In this document: one piece after another, positions 1 through 64,000 of the stretch
Position numbering within the stretch: the stretch's first letter is position 1
How the letters are laid out: every line of letters begins with the position of its first letter
DNA from: Vairimorpha necatrix
Lineage: Eukaryota
Assembly: GCA_036630325.1 (NCBI GenBank)
Contig: CP142726.1
Coordinates: 992,001 to 1,056,000 of the forward strand
Direction: 5' to 3'
Length of the DNA stretch: 64,000 nt
The notes under the pieces: generated by a model
The model's input: the letters and a program-made list of their open reading frames with translations, nothing else
The model's database searches: none
Told to the model about the DNA's origin: nothing
Translations under genes and position numbers: made by a program

Positions 1-99
1 ACAGTATAACATATTTGTCGTTGTTGTGCCTTTAACATTATATGAAGCTTACATTGTACTTTATATAGCTAAAAATGAAAATTTTAAAATTTGCTGACC

Positions 100-1815
100 A
101 ACCCGTTCTAAATATTTTACAAATAAAAAACATTTATTTATCATCGGTTTATTATCTCAACTATCTTTTCGATCAATTTTTTTCTCATAATTTTAATAGC
201 TTTTTTTATTTAATGGGGACTCCGGACATAAATCTTCTAAAATTTTATTTTTTTCAAACATTCATACTGTCTTATATATGGTTATACAAAAAATTTGTTC
301 TTGCTCCAGTAATAATTAATATTATCGCACAATACTTATGTTTAAAAAAATTTATATGTTATTCACACAATTTATAAATTAAAAACAATTATATTAAGCA
401 AGTTAATGCCTCGTTCATGGCTAAATGTATGATATTCATTTGAGTTGTTATATGACATAATATCTTTACTAATATCTTTTAAAGTTTGCAACAATAAGTC
501 TTTTTGTACTTCACTTTCATAAATATTTTTTTTCTACTTCAACGGAAAAAAAAATTTGATCAAAAAACAAAATACACTATTGGGGTTCAATTCAGATTCT
601 AAAATGGTCGTATAATTTTATTGTTTTCTTTTCAATTATTTATTTTAGATCATTTATATCTATTGTATTTTTAATGTACAAAAATTTTGTAAAATATCTA
701 TAAACCCCTGACCCGGCATCATAGAAGATTCTACGAATGAAAAATTTAATTTTGTTATATTTTTTTCATAAAATACAACGATTCTAGTTTTTTCTGTAAT
801 TTTGTGTACTAATCATGCTAGGTATATTAAATATCAAGATACTAACTTTACTACGACATCGTTCATCTATAAAATGGCCCGTTTTGTCGCAAATCAGAAT
901 GTTACGTAAAAAAGACACATATTCTTTGACTCTAAATTCATTTTGTCTTCTTCTGAGCCTTTTTTCCTTTTATAATATGCGTTTTGTTCACTTATTCATG
1001 TATTTGTTCATAAAACGTTTCGTTTGTCAACAAAAGGTACAAAGGCAATTTGATACCACGCCCTTCAATAAATCAACACATTTCATAAATATTTCGTCAG
1101 TTTAATTTTTTTTTTAATGAATGTCATTGCGGGCAATGAGTTTGATAATTTATTTATGTCGTTTTTAACCAACAATAAATATTTTCTAGATTTATTCTAA
1201 ATCCAATACTATGCCCATTTTTCAATGCATTTTGCACTATTTTATGCAAAATTTAAGACTACACAAGTTATGTTCTTTTGCATACTGCATTTCACCTATT
1301 TCTTTCAGTGCTTCTTCTATATAGGATTTTTCCAGAGCGATATGTCTGTAAATAAAATTGTACTTTGTTTCTTTTTCATATTTTTTTTTGTTGTTCGGAA
1401 TTTTAATTTCTTCTAAAACATCTTTTATTGGAACGGTTTTATTAGTATTGATATAGTGCCTTATATTTTTTTCGTATATCAAGATAGCCGAATCTAAGTC
1501 ATCAAAATCTATACTTGAAGTTAAGCGTGATTCAAATTAATAAAAAATGTCTAAAAGAGTTTTCATATTCAAGATAAAATCTGTTTGTACGCTCATCGTC
1601 AGCGAGAATTTTTTTTGTTTCAAAATATACCATATATTCGTCCTTCGTCATTAAAAATTTAAGCTGAAACATGTACGCTTAAATATGTTTTATATAGATT
1701 AAGCGCCAAATAATCCCCAGTCTTTATTTTTTCTAAAATTTGATTTTTAAAAATTTAAACATAAACTGTTTTGCTAGTGCAAATACAATTGATAAAAAAA
1801 ATTCCAGATATTCAT
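100..1815 (-). pseudogene. Degenerate distant paralogue of the 726-aa secreted protein family (35022..37202)
   Basis: Minus-strand ATG at 1815 gives MNIWNFF..SIVFALAK, then LEKIKTGDYLALNL, matching MKILNVIFLFVLVK..MEKLKTGDYMSIDV. Near 170-200 it reads IMRKKLIEKIVE versus IITKRLIENTIA at the expected distance. Many stops and frameshifts; ORF 1237..1482 is a fragment. The 3' end is approximate. Confidence 0.5.
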
Positions 1816-3424
1816 AGTAATAAAATAAATTTTATATAAATACAATGCATTAATAATTTATGATCGTTTTGGGAACAAGGTAGTGTAAAGCATATTCAAC
1901 GTTAAAATAGATACTTATTTCAAGGTAACATTTTAAAAAAGAGCTGGTTTGTATTTTTTGTTTTATTTTGTGAATGTATTTACAATGAACAAGATAAAAA
2001 TATCATTGTTTGTATTAATTAAACGTAATTTATTATTTTCATCAATTTAAATAATTTGATATTTTTTATTTTTTAATATAATATTTTGATCTTAGAAGCA
2101 CTTACTGATTAAAGTCATTCAAAACCTTAAAATGTTTGAAGCACAAACATGTATTCAGAGATAATTATTATCTCTTAATCGTTTTATTATGATTGAGAAT
2201 CCGCATCAGAAAAAAATAGATTGCCAAAATTTTCATACAAAATTGACACATTTTAACAATATATCTACATTAAAAAACATAATCTGAAATTAAACTATTG
2301 ATAATGAATATTAGATTATAAATGTTGATCAAAGAATCGAGGTTTTAGTCCTCATATGCATTCAAAAAAGAATAAACATTTTTTTAAGTATATAAATTAA
2401 TGTTATATATTTTTATTATGACAATAATTATTTCGTATAAATTCGTACTACGACATTTCAAATTTTTGATGAAAGATTTTCATGGTATTTAAGGCGTAAA
2501 AATATTTTAGTTTGCGTACTTGTCTTTTTCCTTTGCCTACAAGTACATAAATGACATTTTTTTCAAATATTGTCCTTAATTAGTGTAATGTTATGTTTTG
2601 GCTCTATGTTTTTTAATTCCAGCATTTCAGAAAATAAATCCAATAGGTGTAATTAGCTTATATTTGAAAGCAATGTTTTAATATTTTAAGAAACGGATTT
2701 GATTCTAGGAACAAAAAGCCTTCGTTAAAAGATGAGTTGTATTATTCTTGGATTTAAAATGTGTCGCCGCAAAGGTCATGTTGAAGCATTTATCTTTAAA
2801 CTTCAAACGTTGGAGAAATTCCCACCAGGTGGAAATTGCGTCCTTAGGTCGAAGTATAATCAATGTTACTTCACAGTAAGTAAAGTGGGACATAATAAGC
2901 TCTCTTATGATACACTTTAAAAATGAACCTTATGCGCCAAATCAAGCGATTAACAAAACATAGACAAGCGTCCATGGACACCAACCTATGAGATCATGTA
3001 CATATTGTGAAATTTGTGCAATACAAATTGTCAACACGTAGTATAAAAAGTAATACTTATGATGTAACGCTGAATAAACTTCGTGCAATATGCAGATTTA
3101 CAGTAAATTGGGCTAGTATTAATGTCTCGCTTAAATTTATCAAAGCACTGTATGCTAAAAAAATCCACAGTGAAAGTTTTAAAGATGCGAAAATTATACA
3201 GATCTTTGTTTTTTTACCAATGAATATTGTAGGCTTGATGTGCATCAAGTTTGAAATGTGGAATTGAGGCAAGCAAAATTTAAATATATATATATATATA
3301 TATATTAAAATCAGGGCATAGTGTAGCTTAAATTCAACTTTACTTATCTAATTTTCTTTTAAAAAGAAGAAAAAGAGACATATAATTTAAATTTATTTTT
3401 TTTACAGCTTCTATACATTAGAAC

Positions 3425-3480
3425 TAAACATATTTATTCTAAAATTAAGGGTATAAAATATAATTTTTTAAATCTCAACA
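3425..3480 (-). repeat. 3' LTR (56 bp)
   Basis: Reads TGTTGAGATT...TACCCTTAATTTTAGAATAAATATGTTTA; identical to 5161-5216; preceded on the minus strand by the polypurine tract at 3481-3490. Confidence 0.92.
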
Positions 3481-3488
3481 TCCCCCTC

Positions 3489-4238
3489 TTAAAAACATTC
3501 GTCTATTATCAATTTCAGCTGAGAAGAATGTCGCTTAATAGTTTTGTTTCCTGTCCTCACCAGATATGTGTTGTTTTCTAAAACTTTATAAATTAAACCT
3601 CTAACCTTAAATTTGGGTTCTCCCTTTTTGACACCTGTTTCCGTTTTTATAATAACGCTATCCCCCTCTGAAAATTGTGGTTCGGTTTCTCGGTTTTTAT
3701 TTCTTTCATTGAATTTTAGTATCTCCTCATATTGTTTTTCTTTCACCTTTTGGAAATTGGTCGGGTTTAAAGCATCATTCGGAGACATACCTAACTTACT
3801 ATGATATATATTGTTATATACATCTAAAACCTTTAAAAGTTTAATTTTAAGATTTTCTTTTCCCTCTTGTTTGTATATTCCTTCTTGTATTGTCCTATTA
3901 AATCTTTCCACTCTTCCATTGGACTGGTGGTGAAATGGTGAGGTATAATGTAATTCGACATTATTACTTGCTGCCCAACATCTTACTTCTTTACTTAGGT
4001 TTTCTTTCGATTGATCTAAAATTAGTTTATGTATCTTAATTTTTTGATTTATCATATCTAAAAATTTTACAATTTTCTTACTCTCCCTGGAACTTAGTAC
4101 CTTTCCAAATCCGAATCGACTAAAGTAATCAATCCCAGACACGATATATTGGTTGTTAATTGGACCAATAATATCTATTGCTACTTTCTCTCCAATTGCA
4201 TGTGACTTTACAAATAAAATTCTTTTCCTATTAACACT
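3489..4238 (-). CDS. Retroelement DDE integrase core, lacking the N-terminal HHCC finger
   Basis: The frame is open from 4238: ..EKVAIDIIGP..SGIDYFSR..ILDQSKE..TSPFHHQSNGRVERFNRTI..YNNIYHSKLGMSP. It overlaps the protease stop in the -1 frame and has no ATG at its start. Confidence 0.85.
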   Translation of the reverse strand, partial: SVNRKRILFVKSHAIGEKVAIDIIGPINNQYIVSGIDYFSRFGFGKVLSSRESKKIVKFLDMINQKIKIHKLILDQSKENLSKEVRCWAASNNVELHYTSPFHHQSNGRVERFNRTIQEGIYKQEGKENLKIKLLKVLDVYNNIYHSKLGMSPNDALNPTNFQKVKEKQYEEILKFNERNKNRETEPQFSEGDSVIIKTETGVKKGEPKFKVRGLIYKVLENNTYLVRTGNKTIKRHSSQLKLIIDECF

Positions 4239-5167
4239 TTAAAATTTTTAACTTTTGGTAAAACATACATTCTGCTTTTAAATATTCTATTACCATATTT
4301 GTATTCCACAATAACATGGTTTTCAACTAGAAATTCTTCTTCAAGACATGTGAAAAATTTCAAAACATTCATATTCTTATTGAGTTTCAATTTTAAATCA
4401 TAGACAGCTTGAAGAGAGATAAAGTTGTAGGCCGCACCGGAATCAAAAACCACGGGGACTTTTTTAGTCCCAACATAAATAAAATTATTTTTATTCGTAA
4501 TAAAGCTTTGATCTACTTCCTGGCTATTCTTTTCAATCTCATTAATATTCCTTCGATCATCATTAGCCTGTTTATTATTTCGATTCACCCTACAATCCTT
4601 AGCTAAATGTCCTGGCCTTCTGCATCTAAAGCATGTATTTGGTTGGTTCTGTTTAGTAAGTCTTAAACCAGCCAACTTGATATTCAATAATGCTTCGTTC
4701 TCTATCTCATTTAATATTTCGTAAAATTCTTTGTTGATCTCATATTGGGTCGTAAGAAAAATTTTAATCATTTTTAATTTCTTATCTACTCCTGTTCTAA
4801 TAATTTTTCTTCTGTCAAAATTGGAAATTTCATTTTCATTACATTTAGAAACTACATCTTTGATAAAATCAACAACTTTTTGTTCTTCCTTTTGCTTCAT
4901 ATTGTAAATGTCAAAAAGCAATGTTTTATTCTCAAATTCTTGTTCCACTTCTTTTTTCCAGATTTCAAACGTTAAAGCAGCTTTCCTTTTATCTTTAAAA
5001 GTCCTACAATGCCAATCTAAAATATGAGAGTTAAGTCTGCTTATAAAAAAATCTAACTTCTCCTCATTGGTCATTTTTGCCCAACTACTCAGAGCCTCTG
5101 CTCTTCTAATTTCTACTATTATATTGTCTTTGTTTATTTCGTTTTTTATATTCTCCACCATAAACAT
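4208..5167 (-). CDS. Gag with CCHC zinc knuckle fused to aspartic protease
   Basis: CFRCRRPGHLAKDC knuckle, VVFDSGAAYNFIS protease active site, KVLIGKEF C-terminal motif. The ATG lies inside the 5' LTR. Confidence 0.9.
   Translation of the reverse strand: MFMVENIKNEINKDNIIVEIRRAEALSSWAKMTNEEKLDFFISRLNSHILDWHCRTFKDKRKAALTFEIWKKEVEQEFENKTLLFDIYNMKQKEEQKVVDFIKDVVSKCNENEISNFDRRKIIRTGVDKKLKMIKIFLTTQYEINKEFYEILNEIENEALLNIKLAGLRLTKQNQPNTCFRCRRPGHLAKDCRVNRNNKQANDDRRNINEIEKNSQEVDQSFITNKNNFIYVGTKKVPVVFDSGAAYNFISLQAVYDLKLKLNKNMNVLKFFTCLEEEFLVENHVIVEYKYGNRIFKSRMYVLPKVKNFKVLIGKEFYL
5150..5160 (-). promoter_or_regulatory. Primer-binding site, probably for tRNA-Ala
   Basis: TGGTGGAGAAT abuts the LTR and is complementary to ...ATTCTCCA-CCA, a typical eukaryotic tRNA-Ala 3' end. 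Confidence 0.7.
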
Positions 5168-5216
5168 ATTTATTCTAAAATTAAGGGTATAAAATATAAT
5201 TTTTTAAATCTCAACA
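5161..5216 (-). repeat. 5' LTR (56 bp)
   Basis: Identical to 3425-3480. Confidence 0.92.
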
Positions 5217-5526
5217 AGAACAATTCGCAAAATTTTATAAAGAAGGTTTTTATGTATGATAGTTATATTGTAAACGCTAGATGCATTTATTTTGATGCGC
5301 CAAAAGTACAAGAATATGATCTATGATACAAATTTAATACTATAAGCAGCATATACTACCAACAAAATTGTGACTTATACGTAGTTAAAACATGAAAAGC
5401 CTTCATAAATAAATTAATATTAATTTAGACTATTTGCCGTATATGCCAGGAAACGAAATATAAATTAAGTCGATACAATAAAACTTAGTCAACTTCTTGC
5501 TATAAAATTTATTTTTATAATCTATG

Positions 5527-6114
5527 AGTGGATGTCCGATTTACCTCATATTGAAAATATAAATAAAAAAGAGGATAAAATAAGGGGCCTAACGATTTAT
5601 TTTAAATAATAAAAATAATTATTTATACGTTGATTTTTTAGTCTTTGATGGGCCCAGAGGAACTGTTTAAGGTACTCATAGTGTTCATCCTGGTTTATTC
5701 CATGTCTAGATCGAATATCTCATTTGGAGAGAGATTCTAATCCATCAATTTGTTTGAAATTGTATATAAGGATCTTAGAGTTTACAAAATTGATAGAGTG
5801 ATTCACAGTCCTGTACTCAATCCCTTTGATTTGTATAATGCGGCATCATATGCTCTCCATTGATCACAATAAGATCAAACAATATATTATCTCATATTAC
5901 CTCAAAAAGAATAGCAGTATTTCTACTAGCTAAGGAAATAGCAATGCACACGCCGATTAAACATCATTATATGATTCAAAAAACATCTTAAAATATTTTT
6001 ATATTTAAAAATATTATATCACTAAAAAGCTCATCTGTTTTTGTAATCTTAACATTTTTTTATAAATTGGCCGTATTTTAAATTTTCAATGCAAATTTCG
6101 GAAGGCCATGCACC
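5527..6114 (-). mobile_element. Internally deleted, degenerate Merlin-family element
   Basis: 8-bp TSD AATCTATG at 5519-5526 and 6115-6122. Decayed TIRs (AGTGGATGTCC..TTGAAAAT versus GGTGCATGGCC..TTGAAAAT). Minus-strand remnant DQWRAY..VNHS..NFVN. Clearly homologous to 30072-30701. Confidence 0.75.
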
Positions 6115-6205
6115 AATCTATGTTCCCAATGTAGGAAGTTTGTTTTTTATTTCGCATTTGTTTTTCTATCTTATTTCCTTTTTTATTTACTTAACAATAA
6201 AGGGC

Positions 6206-7027
6206 ATGTTACAAATAAAAGTACTATCATACAATCTGAATAATAAGAAAGGAGCTTTAAATGATTTATATGATTATATTAATAATCTTTCTGCTGATAT
6301 CTTATTGATTTCTATCCAGGAATATTTTTCTGTTTTACCCGAGTTTCCCTTTTCCCCTTATGTTTATCACAAGAAAATCTACGGCTTACATTCCTTAATT
6401 TTGTCTAAACTTCCTCTTACTGTCGATTTCTATGTCTTTTGTCTCGGCCCTTTGTATTTGGGCAATAAAGGCTTTATATTGGCAAATATAAATGACTCTA
6501 TTATTTTCACCAGTGTACATTTACAACACGGAGAAGGGAATTACACAAGAAGAACTGATCAGTTTACTTATCTAAACAATATATTGGGAGATATTCCATA
6601 TCCCATTATTTTAGCTGGAGATTTCAATTTTCGATTTATTAAGAAGTCGAATTTTTACAGAGAGCGGGACGATGAATTTGTAAAAATTAAAGAGAAGTTT
6701 GGATACAGTGAAATGAGTATTAGATTCGGCTTTACTTATAAATATAAGGGAAGTGTGCTTGATGATTCTAAGATTCCTTCTTATTGTGATAGAATAATTT
6801 ACAGAAATGTGCAGTGCCTTGAATATTCTTGTTTGGAAAGTTTAGTAAATTCTGACCACAAATTAGTGACTGGGAATTTTGAGATCTCAGAAATAAAAAT
6901 GGTAGTTGAGAATAAACATGTATTTACAAGATCAAGAATAAGCGAAGTGTCATGTTTTATTTATGAAAATGTCATTATATTTACAATATTAATTGTGTGT
7001 ATTGTTTTTATACTCAGATTAATATAA
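6206..7027 (+). CDS. Inositol polyphosphate 5-phosphatase with C-terminal membrane anchor
   Basis: Motifs ISIQE, GNKG, GDFNFR, PSYCDRI, SDHKLV; hydrophobic C-terminus. Start placed at the ATG after AAGGGC because the upstream ATG (6089) is inside a transposon TIR. Confidence 0.85.
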   Translation: MLQIKVLSYNLNNKKGALNDLYDYINNLSADILLISIQEYFSVLPEFPFSPYVYHKKIYGLHSLILSKLPLTVDFYVFCLGPLYLGNKGFILANINDSIIFTSVHLQHGEGNYTRRTDQFTYLNNILGDIPYPIILAGDFNFRFIKKSNFYRERDDEFVKIKEKFGYSEMSIRFGFTYKYKGSVLDDSKIPSYCDRIIYRNVQCLEYSCLESLVNSDHKLVTGNFEISEIKMVVENKHVFTRSRISEVSCFIYENVIIFTILIVCIVFILRLI

Positions 7028-7126
7028 AACAAAGTGTATAGGTCAACTATTCTTAAACATAGATCATCATCATATATATAAAAGATTTTTATTCAAATTC
7101 ATGCTGAATTTTTTTTGACCCTGAAA

Positions 7127-7309
7127 ATGTCTCATTTTTATAAAAAGATTGTCGAGATTGAGACAATCAATGGTCTGCCTCTAGAAATAGAAATGTGGTG
7201 CTCTGATGAAAAATATATAAAGAATATTTCAATATACAAATGTGATATTTGTAATAAAGAATATAATGAAAAGAGAAGAATGTTATTACACAGGAATTAT
7301 CATAGGTAA
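7127..7309 (+). CDS. Small C2H2 zinc-finger protein (60 aa)
   Basis: YKCDICNKEYNEKRRMLLHRNYH; CCC motif (GACCCTGAAA) precedes the ATG. Confidence 0.65.
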   Translation: MSHFYKKIVEIETINGLPLEIEMWCSDEKYIKNISIYKCDICNKEYNEKRRMLLHRNYHR

Positions 7310-7403
7310 ATAATTCATTTAAAAATAAAAAGTATGCAATAATTTATATTTTATGGTCTATAAATTTTATTCATTTTTTTTCTTGCATAAATTTACCCAT
7401 AAA

Positions 7404-10145
7404 ATGACAGAATACACTTCAAGAAAATTAAAACAAGAATTTCTAAATTATTTTAGAAATAAAAACCATAAAATCATAAAATCCAGTCCAGTCGTCCCTC
7501 AAAATGACCCATCTCTTCTTTTTACTAATAGTGGTATGGTCCAATTTAAAAATATTCTAATGGGCCAAGAAACTGATTTAAAAAGGGCTTGTTCAATCCA
7601 GAAATGTATCAGAGCAGGCGGAAAGCACAATGACCTTGACGACGTGGGCAAGGACACTTACCACCACACATATTTCGAGATGTTAGGAAATTGGTCATTT
7701 GGTAATTATTTCAAAAAAGAAGCCATAGAATTTGCCTGGGATTTCTTAGTGAACATTTTAAAATTGAAAAGTGACAGGCTTTACGTCACCTACTACAAAG
7801 AAATGGACGACGAGTCATTTGAAATTTGGAAGAAATATTTACCAGAATCTCGAATTATAGAAGCGAGTAAAGAAGACAATTTCTGGGAAATGGGCGACAC
7901 GGGCCCATGCGGCCCGTGCACAGAAATCCACTATGACAGAATTGGAGGCAGAGATGCTTCTTCTTTAGTCAATAAAGACGACCCTGATGTTTTGGAAATT
8001 TGGAATATTGTTTTTATAGAATTTAATAGAACTCCTAAATCTTTAGACCCACTAGAAAGGAAATGTATTGACACGGGCATAGGATTTGAAAGATTATTGA
8101 GCATTTTAAATGACGTCAGGTCTAATTATTTGACTGATTGTTTTTTACCAATAATTAATAAAATAGAAGAGTTTAGTAATATAAAATATAAAGATGAGTT
8201 TAATATTGAAGATATTGCTATAAGAGTCATTTCTGATCATTGTAGAACTATTTCTGTATGTTTAATTGATGGGGTAGATTTTTCAAATGAGGGACAAGGG
8301 TATGTTTTAAGAAGAATTTTGAGAAGAGCAGTTCGGTACGCCCACGATATTTTAAAATTAAAAAGAGGAGATCTTGGGAAATTAGTCAGGGAATTTATAA
8401 ATGATCAACTAACAAATGAAATGATAAATGAAGTTAAAATACATGATGAACAAACATTAAATGAAACTAATTTTGAACAAACATCAAATGAAACTAATTT
8501 TGATGAAATTAAAGACGAACAAATTAATTTTGAAAATCTTGTAAATTTGGAAGAAGATAAATTCCTTGAAACTTTACAAAGAGGTTTAGAAAGATTTAAT
8601 AAAATGTGTAAAGAATCAAAGACAATTTCAAGTGAAGAAATTTTTAAACTTTATGACACTTACGGATTTCCTACAGATTTAGTCAGAATTTTAGCAGAAG
8701 AAAAAAATGTCAAACTTGATTTTTCAAATTTCGAAGAATGTAAAAATAAAGCGAGAAATTTAAGTAAAAAAATAAATGAAGAAATTTCTGAAATTATAAT
8801 TTCAGATTTAAATAAAACTGATGATAAAGACAAATACACTCAAAATGGTATTTGTAGTAAATTACAATTTTATACCAAAAATAAGGAAATTTTCAGAATT
8901 AATTATAAATTAGAAAATTCAGAATCAAATTTAAGTGAAATTTCTAATATTTTAGAAAATAATTCCTTAATTTTCAATATTCCTGAAAATATGAAAATTG
9001 GTTTATGTTTTGAAAGAACTTGTTTTTATAGCGAAAGTGGGGGACAAATTGGAGATACAGGATTTATAACTTTTTATAAAGAAAATCAAGAAATTGGTAA
9101 ATTTAAAGTAGAAGATTGTAAAAAGATAAATGGATTTGTTTTACATTTTGGAATTTTAAAAGGTAAAGCATCAAATTCTGCAATTTTAGAATATGATGAT
9201 AGATCAGATTTAGAAAGAAATCATACAGGAACACATTTATTTAATTATTTTATAAGACAAGAAATTGACACAGTTCAAAAAGGAAGTTTAGTAACAAAAA
9301 ACAAATTTAGATTTGATTTTGAAGGTCAAAAAATGAAGAATTTACAAGATATTGAAAATAAGATAAATAATTTTATAAATAATTCTGTACCAGTAAATAT
9401 AAAATATATAAAAAAATCAGAATTAAAAAAAGAAGAAAATTTAATTTATATGAAAAATGAAGAATATCCTGATATTTTAAGAGTAATTTGTATAAATAAT
9501 ATTAAAGAATTATGTGGAGGAACACATGTTAAAAATACAAAAGAAATTTATAAATTAAAAATTATAAGTGAAAAGAGTATAAGTAATAATGTAAGACGAG
9601 TTATAGGAATAACAGGAGAAGAAGTAAAAAAAGCAGAAGAAAAAATTAAAGAAATAAGAAATAAAATTAGAAAAGGACAAGTAATTAAAATAGATAAAGA
9701 TTTGCCACTTTTTGAAAGAGAAGAATTAGAAAAAGAAAATAAAAAGAATATAGAAATTATTAATAAGAAGAAGAAAGGGAATTTTATAAAGAATCAAAAT
9801 AATCTTAAGATGGTAAAGATAATTTATAAAATTAATCGAAAATTAAGTATGACTCATAATGACGTCATTTCTAATATAAAAATGACGTATGAGTATCAAG
9901 TCATAGAAGAAGAAAATAAGAAAGATTTATTAAAGAATTTAATAAATCTTACTAAAATATTTGAAGAAGAAGATGAATTTTTAATTTGGTGCAAATTTGA
10001 AGATTTTTTCTATGGATTTGTAAGGCAAGGAAATATGGAAGATATTAAGAAACAAGAAGGGAAGTTTATAATGAATAATGGGATATTACAATTTAGTATC
10101 CCTGGGGATAAAAACATCCCAAGAATATTTAATAAAGAACTATAA
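7404..10145 (+). CDS. ALA1: Alanyl-tRNA synthetase
   Basis: DPSLLFTNSGMVQFK, QKCIRAGGKHNDLDDVG, NFWEMGDTGPCGPCTEIHYDR; editing motifs HTGTH and ELCGGTH. Start after TACCCATAAA. Confidence 0.98.
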   Translation: MTEYTSRKLKQEFLNYFRNKNHKIIKSSPVVPQNDPSLLFTNSGMVQFKNILMGQETDLKRACSIQKCIRAGGKHNDLDDVGKDTYHHTYFEMLGNWSFGNYFKKEAIEFAWDFLVNILKLKSDRLYVTYYKEMDDESFEIWKKYLPESRIIEASKEDNFWEMGDTGPCGPCTEIHYDRIGGRDASSLVNKDDPDVLEIWNIVFIEFNRTPKSLDPLERKCIDTGIGFERLLSILNDVRSNYLTDCFLPIINKIEEFSNIKYKDEFNIEDIAIRVISDHCRTISVCLIDGVDFSNEGQGYVLRRILRRAVRYAHDILKLKRGDLGKLVREFINDQLTNEMINEVKIHDEQTLNETNFEQTSNETNFDEIKDEQINFENLVNLEEDKFLETLQRGLERFNKMCKESKTISSEEIFKLYDTYGFPTDLVRILAEEKNVKLDFSNFEECKNKARNLSKKINEEISEIIISDLNKTDDKDKYTQNGICSKLQFYTKNKEIFRINYKLENSESNLSEISNILENNSLIFNIPENMKIGLCFERTCFYSESGGQIGDTGFITFYKENQEIGKFKVEDCKKINGFVLHFGILKGKASNSAILEYDDRSDLERNHTGTHLFNYFIRQEIDTVQKGSLVTKNKFRFDFEGQKMKNLQDIENKINNFINNSVPVNIKYIKKSELKKEENLIYMKNEEYPDILRVICINNIKELCGGTHVKNTKEIYKLKIISEKSISNNVRRVIGITGEEVKKAEEKIKEIRNKIRKGQVIKIDKDLPLFEREELEKENKKNIEIINKKKKGNFIKNQNNLKMVKIIYKINRKLSMTHNDVISNIKMTYEYQVIEEENKKDLLKNLINLTKIFEEEDEFLIWCKFEDFFYGFVRQGNMEDIKKQEGKFIMNNGILQFSIPGDKNIPRIFNKEL

Positions 10146-10375
10146 TAATCTATTACATTAATTGAGTATTGTAATTATATTAATGTAAATTTATTATATA
10201 ATGTAAATATATAATGTAATTATATTATATAATTTAATATTGTAATTATATAATGTAATAATATATTTAATAATATATATATAAAAAGCCTTATTAAACA
10301 TAAATACTAAATATAAGATATATATAAAATATATAAAATATAATATAAATTTTTTTCAAATTTGTATCAAATTTA

Positions 10376-10966
10376 TTAGTGACATATGTAGTATAATATT
10401 AATATTATTATAAATATTACTATTCCATAAATTCCATATGCTCTCGCCAGATTATCAAATTTCATTTTCTTAATATTCGTGTGCATTTCTCTCGTCTCAT
10501 AAGTCAATTTATCTGCTAATTTGCTTATATTGTCAATATTCTCTCTCCTCTGAATTATAAGATTCAAAGAATCAGCCAGGACATTTTTAGTCTCGTCGAT
10601 CTCCTGTAGAGTTTTATCTTTATTAAATTCATTACTCTTGTCTTTTATTACATTATCAAATTCATACTGTTTATATTCCTTCTCTTTAAGGAGTCTGTTT
10701 AATTCTTCAATATAATTTATAATATTCTGGTCAGTTTCGTACTGGTCGACTATGACTGAGAAGATATTTGGAGAAAGAGGGTAAATTAAGAATAAGAATT
10801 TGGGGTCTCGACTTGACTCCATTTTGAGGATCTTGTGTGAGTCTGCGTCTCTTAGTTCCTTGAGGATGTCTTTGGATATTTTGATATTTTGAGATTGTGG
10901 GCTGAATTCTCCAGAGATAATTTTCTTGGATTTCCCGTCTCTGACGAGTGTGTAGAAAATTGTCAT
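10376..10966 (-). CDS. Longin-type R-SNARE (Sec22/VAMP7-like)
   Basis: IDETKNVLADSLNLIIQRRENIDNISKLA R-SNARE motif and C-terminal TM. ATG follows TACCCCCAA. Confidence 0.8.
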   Translation of the reverse strand: MTIFYTLVRDGKSKKIISGEFSPQSQNIKISKDILKELRDADSHKILKMESSRDPKFLFLIYPLSPNIFSVIVDQYETDQNIINYIEELNRLLKEKEYKQYEFDNVIKDKSNEFNKDKTLQEIDETKNVLADSLNLIIQRRENIDNISKLADKLTYETREMHTNIKKMKFDNLARAYGIYGIVIFIIILILYYICH

Positions 10967-11243
10967 TTGGGGGTAGAAAAAAATAAACAAGACAAATGTC
11001 TTATGTTTAATATTCTAATTTATATATGATACCTTATTATTTATAATGTATCTTATTTATATTATATCTTCTTATTTATATATAGTATCTTATTATTTAT
11101 TATATCTTGTTTATATATAGTATCTTATTATTTATATGATGTCTATGATATCTTACCTTATTTATACATATCTATAACACTATATCTAAATATCTTATCC
11201 ATTATATCTATAACACTATATCTAAATATCTTATTTATACATA

Positions 11244-12236
11244 TCATATCATTTTCCGCTCTACTCCTTTTAAATACCCCTCCGTGTAAAATATCTTCGG
11301 CCTGTAAGACTCTTGTTCTTTCATCACTAGACTATTTCTAAACTTATCTACTAAATTACTTATCCCTTGTATAGAAGCATATGTCAACTCGGCTATCTTG
11401 TTACTACTAAATAACTTCCAGCCTTTATTATTTATCTTCTTATAAAATGTCACTATATGTTCTTTACTAGTAAAATTTACAAAGGCATAGCCCACATTAC
11501 ACTTATTCTTAAAATCCATCCTGAGGTAGACAAAATCAAAGCACCCGAAATGATGCTCATTAAGGAGACTTATTAACATCTTCTGTGTGTATTTATTGGG
11601 AATATTCTTTATCATACAAGTTGTCCTTTCGTCCATCTCAAGTAAATTAATCTTGAACTTTGAGTCAGTAGAAGATTTCAATAAAATATTAGTAGATTTT
11701 AAATATTGACTGGAATCTAAAGGAAGAGAAGAAGAAGAAGATTCATGACTGATAAAACAAGAAGATTCATGCCTGGAAGTAAGGGAATATTTGTAGACTT
11801 CTAAAGTATTAGAGACATTCTCCTTATTAATTTCTTCATCTAGTGGAATCTTGGGCCTGAAGAGGCGGGCATGGACTTCTTCCTTCTTGATGATATTCAA
11901 ATCATCAAGAAGGAAGAAGAACTTCTGACAGGAGAAGGGAGACTGGACATTGTGGACTTTATCAGTGTGTAAAGTACTAGAAGCCACGAGACACTTTCTC
12001 AATGTGGAATCTACTCTCAATGAGGAATCGATGATAAAACAAGAAGTGTAATCATCAAGAAGAGGCTTACTTGGGGACTCATCAAGAAGAATCTTACTTG
12101 AGGAGTCATTCAAATGATTCTCTTTCGTAATATCTTCAAGAAGAGGTTTATTAAGTTCATCATGTTTACATTCCTCTTCTACGTAGTCATGCAAGTAAGA
12201 ATCTTCTTCATTATTAGTCTGACTCTTTTTATTCAT
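11244..12236 (-). CDS. mei2: Mei2-like RNA-binding protein (C-terminal RRM3)
   Basis: DERTTCMIKNIPNKYTQKML..FDFVYLRMDFKNKCNVGYAFVNF..YASIQG..RPKIF is the Mei2 RRM3 signature. Confidence 0.92.
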   Translation of the reverse strand: MNKKSQTNNEEDSYLHDYVEEECKHDELNKPLLEDITKENHLNDSSSKILLDESPSKPLLDDYTSCFIIDSSLRVDSTLRKCLVASSTLHTDKVHNVQSPFSCQKFFFLLDDLNIIKKEEVHARLFRPKIPLDEEINKENVSNTLEVYKYSLTSRHESSCFISHESSSSSLPLDSSQYLKSTNILLKSSTDSKFKINLLEMDERTTCMIKNIPNKYTQKMLISLLNEHHFGCFDFVYLRMDFKNKCNVGYAFVNFTSKEHIVTFYKKINNKGWKLFSSNKIAELTYASIQGISNLVDKFRNSLVMKEQESYRPKIFYTEGYLKGVERKMI

Positions 12237-12337
12237 GCATTTATGCTGAATAATCCTTTTTATACTAAATTATGCTAATTCTTCTTAAAATATTGAGAGC
12301 TCTTTTTTCTTTTTTATAAATCTGCCCTTTCTTTTTT

Positions 12338-12685
12338 ATGGACTTGGTCATCTTAAAAAGACACTTAAAATCTCTAGACTCAGATTTTGACTCTTTACTT
12401 TATTTTACAAAATACACTACAATATATTTATTATCTGACGGAGAATGGAAAGATCTGAATATTTATGGGACATTTGTAATATATTCAAGGAATAATAAAA
12501 ATCTAAGAATAAGAATATTTAATAAAATTAATAAAGAAGATAAATATTTAGAAATGAGTGATAAAACAAAAATAAGAATAAATAATAAAATATTGAAGAT
12601 TTATAATGAAGAAACATATGGGATATGGTTTCATGATGAGAAAAATCTAAATCAAGTATATGAAATATTAACCATACATATATGA
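12338..12685 (+). CDS. DCP1: mRNA decapping subunit Dcp1 (EVH1 domain)
   Basis: LKSLDSD..IYLLSDGEWKDLNIYGTFVIYSR..YGIWFHD fits the Dcp1 pattern. Confidence 0.75.
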   Translation: MDLVILKRHLKSLDSDFDSLLYFTKYTTIYLLSDGEWKDLNIYGTFVIYSRNNKNLRIRIFNKINKEDKYLEMSDKTKIRINNKILKIYNEETYGIWFHDEKNLNQVYEILTIHI

Positions 12686-12885
12686 AATGTAATATAAAAA
12701 ACATGTGTTATATAAAATATGTGTTATATATATATTTGTGTTGTATATATATTTGTGTTGTATAAAATTGTGTTGTATAAAATTGTGTTATATATTTTAG
12801 ATTAATATATTTGTCTAAATTTATGCAAATTTGTTTATAATTTCATGCAAATTTGTTTATGCAAAAATATATATTTTTAAGGGGT

Positions 12886-14082
12886 ATGAAAAATGAAGAT
12901 AAAAATAAATTATCTTGTAAATTTACGAAAAATAATTTACAGTACAAATTACAAGGAATAATTGGAGAAGGAACATTTGGGAAAGTTTACAAAGGAATTA
13001 AAGACACTTCAAAAATAAATGCAGAGTATAATAAATTAGATAATAAAACAGAGCATAATAATACAGATCTTAATAAATCAGATACTATCAAATTAGATAC
13101 CATCAAATTAGATACCATTAAATTAGATACCATCAAATTAGATCTTAATGCAGATAATATTAATGCAGATCTTAATAAAACAGAGCATAATAATACAGAG
13201 CATAATAAAAAGATAAATAATAATACAGAGCATAATGCAGTTAATAATACAGAACTTAATAAAAAGATAAAATCTAAAATTGAATATTTTGGAATAAAAA
13301 AAATAAATCAAAATAAAGATGGTCTTCATATCACAACTATAAGAGAAATAAAAACCTTAAGAAAACTTAACCACAAAAACATTATAAACTTACTAGAAAT
13401 AAATGTAGAAAACTCAGAAATCTTCTTAATCTTCCCATATGTCAGATTTGATCTAAACAAATATTTAAAAAAGAATATTCCAAATAAAAAAGAAATAATC
13501 CACATAATTAAGCAAATTTCAGAAGGACTCAAATATTTAAAAAGTCAGAATATTCTTCATAGAGATATAAAAACTAGTAACATTTTACTAGATTTCGATT
13601 TAAATATAAAAATAGCAGATTTCGGGATGTCAATAATAACAAATAAGAATATGAATCATAGTCCTGGGGTAGTGACCCTTTGGTACAGGCCCCCTGAAAT
13701 ATTATTAAATTTGAAATATAATTTCCAGGCTGATATTTGGGGACTGGGATGCATTTTAGGGGAAATTATACAAGGGAAGTCACTTTTTACAGGGAATACA
13801 GAAATCAAAGTATTAGAATGTATAATATTGATATGTGGAAGTATAAACGAGAAAAGTTTACCAAATATAAAAGAAATGGACATTTTATTACCACAGTCGC
13901 AGCGGAATCTAAGAAAAATATTTAAGAATTCTGATGAAGAACTAGTAGATTTATTGGATAAAATAATGAAGATTAATCCTGAAGAAAGATTGACAATAGA
14001 AAACATATTAGAAGATAAAATATTTAAGAATTATGATGGGGAATTTATAAACAACATATCTAAAAAATATGAGCATCACTAA
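12886..14082 (+). CDS. Transcriptional cyclin-dependent kinase (CDK9/Bur1/Ctk1-like)
   Basis: IGEGTFGKVY, HITTIREIK (PITALRE-like), HRDIKTSN, DFG, VVTLWYRPPE. A low-complexity insert lies between subdomains I and II. Confidence 0.9.
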   Translation: MKNEDKNKLSCKFTKNNLQYKLQGIIGEGTFGKVYKGIKDTSKINAEYNKLDNKTEHNNTDLNKSDTIKLDTIKLDTIKLDTIKLDLNADNINADLNKTEHNNTEHNKKINNNTEHNAVNNTELNKKIKSKIEYFGIKKINQNKDGLHITTIREIKTLRKLNHKNIINLLEINVENSEIFLIFPYVRFDLNKYLKKNIPNKKEIIHIIKQISEGLKYLKSQNILHRDIKTSNILLDFDLNIKIADFGMSIITNKNMNHSPGVVTLWYRPPEILLNLKYNFQADIWGLGCILGEIIQGKSLFTGNTEIKVLECIILICGSINEKSLPNIKEMDILLPQSQRNLRKIFKNSDEELVDLLDKIMKINPEERLTIENILEDKIFKNYDGEFINNISKKYEHH

Positions 14083-14339
14083 GGAAAACCACGAAATATT
14101 TATTGGGGGATATTTATAAGGCATTATGAATATATAGAAATTTAATAGAATGGACTAAGGATATAAAAAAAAAACAAAAAATTTTTAAAGCTGAAAAAGC
14201 CATAAGAACATTATAGAGAAATTCAACTAAAATTTTGAAAAATCTATAAGAACATTCTAAAGAAAATTCAAATAATATAATAAAAATATATAGAACACTA
14301 TAAAGAAATATAAATAAAATTCATAAAATTTTATTTTTT

Positions 14340-15164
14340 CTATATTAAATCTTCTAATTTCAATCCTAGACATTTTAGGAAATTCTTAGCACTCTTAATC
14401 TTCTCATTATCATTCCTTATTTCAAATAATCTACCTTTAGTCATTTTTATAAGTTTAAACCTTTCATCTTTATTACAATATTTCATCAAAACAACAAGAA
14501 AATTCCAAACTTCATCAAATTTCAAAGCTATGCCTATTTTATCCAAAAAACATTTATAAAAAATATTAAACAACTCATCATTATTAATTAAGAGGCATGT
14601 AGCACAAATCAACCCCAAATTTCTAGTAGGAAAAAAATCTAAAAAAAAATTGTCAATTTCATTAATCTCGAATTTGGGGATTTTATCATACCAAGTATTA
14701 ATAAACTCTTTAAATTCTAATTCATCAGTAATCTGATCAATATTCTTTATTATTAATTTTATCCATTTCTTTTTACAATCTGAATCTTCAAATGTCAAAT
14801 TTAAAAGTTTCCAGAAAGATTTGTAAGTTAAAAAATTTTCTATATCGAAATTTATAATTAGATTAGTGTTATAATATTTTTTATAGATTACTTGAGAAAT
14901 TAGTTTATCAATTTCGCATTGGGTTTTTAAAAAATCGGGTAAAATTTTTACAGAAGTAAAATATCTGTTTTTTTTGTTATCACGACATGTGTCTTTACCA
15001 AAAATGAAAGAAGTTTTTACTTCTGTTTTTATGGGAGTGTAGTCTTGTTTTATATTATTGAAAAGTTTTTTGTAATTTACATCTGATTTTGTTTGTTTTA
15101 GATTTTTAGTAAATATGTAAGAAACGTAGTCTTTTTCTTTAACTGTCATAAAGTCTTCGTTCAT
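14340..15164 (-). CDS. Hypothetical protein, possibly Pat1-like
   Basis: 274-aa ORF. FMTVKEKDYVSYIF resembles the conserved Pat1 middle-domain start; weak. Confidence 0.6.
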   Translation of the reverse strand: MNEDFMTVKEKDYVSYIFTKNLKQTKSDVNYKKLFNNIKQDYTPIKTEVKTSFIFGKDTCRDNKKNRYFTSVKILPDFLKTQCEIDKLISQVIYKKYYNTNLIINFDIENFLTYKSFWKLLNLTFEDSDCKKKWIKLIIKNIDQITDELEFKEFINTWYDKIPKFEINEIDNFFLDFFPTRNLGLICATCLLINNDELFNIFYKCFLDKIGIALKFDEVWNFLVVLMKYCNKDERFKLIKMTKGRLFEIRNDNEKIKSAKNFLKCLGLKLEDLI

Positions 15165-15299
15165 TTGAGGACAAAAAAAAACAAAAAAATATTTACAAAA
15201 ATTGTCTACAAGAACATTTAGAACTGTGTACGAGAATTAAAATTTAAATTGACTTTCTAACTAAAATTAATAGTAAAAATTTTGAATTAAGCTTTAAAA

Positions 15300-15611
15300 T
15301 TACTTTATTGTTTCATATAAATCTTTGTTAACTCCTTTATTTATAAAAACACAAGTACAGGGTTTTGTAAGAAGATCTTTTTTTTCTACAAATATGTATT
15401 TTATTCCTTTCTCTTCACAAAGTGCAGGAATGTGAGTTATTAAATCCATAGGAGTCGTGTCTGCTGATAAAACGACAACCCCTTTACTCTCCTTTTTTAT
15501 TTCTTTAGTGCACGCTTTAATTCCCGATATTAATTTTTCTATTGATTTTATTGCTTCATTAATCATTTCTAACTGTTTTTCACTAGCCAAAGGCGTCGCT
15601 ATGGGCATCAT
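15300..15611 (-). CDS. NHP2: H/ACA snoRNP protein Nhp2 (L7Ae family)
   Basis: PIATPLA, GIKACTKEIKK, ADTTPMDLITHIPALCEE. Confidence 0.85.
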   Translation of the reverse strand: MMPIATPLASEKQLEMINEAIKSIEKLISGIKACTKEIKKESKGVVVLSADTTPMDLITHIPALCEEKGIKYIFVEKKDLLTKPCTCVFINKGVNKDLYETIK

Positions 15612-15637
15612 GGGGTAAAAATTTTTAATAAATTATT

Positions 15638-15853
15638 TTACCATTCAAGTTTATTTTTCTTTGGTTTTACAGAAATTCGTTGCTTTTTCATAAAATTCAA
15701 TAAAGCCTTTTTATCATTAAAAAGATCAAAATCAAATTTTTCGCCTGTATTTGCTAAATACACTCCATACTTAAAATATAAATCATTATCATCTCTAATT
15801 TCATCAATAAAATCTTGTATTCCACTCATATAAAACTTCTTCTCGTCTTTCAT
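15638..15853 (-). CDS. Small hypothetical protein
   Basis: ATG after CCCCTTGTC; tightly packed between eIF2-alpha and Nhp2 on the same strand. Confidence 0.6.
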   Translation of the reverse strand: MKDEKKFYMSGIQDFIDEIRDDNDLYFKYGVYLANTGEKFDFDLFNDKKALLNFMKKQRISVKPKKNKLEW

Positions 15854-15930
15854 GACAAGGGGAAAAATGTGCTTAAAAATTTTAAATGACAAATAAAATT
15901 GATCTTAAAAAAAAGGATTTAAAAAAAAAT

Positions 15931-16788
15931 TTAATCACTTGATTCGTCATCTTCTTCTTCATCCTCAATATTTAATAATGAATATTTACTTTTTTGGCCA
16001 AATAGCTTAGACTTACCTACTATAGAAATCGCACCGCCTTGTTCGACAATATAAGATTCAATAATATCACAAGCTTCTTGTACAACTCGATAAGCTTTAT
16101 CTTTATCAGAAGAAGTTCTTACAATCGAATAAGTTGGAGTTTTTAAAAGTGAGATTTTCAATTTACTATCTTTTTCATGTGCTTTTCTAAATGACTCCTT
16201 TATTGAACTTATACCACCATTAGAAGGACAAGTAACTTCAACATCAGCTCTGACTTTATAAGAACTGGCTTGAAACTCGTCTTGTATCAATTTTTTTATT
16301 ACAAGTCCTAATTCCGTATTTTCTAAAATGCTTTCGTCTTCTTTAACTCTAGCAAAAAAGAAATATAAAGAGCCAAATTCCTCGGCCTTGTCATACCCAA
16401 ATTCTTCGTAAAGTTCTTTTACACTTTTATTAAGTTTTTTAGCAGCTTTCATTAAAATATGATAAGCAATTTTATTCTTAGCGTAATTCTTTTTACATTC
16501 TTCTTTTTCCATATCATTGACTTTGGCGAGACTTAGATCGATGTATCCTTTTTCATCATCTACTCTCAAAACTATACAGACTTCTAAATTGCCTACTTTT
16601 GTAATTTGATTAATATTTTTTATACGTTTTTTTGATAACTCGCCTAATAAAATCAGACCGCGTGCGTCGCCGTATTCTAATAAATCGACGCTAACGCCTT
16701 CACTATCTACAGTTGCTACTTTCCCCATGATCATTTCGCCTTCACTTGGAAATTTTTTTTTGAAAAAACGGCATTCGTAGCTTGTCAT
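15931..16788 (-). CDS. SUI2: Translation initiation factor eIF2 alpha
   Basis: CRFFKKKFP, LLEYG, ELSKKRIKNI, VLRVDDEKGYIDLS; acidic tail. Confidence 0.95.
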   Translation of the reverse strand: MTSYECRFFKKKFPSEGEMIMGKVATVDSEGVSVDLLEYGDARGLILLGELSKKRIKNINQITKVGNLEVCIVLRVDDEKGYIDLSLAKVNDMEKEECKKNYAKNKIAYHILMKAAKKLNKSVKELYEEFGYDKAEEFGSLYFFFARVKEDESILENTELGLVIKKLIQDEFQASSYKVRADVEVTCPSNGGISSIKESFRKAHEKDSKLKISLLKTPTYSIVRTSSDKDKAYRVVQEACDIIESYIVEQGGAISIVGKSKLFGQKSKYSLLNIEDEEEDDESSD

Positions 16789-17641
16789 CTTAAGGGGGAA
16801 ATTTCCAATTTCCGTTAATAATTAAAACGGACAAATTAAGTTTTAAAAAATTATTTTTAATAAAAAAATGAATGTTTAAAATATTATTTGAACTTTAAAT
16901 ATATAAGTTAATCATGAATGTGTCAAATTTTCCGTTATATAAAAAACTAACCAATTATTTAGATAATTGTTAAAATATATGTACAAGAAACTTTTAAATT
17001 GAATTTTTATTAATACTAGAACAACCAGACATAGTAATTTGATCAGAAGGATACTTATCTAGATTTATTATAAGTGAAGTTAATTGATTTCTTAATAATT
17101 TCTTAGTTTTTTATAACTTATTTGCAGAATGGGGCAAAATGACTTGAGGATCTATTTATAAGTCTTTAAAAATGTTTATTAAAATTTAAATTATTCTTTG
17201 TAATCTTAAAAAAAGAGTAAAACAGAATATATTGACTTTAAAAAAATTTATTTTTAAAAAACACTTTGTCTTTCAAGATAAATTTATAACTTCAAAATTA
17301 ATATAGCTTATGCCACTATAGAGACGAAAAGGTCCGCATCTTATTTTATAAAAGGCCCATGTGAGCACTATAGTCTGGGTCCAATATAATATTGTTTATT
17401 ATTAGGATGCAATTGTTTATAAGCTTAAAAAAATTGCCAAACTTTCCTATATGTATTGATCAAAATTATAAGAAAAAAATTAAAAATTAATGTTTAAATC
17501 TCATGAAGGAAAACTTGACAATTTGGTATTCGTTTATATAAGCGGTTCAAAATTTTCCAACGAACTTTCAAATTTGTACATTTGTAGCAGCCGCATTCTA
17601 ACTTTAGCAGATTATATAACTATCTATATTAAATTTTCAAG

Positions 17642-17723
17642 GGACAAATGGCCGAGTGGTCCAAGGCGCTAGCTTCAGGTGTTAGTAGGTAAAACTGCGT
17701 GGGTTCGAATCCCACTTTGTCCA
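17642..17723 (+). tRNA. tRNA-Leu(CAG)
   Basis: Acceptor stem GGACAAA/TTTGTCC; TGGCCGAGTGG box A; anticodon arm CTAGC-TTCAGGT-GTTAG; long variable arm; GGTTCGAATCC; T-run directly downstream. Confidence 0.95.
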
Positions 17724-17762
17724 ATTTTAAAAAATTTAAAAATTTTTATTTTTTTTTCGCCC

Positions 17763-18704
17763 ATGTCGAACAAGTTAACAATAGACGATTTTTTAAAAGA
17801 CGAAACAATAGAAGTAGTTGACACCAAAAAACCACTTATAAAAAACAATAGAGAAGAAATAAATCATTTTATTTCTACAAAAGAACAAAGATTAGAAATT
17901 TCTGAAAATAAACCATCATTTTATGACATTGTACCAAAAACCAAGTTAGAGTCAGTTATTAATAAAATTCTAAATAAAAATAACGAGACAAAAATAGAAA
18001 AAACCAGAAGACTAAATTTCCAACACAATTTTGATACAAAAATGAGACGAATTAAAAGAATTAAAAGTAAATCTTATAGAAAAGCCAAGAGATTGGCAAA
18101 AAGTGAATTAGAACAAGAAAATGAATATAATGAATTAGGAAAAAAATTACAAATTCCACTAGAAGAAGAAAAAGAAGAAGAAATCGAACAAGAAGAAAAT
18201 ATTGAAGATGCGCCGATTTTTAATTTTACAGAAAATCAAGACGATTCAAATCAACATGAAATAGTTAAACTTGCTTTTGAAGAAGACATGGAAGAAAATG
18301 AAGAAGAATTTATCAAAGAAAAAGAAGAAATTATTAACGAAAATACGCCTAAAATTATTGAGACAATTTTGCCAGGATGGGGAGACTGGGCTGGCCCGGG
18401 ATTAGAAATTATAAAAACAAAACATAATACGATAATTGAGACAAAGGAAGGAATAAATTACGCACAGAGAAAAGATTTTGGATCTTCACATGTTATTATT
18501 AACGAGGAGAATAATGAAGTAGAAGAAAAATATAAATCAAATTTACCATTTGGATATACAAAAGAAGATTATAAAATAAAACTCAGTGTGCCTGTTTCAA
18601 AGGAATGTAACACGACAAGAATGTATAAAAAAATATTGAGCGACGTAATTTACAATAAATCAGGAGAAAATATTGAACCCTTTAAATATGAGCCAGAAAA
18701 TTAA
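17763..18704 (+). CDS. UTP14: U3 snoRNA-associated protein Utp14 (reduced)
   Basis: KMRRIKRIKSKSYRK and LPGWGDWAGPG motifs. ATG after CGCCC; the upstream ORF extension overlaps the tRNA. Confidence 0.9.
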   Translation: MSNKLTIDDFLKDETIEVVDTKKPLIKNNREEINHFISTKEQRLEISENKPSFYDIVPKTKLESVINKILNKNNETKIEKTRRLNFQHNFDTKMRRIKRIKSKSYRKAKRLAKSELEQENEYNELGKKLQIPLEEEKEEEIEQEENIEDAPIFNFTENQDDSNQHEIVKLAFEEDMEENEEEFIKEKEEIINENTPKIIETILPGWGDWAGPGLEIIKTKHNTIIETKEGINYAQRKDFGSSHVIINEENNEVEEKYKSNLPFGYTKEDYKIKLSVPVSKECNTTRMYKKILSDVIYNKSGENIEPFKYEPEN

Positions 18705-19030
18705 AAAATTATAATTTACTTCTAATTATTTTTACAATTTTATTGATATTGAAAAAATTTCAGACAATTTATTTTTGTCGTATATTTTACAAAATTTTCA
18801 GACAATTTATTTTTGTCGTATATTTTAAAAAATTTTTAAAGAAATTTGTTTATTTATTTGAAAATTTTTATAGCAATCTTACCTTTTATTTCTTTCAATG
18901 TCTCATAAATTTTATAATTTATCTTTTTTATTTAAATTAAGCCTAGAAGCTACCTTCAAGCAGGAGACGCTAACGCGGAACCTATTAGAAGTATAAACTG
19001 CACTAAGCATACCCAAATTAAATTCAATAT

Positions 19031-21589
19031 TTATTTTTTAAAAAAATTTTTACAATTTATTTCTTTCTTAATTATTTCTAAATATTCTGTAACATTCTTG
19101 TCAACTAATTTTATTATTTCATAAATCTCATTATATCGCCGTCTTACTTTTTTCGATGGATGAAACATCCCTTGAATGACGTACTTTATTAAAAATTGCG
19201 CCCCGAGTGTTTTTGTAAAATTTTTTATAAATTTATTAAATTCTTTGATTATTATCGTGTTAGTTTCTAAAATATTGTACCAAATCAAATTAAGATGATG
19301 AGTCAAAATTTCTACATCCATTTCTGATTTATCTAAATTTATTAATAACTCAGTACAAAGTTCAACTCCTTCAACTCTGAAATCTATAACTGGATTTAAT
19401 ATTGAATCTTCTATAATTGAAGTTAAATAAGGAATATATTTCTTCTCCATTTTACATTTTATTAGGACACGTATAATAATTAATTTAACTTTATCTTCTA
19501 CATATTTATAATCAGTCAGTAAAACAGGCAAGACATTGTAAATACCAACATGATTGGCAAGATGAGAAATACCAAGAATGAGACCTTTTTTAATATTTTT
19601 ATCGTTAAATTCTAAAAATTCTAAAAAAATATTTATAATTTCCTGGGGCGCTACAATGTCGGAAATCTGTGTCAATAAAATGATGCCACATTCTTTCTTT
19701 TTGTCGTACCAAAACGACAAATAATCCATGACGTCATAGGCAATACGCATAAATTCAATTTTGGAAATATTTTGATGATTTTTACTTTTTAAAATCGTAG
19801 AAATAAAAGAAATACAGGCATATTTCACATTATCATCTTTGTATTTTAAAAAAGTGGCCATTTCTAAAATTTTATCACTGGTATCATTTAATGGATAAAT
19901 TTCATAAATCTTATCAAGAGTATTAATTTGATAAATTAATAAATTTTTATCATTTTTATCTAATTTCTCATATAAAATTTGAGCAAATTTTTTTATATCA
20001 TTTTTGTCAATTTTCTTTATTATTTTATTTATTAATTTAAATCCTAAAATTTTTATATCTTCATTTTTATTGCCAATTTTTGACTTACCTATTTCGAAAA
20101 TATTGTACCAAGCTTCTTCTTTAAAATTTACAATTTTACTCAAACTCTCGATATTATTTATAGCAAAAATAGAATTATTTTTAATTAATAAAAATAAATT
20201 TTCTATAAATTGAGACCTGTTTTCTATCGCGATATTTTCTACATTATTAAAAATTTCTAAAATAAATTCATTATCTAACATTCTTGATATTAAAAGATCT
20301 TCAATTTTCTTATTAGGCAAAATTAATTGGAAAATCGAAATTATCATTTTCTTGTAATCAACAAATTTCGAATCAATTAATTGATCAAAATTTTTTGTTA
20401 TAAAAAATTCTACATCTGAATAATTTAAATTTTCAGAAATTCTATAAAAAATTTTTATATTGTTTATCGTAAAATCTGGCCAAATTTTTAGAAAGTCAAA
20501 AATTATATTTGACGAATTCTGACTATTGATCGATAAAATCGAACATGTTCTTAATAAATTCATCAAATAATTTTTTTCCTGGTTCAAATCAGGAATTTTA
20601 ATTTTTTCGAAATTTTTTTCTAAACCTAAATAATCATAAATTATATTTAAAAATACTTGTAACCATTTTTGGCAATCTTGTTCATCCAAAAAATTTTTCA
20701 AATTAAAATACGAAATAATATTTGATATTTCTTTTCTTAATTTTATACCTTTTATCTTAATAATTTCATCTAAAAACTTAAACATGTCCTTTCTAAAATC
20801 CATAATTTCTATATCAAAATATTTAAAAATGAAATAATGAGACTTTAAAAATATTAAAATGCTATTACGACTTTTTATAAATGTATCTAGTGTTGTATTA
20901 TATCCATTAGTAATTGTATATACAGATAATAATCTTGATATAATTTCTTGAATGTTTTTATCTTCACTATCAATTTCTTGAAAAATTAAACTTTCAATTT
21001 TGTTTGTATTATAAATTAAAAAATTTGACAAAATTTCAAATGCTTTACTTTTCAATAAAAGATCATCAAGAAAAAAAGTAACAAGAAAAACAATTTCAAC
21101 CCAATTTTTTATATTGCCTTTATATTTAACATGAATCATTTCTATAACTGTAAGAATTTTTTCTTTACAATTTGTGTCTAAATCTTGTGAAATTAGAAAT
21201 AAAATTATTTTTTCAAGTGTTAAATCATAATTTTCAACTTTTAATAATTTTTTTACTGATTTTCTCTTTTTTTGTCTGTCTCCTTTTAACAAATTCATTA
21301 ATTGTTTGTAAATTTCAACTTCTTCTAAATCTGTAGATTGTGCCATTTTCATGAAAAAAAGACTTTCTTTTTTATCAAAAGATCCAAATTTCTGTAGAAG
21401 TGACAAAGCATTGATGTCGATATCTTCTATGTCAAATGTAAATGAAGAAGGCAACACCAGAGCGACCTCCTCAGGAGATAGATTTCTTCCTATAAAAAAT
21501 GTATAATTTACTTCGTTTTCATTTTTAAATCTTTTTACTGGTCTTTGTTCATTTTGAATTTCTTTGTTTTTTTTACTGGTCAGCGGCAT
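19031..21589 (-). CDS. HSH155: U2 snRNP splicing factor SF3B1/Hsh155 (HEAT repeats, divergent)
   Basis: YVIQGMFHPSKKVRRRYNEIY, HHLNLIWYNILET, EFMRIAYDVMD and VLPVLLTDY match SF3B1 C-terminal HEAT motifs. Confidence 0.85.
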   Translation of the reverse strand: MPLTSKKNKEIQNEQRPVKRFKNENEVNYTFFIGRNLSPEEVALVLPSSFTFDIEDIDINALSLLQKFGSFDKKESLFFMKMAQSTDLEEVEIYKQLMNLLKGDRQKKRKSVKKLLKVENYDLTLEKIILFLISQDLDTNCKEKILTVIEMIHVKYKGNIKNWVEIVFLVTFFLDDLLLKSKAFEILSNFLIYNTNKIESLIFQEIDSEDKNIQEIISRLLSVYTITNGYNTTLDTFIKSRNSILIFLKSHYFIFKYFDIEIMDFRKDMFKFLDEIIKIKGIKLRKEISNIISYFNLKNFLDEQDCQKWLQVFLNIIYDYLGLEKNFEKIKIPDLNQEKNYLMNLLRTCSILSINSQNSSNIIFDFLKIWPDFTINNIKIFYRISENLNYSDVEFFITKNFDQLIDSKFVDYKKMIISIFQLILPNKKIEDLLISRMLDNEFILEIFNNVENIAIENRSQFIENLFLLIKNNSIFAINNIESLSKIVNFKEEAWYNIFEIGKSKIGNKNEDIKILGFKLINKIIKKIDKNDIKKFAQILYEKLDKNDKNLLIYQINTLDKIYEIYPLNDTSDKILEMATFLKYKDDNVKYACISFISTILKSKNHQNISKIEFMRIAYDVMDYLSFWYDKKKECGIILLTQISDIVAPQEIINIFLEFLEFNDKNIKKGLILGISHLANHVGIYNVLPVLLTDYKYVEDKVKLIIIRVLIKCKMEKKYIPYLTSIIEDSILNPVIDFRVEGVELCTELLINLDKSEMDVEILTHHLNLIWYNILETNTIIIKEFNKFIKNFTKTLGAQFLIKYVIQGMFHPSKKVRRRYNEIYEIIKLVDKNVTEYLEIIKKEINCKNFFKK

Positions 21590-21632
21590 TACAAAAATTA
21601 TTTACGGGGTGAAATATTTGCCAACTATTCAT

Positions 21633-23725
21633 TCATATATATTAAAGAATTTTATTTAATTTTTTGCCCCTCTTTTTTGTGACTTAGAAATTTCTAAACT
21701 ATTACTTTTGGTCTTATTAAGATATTATAATATAAAATAAGAACTTAATGAATGATTTTGACTATCGTAAGTGTGTATGTTATAAGTTGATACTTTTTTG
21801 TTTTAATTATAATTTTTGTAAAACTCAGTTCCAAAATATCGTCAGAATCGTTTTTTAGAATTTATTTAACCCTTCTAGAAAAAATTCACAAAAACAATAA
21901 CCAAAAAAAAATTGAATATAAGTGTCAAAAAATGAGCTTAAAATTCCATAAAATTATTTCAATGAGATTCATAAGTGTTTTTAACTCAACTTTACTCCTT
22001 CTATGTCACTAAAAAGTATTTTTGAAAAAGATGATTTCATCCTATCAAATTCAATCAATCATCCCAAAATGGAAACTCACCAAAATTCACCGAGGCGGGA
22101 CATATAATAAAACAAAACATTTAGATCCCGTTTTCAAAACGGGAAAGCATACGCTAGTCATATATATAAAAGAATTTTATTTAATTTTTTACCCCTATTT
22201 TTTGTGGTTTTGAAAAATCTACACTACAAATTTTAGACTTATTGTGTATTAAAAATATCAAATTTACATCTAATGTTTCGATGTGATTATTGTAAGTGTG
22301 TATATTATGTGTTAATGCATTTTTATTCTAATTATTATTTTTGTTAAACTCAGTTCCAAAATATTGTCAGAATCGTTTTTTAGAATTTATTTAACCCTTC
22401 TAGAAAAACTTTAAAAACAATTGACAAAAGAAGAAATTGAATGTAAGTATCAAAAACTGAGCTTAAGAACTTCACAAAATTATCTCATTGAAATTATTAA
22501 ATGTTTTAAAACAACATTATTCCTTATATGTTACTAAAAAGTATTTTTGAAGATGATGTCCAAACTCTGTCAAATTCAATCATCCAAAATGGAAACTCAA
22601 CAAAATTAAAAGAGGGAATACATATTAAAAAACTAAACATTTAGATCCCGTTTTCAAAACGGGAACGCATACGCTAGTCATATATATAAAAGAATTTTAT
22701 TTAATTTTTTACCCCTCTTTTTTGTGGTTTTGAAATTTTTAAACGATACAATTTGAGCCTTTTACGTTAATATAATATCAAATTTAATTTTAACGTTTTA
22801 ATTTGATAATTGTGAGTACGTATATTATATATTAATGCATTTTAATTCATATTATTATTTTTGTAAAACTCAGTTCCAAAATATCGTCAGAATCGTTTTT
22901 TAGAATTTATTTAACCCTTCTAGAAAAAATTCACAAAAACATTAACCAAAAAATAAGTAAAATATAAGTGTCAAAATTTGAGCTTAGAAGTTCCCAAAAT
23001 TATCTCATTATAATTATTAAATGTTTTATGATCAAGTTTACTCCTTATATGTTACTAAAAAGTATTTTCCAAAATCATGTTTTCTCCTTTTCAAATTCAT
23101 TCATCAAAAAATGGAAATTCACAAAAAGATAAAGGAGGTACATATTGTAAAACAAACATTTAGATCCCGTTTTTAAAACGGGAAAGCATACGCTAGTCAT
23201 CATCATCATATATATAAAAGAATTTTATTTAATTTTTTACCCCTCTTTTTTTATGGTTTTGTAAACTTTAAACTTCTTATTACAGCTGATTATGTTATTG
23301 TAATATCAAATTTAAACTCAGTGCTTAAATTTGATAATTGTAAGTGCGTATACTATATATTACAGCATTTTTATTAGATTTATTATTTTTAGAAAACTCG
23401 GTTCCAAAATATCGTCAGAATCGTTTTTTAGAATTTATTTAACCCTTCTAGAAAAATTCACAAAAATATTAACCAAAGAAAAAGTTGAATATAAGTGTCA
23501 AAAATTGAGCTTAGAGGTATTCAAAATTATCTAATTATGATTTTAAAGTGTTTTACAACAACATTACTCCTTATATGTCATTAAAAAGTATTTTTAAAAA
23601 TCATGTCTAAACTCTGTCAAATTTAATCAGCCAAAAATGGAAACTTAACAAAATTTACTGAGACGGGACTAATTATAAAACTAAACAATAAGATCCCGTT
23701 TTCAAAACGGGAAAGCATACGCTAG
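21633..23725 (+). mobile_element. Tandem array of four ~520-bp non-autonomous Helitron-like units
   Basis: Units at 21633-22157, 22158-22677, 22678-23196 and 23197-23725. Each starts TCAT and ends with hairpin CCCGTTTT(C/T)AAAACGGG followed by AA(A/C)GCATACG-CTAG. A fifth decayed unit follows to about 24000. Confidence 0.85.
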
Positions 23726-24161
23726 TATATATATATTAAAGAATTTGTTTGATTTTTGAGCTGACCCCTATTCGTATTTTAAAATCTTCAAACTATAAAT
23801 TTTTCCATAATTTTTTTCAATTAAAATTAAATATAGATATAATGTAACACTTAACTGTTATGAGTGCGTATAATATATGTTAAAGCATGTTTATTTTGCA
23901 TTTTTTTTTTGTAAAATTAAGTACCGAAATATCGCCAGAATTGTCATTAGATTTTTTACCAACCCTAAAAATTACAACAATGTAATCAAATCAGAAAGAA
24001 ATGCTCAAGATAAATGACAAGATTCTACCAAAGAATTTCTGAAATGATTAATAAATTAGTAAAAGCGCTGGTTATTGAAAGCTTTTTATATATAGAAGAA
24101 ATTATTTATTTTGCATATTTTATCTATTTAAGATTACTTTGAGTGTCTTAGTTTTTGGTCA

Positions 24162-24936
24162 GGTGCCCTTAGCACAGTGGCAGAATGCTATGCTTCCATT
24201 GAGCAATGGCTGGGTTCGATTCCCAGGGGCACCAAAATTGTTCCTACTTTCTATGATGCAGATGATGAAAATGTCAACGAGAAATTATAAGTTGATTCAA
24301 TGAAACTTGTGTGTGTCCAGCCACAAGAGGATTAGCATCTTGTGTAGAAACGCACCTCAAAACCAAAAAACAGTATCTCCCCTTGGTACCTTGATTATGC
24401 ATAAAAGTATCTAATGGGTACGGCCTAGTTGGAGCCCATGGCTGGTGCACTCTAGAGTTGGATCCTGGAGCTAACTAAGAGACTAGACGAGGTTCGGCAA
24501 TGGAAGTTCTCGTGGACCCTATCCTATAAGATCTGAAACACGGTGGCCGAAACTAGTGGGGAACTGGTGGTCAACGCAGCCAAATAAATCCGCCGGGCTG
24601 GTGATGGGGTCGTGTAAGGTGCCGTGTGTGCAATACAGATGATTGTAGGGACCTTTGAATCAGTACGATGATGTCTCTCCTCGGGTCATAGATAACCATG
24701 CCCGTTAAGTATATCTGCTGTGAGGTCACTCTGGACGCGATTTGAGGTATAAATAGAAGGTTTTCTCTGGAAGCCAAAGTCCAATGGATACGGCGGAGCT
24801 TGCTGCACCGGTATGTTGTATGGAGGGAGTTTTAGTGAGTAAGAATCTCACAGTACCAGTTAGATGAGGATCCCACCCAAATCCTTCTGGTCCCTATGTA
24901 AGGTTTCTCGCTGCCTCTTAAATGCAAGGAAAAAAA
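24162..24936 (+). mobile_element. tRNA-derived SINE-like element
   Basis: tRNA-like head at 24162-24234 with box A TAGCACAGTGG (24170-24180), box B GGTTCGATTCC (24213-24223) and a non-canonical anticodon arm. Visibly GC-rich noncoding body; ends in an A run at 24930-24936. Confidence 0.7.
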
Positions 24937-24944
24937 CAAATTGT

Positions 24945-25753
24945 GGCACTACTTACTGCCCTTTTCAATAAGATATAGATTTTTTGAGAGAACGCCAATG
25001 CCCCTTTATGGTATTGGTATGAACTCAAACACTAGGATTTTGAAATTGTAAAAAGTGGTTAATTATGTGGCGAATTTGAATATGGTACACATTAATGCTA
25101 AGTTTTTTCACATTTTAGTATATAATAAACTTTTCGACTTACAAATTCTGTATGAAGTACCATAAGCGCTTCATTAATCTTTTTTAATATCAAAAAGTAT
25201 AGTTTTATGTTACATAGAACGTTCTATCATGCCAAAACACCAACTCCGCACTAATTTACCTTTATTAAATTTATTTTTTCCAATTTCAGTTTCATAGTTT
25301 TCTACTTCAAAATCTTTCCCGCCTATCTCGTTTATAGAAAATAATTAGTTATCAAAAATGTTAATGTCTTTTGGTTATATAAAAAAAATAAATCGAATTC
25401 TTAAAACAACCTAAAATTTGGCAAATATAATTACGAGGATAGCCACGAATTTATAAATTAAATAACCGAAAAATTATGATATGATTGGGTCTAGGACTAT
25501 CAAAGAAAGTATCTTTACATATTGATATTGTTTTATTACAATTTTCAGTACAAATCAAAAGACAACTCTATTCTTTCGTTAATCTCATTTTACCCCTGCT
25601 CACTTTACACATTTGATTTTGCCTTTAGTTGTTAAAACATCATAAACTGTTTTGTTTCAATTTATTCTCTGGCATTATACTTTCCTCAATTTTTAGAAAA
25701 ATGAGGCAATAAAGTCCTATTGTAGAAATTGCGACCTAAAGCTAACTTTGGCC
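24945..25753 (-). mobile_element. Degenerate Merlin-family transposon
   Basis: Minus-strand VHTNTIKGHWRSL and FGMIERS remnants. Right TIR GAAATTGCGACCTAAAGCTAACTTTGGCC is near-identical to that of 26171-27188. Left end approximate. Confidence 0.75.
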
Positions 25754-25829
25754 ACAAATAAAAACTTAGAAAAATAAAAGAATTTCCACCAAAAATTTAG
25801 TGAAAATAAAAAATTTTATTATCCCTATT

Positions 25830-28800
25830 ATGGAAATCATAAAAGTAATTTTTTTGTTTGTATTGGTCAAAACTAGGCATTCGTTATACGAAAACGTAAA
25901 TAACGATGCTATGGAAAAGCTAAAAACAGGGGATTTTATGTCTATTGATGTTTCAACCCCAGAAAAATATCTCGCTATATCTGCAAATTTTTATGAAGGA
26001 GCAGTAACATTTGGAATGTCAAATGGTACAGTTGAAAACAATATAGATTATGATTTGGGAAGATTTAAAGTTTTCACGAGAAATAAATCAGTAGTTGACA
26101 TTATAATTGAAATGGAGACGGAGATAGAATTGCTTTTTGATGTCTCGAATTACTATTCAATTGTGCTTTTGGCCAAAGTTAGCTTTAGGACGCAAATTTC
26201 AATATAGGGGTTTTTTGTTTTTTTGCCCCTTTTTTTAAAAAATGGAAGAAAGAAAATGTGGAGGAAGGAACAAAAATTAAAATTAGAACAATAAATTTAA
26301 TAATGCATCGAAAACAGAATCAGAGGAATTTCTCTGGAGCATATCTCTAAGTAAATAAAGTTTGGCGCTGTTTTTTGACCTATTTCTGTTAGGTATGGAA
26401 TTTTTGAGTGAACGCCAATTACCTTCAATGGTATTGGTGTGTACTCCAGTATTTGGATCTCGAAAGTTTAATGAGTGGTTTACCATATAATGTTTTTTAA
26501 ATAAGGTACCCAATGAATGATAAGCCCTCCACATATCACTATGTATAGTGCTTTTTGTATTAACAAATTTCAATAAGAGATCTGTAAGAGTTTCTTTATC
26601 TCTTTTCTTAATATATAGAACCACAAACTTACGTTCGATAGTACGTTCTAACAAGCCGAAACACCAAACCCCCTTCGCTAATTTTCCTCTGTTATATTTA
26701 TTTTTTCCGATTTTAGTTTCATCTACTTCAACAATGATATCTTCTCCTCCTATCTAGTTTAAAGATGATAAATATTTATCATAGAGGTTTAATTTCTTAA
26801 TTTTTTAAGTAAAAAGATATCGAAGGTTTTGAACAACAGAGAATTTGGCAAATAAATTTATAAGAATAGCCAAAAATCCACAAATTTGTACCTGCAAAAT
26901 TGTGATATGATCGAGTTTGGTGTTTTCAAAGAAAGTATTCGTCCATATCGATGTTTGCTTTGTACGATCTTTCCAGGTACAATTAAAACACAACTTTGCT
27001 TTCTCGTTAATCTCATTCTATTATCACACACACTGCAAATCTGATTTTGTCTTTTAGTAATTAAATTTTCATACACTATTTCTAATTCTGCTCTTGTCAT
27101 TATTCTTTCTTCCATTTTTTAAAAAAAGGGGCAAAAAAAAACAAAAAACCCCTATATCGAAATTTGCGTCCTAAAGCTAACTTTAGCCGTGCTTTTTATG
27201 ATACAAAACATCGAGAAGCATACCATATTATGAAAGAGTTTGTGTTCGAACTCATAAAAATTAATAATGAAAGAAAAATAAAGACATGTCTTTTTGTAAT
27301 TAACTATGAAAAAATATGTGAAGCTAGCAAAGCATTTCAAAAACACATAAGAGAAATTTTTAATTTTACTGGAAAAAATAACAAAGGATTGTCTCGGGTT
27401 AAGATTTGTCCTTATTTTTATTGGCAAAACTATAGAAATAATGTCGTAGTATATATTTACATTAATAATATTTGCCATGTCATGGAATTTTGTGCCAACG
27501 AATATTATCATATTGTTTTGGCAGAATTTGGCTTTAAAAACTAAATAAAGATCGAACATATGAATTACTTCAAATAAAATATATATATTATTACAACAGT
27601 ATTGGTTTTTACACCATAAGTTATTGTGTCGATAAATTAAATTGTTCCACTAAAAAAATTGAAATGAACAAAAACAACCAATGTTTAAAAATACAGATAG
27701 AAACAGAACATATAATTATTAAAATCAACGACACGGAACATTATTACAATATTCAAGGTGACATAGACCCCGATGAAAACAAATTTACATAAGCATGAAC
27801 TGTTATAAAGAATTTCGAACTTTTTTAAATGTACTAAGCGGCACCCAGTTTCTAGACGCCATATATTTTTTTTATAAATTAGTAGTTAATGATGATACAA
27901 TACATTCTATCATTCAAAGCATTATAAACAAACCAATATCGTAATAAAAACAATATTTTGTCATTTATTGTTATATAAAAAAGTAATAGATATAGATAAA
28001 TTTAGCACTATAATTTACAATTCAGAATATAGTGAAACGAAAATTGCAGAACTAACAAAAAAATTTTTATCAAATATAAGAATGTCTCTCTTTGATGATT
28101 TTTCATATTTACTAACCTTATGCTTACTCTTAGAAACAGAAACCTATATTAACGAAAATGAATTTGAAGAAAATACACTATTTGGTCTATTGAAAGAAAT
28201 CGGAATCGTCAATGTTGAATTCAAAAATGTGTTTAAATGTCGTGTTTTAAGTTCACATATAAATTTACTTGAGGTTTTTTATGAGATTGCGAATATACAT
28301 AATACTAATTATACATTTAATAACGAGGCGATTGTATATCATATTTGTAAAATAAGCGCATTATTTACAGGCCTGAGCTCTATAAATATCTATTATGATG
28401 TAATAAATGACAACATTAATATAAAACAAGACGAAATAATTGCTGAATACAATCTCGACAAAAAAGATATAACGAAAAACAATGAGATTATAACAAAAAA
28501 ATTAATCGAAAATTCAATCTAAAAGAAAAATTTAAATGTTTTGAAAGACATATTCTCATTTATTTCAATTAAAGAAAAGTTCACCTATATTTATATAGAA
28601 ATTATAGATAAATATTTAGAAAATAATTATGACAAAAAAGAAAAAAAGATAATTAAAAACAAAGTCAAATTTGAAATTGAAAAAAATTTTAATGAACGTG
28701 AAGCAGAATTACTTTCCATGAATATAACTAAAAGTAATATAGCGAACGTAGGAAAATATTCAATACTAAATTTACCCTTAGACTAAAAATGTACACTGAA

Positions 28801-29020
28801 GAATATCTAAAGGAAAATTTTAAAGATGTTTTTACCTAGCTATAATAAAATATTTTCAAAGTGAATTTAGTGATGATGAAAAAAAAAAAATTAAATGTCA
28901 AAGAGTTTTTAAAAAATTAATAGAAATATTGAATGAAAAAGAAAGGGTTGATATCGTAAATAATAACGAGGAATTATTCTATGCAGTAATAGATGAACTA
29001 AAAAACATTAAAAGTTCTGT
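25830..29020 (+). pseudogene. Pseudogenised paralogue of the 35022..37202 secreted protein, interrupted by a Merlin element
   Basis: ORF pieces 25830-26170, 27197-27544, 27968-28522 and 28541-28786 align collinearly with the 726-aa protein. Several additional frameshifts and stops. Confidence 0.93.
26171..27188 (-). mobile_element. Merlin (IS1595/ISXO2-like) DNA transposon, frameshifted transposase
   Basis: TIRs of about 85 bp (GGCCAAAGTTAGCTTTAGGACGCAAATTTC...). 8-bp TSD GTGCTTTT at 26163-26170 and 27189-27196. VEVDETKIG, HSDMWRAY and HTNTIEGNW motifs; N-terminal Cys pairs. Confidence 0.95.
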
Positions 29021-30071
29021 CAAAATGTTTTGTATTATTTTCCATCCCTTCTTATGATAATGTTTTTAAATAGAAGTAGTAGCTAATCAAATACGTCCAA
29101 TTGTCGAAAGATGATTAGAAGTTATAATGGGCTACTACATGTTCTATTTTTGGATATTTATTATTAAATCAGAACATAAATTTAAGAATTGTCAATGAAC
29201 AGATCTCTAGTGGTCCTAAGATTGCCCCCGGAGACTGAAGAATACTATTCTAAAAGTATACTTCTCCTTTTCTTATATTGTTTTGGCGGGGAAATGTACA
29301 ATATTTTCCCCCCGTCAAACATAAAAGAAACGTATGCCCAGAAGGGTGTGAAGGATAATAATAAGTATAGCTTAAAAGATTCTTCTCGATCTGATAGGAA
29401 AACCTACAGACCATAAGCAAGATTCAACCCCCATTTGAAAACTTTGAATTGGTTGTAAATAGATTAGCCGATGGATTGTTTAGTGTATATAAGTTTGCTT
29501 CTGCAATATTCCTTATATGTTTTTGTTTAAAATTTTAGATTATTAATTTTACAAACCTTTAATTACAGTGTATTTTTAAATTTGGTAATGCATCTTTACC
29601 CATAAATTAAGTGTGGTACTGAATTTTATGTTGACAACAATTTAAAATTAAAAATACTAATTTTGTTAAAAATAATATCATACTTACTAATTAATATTCA
29701 CAAGATACGCTTACAGTCTCTTCTAACAGTTCCCGGAGGTCCTTCTGAAATTCACGCATGAGACTCTCAAATGCACCTTCTTCATCAGTATCAAACCCTT
29801 TTCTGACTGACATAGTTAGGCTTTCTAATGTCATTTCAAGGACTCTTGTTTGTATATATGATTCAGTTCTGGATTCTAATCGGAGCTCTTTGGTAAGCGC
29901 GCGATGAGAGTTAGTTACTATTACATCCTACATCACAAAGAAATAATTTTCGGCTTGATTTATCAAGAGAAGCCATATGATTTGCAAGCAAGTCGTATTT
30001 ATATTTCTTTTCTGTAATCTCATACCCAATTATTTTATGTTTATTCCGTGAATTTTACAGCATAAATAAAG

Positions 30072-30701
30072 GGCACATGACCGTTTGGAATTCGCATTGG
30101 GAAAATAAACCCGTTTGAAAAATAAAAAAAAGGGAAAATAAAAAAAATTATAAAAAAAAAAGACTTGATGATTTATTTTAAAAAAATGACAGAAGACCAT
30201 TTATCCGGTGATTTTGGGAATTTGGAAAGTTCAGTGTAATTGTAAAAGACACTCATAGTGTTCGTCTTTGTTTATGTTAAGATCGAATATCTCTTATAGA
30301 AATGAGCCAAAACCAACTAAATTATATGGTATTACGACTCAGAATCGCTAGAGGTTACAGCATGTATGGAGTGATTCTTAGTACTGTGCTCCATCCCTTT
30401 GCTTAGATAATGTGGCATCATATGCTGCCCATTGATTAGAGATCATAAAAAAAACAGGTTATACATTTTCTTGTATTGCCTCAAGGAAAAAGCAGTATTT
30501 CTACTAGTTACAAAACAGAGCAAGGCGCACGCCGATTTAGCATCAAATGTCCAAAATAAACTTTTCTTTATATTCCATGTATAAATACATTTCATCACTA
30601 AAAACCTCATCTGCCTCAACAAACATTGTTTTTGCCAATTTTGCCATTTTTCTAAAGGGGTCCTTTAAAATTTCAAAGCGGGTTCTAAACGGTCATGTAC
30701 C
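30072..30701 (-). mobile_element. Non-autonomous Merlin derivative (630 bp)
   Basis: TIRs GGCACATGACCGTTTGGAA / TTCTAAACGGTCATGTACC. 8-bp TSD AAATAAAG at 30064-30071 and 30702-30709. Interior homologous to 5527-6114. Confidence 0.85.
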
Positions 30702-30913
30702 AAATAAAGTACATGAAACAATAAGTCTATGATATATGCGAATAATATATAAACCAAGGCATCTTTTAATAAGTTATATTTCTTGTAATCCATGGTTTTA
30801 TAATATTGCTAGAACTTTTTTAGATATTATTAACCATCTCTAAAAAAATTACAATAATGTAATTAAAACCCCCCCCCCCCCAATAAAATGCATAAAATAC
30901 AATGACAAAATTC

Positions 30914-31981
30914 GGCTAATATCAGCATCTGTGTAAAAAAACTGGGGGGTCAAAATTTTTAAAAAATTGCCCCTTTTTTTAAAAAACGAATGGAATGATG
31001 AGCAATGAGGAAATTGAAGATTTTTATATATCTTTAACAAAAAAGAAACATAATCAGAAATGTATTAAATGTGGTTGGGATACAGCTATTGTATCAAATG
31101 AAACTGCTTACTTGAGGTGTAAGTCTTCAAATTGCAAACACAGATTTTCAATTTGGAAAAATTCTTTTTTTGAAAACACTAGACTAGAACATTTACTGAT
31201 GTTAAAAATAGTAAATTTGTGGATATTAGGAATTAAAGCAATTCTTATATCAAAGATTTTGGGATGTAATGTATAAAATGTGAGTTACACCCTAGATAAA
31301 TTATATAAATTAAAAATTTATGATAAGTATTTGAACAAGCTGAAGCAAATAGGAGGCGAAAATACTATAGTCTAGATCGATGAAAGTAAAATTGGCAAAA
31401 ATAAGCATCATAGGTAAAGATTAGTTAAGGGGTTTTGGTGTTTCGGTATGGTGGAACGAACCGAAGCAAAGAAGATTGTATTCGTAATTATAAAGAAAAG
31501 AGACAGGGATACATTATTTCCAATCATGTTTGAGCATGTAAATTTTGAATCCGTAATTCATTCGGATATGTGGAGGGCGTATGCAACGTTAAAAAATCAT
31601 TATGCAGACCATAGGACTGTGAATCCCAGTCAAACTTTTAGAGACAGAGAGACAGGTGTGCATACAAACACCATAGAAGGGAATTGGAGGTCTTTAAAAG
31701 TCTCTATACCTAATAGGTGTAGGACTTATGAACTTGCTGAAATATATTTAGTTCTATATATGTTAAAAGACCTGAGAGCAAATACATCTTCAAAGCATTA
31801 TTAAAATTATGTTTTTGATATATTTTATTTATTTTAAAGTTAATTTTTATGCATTTTTATATCTTAATTACTTTTTTTGTTTTTTCTGAAGTTTTCTCTT
31901 CCCTTCGTTTTTTAAAAAAAGGGGCAATTTTTTAAAAATTTTGACCCCCCCAGTTTTTTTACACAGATGCTGATTTTAGCC
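30914..31981 (+). mobile_element. Merlin DNA transposon, transposase with premature stops
   Basis: TIRs of about 75 bp (GGCTAATATCAGCATCTGTGTAAAAAAACTGGGGGGTC...). ORF pieces 30995-31276 and 31448-31804 carry HSDMWRAY and HTNTIEGNW, with IDESKIG between them. Flanks share only AAATTC (imperfect TSD). Confidence 0.92.
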
Positions 31982-32799
31982 AAATTCTAACATAGAATGG
32001 ACCATACTGTTTTTATTACCAAAAAGAGAGCTGGAATGAATGGGGTTTAATTTTTCATAGAACTATATTGTTTCGACATATTCTATTTATTTAAGATTTT
32101 ATAAATAGTTGTGGTTTTAAATTTGAAATCATCATTTTTAGATCATTTCAGACGTTTAAACTTTTCAAAAAAGTCTCATTATTGGCATGTGCAGCACAAC
32201 CAGCAACACTCCACTTCTTAGAACAAGGCTTAATTTCAGAGAAGGATTATTTCTTTAATAAACGCAGTACAATTCATTCACGGAACTTAAAGCCATATAG
32301 GCTCTCTAAATGTGCTCTTGGTCGTGACAAATGATCCTTTGTATTTCTAATCAGAAGGTCTCTTCGAGTTCCTACATTTAGTGAGGACAAGTATGTCCAC
32401 TTTAGCATAATCAGCAAGAAGAACCCGCAAATTTACTTCTTCGTATTTTATAAAATCTTCACTGGCCAATTTCTATGCTTTGTATTAAAAATTTTATTTC
32501 CAGATGGTTGTCGGTACGACATTAAGAACATTTTACGTGTCTTATTCAATATATTACAATATTATTTTATGTTTTATTTTTTTATTCGTCCTATAGAGCA
32601 AAATATCGAAAGTAATTTGCTGATTAGTATAGATCTCATACCTGCATCTCATAAGATATAATTCACGTAGGCGAATCTGGGCGATCATATCCCACTCACT
32701 TGCCACACTTTTGCAATTAATATAGAGGTTTGTAACTTCACTTGTGCTCGCAAAACTATTTCCTCATAAATGTTTGATAGTATCGCATTTCCGGGGCTA

Positions 32800-34326
32800 C
32801 CTGATAGTACTATTCCGCTGCATTTAAGTATGTAAAACAATCCAATTAACTGAGTTTGACATACTTCTTAAACCTAAATCCCATTAACTCTGCAAGTTTA
32901 CTGCACGGGCCCAACCCATTTTCTTTTTTAGTTAAGATCGCACTAAGTGCGTTTTTTATGCTTGTATACTCGTCGCACATCGCGCTTTTATTTACTTGTG
33001 CAATGTTTGGATTGTTTCCATCATGTTCGAGTAGGTTTTTTTTAAACCTAAAGGTTTGCTCGTAAATCGGTATCCGCCTCCATTTTGCTTTATTATACAT
33101 GATAAAATCTGATCTGTTTCTGTATTTGAACTTAAATTGATGATCTTATTCTCAATTCTCATCGTGAGATCACCATGGTCTAGATTTATGCCATGCTTAG
33201 ACATAAAGCCTCGTCCCAAAATAACATCTTATTAAGGTTAGTATCCACATACAACTTATTTTAATAGTAGCCCTCTTGGATCTTAATTTTTGTCTCTGGC
33301 TTGTATTAACCACTGCTTTATAAGTTGCTGTTCACATTGTAATTTTCTCAATAAGTTTAAGCTTTTTTCTTCTAACTACTTTTTTCTGATGAATATGTTT
33401 GACTCCCCGAATCGAAATTATTCTTACTACATCTCCATTATGGATTTTTTGGCTGTAGTGAAGTTCATACATTTGATACAGGATCTGCTCCCATAGTAAA
33501 ACCTTTTTCGTGTTTTCGCAGTTTTTTATCAAATGCATCTTCTCTTTTATAACATACTAACTTCATTCTTGTAATATCTTTTGTCCTTGTAGTATCTGGA
33601 CTTGAAATTTACACTTCCTCTGACCTGGTCTTTTTTGGTCTATACATTAAACTCTCAATAAACTTATGATATCTCTGTAAATCTTCGGTACAGCGTCACT
33701 TGCCTTCGCCCTTTCCTTAAGTGATGGTAAATGAATAGTCAATTCCTCTGTGATTTCAGAAATACTAACCCTTGCTTTCTTGTTAAGCTTTATTATGTCG
33801 TATATAAAGCTTTCAATCATGGGATTTTGAGGTTTAGAATATAGTCTCTTGTAAAGCATTAAGTTTGATCAATATTTTTTTGATATTCTATTTTCTTATA
33901 CTCTTTGAGAATCTTTGCTTTTAGCTTATGTATGCAACTACGCATCTTTAATAATTGCCCATACCCTCCGAGTGCTAAATCCTCTTGGTATCTCTTCGTA
34001 TAATCAAATAATTTGGCATCTCTCCATTCGCTCCGAGGTACTTAAATTAATTTCTTCAAACCTATGCATTCTCGTTTTATTTCTCTCTATATTTCACCAT
34101 GTTGTTAGTAGATAGTTCTAAATTTTTTAGTAGATGTTCCAACTCGTTAGATTTCGAAAGTTGTCTCCATTGTTACCAAAAGATGAGCTAAAATGTATGG
34201 ACTTCTTAAATAAAAAATTACTATATACTTGGCATATAGATTTATTAAACAGTTTTAGTATCATATCTGAAACTTTTATCGTTTTTTATATCTTTCAGAT
34301 TCAGTCTATCATTGGAGTGCGTAACA
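32800..34326 (-). mobile_element. Heavily decayed Ty3/gypsy element (5' part)
   Basis: Candidate LTR 34100-34326 (TGTTAC...AACAACA) followed by PBS-like TGGTGAAAT. Broken gag-like ORFs; protease end ILGRGFMSKHGINLD near 33200. No 3' LTR seen; left boundary approximate. Confidence 0.55.
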
Positions 34327-35021
34327 CAGACGGTAAAAATACTTATTAGTTTTTTTTCACGACTATTAAAACCGTTTTTATTATTATTATTACAATATTA
34401 AAAAAACCATTATTGCTCTTACAAAATCATATTTCCTTTTTTTGCCAACTTTTTCTAAAAATAATAAATTAAAAAAGATTAGAAAACAAAACTGAAAATA
34501 AACTGCATTATCACGGTTTGCAAAACGAAAAGCATAAGCTACAAAGCTACAGTATTATAAAGAAAGTATTCAGTTCTTAAACTCTTTTATTTAGTTAAAT
34601 ATTCTTTAAACAAATTATTTTGTATTTTTTGTTTATGATAAGTTATTTGTAAATTAAATGTTTTCTTTGTTAATGATAATGGCATATACTATATGTCAAT
34701 GCATTTTTATTTATTACTCTGTTCAAAAAAATCGTCAGGATAGTTTTTTATATTTACCTGTTCCGGAAAGTCGTAAAAACGTTATAGCACTGCAAAAATT
34801 TTTATAAAATTAATAATTTGATTCAAATGGCTTAATAGTACAAATTGATATTTTTCTCCGTTTAAATCATTTTTATTTGATTTGACATCTGTAAAAGCGA
34901 TGTTATACGATTAATTATGATTTCTTTTACTTAACTCTCTACTTTCATAAATAAAAAATGAGAAAAATAAAAGAAGTGTTATTAAAATTTTAGTAAAAAT
35001 AAAATTTTTTTTACCCCTATT

Positions 35022-37202
35022 ATGAAAATCTTAAATGTAATTTTTTTGTTTGTGTTGGTCAAAACTAGGCATATGTTATACGAAAAGGTAAATAACAATG
35101 CTATGGAAAAGCTAAAAACAGGTGATTATATGTCTATTGATGTTTTAAGCCCAGAAAAATATCTCGCTATATCTGCATTGTTTTATGAAGATGCAGTAAG
35201 AATTGGAATGTTTGATGGTAAATTTAAAAACTATAATGACGATAATTTGGGAAATTTTACAATTATTACCAAAAACCAATCTGCAGTTGACATTATAAAT
35301 GAAATGGAGGCGAAGATAGAAAATCTTTTGGATGTCTCATGTTATTATTCAATTGTGCTTGTATATGATACATATCATCGAAAAGGATATCATATAATGA
35401 AAGAGTTTGTGTTTGAACTAAAAAAAATGAATAATGAAAGAAAAAAAAAGAGTAGTTTGTTAAAAATTAACTATGAAAAAATCTGTGAAGCAAGTAATGA
35501 ATTACAAAAATACATAAGTGAAATCTTTAATTCAACTGCTGAAACTAGTAAAAATACATCTCGATTTATGACTTGTTCGTACTTAGATTGGCAAAATAAT
35601 AGACATAATGTTGTAGTGAGTATTTACAATGATAATATTTGTCATATTATGGAATTTTGTGTCAATGAATATTATCATATTGCTTTGGCAGAAATTGACG
35701 TAAAAATAAACAACAAACAAATTTTTGAGAAACTTCATCAAATCTATAATTTATGCTATAATAGTATTAATTTTTATGAGATAAAATATTGTAGCCAAAA
35801 CTATAATCGGTCCACAAAAAAAATTGAAATGAACAAAAACAACCAATGTTTTAAAATACAGATAGAAACAGAACATATACTAATTCAAATTGACGATATG
35901 AATTTTTTTTACAATATACAAAACGACATAGATGCCGATGAAAGCAAATTTTACATAAGCAAGAACTGTTATAAAGAATTTGAAGCTTTTTTAAATATAC
36001 TGAGTGACCATGGGATTGATGACGCCTTATATTTCTTTTATAAATTAGTAGTTAATTATGATGAAATATATTTTATAATTCAAAACATTTTAAACAGATC
36101 AAGATCAGCAACAAATATAATATTTTGTCATTTATTGTTACATAAGAAAGCAATAGAAATAGATACATTTAATACTATAATTAACAACACAGAATATAGT
36201 GAAATCAAAGCCCCCGAGCTTATAAAAAATATAATATCAAATATAAGAATGTCCCATTTCGACGATTGTCTATATTTAATTACCTTATGCTTACTCTTAG
36301 AAACAGAAACCTATATCAACGAAAATGAATTTGAAGGAAATACATTATTTAGTTTATTAAAAGAAACTGGGAGCATCATAATTGAAAAAGAATATAATAA
36401 TGAGGCTGAAAGTCCTCTAATAATCCCGTATATAAATGTAGTACAGATTTTTATGAAAATTGCGAACGTACATAATTATATCTATGAATATAATAAAAAT
36501 GCAGTTCTTGAATATATTTGCAATATAGGTGCATTATTTACAGGCTTGAGCTCTATAAATATACATTATGATATAATATATAAAAACATTAATGTAAAAC
36601 GAGATCAAATCAGCACTAAAAACAATATTGATGAAAAAGACATAATAAAAAACAATGAAATAATAACTAAAAGATTAATCGAAAATACAATAGCAAAGAC
36701 AAAGGAAAATATTTTGAAAGGTGTCTTCTCAATAACATTAATTAAAGAAAAGTTAAATCACATTTTTAAGGAAATTATGAATAAATATTTAGAAAATAAT
36801 TATGACGAAAAAGAAAAAAAGATAATTGAAAACAAAGTCAAATTTGAAATTGAAAAATATGTTAATGAAATTGAACCAGAATTACTCAACATGAATATAA
36901 ATAAAGACGTAATAAACGAATATAGAAATATATTAATAGATAAATTTATGCTGAATTTAGACCAATATGCTCAGGAATATCTAAAAAATACTAGTAAAGA
37001 AATGTTTTACTCCACTATAATAAAATTATTTAAAAGTGAATTTAGTGATGATGAAAAAGAAAAAATTAAATGTCAAATAATTTTTGAAAAATTAAAAGAA
37101 ATATTGAATGAAAAAGAAAGGTTTGATATCGTAAATAATAACGAGGAATTATTTTATGCTGTAACGGACGAACTAAAAAAAACATTAAAAGGTTTTATTT
37201 AA
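35022..37202 (+). CDS. Lineage-specific secreted protein (726 aa), multigene family
   Basis: Intact long ORF after TACCCCTATT. Short hydrophobic N-terminus (ILNVIFLFVLV) consistent with a signal peptide. Paralogues in the window; no recognised domain. Confidence 0.88.
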   Translation: MKILNVIFLFVLVKTRHMLYEKVNNNAMEKLKTGDYMSIDVLSPEKYLAISALFYEDAVRIGMFDGKFKNYNDDNLGNFTIITKNQSAVDIINEMEAKIENLLDVSCYYSIVLVYDTYHRKGYHIMKEFVFELKKMNNERKKKSSLLKINYEKICEASNELQKYISEIFNSTAETSKNTSRFMTCSYLDWQNNRHNVVVSIYNDNICHIMEFCVNEYYHIALAEIDVKINNKQIFEKLHQIYNLCYNSINFYEIKYCSQNYNRSTKKIEMNKNNQCFKIQIETEHILIQIDDMNFFYNIQNDIDADESKFYISKNCYKEFEAFLNILSDHGIDDALYFFYKLVVNYDEIYFIIQNILNRSRSATNIIFCHLLLHKKAIEIDTFNTIINNTEYSEIKAPELIKNIISNIRMSHFDDCLYLITLCLLLETETYINENEFEGNTLFSLLKETGSIIIEKEYNNEAESPLIIPYINVVQIFMKIANVHNYIYEYNKNAVLEYICNIGALFTGLSSINIHYDIIYKNINVKRDQISTKNNIDEKDIIKNNEIITKRLIENTIAKTKENILKGVFSITLIKEKLNHIFKEIMNKYLENNYDEKEKKIIENKVKFEIEKYVNEIEPELLNMNINKDVINEYRNILIDKFMLNLDQYAQEYLKNTSKEMFYSTIIKLFKSEFSDDEKEKIKCQIIFEKLKEILNEKERFDIVNNNEELFYAVTDELKKTLKGFI

Positions 37203-38642
37203 AAAATTTATTATTAAGCTAAATTATTAAAATATGTATAATCCAAACCCCCTACGAAACATTTTGAATGGACTATAAGTAAAACGGACAATGTGTTTAG
37301 TTGACGAATTATGAGTTATCATCAGCAATGACCCCTTTAATGTTTTTGTTTAAATCTAAAAATTAGGATTTTTTTAAGAACTAAATAAAAAATTCTTTTT
37401 TTTGTATTTAGTAGTGCCTCTTTACTATAAATGAAGCGTGATATTAAATTTTATAACGACAACATTTTTATTTCATTAAAAAATACCTAAAAATTCATGT
37501 TTTCGGATTTTTTATTGAATTTTATACAAAATTAAACGTCACATAATATTTAAAACGCAATGTTGCATCACAATAAATTGGGAATGCAAAGAAATGAGGT
37601 GGATCTTCAATTTTGTAAGTACCTTTTCTTAACAGAAGTAAAAATGCAAAGAAGAAGGTGGGAATTGGTACAAAAAACAGTAGTGCATAATTTTGTCTAT
37701 CCCGTACAACGAGGGCTGATGTGTAAATTTGGAATAAAATTCCTTCTGGTACAAAAAATATTACCTAAAAACGGCATTATTAAAAAAATGACAAGAGTCA
37801 AAATTTTTAAAATATGTCTGTTTAAAAAATGAAAGTGAGAGGAAACTTACGAAAAAACCTAAAACATACTATTGATTTATAAATGTTATTGAATTTAGTG
37901 CAAAAAAAGTATAACGGCGCGACGTTCTTTGCCCGGACTTTTCTATTTTTTACGTACTGAATCCGAGCACAGACCGTAAAAAGGAAAAATGTATGATACG
38001 AACTTTATCCCCAAGAGTCGAAATTTTACAGATTTGTTTAAATTTCACTCGGATCAACATTTCCTGAGATATAGACTTTTTTGTTTTGTCAAAAATATTT
38101 TACTCTTATGGTATGTCAATAGCTTCTTGACAGTAGGTCAAAAATCTTCCAGGATCCACATGGGGCAATATGTTGGCTAGTGGATGAAAATCTGCTAAAA
38201 ACGGCCATATAATGTACGAATTGTCCTGAAATAATGGGAAAACTCCTGAAGATTGTACATAAACTGCCACCGGTTTAAGTGTAGGGGAAAGGGGGAAGTG
38301 AATCATAAATAGTAGTTTTTGATAAAACTTAATTTTCTAGTCCCCAAATACCTATACATAATTATTTGTATATTCTGTATTCATTCACTAAACAGCAGTC
38401 CACACTAAACTTAAACAAAAATTCCCGTGTGTCAGCTTCCAGTGTCTTCAGGGCTAAAAAAAAATATACGAAGCACTGAAAAAAAAAAAACGTTTGACAC
38501 AGAAAAAAATGGGAGGGGTGTAAGAATGACTCAGACCTTTGAAAAGGTTATTGTAAAGGGGGAATTTGTCAAATAACCATCAAAAAGATATGAAACAGTC
38601 AAAAACTGTACATGGTTGGTACAGAAGATGAGCGAACATTTG

Positions 38643-39963
38643 GGCTAAAGTGAGCTTTAGATAACAAAAATCGATATAGGGGGTTTTTTTTTGCCCTTTT
38701 TTCAAAAATCATGGAAAGAAAATTTGAAGAAAGTAACTGTGGTATTATAAATACCACAAATTATTAATTTTTATTTTATCAATTTTCCCTTTTTGGAAAA
38801 TAGACCATTCGACCGGTCTATTCCAAAAATCGAATATTTATTTCTTTTTTGCCCTGACCCCCACACCAGATTATGAAATTAACAAGCGATCAGTACCCTT
38901 GGAAAAATAGACCAAGGAAGGGCTACCAAGCCAGGGATCAGTATCCCATTACAGATGCCCAACGAGGGTTATCTAATATTAATAAAATCATTAACTATAT
39001 TGAATTATACTTATCCAGAGGTAGCTCCTCTGGGCCACGTCAGTAACAAAAATAAAAATTAGAACAATAAATTTAATAATGCATCAAAAACAGAATTAGT
39101 GGAATTTCTTTGAAGCATGTACCTAAATAAATAAAGTTTAGCACTATTTGCCGACCTATTTCTATTAGGTATAGAATTTTTGAGGGAACGCCAATTACCT
39201 TCTATGGTATTGGTATGAACCCCAGTACTAGGATCTCGAAAGTGTAATGAGTGGTTAATTATGCGGTGTTCATTGAATATTGTATTCAAAGAATGGTAAG
39301 CCCTCCACATATCACTATATATAGTACTTTTCGTACTTACAAATTTCCATAAAAGAGCTGTTAACGTTTCTTTATCTCTTTTTTTAATATATATATATAA
39401 GTATAATTTTGCGTTCGGGAGAACGTTCTATCATACCAAAACACCAAAATCCATTTACTAATTTACCTCTATGATATTTGTTTTTTCCAATTTTAGTTTC
39501 ATCTATTTCTACTATAACTTCTTCTCCGCCTATCTTGTTCAAAGATGATAAATATTTATCATAAATGTTTATTTCTTTTAATTTTTTTAAAATGAAGGAT
39601 ATAGAACGTATAGAACAACCTAAAATTTGACAAATATTCTTACGAGGATAGCTAAGAATCCACAAATTAAGTACCTGTAAAATTTTGATATGATCGAGTC
39701 TACTGTTTTCAAAGAAAGTGTCTTTCCATATAGATACTGTCTTCTTACAGTCCTTCAAAGTACATTTAATGAGGTAATCCCGTTTATTAACCAACCTCAT
39801 CCTACCATAACACACAGTACATATTTGGTTCTTTTTTTATTAAACAAATTATTATATATAGTTTCGATTTCTTCTCTTGTCAGAATTCTTTCCTCCATTT
39901 TTGAAAAAAGGGGCAAAAAAACCACCCTATATCGATTTTTGTTACCTAAAGCTCACTTTAGAC
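38643..39963 (-). mobile_element. Merlin DNA transposon, frameshifted, with nested solo LTR
   Basis: TIRs GGCTAAAGTGAGCTTTAG... / ...CTAAAGCTCACTTTAGAC. 8-bp TSD AACATTTG at 38635-38642 and 39964-39971. VEIDETKIG, DMWRAY, HTNTIEGNW. Confidence 0.95.
38738..39042. mobile_element. Solo LTR (305 bp) inserted in the Merlin element
   Basis: TG...CA ends; 5-bp TSD GTAAC at 38733-38737 and 39043-39047; absent from the equivalent position of sister element 26171-27188. Confidence 0.8.
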
Positions 39964-42298
39964 AACATTTGAATTAAAAATGGAAATTATCCCTAATCTG
40001 ACTATATAAACGATGATTTTCATAGAAATTCATAAAAAACGAAACATTTTTATAACTTATGGGCATGAATCCCATTACAAACCAGTCTAATTAATATACG
40101 GTGAACGCCGCGTTGTAATTCGTGCTGAAATTTTATAACAAAGCAGGAGATACCCAAATTTAAGAGTAGATTCTAGTCAGATCGTATATGTGATATAATA
40201 ATTAGAAAAGTAAACAAAAAAATTGAGATCCCGTATTTTTGATATAATTTTATGTCATAGAAGGTTGCCAATATAAAAAAAAATCAAGAGTTGTAGCAAG
40301 TTTTTTTGAACAAAGTATTTGTTTTATTTTTTTTCGTTTCTTTGTAAGGGTCATCTTTATTGAGAAAATTAAAGTCCGAGCACAGACCGATCCGCGAGTA
40401 TAACATTCCAAAATTTAATTTTTTAAATGCTCTTTGATATGAATACCCCCATTCCGATAAACATATAGAGAATAAAAATACATCCCTGCAATGGGTGCAA
40501 CGGCCCGAGCCAGGACTTTTTTCTCTACAAAGGTAACTTAAGAGAAAACAAAAAAATAATATGAGTTTGATTGAAATACCTTGAAAATTTCTGTCGTAAT
40601 CTAACATAACTAGCCAATCATCTTTCGACAAATGGACGTATTTCAATGGTTACTAAAAATATTTAAAATCATTCCAAAATTTGTATATGTAAATTTTTAT
40701 TATAGTGTTTATATATTTTAATAAAAAACTTATTGCAAGTTTTAATTTTTTTAATTTGCGGACCTTCTTCGACATTGTATATTTCTAAAAATTCTGGGTT
40801 AGTCCCTTATTTAATTCCTTTCTAGATATTAATCACATTACAGATGTGACCAGACCCCTTATATTAAATTGCAAGTCTCTCCTATTTCTCTTATATAGAT
40901 TTTATACTGAATTACAATGCAATGTTCGCCGTTGATAGATTCGACTGCTTGAAGATAGAAGTTATGTCCACCAGTTATACAAATCGTTGCGTTTTTTGAA
41001 TTTCTAAATAAAGTCATTCTAGGCTTATTCCAGTAAGTTAATATTTTGGGCAACAATTCTAATGTTCACTCGTCTATTGTACTTGGCACCCACGTTAAAT
41101 CTTGACTGTGTCATATCTTTACGATGGTAATTTAAAAAATTTCACCTTTACTATAACCGTTTCGTTGTTATGTGTCACTTATTCAACCCTTATTTTTTTA
41201 GATGATTCAAAATTTTTTTGCCCCGTTGACACCTGAATCTGAGACACGAGAATTTTTTTTAGTTTAGTATAGAATGTTTTCAAAAAATAAATACAGAATA
41301 TACAAACGATTATGTATATGTTTTTGGAGAGTATGAAGAAAAAGTTTTATCAAAAACTCCGATTGATGCCCCACACTTAAACATGTCAGTCAATGTATGA
41401 TTGGTCCGTTTTAATTTCATTATCCAGGAAAGTTCGTACATTCTATTGTTTTTTCGGTAGATTTTTTTTCCTACTAGCCAACACGTTGCCGCATGTGAAT
41501 CTTGGAATATTTTACCCTTACTTTCGTGCCCCAGACATTCCATAAGGGTAAAATGTTTTGTGAAAAATCATCTAAAAAACAAAAAGCTTATAGTTCAACA
41601 CACAGTGTTCAAATTTAATCAAACAAATCTACGAATTTCGAGTATTGGGTATATTATTCGTAAAAACAATTCTCACATACAGTCTTGGCCGGATTCAGCA
41701 CGTAAAAAAAATTTATGAAAAGCCTGGGTTCTGACTTTTACGCCATCTTTAAATTATATTTTTTTAATAATAGTGTATTTTTTAACTTATTTTTATCTTT
41801 CCTAGGCTTCGCCTACTTTTAACTTGGTACATAACATGGTTCTCTGTCCAATTTTTTTCCTTACCTTTCATTTTACATCTTTTACGAGAGCATTTAGCGA
41901 AATGCGACTATTTAATTCTTGCAAATTCAGACATCGATGTCATAGTAGAGGCCATGTATCATAAAGGCGTATTAATTAGCAAAAAAACTTGTTTTTAATT
42001 CCCTCCAATTTAAAATGCAAAAAAATATCTACAATAATATTTTCTTTGTATTTAGCTTGGATTTATTACAAGCAAATATACAAACAAGAAAGTCCTTAAA
42101 AACAAAGAGAGTGCTCATTATTAAAGGACATTGGTGTTGCCATGAGCACTAATATGAAAAATTAGTTGAATTACATCATTTAAACTGCAGTGAAAGTATT
42201 TAAAAATGCTTTCTATGGCATAGACGTCTTCCCATAGTTTTAAAATAAATTTAAATCAATAGTATAACATATAGAAGAAAACAACGCAAATAATTCAT

Positions 42299-45200
42299 TT
42301 ATTCAATATTTTCATATATTTTACTTTCATCTTTGTGTAAATTATTTTTTTTATCAACTGGTAAGTGTAAAAATCTCATGATCGCCTCTTTTAAAATTGG
42401 CCTCTTCAAAGAAGGCGGCTTTAAATGAAAATCAAAACCATTAAAATTTTCCTCATTCAGCCCGTACGTGTCTTCAAGTGTCGTCAAATAATAATTTTGG
42501 CACTTTAAGAAACATTGATAATTTTCTTCTGAGAACGAATCAAGTTCAATTATATAATTACTATCGGAAATAAATATCGGATTAGTAAGTTTAGAATGTG
42601 ATCTCTTCATAATTAATCTTCCCAGGTTAAATTTCGTCTCGCATCTTTTTACGAATTTGGTACCGTCACAACTTAGAATATTTAAAGGAGAATATGTGAA
42701 AACATGCATATTCCCATAGATGTCCATACATACAATTCCCAAAGAAGAACCTTTAACGATAAAATCGACGTGTGTCGCGTAATTTATTGGATCGCTATTA
42801 CAAAGAAGATTCAGGCGTACGGGCCTCTTTTGAAAATAAAAGAACGAAAGTCCTCTGTAAATGTCTGAAAAGACCACGAAGTTCTTTATTGTTATCATTG
42901 AAGTTGTCAAGGTGTTTAAATCATGAATTCCTATCGGTATAAGACCCTCACTTCTATCTATTTTATAAACCATACTTTTTATGCCTAAAGCCACAATTAC
43001 ATTTCCTTTAACAACATCACATTTCGTAATACATCCTTTTATGTTCTCAGAAGCAATCAATTTTAATTTTTTATCTTTATATTTATTAGTTTCGTCAACT
43101 ACAATGTCTATCAATTCCAAAACTATTAATCGACCTCGTGAATGTTTATCTTCGCCTTCAATTTTTGTAACACAAACAACAATAAAGTTACTTTTGCCAT
43201 TGACGCCAATTACGTCATTAAGAGATAATTCTATAATATCAAACACATACTCATCATTTTCTAATTCAAAAGTTGAAATTAATTTGTAATAATTAGTATA
43301 CAGCGAAATTGAATATTTTTGCGTGAAAACATCTAAAGAAGAATCGTCTTCTTGGTATTTTACTTTTGTCGACGACACTATTAAAATATAATTGCCCGAA
43401 ATTTCGATATTTTTTGGCGTCATTTCTACTGATATTTTCTTGAAAACAAATCTATCATAAATTTCTTCATCTTGAACACAGAGATTTCTGAGTAGATTAG
43501 ATTTAACAGACAATTTTGATTTCTTTATTTTTGGAAGATTCGCTTTTACAAACTTATCGTGAATTAAAAAGTAACAATTTTCTCCATCTAAAAGAACATC
43601 GCGAATGTTATATTTTGACCGATAGAAAAAAAATTCCAGTCGATCATTGACGTATAAAAAATACGGAAATTTAGAATTTATATAAATAAAATCACCAATC
43701 TTAGTAAAATATTGATCGCTTTTCTGTTTTCTAAATGTTATGGGCTCTTCTACCAAAATTTTTATAAATTGGGTTTCTACTATCTTAAAGATCGCGAAAT
43801 GCCCTCTGTCATTAATTAATAGCAATACAGGCATTTCTTGGATTTTTATTATTTTCATTTCGACAATTTTATAATAAAAATCACGTTCAACATTATCGTC
43901 GACATTGTCAATTTTATAAGTATAGTCTAAATTTGTAATATCGGGGATGAACCATTTATTTTGAGATGTTTTCAGATCATAAAAAATTATATTATTATTA
44001 ATATTTATAATACAAAACTCTTCATAGAAACAAAACGAGTTGACTTTTTCAAAATTCACCTTTGTTTGATTATTTAAATTTCTGAGCTCAAAATTATTTT
44101 TCTTATTTAATAATCCTAAAAATAAAAATGAGTCAAGTTCAATAAATGAGCATGAATTTAAATCGAATTCTAATTCTTCCTGGTTTATTTTATTATTGCC
44201 TTCATACGTAACAATCTTATTATGTGTTATAATATAATTTAATTGATTATATTGGAAACTAACCAGAGCTGATTTTAGTTCTTCGGGGAAATAAATATTT
44301 TCTTCTTCATATATTGATTGTATCAAATTTTCTTTTTTTATAAAAATTTTTTTATCGTATAAAAAGATTTTCTCAAAATTTATACATTCACAAATTTTTT
44401 TGACATCAACCTTTAAAAAGTTTGATACTTCGATAATGTGGTTTTTAGAACCTTCAGAACAACATATAAATTCTTTGTCATTTTTTATACATAAGTCATT
44501 TATATATCCTATGCCAGGAAATCTGTATATTTTTTCTAATTGTATAATTTTCTTCTCTAAAGAATCCATAGTAGTCCCATATAATCTTTCATATTCTTCG
44601 TTAATAGTTGTTTCTAGCTCCGTAATATTTTGCTTTACTTTTTTTATGTCATCTACTTGCTTATTAAGTAAAGAATTAGACGAATAAAAAATTTTAAATA
44701 AATAAGAATCTTCATTAGATCCTACAAAAAAATAATCTTTATTTCTATAAATGTATTTAGGAATTACAAAGTGTTCTGTTTCTCTGATTACTAAATCTAT
44801 GATTCTTCCGCTATCAATTTCTATAAAAAAAGAGTAAATTTTTCCATCTCCATTAAAAATTAGAAGATATTCGTTTTCTAAATAAATCTGCGAGTCTTTA
44901 ATTACGACATCTCTTTCTAAATTATTTTTACAATATAAAGACATTTTATTTAATGGATAATACAGACAACTACCAGTGGTCTTAAGAAATATTTCATTTT
45001 CAGATATAAACAATAGCAAATTGTTACTATAAATCACTCTGTTTGTATAAGTTGGTACAGTAAATTCATCAATGACGTAAAAAGTGTTTAATTTACTATC
45101 AAATGAACAAATAATTGCTTGTTTTTCGCTTGATTTGATGTAACTAACGGGAGTTGGATCATAGACAATACAGAATGTTGGAACAATATAATTCGATAAA

Positions 45201-45694
45201 AACACTAGATCTATAACATTTTTAATCTTTTCGTTTACATCCATGAATGAAAAAACTTGAGCAGGGAAATGTTCTTTGTTTAAAGAAAATATGCTGAAAA
45301 ATCTTCTACTAAGTTTTAAAATTGCGATATCTTTTCCCATTCTCAAAAATTTATGATCTTCAAGTCTAATATCGTATTGGTCTCTTTCGAAACATTTAAG
45401 ACTGTTTATTACAGGAAAATCGTCAACAAAATGAAGAGTTGAAATTTTTGTTGATTCGTAACAAATAAGCAACCCGTCAAGTTCAGAATTTATTTTATAA
45501 GTTTCTATTTGTAATACATTTTCAAAAAGAAGTTTGTCATGTAAAAAAGTCATTTTGCCTTCTTCATCAAATTTGTAAAATTTTAAAATATTTTTATTAA
45601 AAAACACAAGTCCTTTTTTATTATTGTAAAAGTTTCCAACAGCACAGCCTTCAAAACAATTGATCATATTTTTCTTAGAATATTGAATATTCAT
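42299..45694 (-). CDS. CFT1: Cleavage and polyadenylation specificity factor 160-kDa subunit (CPSF1/Cft1)
   Basis: 1131-aa protein. IKNVIDLVFLSNYIVPTFCIVY, GEDKHSRGRL and FVVFSDIYRGL match CPSF160. Confidence 0.88.
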   Translation of the reverse strand: MNIQYSKKNMINCFEGCAVGNFYNNKKGLVFFNKNILKFYKFDEEGKMTFLHDKLLFENVLQIETYKINSELDGLLICYESTKISTLHFVDDFPVINSLKCFERDQYDIRLEDHKFLRMGKDIAILKLSRRFFSIFSLNKEHFPAQVFSFMDVNEKIKNVIDLVFLSNYIVPTFCIVYDPTPVSYIKSSEKQAIICSFDSKLNTFYVIDEFTVPTYTNRVIYSNNLLLFISENEIFLKTTGSCLYYPLNKMSLYCKNNLERDVVIKDSQIYLENEYLLIFNGDGKIYSFFIEIDSGRIIDLVIRETEHFVIPKYIYRNKDYFFVGSNEDSYLFKIFYSSNSLLNKQVDDIKKVKQNITELETTINEEYERLYGTTMDSLEKKIIQLEKIYRFPGIGYINDLCIKNDKEFICCSEGSKNHIIEVSNFLKVDVKKICECINFEKIFLYDKKIFIKKENLIQSIYEEENIYFPEELKSALVSFQYNQLNYIITHNKIVTYEGNNKINQEELEFDLNSCSFIELDSFLFLGLLNKKNNFELRNLNNQTKVNFEKVNSFCFYEEFCIININNNIIFYDLKTSQNKWFIPDITNLDYTYKIDNVDDNVERDFYYKIVEMKIIKIQEMPVLLLINDRGHFAIFKIVETQFIKILVEEPITFRKQKSDQYFTKIGDFIYINSKFPYFLYVNDRLEFFFYRSKYNIRDVLLDGENCYFLIHDKFVKANLPKIKKSKLSVKSNLLRNLCVQDEEIYDRFVFKKISVEMTPKNIEISGNYILIVSSTKVKYQEDDSSLDVFTQKYSISLYTNYYKLISTFELENDEYVFDIIELSLNDVIGVNGKSNFIVVCVTKIEGEDKHSRGRLIVLELIDIVVDETNKYKDKKLKLIASENIKGCITKCDVVKGNVIVALGIKSMVYKIDRSEGLIPIGIHDLNTLTTSMITIKNFVVFSDIYRGLSFFYFQKRPVRLNLLCNSDPINYATHVDFIVKGSSLGIVCMDIYGNMHVFTYSPLNILSCDGTKFVKRCETKFNLGRLIMKRSHSKLTNPIFISDSNYIIELDSFSEENYQCFLKCQNYYLTTLEDTYGLNEENFNGFDFHLKPPSLKRPILKEAIMRFLHLPVDKKNNLHKDESKIYENIE

Positions 45695-46003
45695 TTAAGG
45701 GCAAAAATAAAGAATTTTATTGAACCACAAAATTTAAAAATGATAAAAATATTTTGTCTCAAAAAAATTTAATTGGTTATTTCATTATGTTTTAGTCTAA
45801 AATAAGAATTTTCATAATTTTAATTTGTCGTTATTTTTTTCATTTATAGTTCAACGGATTGGTTTTTTTTAATTTATCATTAATTTTAATATTGATGATG
45901 TTTTAGCTCGCAAATACTAAACAATAATTATTTATTAATTTTTAATAAAAATCTCAACTTTGAAACACTCAATTATATTTTCAAACAAACAGCCCCTCTT
46001 AAA

Positions 46004-47146
46004 ATGTTTTCACTTTTTACAGATAAACTTACACTCAAAGAAAAACATAAATTAAAAACTCATCAATACAAGTCAGTAGACAAGTCAATATTATCAGCAT
46101 GTTTTTTTAAAAGATACACCTCTACAATACTTAATTATACACCAGAATGCATTTCGCCAAACATGCTTACCCTTTTTGGTTATTCAATAATGTTAGCAAA
46201 TTTTTTATTTGTAATTTATTTCGATTTAGAATTAAAAAATAAAGAAGACTGGCTAGCTTTGTTAAGTGCCACGTCATTGATTTTTTATTTTACCATGGAT
46301 AATTTAGACGGAGCACAAGCAAGAAAACTTAAGGAAATGTCGCCAATGGGTCAATTATTTGACCATGGCGTAGATTCGTGCGCAGTATTTTTTTGTATGA
46401 TTTCCATGATTTCGTCACTTAAACTTGGTTTAACACAAACTTCTTTGATGATGATGTTGGCCGTCATGTTTGGTTTTTATTTCGCCGGGTTAGAAGAGAA
46501 ATTTGCTGGTTTTTTTGAATTTGGACAAATTAGTGGGCCAACAGAGGGAATTTTGTTCATGGTCGTATTACATTTAATGTCAGCATATTGTAATAACACT
46601 CTAAAATATACAGTAGACCGTATTACTTTCTACCCAGAATTGACTCGTTTGATAACATTTATCTCAATCTCGCCTCTATTTATTATTTCTCTTTCTGTTT
46701 TCTTGTTTAATTATATTGTGTCATTTATCAAATCATTGAAGTGCGCAAAATGGAAGAATTGGAAAGAAGTCATGCTGAGCTACTTTAGTATTGGTTTTTT
46801 AATTATTCCGCTTTACCAAATTCATTATGTCTTTCCACTTAGGCCAGATTTAAAAATTATCAATTTTATGATCTTCGCGCAAATTTTTTCTCTGAAATAT
46901 ATTGAAGAAGTCTATTTTAATATCATAGGCAGAACTCCATCCTACGTTAATATTACTTATATCTTGTACTACTTAGCTTCTATTGTTGTAACAAAGACTA
47001 AATTTGAAATAGATAATTATGTTCTTGTGTCGCTTTTGTTGTTTTCGACTATTTACTACTTAAATTCAGTATCTAATTTGATAATGGCTTGTAAAACTGC
47101 ACTACGAATTAACGTTTTTTGTCTCAACCAGAAGAAAATTAAATAA
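46004..47146 (+). CDS. Choline/ethanolamine phosphotransferase (EPT1/CPT1 family)
   Basis: CDP-alcohol motif DNLDGAQARKLKEMSPMGQLFDHGVD; ISPNMLTL; multiple TM segments. Confidence 0.93.
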   Translation: MFSLFTDKLTLKEKHKLKTHQYKSVDKSILSACFFKRYTSTILNYTPECISPNMLTLFGYSIMLANFLFVIYFDLELKNKEDWLALLSATSLIFYFTMDNLDGAQARKLKEMSPMGQLFDHGVDSCAVFFCMISMISSLKLGLTQTSLMMMLAVMFGFYFAGLEEKFAGFFEFGQISGPTEGILFMVVLHLMSAYCNNTLKYTVDRITFYPELTRLITFISISPLFIISLSVFLFNYIVSFIKSLKCAKWKNWKEVMLSYFSIGFLIIPLYQIHYVFPLRPDLKIINFMIFAQIFSLKYIEEVYFNIIGRTPSYVNITYILYYLASIVVTKTKFEIDNYVLVSLLLFSTIYYLNSVSNLIMACKTALRINVFCLNQKKIK

Positions 47147-47931
47147 AAAATTTTTATTTTAACAAAAAAAAAACTTATTTACAGATAATTTCACAATAAC
47201 TACATGTAAAAATTTATTGTAGACATTTAATACTGTTTTATGTGTTTTTACTTGACTTATAAAAAAAATTTAAATTGTAAAGTATAACTTTATACGTTCA
47301 ATACTAAAAATTATATAAATAAACAAAAAAAAATTATTGTTGTCGAGTTAGTCCCAAAACAAGAATTAGTAGGCTTTTCAGAACATAAAAATTTATTTTT
47401 AAGGTTAAATTTCTATTCTACCCTTCAGGGGGGAGGTTAGCTTTATTACTTTTTAAAACCCGCTTCCCTTTAAATGTAGCATTTTGGGCAGTAAATAAAA
47501 ATAGAACAAAAGTTGTACGAATATGTGAAGAACGCATATTTGTTTAAATTACTGAAAGTGTCAAATATCTCATCCCTCAAAAAATGCAGAATTCACTATG
47601 AGTGGTAATTCTGATGATCAGCGTAAGTTTACCGTATGACAATAATAAATTTACTTTTACTCAAAAAAAAACAAAAAGTGTACAAGTCGATTCACACATA
47701 TTTAATATTTTGTCTGTCATATTTTTGATCCTCAAATTTTCGACTGTCACAACACATGTCAAAAATCAATCTTAAGAATTACAAACAAGTATTCCGAATA
47801 TAAACTTAGAATCTAGTCTAACAAAGCTTAGACTTAAGTCTACTAAAAGTTCTTATTATACAAAGACTATTTAATGTGCCTAACTACGATAAATACTGGA
47901 GTTTAAAATTTGTAAAATTTTTTTGCCCCAA

Positions 47932-49275
47932 ATGACAAACGAAACCATCGACTTAGAAAACATGAAAATTAGTGAAAAATACGAGAAAATTGAACTTGTA
48001 AAAATTTCTAAAAATGAAATTGGAAAATCTGTGCAAACATTTGGTTGGGTTGATCACAGTAGAACTGGTAAAGCGATAACTTTTTTTGATTTAATATGTC
48101 AATTTAAGACTGTTAAATGTGTTTATGAGTCTAAGATAGATTTGACAAAATGCACTTCTTTGACAATCTTCGGAGTTGTTCAAGAAAACAAATCTAAGAA
48201 AGAAAAGGCAGAATTTGAAATTTTAGTTCACAAGATTGAAATTTATAATGACAAAATTGCTCCGTCTTTCCCACTCAATAAAGAGTCTAGTTTTGATACT
48301 ACCATTAAATATGGCCATCTTGCTTTGCGTAACAAACCCAGAGGCTTTTTCTTGAAAGCGCGTTCTGCGCTTTTGCGAATTATTCGTGACATTTATTACG
48401 AAAAAAATTATATTGAAATTACGCCGCCTACTATTGTTCAGACACAAGTAGAGGGTGGGTCGACTCTTTTTAAGTTGAAATATTACGAGAAGGATGCTTA
48501 TTTGACGCAGTCCTCTCAATTATATTTAGAGACTGTGGCTCCTGTAGCTTACAGAGCTTTTTGTATTGCGCCGTCTTATCGTGCCGAGAAAAGTAACACC
48601 ACGAGACATTTGAGTGAATACACCCACGTAGAGTCAGAAATGGCAAACATTGCACTGGCCGACTTGATGGATGACGCGGAATATTTAGTTTCCGAATCAA
48701 TTAAAAGATTTTATGATTTGCTTTCTGATGAAATAAAAGAAGTCTACCCAGACATCGAATTACAGAAAGTTCCACAGAGACCTTTTAAAAGAATTCGATA
48801 CTCTGAAGCTATCAAGTTTCTGAACGACGAAGGAGTCAAAAAGGACGACGGGACAGATTTCGTCATTGGCGATGATATTCCCGATTCAAGAGAAAAGATT
48901 ATTTGCGAAAGATTTGGAAAAGGCGAGCCCGTTTTTATGACACATTTTTTGGTCGAACACAAGCCTTTTTACATGAAATTAGACGAGTCCGATAAAAACT
49001 GCACTGAGAGTTTTGATTTGCTCTACCCCGGCATTGGTGAAATAGTAGGAGGAAGCATGAGATTGGACAAATATGACGCACTCATTGACGGCTTCAAACG
49101 CGAAGGACTTAAAACAGAAACTTATGATTGGTATCTTGACATGGCCAAATATGGGCCATGTCAACATGGAGGATACGGACTGGGATTCGAAAGACTTATG
49201 ATGGCAGTAATGAAATATACAAACATTGAATTTGCTACTCTTTACCCAAGAAATACAAGAAGATGTCATCCTTAA
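47932..49275 (+). CDS. DED81: Asparaginyl-tRNA synthetase
   Basis: TQVEGGSTLF, YLTQSSQLYLE, YRAEKSNTTRHLSEYTHVE, GEIVGGSMR, HGGYGLGFER. Confidence 0.97.
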   Translation: MTNETIDLENMKISEKYEKIELVKISKNEIGKSVQTFGWVDHSRTGKAITFFDLICQFKTVKCVYESKIDLTKCTSLTIFGVVQENKSKKEKAEFEILVHKIEIYNDKIAPSFPLNKESSFDTTIKYGHLALRNKPRGFFLKARSALLRIIRDIYYEKNYIEITPPTIVQTQVEGGSTLFKLKYYEKDAYLTQSSQLYLETVAPVAYRAFCIAPSYRAEKSNTTRHLSEYTHVESEMANIALADLMDDAEYLVSESIKRFYDLLSDEIKEVYPDIELQKVPQRPFKRIRYSEAIKFLNDEGVKKDDGTDFVIGDDIPDSREKIICERFGKGEPVFMTHFLVEHKPFYMKLDESDKNCTESFDLLYPGIGEIVGGSMRLDKYDALIDGFKREGLKTETYDWYLDMAKYGPCQHGGYGLGFERLMMAVMKYTNIEFATLYPRNTRRCHP

Positions 49276-49393
49276 TAAAAAATTTATTTTTTTAAAATTT
49301 TTATTTTTTTTTCATTTGCTCATTTTGGTTTCGTTTTTTTTTCTGAAATTTTTTTTGTTTAAAAAAGTATGAAAAATAAATCCCCAGATTTTT

Positions 49394-50224
49394 ATGAACT
49401 CAGAAAAACAATTTAACAAATTTGAAGAAAGAAAAGACATCCTAAAAACACCACTTTTAGATGGTCAAAAAAATATTGTGTATTCTATGATTGATGATAT
49501 AAATGTAGCTGAAGATGTAATAAATATTATTGAGCACACAATAAAATCATCAAATAAAGATATTAAATTTGATCTTATTGTTGATGCTTTAAGCCCTTTA
49601 ATCCAAGAAAAAGCAAGACAAATAGTCGGCAAACTTTACATTTACAAACGAAGACCGTGTAAATATAATAATAATTGTAAAGACGAAAAATGTATTTATA
49701 CCCACGACAAGGATCATTTGGAAAATAAAACAGGAAACAAAAAACGAAAAATTGACGAATTAATAAGAAAAACAAATCTGGAAAATACGAAATCTAAAGA
49801 AGTCATTTTCAATAAGGTAGACCCAAGAAAACATTCTGAAGATGATATTCGACTTTATGCTGCCGAATTTGGTACACTCGCCTCATTAAAAAAATTGAAT
49901 GAAACGAAATGGCTCTTAACTTTCGAAGACGAAGCTACTGCAAAATTGATAGTCGAGTCGAGGAATCACGTCATGGGAGACGAAAATATAAAAAAATATT
50001 TTAATTTATTGGAAAATCTTAAAAAACATGAACTACAGTCATTAATTGAAAAGACTGAATCTTTATTAAATAAATTAGATAAAAATAATATCTCTGATGA
50101 AATAAAGCGTAATTTTATTAAAATTAAACAATTAATTAAAGAAGATACTTCAGTTAATCAAATAAGTAAAGAAAATACCAAAACAAATGTCAACGTTCAA
50201 AGTTTATATTTTAACAGCTTTTAA
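49394..50224 (+). CDS. CCCH zinc-finger / RRM-like RNA-binding protein
   Basis: CKYNNNCKDEKCIYTH finger, helical (PWI-like) N-terminus and RRM-like segment. Architecture resembles RBM26/27 or Nab2. Confidence 0.7.
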   Translation: MNSEKQFNKFEERKDILKTPLLDGQKNIVYSMIDDINVAEDVINIIEHTIKSSNKDIKFDLIVDALSPLIQEKARQIVGKLYIYKRRPCKYNNNCKDEKCIYTHDKDHLENKTGNKKRKIDELIRKTNLENTKSKEVIFNKVDPRKHSEDDIRLYAAEFGTLASLKKLNETKWLLTFEDEATAKLIVESRNHVMGDENIKKYFNLLENLKKHELQSLIEKTESLLNKLDKNNISDEIKRNFIKIKQLIKEDTSVNQISKENTKTNVNVQSLYFNSF

Positions 50225-50521
50225 TAAATCTAAGTTTCTTTATTAATCCACGATTTTACACCTATCAAAATCAATATAATTTCGAAAATTTTTACATATA
50301 TAAAAACTTATTAAATATTTTTTTTAAAATTATCGTAGACATTTAATACAAAATTTGAATATATTTTGTGCGAAGATATAATTTTTATCTTTAAGATTTT
50401 GTTTACTATTCATACGAACAAAATATGATACAACTATTTGCAAATATATAGCATCTAGTTTATTACGCATTTTTAATAAAACAAGGGTATATAAAAAAAA
50501 ATTAACTAAAGATTTTTAATC

Positions 50522-51052
50522 TTAAACTGAGCACGTTCTCTTATTTCCAAATCTTTTACACAGCATTAAACAAGCTAAAATGTTCGACTTCCACCTTGCT
50601 GTTCCAATATATCCCGAATAATTTTTTAGAGTGTTGACAGTTAACCCACATTTATATGAGAAATTCTCATATCTCATATAATACCCCGGATTCGAGAAGA
50701 AATTAGTCAAGCGTGTTCTTTCTTTATTGTCCATCATAATATATTTATACGCTAGTAAAATATTTTTCGCAGATCGATACTCTGGTTCGCCTTTTAAACT
50801 TAGATATTTTCTCAATGGCCTCCAGATGCCTTGGACATTATCGACATTCAATAAAACATTGCTGTTTAAGACAGTAAAAATATCAGTCAATCTTTTTAGA
50901 TCGATAAGTTTATCGGATCCCAAAACAGGTATCTCATATTCATTCTTAATATTTTCAATACCGTCTTCGATAGATATAGAGCTTGAGCAGTCGTCTTCAT
51001 CATTTTCATTTTGAATATTAAAGTACCTTTCTTTTTTATTAACTACCTCCAT
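50522..51052 (-). CDS. Hypothetical protein
   Basis: 176-aa ORF; ATG follows TACCCAC. Confidence 0.75.
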   Translation of the reverse strand: MEVVNKKERYFNIQNENDEDDCSSSISIEDGIENIKNEYEIPVLGSDKLIDLKRLTDIFTVLNSNVLLNVDNVQGIWRPLRKYLSLKGEPEYRSAKNILLAYKYIMMDNKERTRLTNFFSNPGYYMRYENFSYKCGLTVNTLKNYSGYIGTARWKSNILACLMLCKRFGNKRTCSV

Positions 51053-51229
51053 GTGGGTAGATAAGTTTTTTTAGTATTTATACCTACTTAATTATATTAA
51101 AAAAAAATATAATGAAACAAAAAACACATAATATTAACATTTATTACAATATAATCAAATTAATTGCATGCCAGTCATTTTAATTAATTAAATAGAATAA
51201 ATTTAATTTTTATACATATAAACTGAATT

Positions 51230-52621
51230 CTACTGTCTTTTACAAATCTGATAAAGGAACACAATTAAAGTTCTAGAAAATTTCACAAAATTTTTTTCCG
51301 GATACTTGACATCATTAAGTACCTCTTTCATGTAAGCAAAATCCTTTTGATACGCTTTATTCTTGTAATTTTGTATATCAAAATCAAATTCCACTCTAAA
51401 TGCTTTCATAGGCTGTTTTTTATCAATAGTATTGGCCAAATTAAAATAAAATCTCGCTCTAGTAAATACCAAATTAAATAATGTATCCAAATACTCACTG
51501 AGTTTAAATACCAACAGTGCTTGTTCTTTTATTGTTACTCTCAATATACATTGCAACTCACGAATAAATTCGTTGTTTAATTGTTCATAATATAATTGTA
51601 GTACCGATCTAGAAAGTTTTTCAATTTTCTTATTTTTCTTACAACCATATTTTTCTGCGTTAAAATCGTGAATAGCAGTCTCCAAATAATTTTTTATATC
51701 TTCTAAATTTTTCAATTTTTTAGATCCTATAACTCCTTTTTTCTTCAATATAGAATTGAGTACTGGCAATGAATTTAAAAAATTTATAGAGCCGCAACAA
51801 TTTATCATAAAATACAACATATGTGATAAAAGTCCATTATTATATTTTTTACAAATTTCTTGGTAGAATAAAAATTTTACAAACTTGTTTGCATATCCAG
51901 AATCGACAGCTATTCTCAAAATTATATATTCCACGAATTTTCTAATGTATTTATTTATTTTTACATTTTCATTTGTTGTTTTATCATCAAACATTTCTTT
52001 AGTAATTTTTCTTATCGATTCTTCTTTATAAATTAAATTTTCAATAATATCAAATGAAGAAATTAATGGAAAGATATAAATTTTTCTCTCAATACTTTTC
52101 CAATAAAATTTTCTAGTGTTTGGTAAGATTATTGATTTCAATAAATCGTTAAATAAATGAAACGTGAAACATGAAGGATATTTTCTTAAAAATTTTACAA
52201 ATTGTTCTTCCTTTTCTTTTCTAGAATTGTTGTTTCTTTCGCCATTTTCACCTGCGAATACATTGACGTAGACATGTGTCGGTCCTTTTAAAATATCGCA
52301 ACATATTTTTATTAGGTGGTCGACCATACACGCACAAATTTCTTCAGTATAGTTTTTTACAGACCAACTAGGTTTAAAATAAGTAATTTTTGAAAACAAA
52401 TAGGTTTTTATCTCAATTAAATCAGATTTTATATTTATAAGAGCGTATTGATTATTATCTTTGGTAGCATCAATTATAATATATGGAGAATTTTCGATCG
52501 AATATTTTATTGTGTCACAAACCTCATTACGAATTTCGTTGTTAGCCAATAGATTGTAAATTGAAGTTATAGAAGATATTTCTGTCGTGTAAGATGCAGA
52601 CAAAAAATAAAAAAGATTCAT
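51230..52621 (-). CDS. Hypothetical, probably secreted protein
   Basis: 463-aa ORF; ATG follows ATCCCTCCA; short hydrophobic N-terminus MNLFYFLSASYT. Confidence 0.78.
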   Translation of the reverse strand: MNLFYFLSASYTTEISSITSIYNLLANNEIRNEVCDTIKYSIENSPYIIIDATKDNNQYALINIKSDLIEIKTYLFSKITYFKPSWSVKNYTEEICACMVDHLIKICCDILKGPTHVYVNVFAGENGERNNNSRKEKEEQFVKFLRKYPSCFTFHLFNDLLKSIILPNTRKFYWKSIERKIYIFPLISSFDIIENLIYKEESIRKITKEMFDDKTTNENVKINKYIRKFVEYIILRIAVDSGYANKFVKFLFYQEICKKYNNGLLSHMLYFMINCCGSINFLNSLPVLNSILKKKGVIGSKKLKNLEDIKNYLETAIHDFNAEKYGCKKNKKIEKLSRSVLQLYYEQLNNEFIRELQCILRVTIKEQALLVFKLSEYLDTLFNLVFTRARFYFNLANTIDKKQPMKAFRVEFDFDIQNYKNKAYQKDFAYMKEVLNDVKYPEKNFVKFSRTLIVFLYQICKRQ

Positions 52622-53214
52622 TGGAGGGATTTAAAATTATTATATTTATATTTAGTGTTTTTATATCACTATAGTCAACTGTTATATAAAACAACAAGAC
52701 AAAAATCAAAAAAATGTAAAATTTTGATAAAATTATACATACTACAGAATCCAATTCGAACCACGTATATGTATTTTGACAGTTTTAAACAATAATTTTT
52801 TTTCTTTCATTTCGAAATTTTTGATTTTTTAGAAATTTAAAATCTTTTACAATTTAGAAAAAGTTTATTCTTTTATGGTTTTAGAAAACTTGTTGATCGA
52901 AATTAATTTATTGTTCATGTTTAAAGTAACTTCACAATTTATAAAAAGTTTGAATCTTTTGTGGACTTGAAAACTTTTAATAATCAAATTTATTCATGCT
53001 TAAGAATCTTTTATAGACTTAAAAACTTTCAATAGTCAAAATTATTTATTTTTTATCTGTATAAGAAATCGTTTACAATTTTTATAATATTTTGCTCTTT
53101 TCAAATGGACTTACTCTACTTTTAATTTCCATAATATTTTTGATTCACCTAAGTTCATTAAAATAGCTTTCCAATTTTTTAAAAATATTTTTTCATAAAA
53201 TTTCTTTCCTTTAA

Positions 53215-54171
53215 ATGAAGAAGAAATGGATCTACGACTTTCATAAAATTTTGATCAATCACAAAGACATGTCAGACTATGAAAGATTTTTTATTTCATA
53301 TAAAAAATATATTAAAGAAAATAAAAATGAGCATTTCGAAATATCAAAGGTGTTAATAAGCGCATTATATAAATTTAAAAAAGTTTTTCTATTGTCTATG
53401 ACTTATAGATTAATTTTTAGCCTTGAAGTGGACATTAAAATAGACACTGAATTTTTAATTAAACATTTTAGATGTAAAAAACTTAGAAGTTGTTTATTTC
53501 CAGTTTTTAAGATGATAAATTATGAGTTACCAGAAAAAAAGATAGTAAAAATGTTATACGATGTTAAGTATGAAGATATAAATTTTTTCAAATATATTTC
53601 TAATAAGAAATCTCTTTTAGAAAACTTTTTAGTATTAGAAGATGAAAAATATATTAGAAAGCAATTATTAGTTATTTTACATACTAAATATTATTTTAAT
53701 ATGAATTATTATATAAAATTTTTAGGAGACACAAATAAGCACATGGGATTTCTTGTATATGAAATATTAACATTTATGATATTAACTAATAATGATAATA
53801 TGAATATTCTAAATGACAATATAAATATTGTAAATAAAGATCAAGTTTATATAAAATTGAATAACAAAATAGAAATAAAATCAATAGACAATTTCCTGAT
53901 TTATTTCTTGTGTTTTATGAAAAATAAACAAGAAATCTATGAAATGATAAAAAATAATAAAATCGAGAATATAGAGAAAATATTAAAAAATGAATATTTG
54001 ATTACTGACAGTAAACTTGGAAATATAAAAAATATTAAATTATATTCTACAGATATAAAAAACAATGTCAATAATTTTAAAAATTTAATTTTTGAAGAAA
54101 TTGACGAAGATTACGAGTTTTTATTTAGCGGGTCGAATTATAAAAATATTTCAGACTGTGTGGAATTTTAA
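53215..54171 (+). CDS. Hypothetical protein
   Basis: 318-aa ORF within a gene-dense block. Confidence 0.72.
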   Translation: MKKKWIYDFHKILINHKDMSDYERFFISYKKYIKENKNEHFEISKVLISALYKFKKVFLLSMTYRLIFSLEVDIKIDTEFLIKHFRCKKLRSCLFPVFKMINYELPEKKIVKMLYDVKYEDINFFKYISNKKSLLENFLVLEDEKYIRKQLLVILHTKYYFNMNYYIKFLGDTNKHMGFLVYEILTFMILTNNDNMNILNDNINIVNKDQVYIKLNNKIEIKSIDNFLIYFLCFMKNKQEIYEMIKNNKIENIEKILKNEYLITDSKLGNIKNIKLYSTDIKNNVNNFKNLIFEEIDEDYEFLFSGSNYKNISDCVEF

Positions 54172-54250
54172 ACAAAAAAAGAAAAAACATTTGTAGAATT
54201 TTTAAGAAAGATTTTTTACTTAAATAAATTAATCTTTGAGTCCCCTATAA

Positions 54251-54496
54251 ATGGTTTTAACATTGTTTAAAGAAGGAAGTAAAGTTTTAAGTGTGGCTTT
54301 ATATAAAACATTAGTTGACATATTGAGCACAAATCAAATGACAAAAGACGAAGCCTTGAAAATTTTACAAGTCAGTGATCAACAAGACAAATCAGAAATT
54401 TATAAAAAATACAAAAATTTATATGACAGAAATGAAAATAAATCCAAATATTTACAGTCTAAAATTAAAAATGCATACGAATTTTTAACCAAATAA
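54251..54496 (+). CDS. PAM16: Mitosomal import motor subunit Pam16/Tim16 (J-like domain)
   Basis: MTKDEALKILQV..YKNLYDRN..SKYLQSKIKNAYEFL; no HPD motif, as expected for Pam16. Confidence 0.82.
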   Translation: MVLTLFKEGSKVLSVALYKTLVDILSTNQMTKDEALKILQVSDQQDKSEIYKKYKNLYDRNENKSKYLQSKIKNAYEFLTK

Positions 54497-54535
54497 ACGT
54501 CTTGTTTTTATTTAAATTTTTGCACATTAAAACCC

Positions 54536-54787
54536 ATGAATCCAGAGAAAAAGGAGCTAGTCGATAAATCCAAAATTCCTTTGTTCGGAAATCTGAGCAA
54601 ATTTAGAAATAAAATTGTGACTGTTGTTTTTACAAATAATGTGAAGATTACAGGGATTTTGATCTCCTACGACTACACATCAAATTTAATATTAGAAAAA
54701 TATAATAAATGGGAATATGGGAAAAGAGTTTTATGTTTAGGAAGAAGTTTGTCATTAATATCATTAGGGAGTAGCACAATAATGTGA
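54536..54787 (+). CDS. Sm/LSm family protein (Lsm7-like)
   Basis: ITGILISYDYTSNLILE (Sm1) and VLCLGRSLSLIS (Sm2). Confidence 0.8.
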   Translation: MNPEKKELVDKSKIPLFGNLSKFRNKIVTVVFTNNVKITGILISYDYTSNLILEKYNKWEYGKRVLCLGRSLSLISLGSSTIM

Positions 54788-54896
54788 ATAAACTACATTT
54801 AAAATATTCATCACTAGAAAGTATCAAAAAATTTGCATGTAAAAATTCATCATAATTATAATATCATGATTTTATATTGCACCAAAAATATTTTTT

Positions 54897-55376
54897 TTAC
54901 ATTTCTTTATCATTATTTGTTATATTTCTATATATTATTAATAAGAATATTATAAATAAATATATAACACACAAATAAGGAATTATTTGATTTCCCCTTG
55001 TGTTTTCATGTTCTTCTATTTTATTTCCTTCATATTCTACCCCCAATCTATGGATGATCATTGGCGCGATCTGTGTAGATTTTAAATATCTTTTTAGTGT
55101 TTCATTATTTTGCCTCCAATTGACTTCGTAAATTTCGACCGCGAATTTGTGCGACTCGTCAATTTTATAATTTTCTAGAATATTTATTTCTATTACAACT
55201 TCTTCTTGTGGCTCTAAAATCCCAATACTGGGTTTTACTAAATAATCTTTAGGGCGGGTTGTCTTGATTTTAAAGGCCTTTCTTTCTTTACTGGTGTTTG
55301 ATACCTTCAAAAGGCCGAATAAAGAATTTTTATTTATTTTGATGAAGGAATTCGGAGTAATTTTTATGTCTTTCAT
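54897..55376 (-). CDS. VAP/Scs2-like MSP-domain membrane protein
   Basis: AFKIKTTRPKDYLVKPSIG; C-terminal TM. Confidence 0.88.
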   Translation of the reverse strand: MKDIKITPNSFIKINKNSLFGLLKVSNTSKERKAFKIKTTRPKDYLVKPSIGILEPQEEVVIEINILENYKIDESHKFAVEIYEVNWRQNNETLKRYLKSTQIAPMIIHRLGVEYEGNKIEEHENTRGNQIIPYLCVIYLFIIFLLIIYRNITNNDKEM

Positions 55377-55527
55377 TTTGGGGTTCAAAATGTATTGAGT
55401 TTTTTAAATGAAATTATTTATTATCCAATGTGTATATTTTCACCATATATTGTCTTTTATACTTAATAATTTGTAAATATAAAAAAATAACTCTGCATAT
55501 TTTTAACATCGATTTATATTTAAAAAC

Positions 55528-55617
55528 GATCAAATCTACCAAACACAATCTTGTCTCTGAACATGTGTTGTACTTTACATTTCAAACATATCGAGATTGT
55601 GTTTGATAGATTTGATC
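55528..55617. repeat. 26-bp inverted repeat / long hairpin
   Basis: GATCAAATCTACCAAACACAATCTTG (55528-55553) versus CGAGATTGTGTTTGATAGATTTGATC (55592-55617); 24 of 26 positions complementary. Confidence 0.85.
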
Positions 55618-57117
55618 TTTAAATATCGAATAAATAATAAAGCGCATTCATCATTTAAACAATTTGACGACGAACAAATAGACTTAAATCTTTTTATAAA
55701 CCAAGAAGAACTTCCTACGTCAGTTTTAATACATTCTAATGGCTATTGAATTAGTATAGTGAGCGAAACCTATACTCCAATAATATACTATAAAAAGAAA
55801 GATTAGACAACGCACGCACGATTGATTGATTTTGGACTTGAAAAGTGCATCAACGCTTGATAAGAAAAGTTGTTTACAGTGGGACTAGTAAACAAGTGTT
55901 CTAAACTTCCTGCCTTCAAGATATCTGATTGAATCGGGTTTTTTACAAATGGCGCGATTATAACACAGTTAAAATTTTCAAATGACATTAATTACCTTTT
56001 CAAGGATTGTCAAATAAATTAGCGAATATTTTGGTAATGAATAATTTAAACATCTTTCGTGAAAATACTTTAGAGAACTTTTTTGTTGTTTAGAACCGCA
56101 AATAAAGCAAAGTATGCAGAGGTTTGCGAAGTCAGCTTGAGTTCGATTATAGTGGTAAAAAAATTATTTGAAAAATACAGGTGTTTTTATAAAAAAGAAA
56201 AAGGTCATATAGTGGACTAAAACCACTATTGCTTTATATAAAAATGTCCGGGAAGATAAATATAAGATAAAAAACATTAATAGAAACTGAAAATTAGAGT
56301 ACTTATGCCTCTAGTTGCCAATCTATTAAACGCTATATGGGAATTAGACATAGTAAAATCTCCTGGAGATAGCAACAAAGGGGTTTAACTTTTTAGCAAT
56401 GATTGGTGCTTAGTGAAAATCGCATAGGTAGTGCCGATTCATAAATTAAATGTGAAAATGGACATTTGTTTAACACATAGACACAGTGCCCAAAAACCAT
56501 TAAATCTTTAATGGTAAAGAATTAAAAAATTTGCGAAAACTAAAAATAAATCTGAAAATATGTTTTCCTTGTAACTTACATAAGCCTGCAAAGGAATTTA
56601 TGGGACAATGAGAGTAAAGTCAAAATTTTTACTGTATTTGATTCGTAAGATTTATCAACCCGCTGTGCTATATTTTGAGCCCAAATAAAGTTTTTTTACA
56701 AGACCAATATCAAAAATCGACATACAAGAAGATAGTGTTTAAAAAAGATAAGAAAGAGTTTCAAAAACAAATTGATAAAAATTTGGAAGTTTATGATCGT
56801 AAATATAACACGAGCAAAAAGAATAATTATACCAATAATGGTACCCAAAAGATGGGAGATGGTTTCGAGCATTGTTTTTTTTCAAAAAGAGATAAAATTG
56901 TAAGCATGGAAACTGTAGAACATAAATTTCTTTCTCTAGAAATCTGATTAAACAATGCACGATGCGGATTTAAATCACGTCAAGCTTTTAAAGGTATGGT
57001 GTAGTCCAGATTTCAAGTATATTAAGACCAAAGTTTTGAGAGTAAAATCTTGTAATAATAAGAACTCACTTTAAATAACAAGATTTACTTGAGTATATGA
57101 AGCATCTCGTTTATGAA

Positions 57118-57678
57118 TTATTCCTTTTTGCGAGAATTTTTCATGTGTTGTAAATATTTCTCATCGAATATTGAAAATCTACTGCTTTCAAGCGAGGACG
57201 GGCAGTCATTCACAAAATGTTCACCCGCACAATTCCCACAAGTTTTTTTTACTTCTTCAATCTCTTTGTCAATTTTATATTCTCTATAAACAGCAGGACA
57301 GTCGAACACGGAGTGCGAAGCAAATGCGCATTTTTTACACAGGGTTGATTTACTTTCTGTTTGTTTATTATTACATTTCTTACTTAAATGTCCTCTTTCT
57401 CCACATTTCTTACAGATGACATAAGGACAATCTGAAGCTAAGTGATCTCTTGTGCAGTATAAACACGCTTCTGTACATTTTGCTACTTTATATTTTATTC
57501 CTTCAGTATTTACTCCCTCTGGTACTTTTTCAAATTTACTGTGGTATAAAGAACTAAAAATATTGTAAATATTTAAATTATCATCATTTATCAATTTTTT
57601 GACTTCTTCGTCTTCTAAATTAACAACTTCAAAGCCGTCAATATATTTGGAGAAATCCAAGATTTTCTTCGTGCCCAT
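57118..57678 (-). CDS. Air1/Air2-like zinc-knuckle protein (TRAMP complex)
   Basis: Four CCHC knuckles; CPAVYREY corresponds to the Air IWRxY motif. Confidence 0.82.
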   Translation of the reverse strand: MGTKKILDFSKYIDGFEVVNLEDEEVKKLINDDNLNIYNIFSSLYHSKFEKVPEGVNTEGIKYKVAKCTEACLYCTRDHLASDCPYVICKKCGERGHLSKKCNNKQTESKSTLCKKCAFASHSVFDCPAVYREYKIDKEIEEVKKTCGNCAGEHFVNDCPSSLESSRFSIFDEKYLQHMKNSRKKE

Positions 57679-58021
57679 AAATTGGGGCTTAAAATGCACA
57701 GACAAATATATAAATATTAATAAGAAATGCATTAATTAAGTTAAAAGTACAAATGCAAACAAAATTAACATAAAATCAAAAAAATCATATCTTGTTTTTT
57801 TAAATTAAATTTTTTATGGTTTAACGGAAAAATAAAGTTTTTAAAATTTTCATAGCCCGAGTTATATTAATATTTTTGTAGCACAATATTTGTAAGAATG
57901 AATTTTAAAAACTATTCATTGTTTGAAATTATCATAGTTTGACAAAAGGAGTAATTTGTAAAACGACGTTTTTACAATAAATTTAAAGAATATTTTAAGT
58001 TTTAAAATTTTATTTTAAATA

Positions 58022-58945
58022 TTAATTATCTTTTTTATCTTCATCTCCAAATACTCTAGGCTTTAATATTTGAAATGAACATACAAGATCTTTATTAACA
58101 TTCATTATAGCTCCGCAATTATCAAATTCTCCACAATAATTTGGTGCTGAAAATATTGTCACTAAAGATCTAGATGCAAAAAACTCATAACCATCTTCAA
58201 CTACTTGATGAGCTCTACAAATAAGATCTAAATTTTGTGTCTCAAGGAAATCTTCTACTATATCAGCGCCAAATGTAACTGACACTCCTCTGTCATTGTA
58301 CCCCCAGCCAGAAATAGCAGGCTCTGGGTCGGCCCACAATAAATCGCACAATAACCCCGAGTCTGGAATGTCAGTGGGGCGCGCTATGTTTTTTATTTGA
58401 TTTAAACTTTTCAAATCTGGCGATATTCCGCCGTGCATACATAAAATTTTAGAATCAACTAAAGCTGCTATAGGCAAATAATTAAAACATTCTGTAAATA
58501 AATTCCATAACCTAACGTCGTACCTTCTTTTACACTCGTCATAGAAGCCGTAAATTTTATTTATGCTAGCGCATTCGTGGTTTCCTCGCAGCAGAAAGAA
58601 ATTGTCAGGATATTTAATTTTGTAAGCCATGAGTAGACAAATTGTCTCAATTGACTGTTTGCCTCTGTCAACATAGTCGCCTAAAAAGAGATAATTACTA
58701 GTAGGCGGAAATCCACCATATTCAAAAAGTTTAAGAAGATCGTAATATTGGCCATGTGTGTCACCACATATTTTTATAGGAGCTTTTAATTCGAGAAAAG
58801 TCGCTTGATTTTTTATAATTTCTTGTGTGGTTTTACATAAGTAAACTATTTCCTGCTCTAATAAATTTACATTTCTTCCCATTTTACTGTTCTTTACACT
58901 AAGAAGTTTGTCTATAATTTTGTCTATGTTTATTTCGATGACCAT
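58022..58945 (-). CDS. GLC7: Ser/Thr protein phosphatase PP1 catalytic subunit
   Basis: [42 protein letters not shown]. Confidence 0.96.
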
Positions 58946-59159
58946 CTAACAGCCCTTTTTTAAAAAAATAACAGAAAAATTAAAAAAAAACAAAAATCAA
59001 AATGAAGAAAAATAACTAAAGAAAAATAACTAAAGAAAATTAACTAATGAAATTAAATTTGTAAAATAAAAACGGAAAATTTTAACTCTAATGTATATAT
59101 TCAAGACTGTATAAAATTTTAATAAATGTAACAATATATTGTAAATTTATTAGATAATT

Positions 59160-60578
59160 TTATTTTTTATTTTTTTGAATAAAATCCAATTTCTTCTTAA
59201 TTTTCCCTTCATTCAAAATTAAATTTAATTCTTCAATTTCAAGCTTCTCGTTATTTTCTAACCTCTTTTTTAACATTTCAATATTAGAAATTTTTTGAAT
59301 TAGTTCTTCTTCTGTCTCATGTAACTTATGTTTAATCTTAGGGACTGGTGCTGTGACTTTAAAAGTAGATTTCCCTTTTAAAATAGAAGGAACATAAACT
59401 TCTTCCCGCTTCTCGACAATCTTTTCTTCTGGTTTTTTTAATATTTCAAACTTTTCAATAGGTCCAAAAACTGCAGCATCGTGTAAACATTCAAAATTTT
59501 CTGTAGCTATTAATCTACCAAAATAATCATATTTTGATACTCTATTATCTTCTTTTAAATATTTTAATGTGGATACATAATAATAACTACCTGTTGTATC
59601 CCATTCTATTTTACTAGCACCTAATTCATTGGCAGTAAAAAATTTTTCTTTTGAATTTTTTTCGAAAACTTCGACATTTCCAGCCAATTGCTCGAAACCA
59701 GCAGTAACAACGTAAGATTCCTGATGATTAAGATAAATTCGATTTCTAATGCCTTTAGGGAACTTATCTATGATATTAAATTCGTAATCAAAACATGTAA
59801 CATATGAAGGCTGATTGCCATACACAACACAGAACCCATCAGAAATAAATGTAAAATCTAAAATATTCGTCAATTTATTAACTCTTAAGAATGTATTTTT
59901 GATTGCGTCGTACAAATACAAAATTGTCGATGCAAAATATGAGTTTTTTACGTAAGAGGTCGAAAGATTCAATAATACAAAATTTTCATTAGAATTGGAC
60001 TTGCATTGAATATTTACGAGAGAATTAAATGAGCCAAATTCATTAATTCCTTCTTTATCAACTTTATACAATTTAAATTCGTCTTCGTCGTTATTATTTT
60101 TCCGTTTTGTCGTAGCTAAAATTGCAAATTCATTGAAAACAAAGAATGATTGATAATTATAAGGAGATTTATGAATTACCTCTTTTGTATTAATATCTTG
60201 AAGTATAAAATCATTGTCTGTTTCATAACCTACAAGATTGTCTGAAATATTGAAACTATTAATTTTTGATTTCGTCAAAACAAGTTGAGAATTTGAGAAG
60301 ACAAATAAATCTAAATTTCTAAGGAGGAGGCCGATCTTCGAGCCATTTTTAGACAATTTCAATTCGTGAATACTAGTTGATAACTTGCACAAACTTGAAT
60401 TTTTCAAAATAGAAGAGAGAGCTTTTAAATTTGAAAGATCAAATCTGTAAAGATCATCATTTACATTGTACACTAATATGTTGTTATTTATAACAAACTT
60501 GTCTACATTTTTTATAGTAATTTTCTTATCAAAAATATCAAGAATTAAGTCATTTGAAGAATGTGCTAGTACAGGCAT
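59160..60578 (-). CDS. Translation initiation factor eIF2A
   Basis: NSYFAST, VYGNQPS, GIRNRI, AGFEQLAGNVEVF, YVPS; C-terminal coiled segment. ATG follows CACCCCCAA. Confidence 0.82.
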   Translation of the reverse strand: MPVLAHSSNDLILDIFDKKITIKNVDKFVINNNILVYNVNDDLYRFDLSNLKALSSILKNSSLCKLSTSIHELKLSKNGSKIGLLLRNLDLFVFSNSQLVLTKSKINSFNISDNLVGYETDNDFILQDINTKEVIHKSPYNYQSFFVFNEFAILATTKRKNNNDEDEFKLYKVDKEGINEFGSFNSLVNIQCKSNSNENFVLLNLSTSYVKNSYFASTILYLYDAIKNTFLRVNKLTNILDFTFISDGFCVVYGNQPSYVTCFDYEFNIIDKFPKGIRNRIYLNHQESYVVTAGFEQLAGNVEVFEKNSKEKFFTANELGASKIEWDTTGSYYYVSTLKYLKEDNRVSKYDYFGRLIATENFECLHDAAVFGPIEKFEILKKPEEKIVEKREEVYVPSILKGKSTFKVTAPVPKIKHKLHETEEELIQKISNIEMLKKRLENNEKLEIEELNLILNEGKIKKKLDFIQKNKK

Positions 60579-63516
60579 TTGGGGGTGTAAAATTAAACAA
60601 TGTAAATTTATAAAAATACGTGACAATTTTTTCATTTTATAGATCAAACAGTTTTTTCTGTCTTTGACTTAAAAATAATTAAAATATACGTAAAAGTACT
60701 AAAAAAATGTGAAATAAATTTGGTGATAAAATTTCTTATGTTTTTTATTCATTTTTGACACTTTGATTTTTTGAATCCTTTTTTTAAGGGTTTAAAATAA
60801 GAAATAAAATTTTCAGCAAACAAAAGTTAAAATTTTCACATTGTCAAAAATATGGCAGACTTTCTGTTTTAAATCAAGTCCTCACATTTGTATATTTGTT
60901 TATTAAAAGTTAAATTTTTAAAAAACTAATTTAAGTACGTAGTACTAAAAATCAAATTAAATCAAGCTCAATTAATAACATTATAAACATTCTTTGTATG
61001 TTAATAATTACAGAAGCTAATAAAAAATAATTTTTTTTTGGTTTTAGACAAAAAGCGCAACGTAAAAATTTTACATTTTTTTGGTTAATTATAAGCTACA
61101 AAATGTAAAATTTTAAATTAAATAGTCAATTAGCATCTTTTTGCAAAAAGAAATTAGACGAAATAAGAAAATAACACAAATATACCCACAACATCGTATA
61201 ATAAGAAAGTGAAAGATCCAAGACGCATCGGCCCGAGCCCGGATTTTTTTTGAATTAAATGTGAAGACACATAAAAAAAACGACGAGTTAAATATAAAAA
61301 TTTAATAAAGAGGTCCCATATTTTAATACGAAAATTTTCAATTTTGTATCTTTTAATTTTCATAAAGCAGGAATCCTACTATCTACGATTCAATTACTAG
61401 AAAATAATGTATATTTATGAGGACCAGACCTTAGTTTTAATTGATTGATTCCTGCTTTGTTATGAATTTCACGTGATGTTTGCCGTTGTAGTAAAGACTG
61501 CTTTAGATAGATTTTTCTCATCACTATGCAAGTAAATAACTTTCAATCTCATTTTAAGAAAGGTTATCATGTTTTGAACTATACAGTTGATCCTATTTGA
61601 TTCTTTTTCCTTGTCAATATGCCTATTGTACTCCTCAAACAAGTACAATTTAAAATAATATTGGACATTATAATCGGTGTTTGACGCCTTTCCCTTCAAT
61701 TGTCAGTTAGTCTGTTCATGTTTCAATTTTTCCACCTTTATTTTTATACTTTCTGCCTTCTTTTTTTTTTGAAAAAAACATTCTCTGTGAACTCGAGATA
61801 CCAAAAACTGATACATGTGTGAGTACTTAAGTTTTAGATATCAAAACTTTCTAATCGAAATAAAATATTTAAAGTTATTTTGTACATATATATACGGAGT
61901 TGCAAAGCATGTGGCTTTTCTATAAATATTAGCCGAAAATTATTCCTTACGTGATGATTTAGGATAATATAGGAACTAATTTTCGGGGCATGAATACCAA
62001 AGAACTCCGATTAAAACCTAAATTGATTCTATATACAAACAAGATTTCTTAAAAGGACTTTAAAAAGCCAAACTATGTCAGTCAGACATGGGCTTGATAC
62101 TGATCAGGAAGGGGGTTTTGAGAGTTCACTGTGTGGATTTCAAAGGAAACCGGGAACCTTCGGAAAAGATCTTAAGCGTATCTTATGATAATTAAGTAGT
62201 AAGTAAGATGCCATATTGTACTCAAATAAAATATTTTTTTTTATCCGGGCGTATGAACGAAATTTGTATAGCCTTTTGTATAAAAATATCGAAACCTGTT
62301 TTAATTCTACATTTATTTCGTATCAATCAATATAAAAAATTTCCGTCGTTAATATTATCAAAAGAATAAAATTCTACATTTTTTTTAGTTGGAATAAAAT
62401 TATCACTAGCCAAATAATTCCCTCATTGAACCTTGACATATTTGTCTATCATCAGAAAACCTAGAAATGCAATAAAGGTAAATTATGTTCTAAAATTTTT
62501 TGCACACATGTCTTTATAATGCAAAACATACTTATTTGATTAAATTCCAGACAAATATGTGTAATTTTGACATGTTTATATGAATGTTATAAAAAATATG
62601 TACTACTTTACCGGTTGAATACTGATTATAAATGTAAAAAAATAAAACATTTTGCAACAGACCATCGCATTTTTTTCAATCATAAAACTTAGGCATTATG
62701 ACGACCTAACATGCCACCAGTAGTTAGAAATCTATTTTGTATTTATAAAAAGACTAAATAAAGCTACTTGTACCGGCTTGCTATAAATTAGATCTAGAAA
62801 AAAAAAATACCCACAAAACAAATTTACTTTGATACGAAGAGTGAGTTAGAAATGAGATTTATGATTTAAAATAATAATGAATGACACCAAAATTTGTTTA
62901 TAGTAAGTTATAGGTTGTACAGATATACTTTTGAACATGTTATAATTTTATTAATTCTTTTTTGAATGTATATGTATAAAAATATGAGATTTTTATGAAT
63001 CAAAAATAAGCTCAAGTCGGGAGAATAGATTGCGCCCTTGAAATATACTACATTATAGGTTTTAAAGTTATTATAAGGGCAAAAAAAGTTCAGATATAAT
63101 TTTTATTAAAATATATAAATTTGATGACCGCAAAAACTTTAATTGTTCCGTACAAATGCTAGAGTTCGTCTGATTATTGAATCTAGACCAGCCGGGTTCA
63201 TACGATTTCTTATCAAAATAATTTTACAAACAAGTCTCCCGCAACTTATACGACAATTAAATTCCAAAGAGTTGCTAACCCTTCTTCTGACTTATAGGCA
63301 TTTCTAACCAATCTAGCCTTCTAAGCTTAATTTTTGCTTCTTAAACTTTTGACTAGAAGGAGCTGAACTTTTGTTCCCTTTACATTGAATTCTAAGCTGT
63401 TAAGATCCATGTACATGCCCCATTTATAATTAATTATAACTGCACTTTACATAATGACAGGAAACACAAAACCGTCGACTTGAAAAATTGCAGTTTGTTT
63501 ATTTGTTGATAATTTA

Positions 63517-64000
63517 TCAATTATTGTACATTTCATTCAACTCTTCATAGATCTCTACAACAAATGATGATTTTATAGCCAAGTGAGTTAAAATACTATA
63601 TATTGAGTTTAGAATTGTTTCTACTTCAGTTTTTATGAAAAAATTTTCATATTTATACAGTATCAACTCGTTTATCATATTTTCCAAAGTTTCTATTATT
63701 GGAATATATTTAAATAGAGAAAATATTTCAATATTGTAATTGTGAATTTTAATTCTATGAGAATTTGGTAATTTATGTTTTGGAAAATTTGCCTTCATAT
63801 CGTAGACTTCAAGAAAAATTTGTAACGTCTTTATAAGTTCATAAATTATATTCTTAATTTCTATAGGAGCTTCGGATTTTATTATCATTTGTATAACATT
63901 TGGCAGTTTTCGTTTATTTATTTGAAACTTATTTTGCTTTTTTATTTCTCTAATTGCTCTGTAATATGCCACTGCACATTCATCGATCCTTGACGGTTTT
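63517..64000 (-). CDS. Hypothetical protein, 3' part (5' end outside the window)
   Basis: The reading frame stays open from the window edge to the stop at 63517. Confidence 0.6.
   Translation of the reverse strand, partial: KPSRIDECAVAYYRAIREIKKQNKFQINKRKLPNVIQMIIKSEAPIEIKNIIYELIKTLQIFLEVYDMKANFPKHKLPNSHRIKIHNYNIEIFSLFKYIPIIETLENMINELILYKYENFFIKTEVETILNSIYSILTHLAIKSSFVVEIYEELNEMYNN

Follow-up and report, generated by a model that had tools for sequence, protein, structure and literature searches.

The 64-kb stretch of Vairimorpha necatrix DNA analysed here (assembly GCA_036630325.1, contig CP142726.1, positions 992,001 to 1,056,000; hereafter the window) carries at 3425-5216, on the minus strand, an LTR retroelement of only 1,792 bp that has Gag, protease and integrase sequence and no RT. 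The question raised by this mini element is whether it represents a semi-autonomous Gag-protease-integrase class that borrows RT from a helper, as the initial annotation proposed, or a single accident within a complete family. As can be seen below, the evidence points to the second reading, to which we give a probability of roughly 77%: a single, young and defective deletion derivative of an active, very compact Ty3/gypsy family in a microsporidian of the Nosema/Vairimorpha clade.

Regarding its terminal and priming signals, the element possesses two 56-bp LTRs, the 5' LTR at 5161-5216 and the 3' LTR at 3425-3480 (TGTTGAG...ATGTTTA on the minus strand), which are 100% identical; for the LTR direct repeats, none of 100 shuffles gave 2 matches. 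Both ends are flanked by the pentamer AGAAC, read directly from the sequence as a TSD at 5217-5221 on the 5' side and at 3420-3424 on the 3' side. The LTRs end in TG...TA rather than TG...CA, the latter being present in the relative L081. A PBS-like string, TGGTGGAGAATA, adjoins the 5' LTR at 5149-5160 (minus strand), and the string TGGTGGAGAA is also located directly after the 58-bp LTR of L081. At the opposite end, AAGAGGGGGA (3481-3490, minus strand) abuts the 3' LTR and overlaps the integrase stop codon, and may act as PPT, judging from its position alone. Concerning the primer, neither of the window's two tRNAs (tRNA-Met and tRNA-Leu) fits the PBS beyond TGGTG. Self-priming of the Tf1 type was considered and rejected, as no complement of the PBS was seen by eye in the LTR.

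Two frames without stops lie between these signals on the minus strand: a Gag-protease (Gag-PR) frame of 331 aa, stop to stop, at 4208-5203, and a frame of 249 aa at 3489-4238 for the integrase (IN) core and C-terminal region. The Gag-PR frame has ATGs at 5167 and 5161, and the Gag ATG at 5161-5159 straddles the LTR/PBS border; among the relatives in alignment A2, MVE[NS] occupies the Gag-start position in 6 of 16. The CCHC knuckle is situated at about 4589-4639 and the protease at about 4217-4546, as recognized by the Pfam profiles zf-CCHC (1.1e-05), RVP_2 (2.1e-04) and Asp_protease_2, the last matched by Gag-PR residues 245-329 over positions 6-90 of its 90. Meanwhile, the IN frame matches rve_3 (1e-06) and rve (4.4e-04). 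RT, RNase H and H2C2 gave no Pfam match in the mini element, which has no room for them, and the IN frame begins just past the CxxC..YNP of the relatives (alignment A1), so that the HHCC finger is missing. Up to this point, the initial annotation was correct in describing at 3420-5221 a structurally complete LTR element with identical LTRs, a 5-bp TSD, PBS-like and PPT-like sites and two stop-free frames, deprived of RT, RNase H and the HHCC finger.

The missing domains are present in the relatives of this element. The IN sequence is 60-64% identical to integrase-containing proteins of Vairimorpha necatrix (E 2e-88 to 2.6e-91), with further homologues among Nosema granulosis and Pancytospora polyproteins, and Gag-PR is 92% identical to the V. 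necatrix fragment P0015. In the 1111-aa polyprotein P0137, residues 10-347 match Gag-PR 15-328 (32% identity, E 5.8e-47) and residues 864-1103 match IN 8-247, and the 516 residues between the two parts carry RVT_1, RT_RNaseH and Integrase_H2C2. The order PR-RT-RNaseH-H2C2-IN within one ORF is found in P0137, P0022 and P0135, but not in the mini element. The full-length relatives are Ty3/gypsy elements that encode a single polyprotein and measure about 3.3-3.4 kb, with LTRs of 56-58 bp; one of them is L081 (3364 bp, 58-bp LTRs, 1071-aa ORF), and this compact architecture is the norm in the family. A Ty1/copia order, with PR directly before IN, was also considered for the PR-IN adjacency and discarded, because RNase H and H2C2 stand directly upstream of IN in the relatives and in contigs of the same family. 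Microsporidian Ty3/gypsy elements with a single polyprotein have been described by Parisot et al. 2014 (PMC4202319), although the LTR lengths of the published families were not found in the portion of that article available. Beyond these relatives, a metagenome scan with the IN alignment A1 gave at least 80 loci, of which those listed all have 42% identity or less and correspond to generic gypsy integrases, and a protein scan of the viral contig set gave no match. In a distant relative, P0029 compared with P0022 is an independent in-frame deletion derivative, indicating that RT-less open-frame forms recur in the group.

The junction between PR and IN was compared with contigs of two public runs, X1 and X2. 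One X1 contig, 1330 nt long, aligns to 3425-4228 without a mismatch before running on for 526 letters that differ from the window; manual translation of the first 30 of them in the IN frame yields ..CKMYNPKRG.., where the HHCC finger ends, comparable to CKMYNPKRGK in P0135. A second X1 contig agrees with the window from 4221 upward and differs from it before this position, where the contig's letters continue the Gag-PR frame without stops (..DDICKVFRQP, comparable to QELIKIFAKP in P0135). In X2, the match of record 13 (1197 nt, depth 181) likewise ends at 4228 and is followed by 982 further letters. Thus, there is a full-length form whose sequence on either side of the junction is that of the element: as expected of an autonomous partner, the contigs of X1 and X2 match the element exactly or almost exactly on each side and continue into the deleted part. 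As these contigs run out of PR and of the IN core, they imply the full pol order for the element's own family as well. In addition, the matches reach 4228 from the IN side and 4221 from the PR side, meaning that the two breakpoints share 8 nt, GGAAAAGA, at 4221-4228 (minus strand).

The consequences of this join can be read in the two frames. As the length of the deletion is not a multiple of three, the IN part lies in the -1 frame relative to Gag-PR, with a 31-nt overlap at 4208-4238. The protease is cut 0-4 residues past its LIGK motif, and the tail EFYL* that follows is IN-side sequence read out of frame; therefore the LIGKEF previously taken as the protease end is a chimera of both sides. 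In the IN frame, no Met occurs before residue 62, which lies past the first catalytic Asp. No slippery heptamer of the X XXY YYZ type is located inside the overlap (4208-4238), and in the case of the nearest one, AAATTTT at 4247, the -1 frame meets TAA at once. A stimulatory RNA structure was not seen in the fold of 4110-4226 either (z = -0.98; 32 of 200 shuffles fold as well), so that neither element of a programmed -1 frameshift, a heptamer in the overlap and a downstream structure, is present for PR/IN. The Gag-PR and IN frames were indeed kept open, as initially annotated, but IN has been left in the -1 frame without a usable start or frameshift signal, and translation of this part would not be expected. 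Within the overlap there is also an A-AAA-G, on which a single-tRNA -1 slip is sterically possible and would bring IN into frame.

Regarding the age of the insertion, an X2 contig passes directly from 3420 to 5222, lacking the element, at a depth of 11.1 that equals that of its flank. As this contig reads AAAAA after 3420 in place of AGAAC, it does not match an empty site letter for letter. According to the available part of PMC10759460, V. necatrix as published is tetraploid and its pseudo-haplotypes are about 96% identical, and so the element-less contig may be another haplotype rather than another strain. The two X1 contigs differ from the element at 0/804 and 7/844 positions, the former over the IN half. 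Together with the identical LTRs, the flank-to-flank contig and these few differences demonstrate that the insertion is young, as had been assumed. The absence of stops in the frames is explained by this youth, decay having had too little time, and not by selection. The word depth of contigs with element sequence is 181-1073 in X2, compared to 7.8-11.1 for flank contigs, and 14.8-18.1 compared to 2.7-3.75 in X1, depth not being equal to copy number. The activity of this compact Ty3/gypsy family in a Vairimorpha-type microsporidian is current or recent. The start of another X2 contig, 3452-3662, falls 29 nt within the LTR, counted from its inner edge, which we read as the k=31 graph break expected at a repeat. 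In the freshwater metagenomes X3 and X4, two 151-nt contigs are near-identical to IN, and the remaining matches are short, chance-like pieces.

Deletion between short repeats is an ordinary and common path of decay of LTR elements. In the reading preferred here, the parent would be an element of about 3.3 kb with 56-bp LTRs that encodes one Gag-PR-RT-RNaseH-IN polyprotein, its start codon lying across the LTR/PBS border. Two copies of GGAAAAGA, one at the protease end and one just behind the HHCC finger, would have recombined, with the loss of about 1.5 kb comprising RT, RNase H and the HHCC finger of IN. This may have taken place by template switching of RT during the cDNA synthesis of this copy, which is slightly favoured (about 55:45), or by a microhomology-mediated deletion after integration; the timing and the mechanism proposed for the deletion are accordingly both provisional. 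Having kept LTRs, PBS and PPT, the derivative could in principle be mobilised by full-length copies, and the idea of a borrowed RT holds insofar as movement would be possible only with RT in trans and a full-length form exists, but nothing shows a past mobilisation.

A propagating semi-autonomous lineage would go further, with the element making its own Gag, perhaps also IN via a -1 slip, and taking RT from full-length helpers. All cis signals are intact, Gag-PR is open from the ATG at the LTR/PBS border, there are helpers whose flanking sequence is identical and the insertion is recent, all of which such a lineage would show; low-level slippage on A-AAA-G could be permitted, and P0029 provides another RT-less open-frame derivative in a relative. 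Non-autonomous LTR families of plants can also keep GAG/PROT together with POL remnants including INT, as stated in the accessible part of PMC13570524. However, the join shifts the frame and falls on an 8-nt microhomology, which is what an accidental deletion would produce, slippery heptamer and stimulatory structure are both missing, and the parent family encodes one uninterrupted polyprotein, meaning that frameshifting is not a family trait. The enzymes themselves are also truncated, as PR ends right after LIGK and IN has lost its HHCC domain. Among retroviral enzymes, dimerisation and concerted integration require the C-terminal strand of PR and the N-terminal domain of IN. Moreover, the IN half has 0/804 private substitutions relative to the full-length contig, leaving no time for a separate lineage.

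The number of copies bears on the same lineage. No second copy of the junction was found within the 64-kb window, and the IN-side junction string gave 0 matches in the prokaryote and viral contig sets. The mini Gag-PR protein, in an exact look-up from either ATG, is not in the protein collection, where the window's own copy is missing as well; as V. necatrix transposable elements were soft-masked before gene prediction (PMC10759460, available part), this absence is uninformative on copy number. Across the window, the protein collection and the prokaryote and viral contigs, the element is thus probably single-copy. Given the out-of-frame deletion at an 8-nt repeat and the lack of a second junction copy in the places searched, the proposed Gag-PR-IN class is not upheld, and a propagating lineage of this kind is unlikely. 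In a variant of it, the 1.8-kb form would have founded, or would belong in low copy number to, a parasite that encodes Gag-PR and exploits the 3.3-kb parent, being mobilised in trans within a tetraploid microsporidian, with an occasional -1 slip on A-AAA-G yielding a Gag-PR-IN(core) fusion. This is very unlikely; if true, a TR-GAG-like lineage would here be seen arising outside plants, at its first step.

An artefact of assembly would instead place a full-length element at the locus, with about 1.5 kb collapsed by the assembler or polisher. The junction as it stands in the window, bridging 4228/4229, is on none of the 32 pieces listed from the public runs, 120 more lying beyond the listing, and on no listed contig of X1 or X2: records 13 and 14 account for the whole of the X2 bin 4178-4304, so that no piece there covers 4229-4267, and the X1 bin at the junction is accounted for by contigs whose match to the window ends at 4221 or 4228. 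Rare variants are dropped from contigs, and the missing junction is therefore no proof against the mini form. A clean collapse exactly at an 8-nt repeat would be an unusual signature for long-read misassembly, deletions at short repeats are common in LTR elements, and the window has no N and is otherwise regular in this region. Even considering a multi-copy family in a repeat-rich, probably tetraploid genome (PMC10759460, available part), such a collapse is highly improbable. Domestication as a host gene pair (Gag-PR and IN core) under selection is extremely improbable, since the open frames and the 10 synonymous changes among the 18 differences to other copies listed inside the element are set against a synonymous excess that describes the whole family and not this copy, a locus missing from the X2 flank-to-flank contig (one presence/absence polymorphism), intact LTRs, TSD, PBS and PPT, and ORFs missing from the protein collection.

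Internally deleted copies of LTR elements and retroviruses arise at short direct repeats via RT template switching or illegitimate recombination. The preferred reading as a deletion derivative agrees with them in the 8-nt microhomology, the intact LTRs and TSD and the high identity to the full-length form, without any difference of substance. Both processes are mentioned for plant LTR elements in the part of PMC13570524 available, which also reports sugar-beet families with GAG/PROT and INT remnants. The TR-GAG, TRIM and LARD elements of plants resemble the mini element in having LTRs, PBS and PPT and no RT, as well as an open gag(-PR) in TR-GAG; however, they are multi-copy families with their own history, whereas the mini element is one known copy, whose sequence on either side of the deletion is essentially that of its autonomous parent. 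Compared to the microsporidian single-polyprotein Ty3/gypsy elements (PMC4202319, available part), Gag(CCHC)-PR and IN are homologous, but RT, RNase H and H2C2 are missing from the mini copy, whose IN has been shifted out of frame.

The value of the deleted copy is modest. It provides a clean and datable example of how an RT-less LTR derivative may originate, by an out-of-frame join at an 8-nt microhomology, and a caution that stop-free frames in a young copy are not evidence of selection. With its size of about 3.3-3.4 kb, LTRs of 56-58 bp and a start codon lying across the LTR/PBS border, the architecture of the parent family may interest specialists in transposons and microsporidia more than the deleted copy. 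As for the remainder of the window, tblastn of 22 related retroelement proteins gave nothing outside the mini element, and the sole other TE-like signal seen there is a Merlin-type transposase fragment of 156 aa at 26283-26753.

The element is a young copy with an internal deletion, derived from an active, compact Ty3/gypsy family, and solitary in that the sets searched contain no second copy of its junction. Its earlier description as a reverse transcriptase (RT)-less LTR retroelement of 1,792 bp is correct. It lies on the minus strand, flanked outside each LTR by an AGAAC duplication (3420-3424 and 5217-5221). The LTRs are identical direct repeats of just 56 nt (3425-3480 and 5161-5216; TGTTGAG...ATGTTTA on the minus strand), a two-match pattern found in 0/100 shuffles. 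On that strand, the order is LTR, a PBS-like site directly after it (TGGTGGAGAATA), a Gag-protease (Gag-PR) frame of 331 codons (4208..5203), an integrase (IN) frame of 249 codons (3489..4238), a PPT-like tract (AAGAGGGGGA) and, just behind the latter, the second LTR. Both frames are stop-free, as reported, while the LTR length, the strand and the relation of the frames needed amendment, the IN frame being -1 relative to Gag-PR and overlapping it by 31 nt. In the Pfam search, the Gag-PR frame has a CCHC knuckle and a retropepsin domain (Asp_protease_2 on residues 245-329, profile positions 6-90 of 90), and the IN frame has the integrase core (rve and rve_3); RT, RNase H and the H2C2 finger were found in neither frame, bearing out their reported absence. 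Regarding the primer tRNA, the 3' ends of the window's tRNA-Leu(CAG) (17642-17723) and tRNA-Met(CAT) (24162-24234) genes complement the PBS no further than TGGTG.

The junction between both halves was compared, over window positions 2400-6200, with contigs of four public sequencing runs (X1-X4). A 1330-nt contig from X1 matches 3425-4228 with 0 mismatches and continues with 526 letters unlike the window, the first 30 of which, on manual translation in the IN frame, give CKMYNPKRG, the end of the HHCC finger (CKMYNPKRGK in the related V. necatrix protein P0135). A second X1 contig matches from 4221 upward, and the letters ahead of it carry on the Gag-PR frame free of stops (DDICKVFRQP, where P0135 has QELIKIFAKP); an X2 contig (1197 nt, depth 181) likewise departs from the window at 4228, with 982 more letters. 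As these contigs run on past both breakpoints, a full-length form with the same sequence on both sides does exist. Positions 4221-4228 (minus strand: GGAAAAGA) are common to both breakpoints; this octamer starts at codon position 1 in the protease and at codon position 2 behind the HHCC finger, so that the join shifts the frame. The protease does adjoin the integrase, but the reported end LIGKEF is not one protein end: LIGK is protease, and the following EFYL* is IN-side sequence out of frame. Such a join at an 8-nt repeat argues against the semi-autonomous Gag-PR-IN class, borrowing a helper's RT, that had been proposed from these observations, and the stop-free frames need no selection of their own, as the youth of the copy suffices. 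The observation is confirmed, and its interpretation partly supported.

The loss of about 1.5 kb would be a deletion between the two 8-nt repeats, and both RT template switching and microhomology-mediated deletion are well known in retroviruses and LTR retrotransposons. A template switch during cDNA synthesis would have made the copy defective from integration on, while a microhomology-mediated deletion would have followed integration; the former is slightly preferred, given how few other changes the copy has acquired, with a single copy unable to discriminate between them. For plant LTR elements, the available text of one source mentions template switching and illegitimate recombination (PMC13570524). 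No second copy with the same junction occurs in the 64-kb window; the exact Gag-PR protein is absent from a collection of 15 billion proteins, and the IN-side junction string has 0 matches in prokaryote-genome and viral contig sets, all three being weak tests for a second copy. A distant relative without RT (P0029, 517 aa, from a metagenome contig) aligns to the related protein P0022, likewise encoded on a metagenome contig, at 5-338, 771-886 and 990-1062, an in-frame double deletion joining Gag-PR to the RNase H tail and HHCC finger and then to the IN C-terminus, skipping the IN core; its breakpoints are independent of those of the window's element, indicating that such deletions recur. Mobility in its RT-less form would still make the element a variant of an already known kind; plant non-autonomous families with GAG/PROT and INT remnants are described in the same text (PMC13570524).

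More noteworthy than the deleted copy is a by-product, the compact architecture of its parent. Gag-PR residues 15-328 align with residues 10-347 of a 1111-aa polyprotein (P0137), and IN residues 8-247 with its residues 864-1103; the 516 residues between both matches comprise RVT_1, RT_RNaseH and Integrase_H2C2, and the corresponding gap in P0135 is about 500 residues. When aligned with its relatives, the IN frame begins directly after CxxC..YNP, the end of their HHCC finger. One relative's whole element (L081, 229-3592) measures 3,364 bp, with LTRs of 58 bp (TG...CA) and a single ORF of 1071 aa, and further full-length relatives have 1064-1111 aa on contigs of 3.26-3.73 kb. In both L081 and the window's element, TGGTGGAGAA abuts the 5' LTR, the Gag ATG spans the LTR/PBS border (5135-5221, minus strand, in the window) and the LTRs, compared by eye, have the strings TTTAAAAAATT and ACCCTTAA in common. 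This PBS encodes the conserved N-terminus MVEN, present in 6 of the 16 relatives aligned on the Gag side, plus P0137 and L081. The parent family is thus extremely compact, having LTRs of 56-58 bp and one polyprotein of ~1070-1110 aa; judging from the full-length relatives, the parent of this element would have measured ~3.3 kb, of which the window copy would lack ~1.5 kb. Microsporidian Ty3/gypsy elements in which a single polyprotein takes the place of separate gag and pol were described by Parisot et al. in the text available (PMC4202319).

The insertion is recent, as had been supposed, considering the identical LTRs, an X2 contig (depth 11.1) in which the flanks meet with no element between them, and 0/804 differences from the X1 contigs in the IN half, with 7/844 in the Gag half. 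In the X2 contig, the left flank is identical over 303 nt and 3420 is joined straight to 5222, so there is a chromosome or haplotype that lacks the element. The match is not letter-perfect, as five A's stand where AGAAC is expected (3416-3424 / 5217-5228), which could reflect an allelic A-run difference or another haplotype. Since the V. necatrix genome is described as tetraploid, with four pseudo-haplotypes ~96% identical (PMC10759460, in part), this contig may come from another haplotype instead of another strain. Word depth, which is not a copy number, reaches 181-1073 in X2 and 14.8-18.1 in X1 for element contigs, against 7.8-11.1 and 2.7-3.75 for flank contigs, fitting a multi-copy family. 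Synonymous changes make up 10 of the element's 18 listed differences, a listing that leaves out 47 others over the whole stretch compared; this share is consistent with purifying selection acting on the entire family. The X1 flanks are 3.5-9.5% off the window at 2655-3153 and 5326-5476 (7/200; 25 mismatches and 5 gaps in 264), in contrast to the few differences in the element itself (3425-5190), possibly because haplotypes or strains have diverged and the element spread recently, or because the flank matches are paralogous. Two freshwater metagenome runs (X3 and X4, seemingly a single data set deposited twice) include 151-nt contigs nearly identical to the IN part at 3466-3856, with 1-3 mismatches.

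Regarding expression, the first Met of the IN frame is residue 62, past the first catalytic Asp. An X XXY YYZ heptamer is absent from the 31-nt overlap, the nearest one (AAATTTT at 4247) leads directly to TAA in the -1 frame, and no stimulatory fold stands out in the 117 nt downstream (z = -0.98; 32/200 shuffles fold equally well or better). As the parent family has a single uninterrupted ORF, frameshifting is not its habit, and a one-tRNA slip on A-AAA-G is a possible means of bringing IN into frame. A retroviral protease cut right after the G-R/K-D/N motif lacks the strand that its C-terminus contributes to the dimer interface, and a retroviral integrase without its HHCC domain is not known to perform concerted integration.

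The closest relatives of the IN frame are microsporidian, from V. necatrix (60-64%), Nosema granulosis and Pancytospora philotis. P0015 (VNE69_05066), a V. necatrix protein of 106 aa, shares 92% identity with the Gag part and, by its sequence, resembles a degraded copy belonging to the element's family. The available text on the V. necatrix genome gives 28.3% GC and ~50% repeats, and TEs soft-masked ahead of gene calling, which would account for the absence of the element's ORFs from the protein collection (PMC10759460). The window has 21-35% G+C and is crowded with housekeeping ORFs poor in introns (AlaRS, a class II aaRS, a CPSF-A/DDB1-like protein, a kinase and eIF2A, the last 56% identical to its closest other match and 40% to N. 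granulosis). Beside the element, the stretch 5575-5955 is strongly repetitive across the public runs (its word depth sums to as much as 4194.8 in X2), with no ORF of at least 51 aa and several internal joints and loose contig ends, one of which, in X1, starts with TGTTGAG like the LTR; the stretch probably represents what is left of a different repeat family. A 156-aa frame (26283-26753, minus strand) is a Merlin-type transposase fragment (DDE_Tnp_IS1595, E 1e-15), from a DNA transposon superfamily known from microsporidia, according to the text available (PMC4202319).

Follow-up and report, generated by a model that had tools for sequence, protein, structure and literature searches.

A tRNA-headed SINE of Vairimorpha necatrix, likely native to its lineage and sharing its tail with a resident LINE

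In the window analysed here, that is the whole stretch of 64,000 nucleotides from 992,001 to 1,056,000 of contig CP142726.1 of the microsporidian Vairimorpha necatrix (GCA_036630325.1), a tRNA-like sequence stands at the front of an island with a GC content of 46.9%, compared with 23.5% and 29.1% in the 2-kb flanks. An earlier note on this DNA, correct about the GC difference and the A run in which the island ends, read it as a SINE, possibly derived from an arthropod host. The locus raises the question of what this element is, and whether it entered the genome from outside. We are close to certain that it is a SINE, because its copies are numerous, dispersed and alike in their ends, carry A tails and target duplications, and have their tail in common with a LINE; on this point the note was right. 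We further consider it likely that this is a tRNA-derived SINE native to the Vairimorpha lineage, with a tail from a LINE-D-type element and copied by a LINE-D-type protein. The copy in the window is made up as follows.

24162–24929, then seven A to 24936, plus strand: the SINE copy, 768 bases before the A tail
24162–24234, plus strand: tRNA-like head (ARAGORN, Infernal, stem pairing), closest to the genome's tRNA-Ala genes
24170–24180, plus strand: A box of the head
24196–24209, plus strand: short hairpin in place of the anticodon arm, the acceptor and T stems being intact
24213–24223, plus strand: B box of the head
24235–24762, plus strand: non-coding body with no Rfam match near the cut-off (Rfam search, fold against shuffles)
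24763–24929, plus strand: tail, very probably LINE-derived, in which the final ~16 codons of a LINE-D-type ORF survive as a relic, followed by its 3′ UTR (77% over 92 bases to LINE-D)
24773–24794, plus strand: module A, a hairpin with an internal loop that overlaps the old ORF end and is seen again close to where the ORF stops in distant LINEs of the clade
24822–24917, plus strand: module B, a four-way junction of a closing helix, a GUUUUAG junction and three hairpins (separate fold predictions, weak Rfam R2 alignment)
24930–24936, plus strand: A tail of seven A

The head has its A and B boxes, a 7-pair acceptor stem and a 5-pair T stem where the earlier note saw them, and the anticodon arm that the note called scrambled is non-canonical. 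Infernal gives it 24.9 bits, below the cut-off of 29, while the genome's own tRNA genes score 54.7–75.2 bits (63 of 978 candidates scored); ARAGORN still calls a tRNA-Met(CAT). In a functional tRNA gene one expects the cloverleaf to score above the Rfam cut-off and a terminator to follow, and the window head shows neither: all 30 tRNA genes examined have at least four T within 8 bases, and the head has no such run behind it. When A-type heads were compared with 47 distinct tRNA sequences from 63 regions of the genome, the four best were Ala isoacceptors with 49–50 matching bases (the anticodons of the best-ranked tRNAs were read by eye); as the alignment margins are small, we propose tRNA-Ala as the parent only tentatively. 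A guess by eye at tRNA-Gly was dropped, since the Ala genes rank first. Against the same 47 sequences, the B-type head is closest to a Leu tRNA gene. The B-type head (L023:1501–1573) has an A box as in tRNA-Leu genes and is predicted to form a long hairpin, not a cloverleaf (z −4.27), and it could represent a promoter replacement or an escape from tRNA processing. Elsewhere in the genome, at L090:2557–2660 and L267, there is a tRNA-Tyr/Ile-type gene with an intron (104 bases, Rfam 52–55 bits).

The body shows no sign of a gene or of a structured RNA. The longest stop-free stretch overlapping the window copy is 86 codons, the sole recognisable coding sequence is the 16-codon relic of the LINE ORF end, and the fold of a young copy's body is no better than that of shuffled sequences (z −0.39), with no support from Rfam. 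In alignment with the nearest copy, to which it is 92% identical, the window copy shows a 14-base deletion in the body. The earlier note had stressed the lack of a terminator for some 600 bases. The first run of four or more T does lie at 24761, with a second at 24830; however, the first is private to the window copy among 35 aligned copies, the family's usual single run being the one at 24830, and the scarcity is in line with the element's own base make-up (a young copy has one such run, where 2000 base shuffles predict 2.3; P(≤1) = 0.29).

Searches of the genome (15.0 Mb, 12 contigs), in which all copy counts are lower bounds, show that the element is multicopy. The best 40 of 329 candidates contain 43 matches, namely the window element, 40 near-full-length copies at 86–91% and two short pieces. 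A 24-base tail motif allowing two mismatches has at least 134 matches, spread over all 12 contigs, and a 24-base head motif has at least 98; the reversed controls gave none. Exact target duplications of 10–17 bases flank 30 of 36 copies, the set being the distinct copies with a 3′ end in loci L001–L107 that are not too near a locus edge, and mismatched flank pairs gave matches of at least 8 bases in 6 of 1260 cases. All but one of the 36 copies start within the first three bases of the element, and the A tails of other copies examined are 3–26 bases long. Two subfamilies can be told apart, A with 24 copies (median 95.9% alike) and B with 11 copies (median 99.5%), and 14 of the 25 majority differences between them fall in the 73-base head. 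A sister SINE family, ~70% similar and headed by a separate tRNA-like sequence, also occurs (L067:6100–6900; also L065, L074, L218 and L234); it has lost the GUUUUAG junction and partly kept the module A region. Sequence words of a young copy were found in part in 20 of 24 sequencing runs and to at least half in 3, a result that is mute on habitat, host, expression and junctions; a degenerate tail pattern had no matches in viral contigs.

The window copy itself has no target-site duplication, as the earlier note had observed, and a comparison of its flanks finds none. It lies between two repeats, both outside the SINE.

24064–24154, no strand assigned: left flank, a degraded fragment of a repeat whose copies stand in direct pairs on either side of gag/pol-like frames
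24938–25757, no strand assigned: right flank, the remnant of a Merlin-type DNA transposon (IS1595 domain) with an abrupt start next to the A tail

The repeat on the left is probably a Ty3/gypsy LTR. The usual upstream sequence of the Merlin relic was not found on the left side of the window copy, and together with the LTR-like left flank this means that the two flanks do not come from one target site. We suggest that the copy probably lost its duplication through rearrangement of its flanks, presumably caused by an adjacent deletion or by recombination of one SINE copy with another. At another copy, L007 (G000:C3 203688), 1500 bases of the left flank are common at 95% to L013 and L016, the right flank is different and there is no duplication; recombination between SINE copies is a possible explanation. 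The surroundings of the window copy hold further repeats. A tandem array at 21630–23930 consists of four to five diverged units of ~520–528 bases, in each of which a conserved motif follows a short palindrome; such units are also found at G000:C5 about 137000, and the array looks like a train of small Helitron-type elements. At 26167–27188 a Merlin-type transposon (IS1595 domain, ~72-base inverted repeats) splits a gene that resembles the 726-residue gene at 35022–37202, and a further Merlin-type frame lies at 31418–31804.

A LINE sharing the 3′ tail, which the earlier note had proposed to look for, is present in the same genome and is here called LINE-D. Its best copy (G000:C6 about 721057–724440) has an open frame of 1092 residues, an A tail and 45.5% GC; the element has an APE-type endonuclease and an RT domain and is inserted at many sites. 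The SINE and LINE-D have their final ~165 bases in common, a stretch that takes in the closing codons of the ORF; identity to LINE-D is 77% over 92 bases in the window copy and reaches 79% over 95 bases in a young copy. Translated, the young copy gives FSWSQSPMDTAELAAP, against FSWSQSPMGMAELDAP at the end of the V. ceranae protein P0003, with 13 of the 16 residues identical. Among the best 40 matches to a query made of the last 1226 bases of LINE-D, six are copies or stubs of LINE-D itself and the other 34 are SINE tails (E 1e-16 to 4e-13). An origin of the tail in the LINE-D lineage is in our view very probable. As the first half of the tail is ~79% like LINE-D and the second half is like it in fold only, the donor was a relative or ancestor of LINE-D.

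The LINE-D protein is identical (100%) to a record named V. necatrix pol. Among the 20 hits listed out of 7999 candidates it shows 78% identity to V. ceranae and 41–43% to broken V. bombi proteins, and the sole named insect is Diaphorina citri at 23%. Of the best 150 relatives 16 were looked up, comprising two clusters of Smittium culicis, one of Trachipleistophora hominis and 13 without a taxon; V. ceranae, V. bombi and T. hominis are named relatives. In a quick tree of 53 rows (the 45 best BLASTP hits plus named extras, of 214 eligible), the Vairimorpha LINE-D proteins form one clade (SH-aLRT 100) within a poorly resolved group with Smittium and unnamed proteins, and the insect protein falls outside the LINE-D group, on long branches. 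The partner LINE does not nest among arthropod LINEs in this tree: its named neighbours are fungal or microsporidian, most neighbours being without a taxon. A full-length LINE-D was not found in the assembly, since the best copy is cut inside the endonuclease, the second is broken and the rest are stubs; nor did any copy with the front of the protein turn up (34 of 34 candidates scored, and the best 42 of 103 in another search). One of the five copies looked at, a stub, resembles the SINE in ending in an A tail and in being flanked by a duplication, here of 12 bases with a single mismatch.

Two modules can be recognised in the tail, and we compared them across 80 metagenomic loci related to LINE-D. 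The module A pattern occurs once each in 6 of the 10 loci for which shuffled controls were made, against 0.07 per shuffled set, a count to be read in the light of the pattern having been defined after five of these six loci were viewed, L137 alone being unseen. Over all 80 loci there are eight matches on the coding strand and one on the other; in seven of the eight elements checked the module lies at most 90 bases from the stop of the longest frame, and in the eighth 295 bases behind a broken frame. Pair counts show 11 cells changed on both sides, reached in none of 500 shuffles, and are partly circular, as the pattern demands pairing. Module A may resemble the 11-nucleotide GNRA tetraloop receptor, a motif in which an internal loop is framed by two C-G pairs, a two-base platform step and a G-U pair. 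In the numbering of PMC10243134, the inner C-G and G-U pairs of module A are invariant in nine of nine rows, but the U-A ‘handle’, a defining pair, is a purine opposite A in all nine. A GNRA hairpin of at least three pairs that could dock into module A was absent from the tails of two SINE copies, LINE-D, L130 and L132, and present in 5 of the 10 tails scanned.

Module B, recognised as a U-rich junction followed by a 5-pair hairpin, lies downstream of the place of module A in 6 of the 80 loci. The same four-way junction was predicted separately for a young SINE copy (z −1.84), LINE-D (z −3.15) and L128 (z −4.73), the helices of which differ in sequence; the window copy folds otherwise (z −1.76), and the alignment shows its closing helix to be damaged by substitutions. 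An automated search for the closing helix found it in the young SINE copy, L128 and L133 and weakly in L137, failed for L129, L132 and L135, and gave poor helices in the window copy and two old stubs; in LINE-D it pointed to the wrong place, and the closing helix given for LINE-D comes from the separate fold prediction. The earlier note had likened the 3′ part to the R1-clade LINE-derived tails of insect SINEs. A weak alignment of the window tail with the Rfam R2 element does exist over the GUUUUAG junction (RF00524; 19 bits, E 0.43, cut-off 38), with no R2 match for LINE-D tails at E ≤ 5; however, the R2-like motif is also present in unnamed metagenomic LINEs related to LINE-D and is therefore no marker of insect origin. 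After the A tail of one such relative (L135:4960–5070) stands a sequence that we take to resemble the 28S rRNA site used by R2. The R2 3′ UTR (RF00524; Bombyx P1-J1/2-P2, PMC10499050) likewise has a closing helix, a short single-stranded junction and a second helix near the 3′ end, and as in Bombyx the R2 protein binds to two stems as well as to the junction that connects them (PMC10499050), module B could, on that model, be a protein-binding site. The two systems differ in that the window tail stays below the cut-off, LINE-D has an APE-type endonuclease and many insertion sites, and the Bombyx junction has two critical adenosines whereas that of the SINE and LINE-D is U-rich (PMC10499050).

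A broader reading is that the tail is an ancient two-part RNA handle for retrotransposon proteins, in which an internal-loop hairpin at the ORF end and the GUUUUAG junction of an R2-core fold have been kept in LINE clades whose endonucleases differ, over a range that extends from microsporidia and fungi to insects. We regard this as doubtful. If true, it would make the present case the first microsporidian SINE/LINE pair and a compact natural ‘tag’ for template choice by non-LTR reverse transcriptases, and the partner may be disappearing before the youngest subfamily does. Our literature searches found no description of both modules across LINE clades.

For the SINE as such we suggest the following course of events. 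A tRNA promoter, probably of tRNA-Ala, would have been joined to a body and to the 3′ end of a LINE-D-type element. Pol III would start at the head by means of the A and B boxes and, as there is no terminator behind the head, would read through body and tail; this transcription is deduced from sequence features. The ORF protein of a LINE-D-type element, with endonuclease and reverse transcriptase, would bind the folded tail, for which the two modules are the candidate sites, and nick a new site, and target-primed reverse transcription from the A tail would create the duplications. Stringent recognition of a common LINE tail is the standard mechanism (PMC3747384, PMC3272025). On this view the copy in the window is an older one, its duplication gone and its closing helix partly destroyed. 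The family's usual T run falls within module B, 100 bases short of the 3′ end. In 8 of 30 tRNA genes the first T run is no longer than four, so termination in module B may be frequent, and the full-length RNA may be a read-through minority.

We think that a LINE-D-type protein probably made most of the copies. There is a tension here, as no full-length LINE-D is seen and yet subfamily B is very young. The tail may once have come from LINE-D while the recent copies were made by the abundant LINE-A, needing only an A tail (relaxed recognition). LINE-A is a common LINE with many uninterrupted frames of 1242 residues that contain endonuclease and RT, and the near identity of subfamily B and the missing complete LINE-D would fit such a source. 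It is nevertheless unlikely: LINE-A and its decayed relative LINE-B end in T-rich coding-strand runs with no A tail and have no sequence in common with the SINE (no match better than E 0.3), for which both were rejected as partners; the young subfamily has kept both tail modules; and V. necatrix is reported to be tetraploid (PMC10759460), so that a haploid-sized assembly can lack an intact LINE-D. A genome search with Pfam PF14529 gave no endonuclease among 21 candidates, yet LINE-A has one, which makes this a false negative. LINE-A is found at L061:208–6010 (G000:C7 about 331200–337000) and many other places, 3′ units of LINE-A and LINE-B occur in tandem, and in L065 a 3′ piece is inserted in another LINE copy with a 14-base duplication. 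A movement of LINE-D between Vairimorpha species was also considered. The ORF is 77.5% identical to that of V. ceranae over 1051 residues, compared with 65% for alanyl-tRNA synthetase, but the first 321 residues of the synthetase are 80% identical, and this is a comparison with one gene.

Returning to the native SINE that we favor, three other accounts of the locus have to be weighed against it. Horizontal acquisition from an arthropod host would explain a GC content high for this genome and the weak alignment with R2, and other transposons have been reported to move between microsporidia and animals (PMC4202319). We find it very unlikely, and the sequences leave it unsupported: LINE-D, which shares the tail, resides in the same genome, is equally GC-rich and accounts for the tail; its lineage is present in three Vairimorpha species, the other taxon-named relatives being S. 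culicis and T. hominis (13 of 16 top relatives have no taxon); the sister family at ~70% and heavily decayed copies speak of long residence; and the lepidopteran SINEs described are shorter, with named partner LINEs that end in short repeats (PMC8010984, PMC3272025). A host origin is unneeded because the tail comes from a retrotransposon of the parasite's own lineage. That the head is a working tRNA-Met gene, or the element a tRNA-led structured non-coding RNA transcript, could be argued from the ARAGORN call, the perfect acceptor and T stems and weak Rfam mascRNA matches (26.6 and 28.6 bits, cut-off 42.5), but is most improbable given a score far below that of real tRNA genes, the presence of ordinary Met tRNAs in the genome, about a hundred copies with duplications, a D arm and anticodon region that differ in subfamily B, and the unremarkable fold of the body. 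Hardly credible at all is a misjoining of host DNA into the assembly. It would account for the missing duplication and the unrelated repeats on either side of the window copy, but the tail motif is on every contig, with its own flanks each time and mostly duplicated targets, both flanks of the window copy are repeat families of the V. necatrix genome, and the genes in the window are microsporidian, the first named relatives of its alanyl-tRNA synthetase being microsporidian as well.

SINEs are an ordinary class of element, and what we describe here is a new microsporidian member with a resident partner LINE. Its architecture is that of the fungal Mg-SINE with MgL/MGR583 and SINE2-1_BG with Tad1-24_BG, as presented in PMC3747384: a tRNA head with A and B boxes, an unrelated body, the tail of a resident LINE and target duplications. 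It differs from these pairs in its microsporidian host and in a common part that reaches into the coding end of the LINE, and the likeness drawn here is one of architecture. Of the features of a stringent SINE/LINE pair, homology of the tail to a resident LINE is present, and an intact partner was not found in the assembly. At ~780 bases the element is long compared with the typical 80–500 bases (PMC3272025). The lepidopteran HaSE1 and HaSE3 (HaRTE1) and PxSE1-5 (PxLINE1) are likewise tRNA- or 5S-headed with a short LINE-related 3′ part (PMC3272025, PMC8010984), but as described they are set apart by a length of 263–298 bases, microsatellite tails and a LINE part of 43 bases, whereas the Vairimorpha SINE ends in A and has ~165 bases. 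LINE-D is a microsporidian LINE of the kind counted in PMC4202319, Table 1 of which gives 4 LINE families for N. ceranae, 11 for N. bombycis and 9 for T. hominis. The main texts of PMC4202319, PMC7313128, PMC10759460 and PMC12558613 do not contain the word ‘SINE’, PMC13702014 has it solely as a RepeatMasker category, and PMC10946416 deals with MITEs in Nosema rDNA. Our literature searches showed no characterised microsporidian SINE; repeat libraries in supplements or in Dfam/Repbase may already contain the family.

For the genome of V. necatrix, the family means that tRNA predictors give false tRNA-Met genes from SINE heads, that over a hundred presence/absence markers are available for strains, and that recombination between SINE copies is pointed to as one source of genome rearrangement. 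A claimed case of host-to-parasite transfer is, for now, removed, and the tail modules offer a way to test how LINE proteins choose their templates. If the head is transcribed as its boxes suggest, even the reduced genome of this parasite would still support Pol III-driven retroposition.
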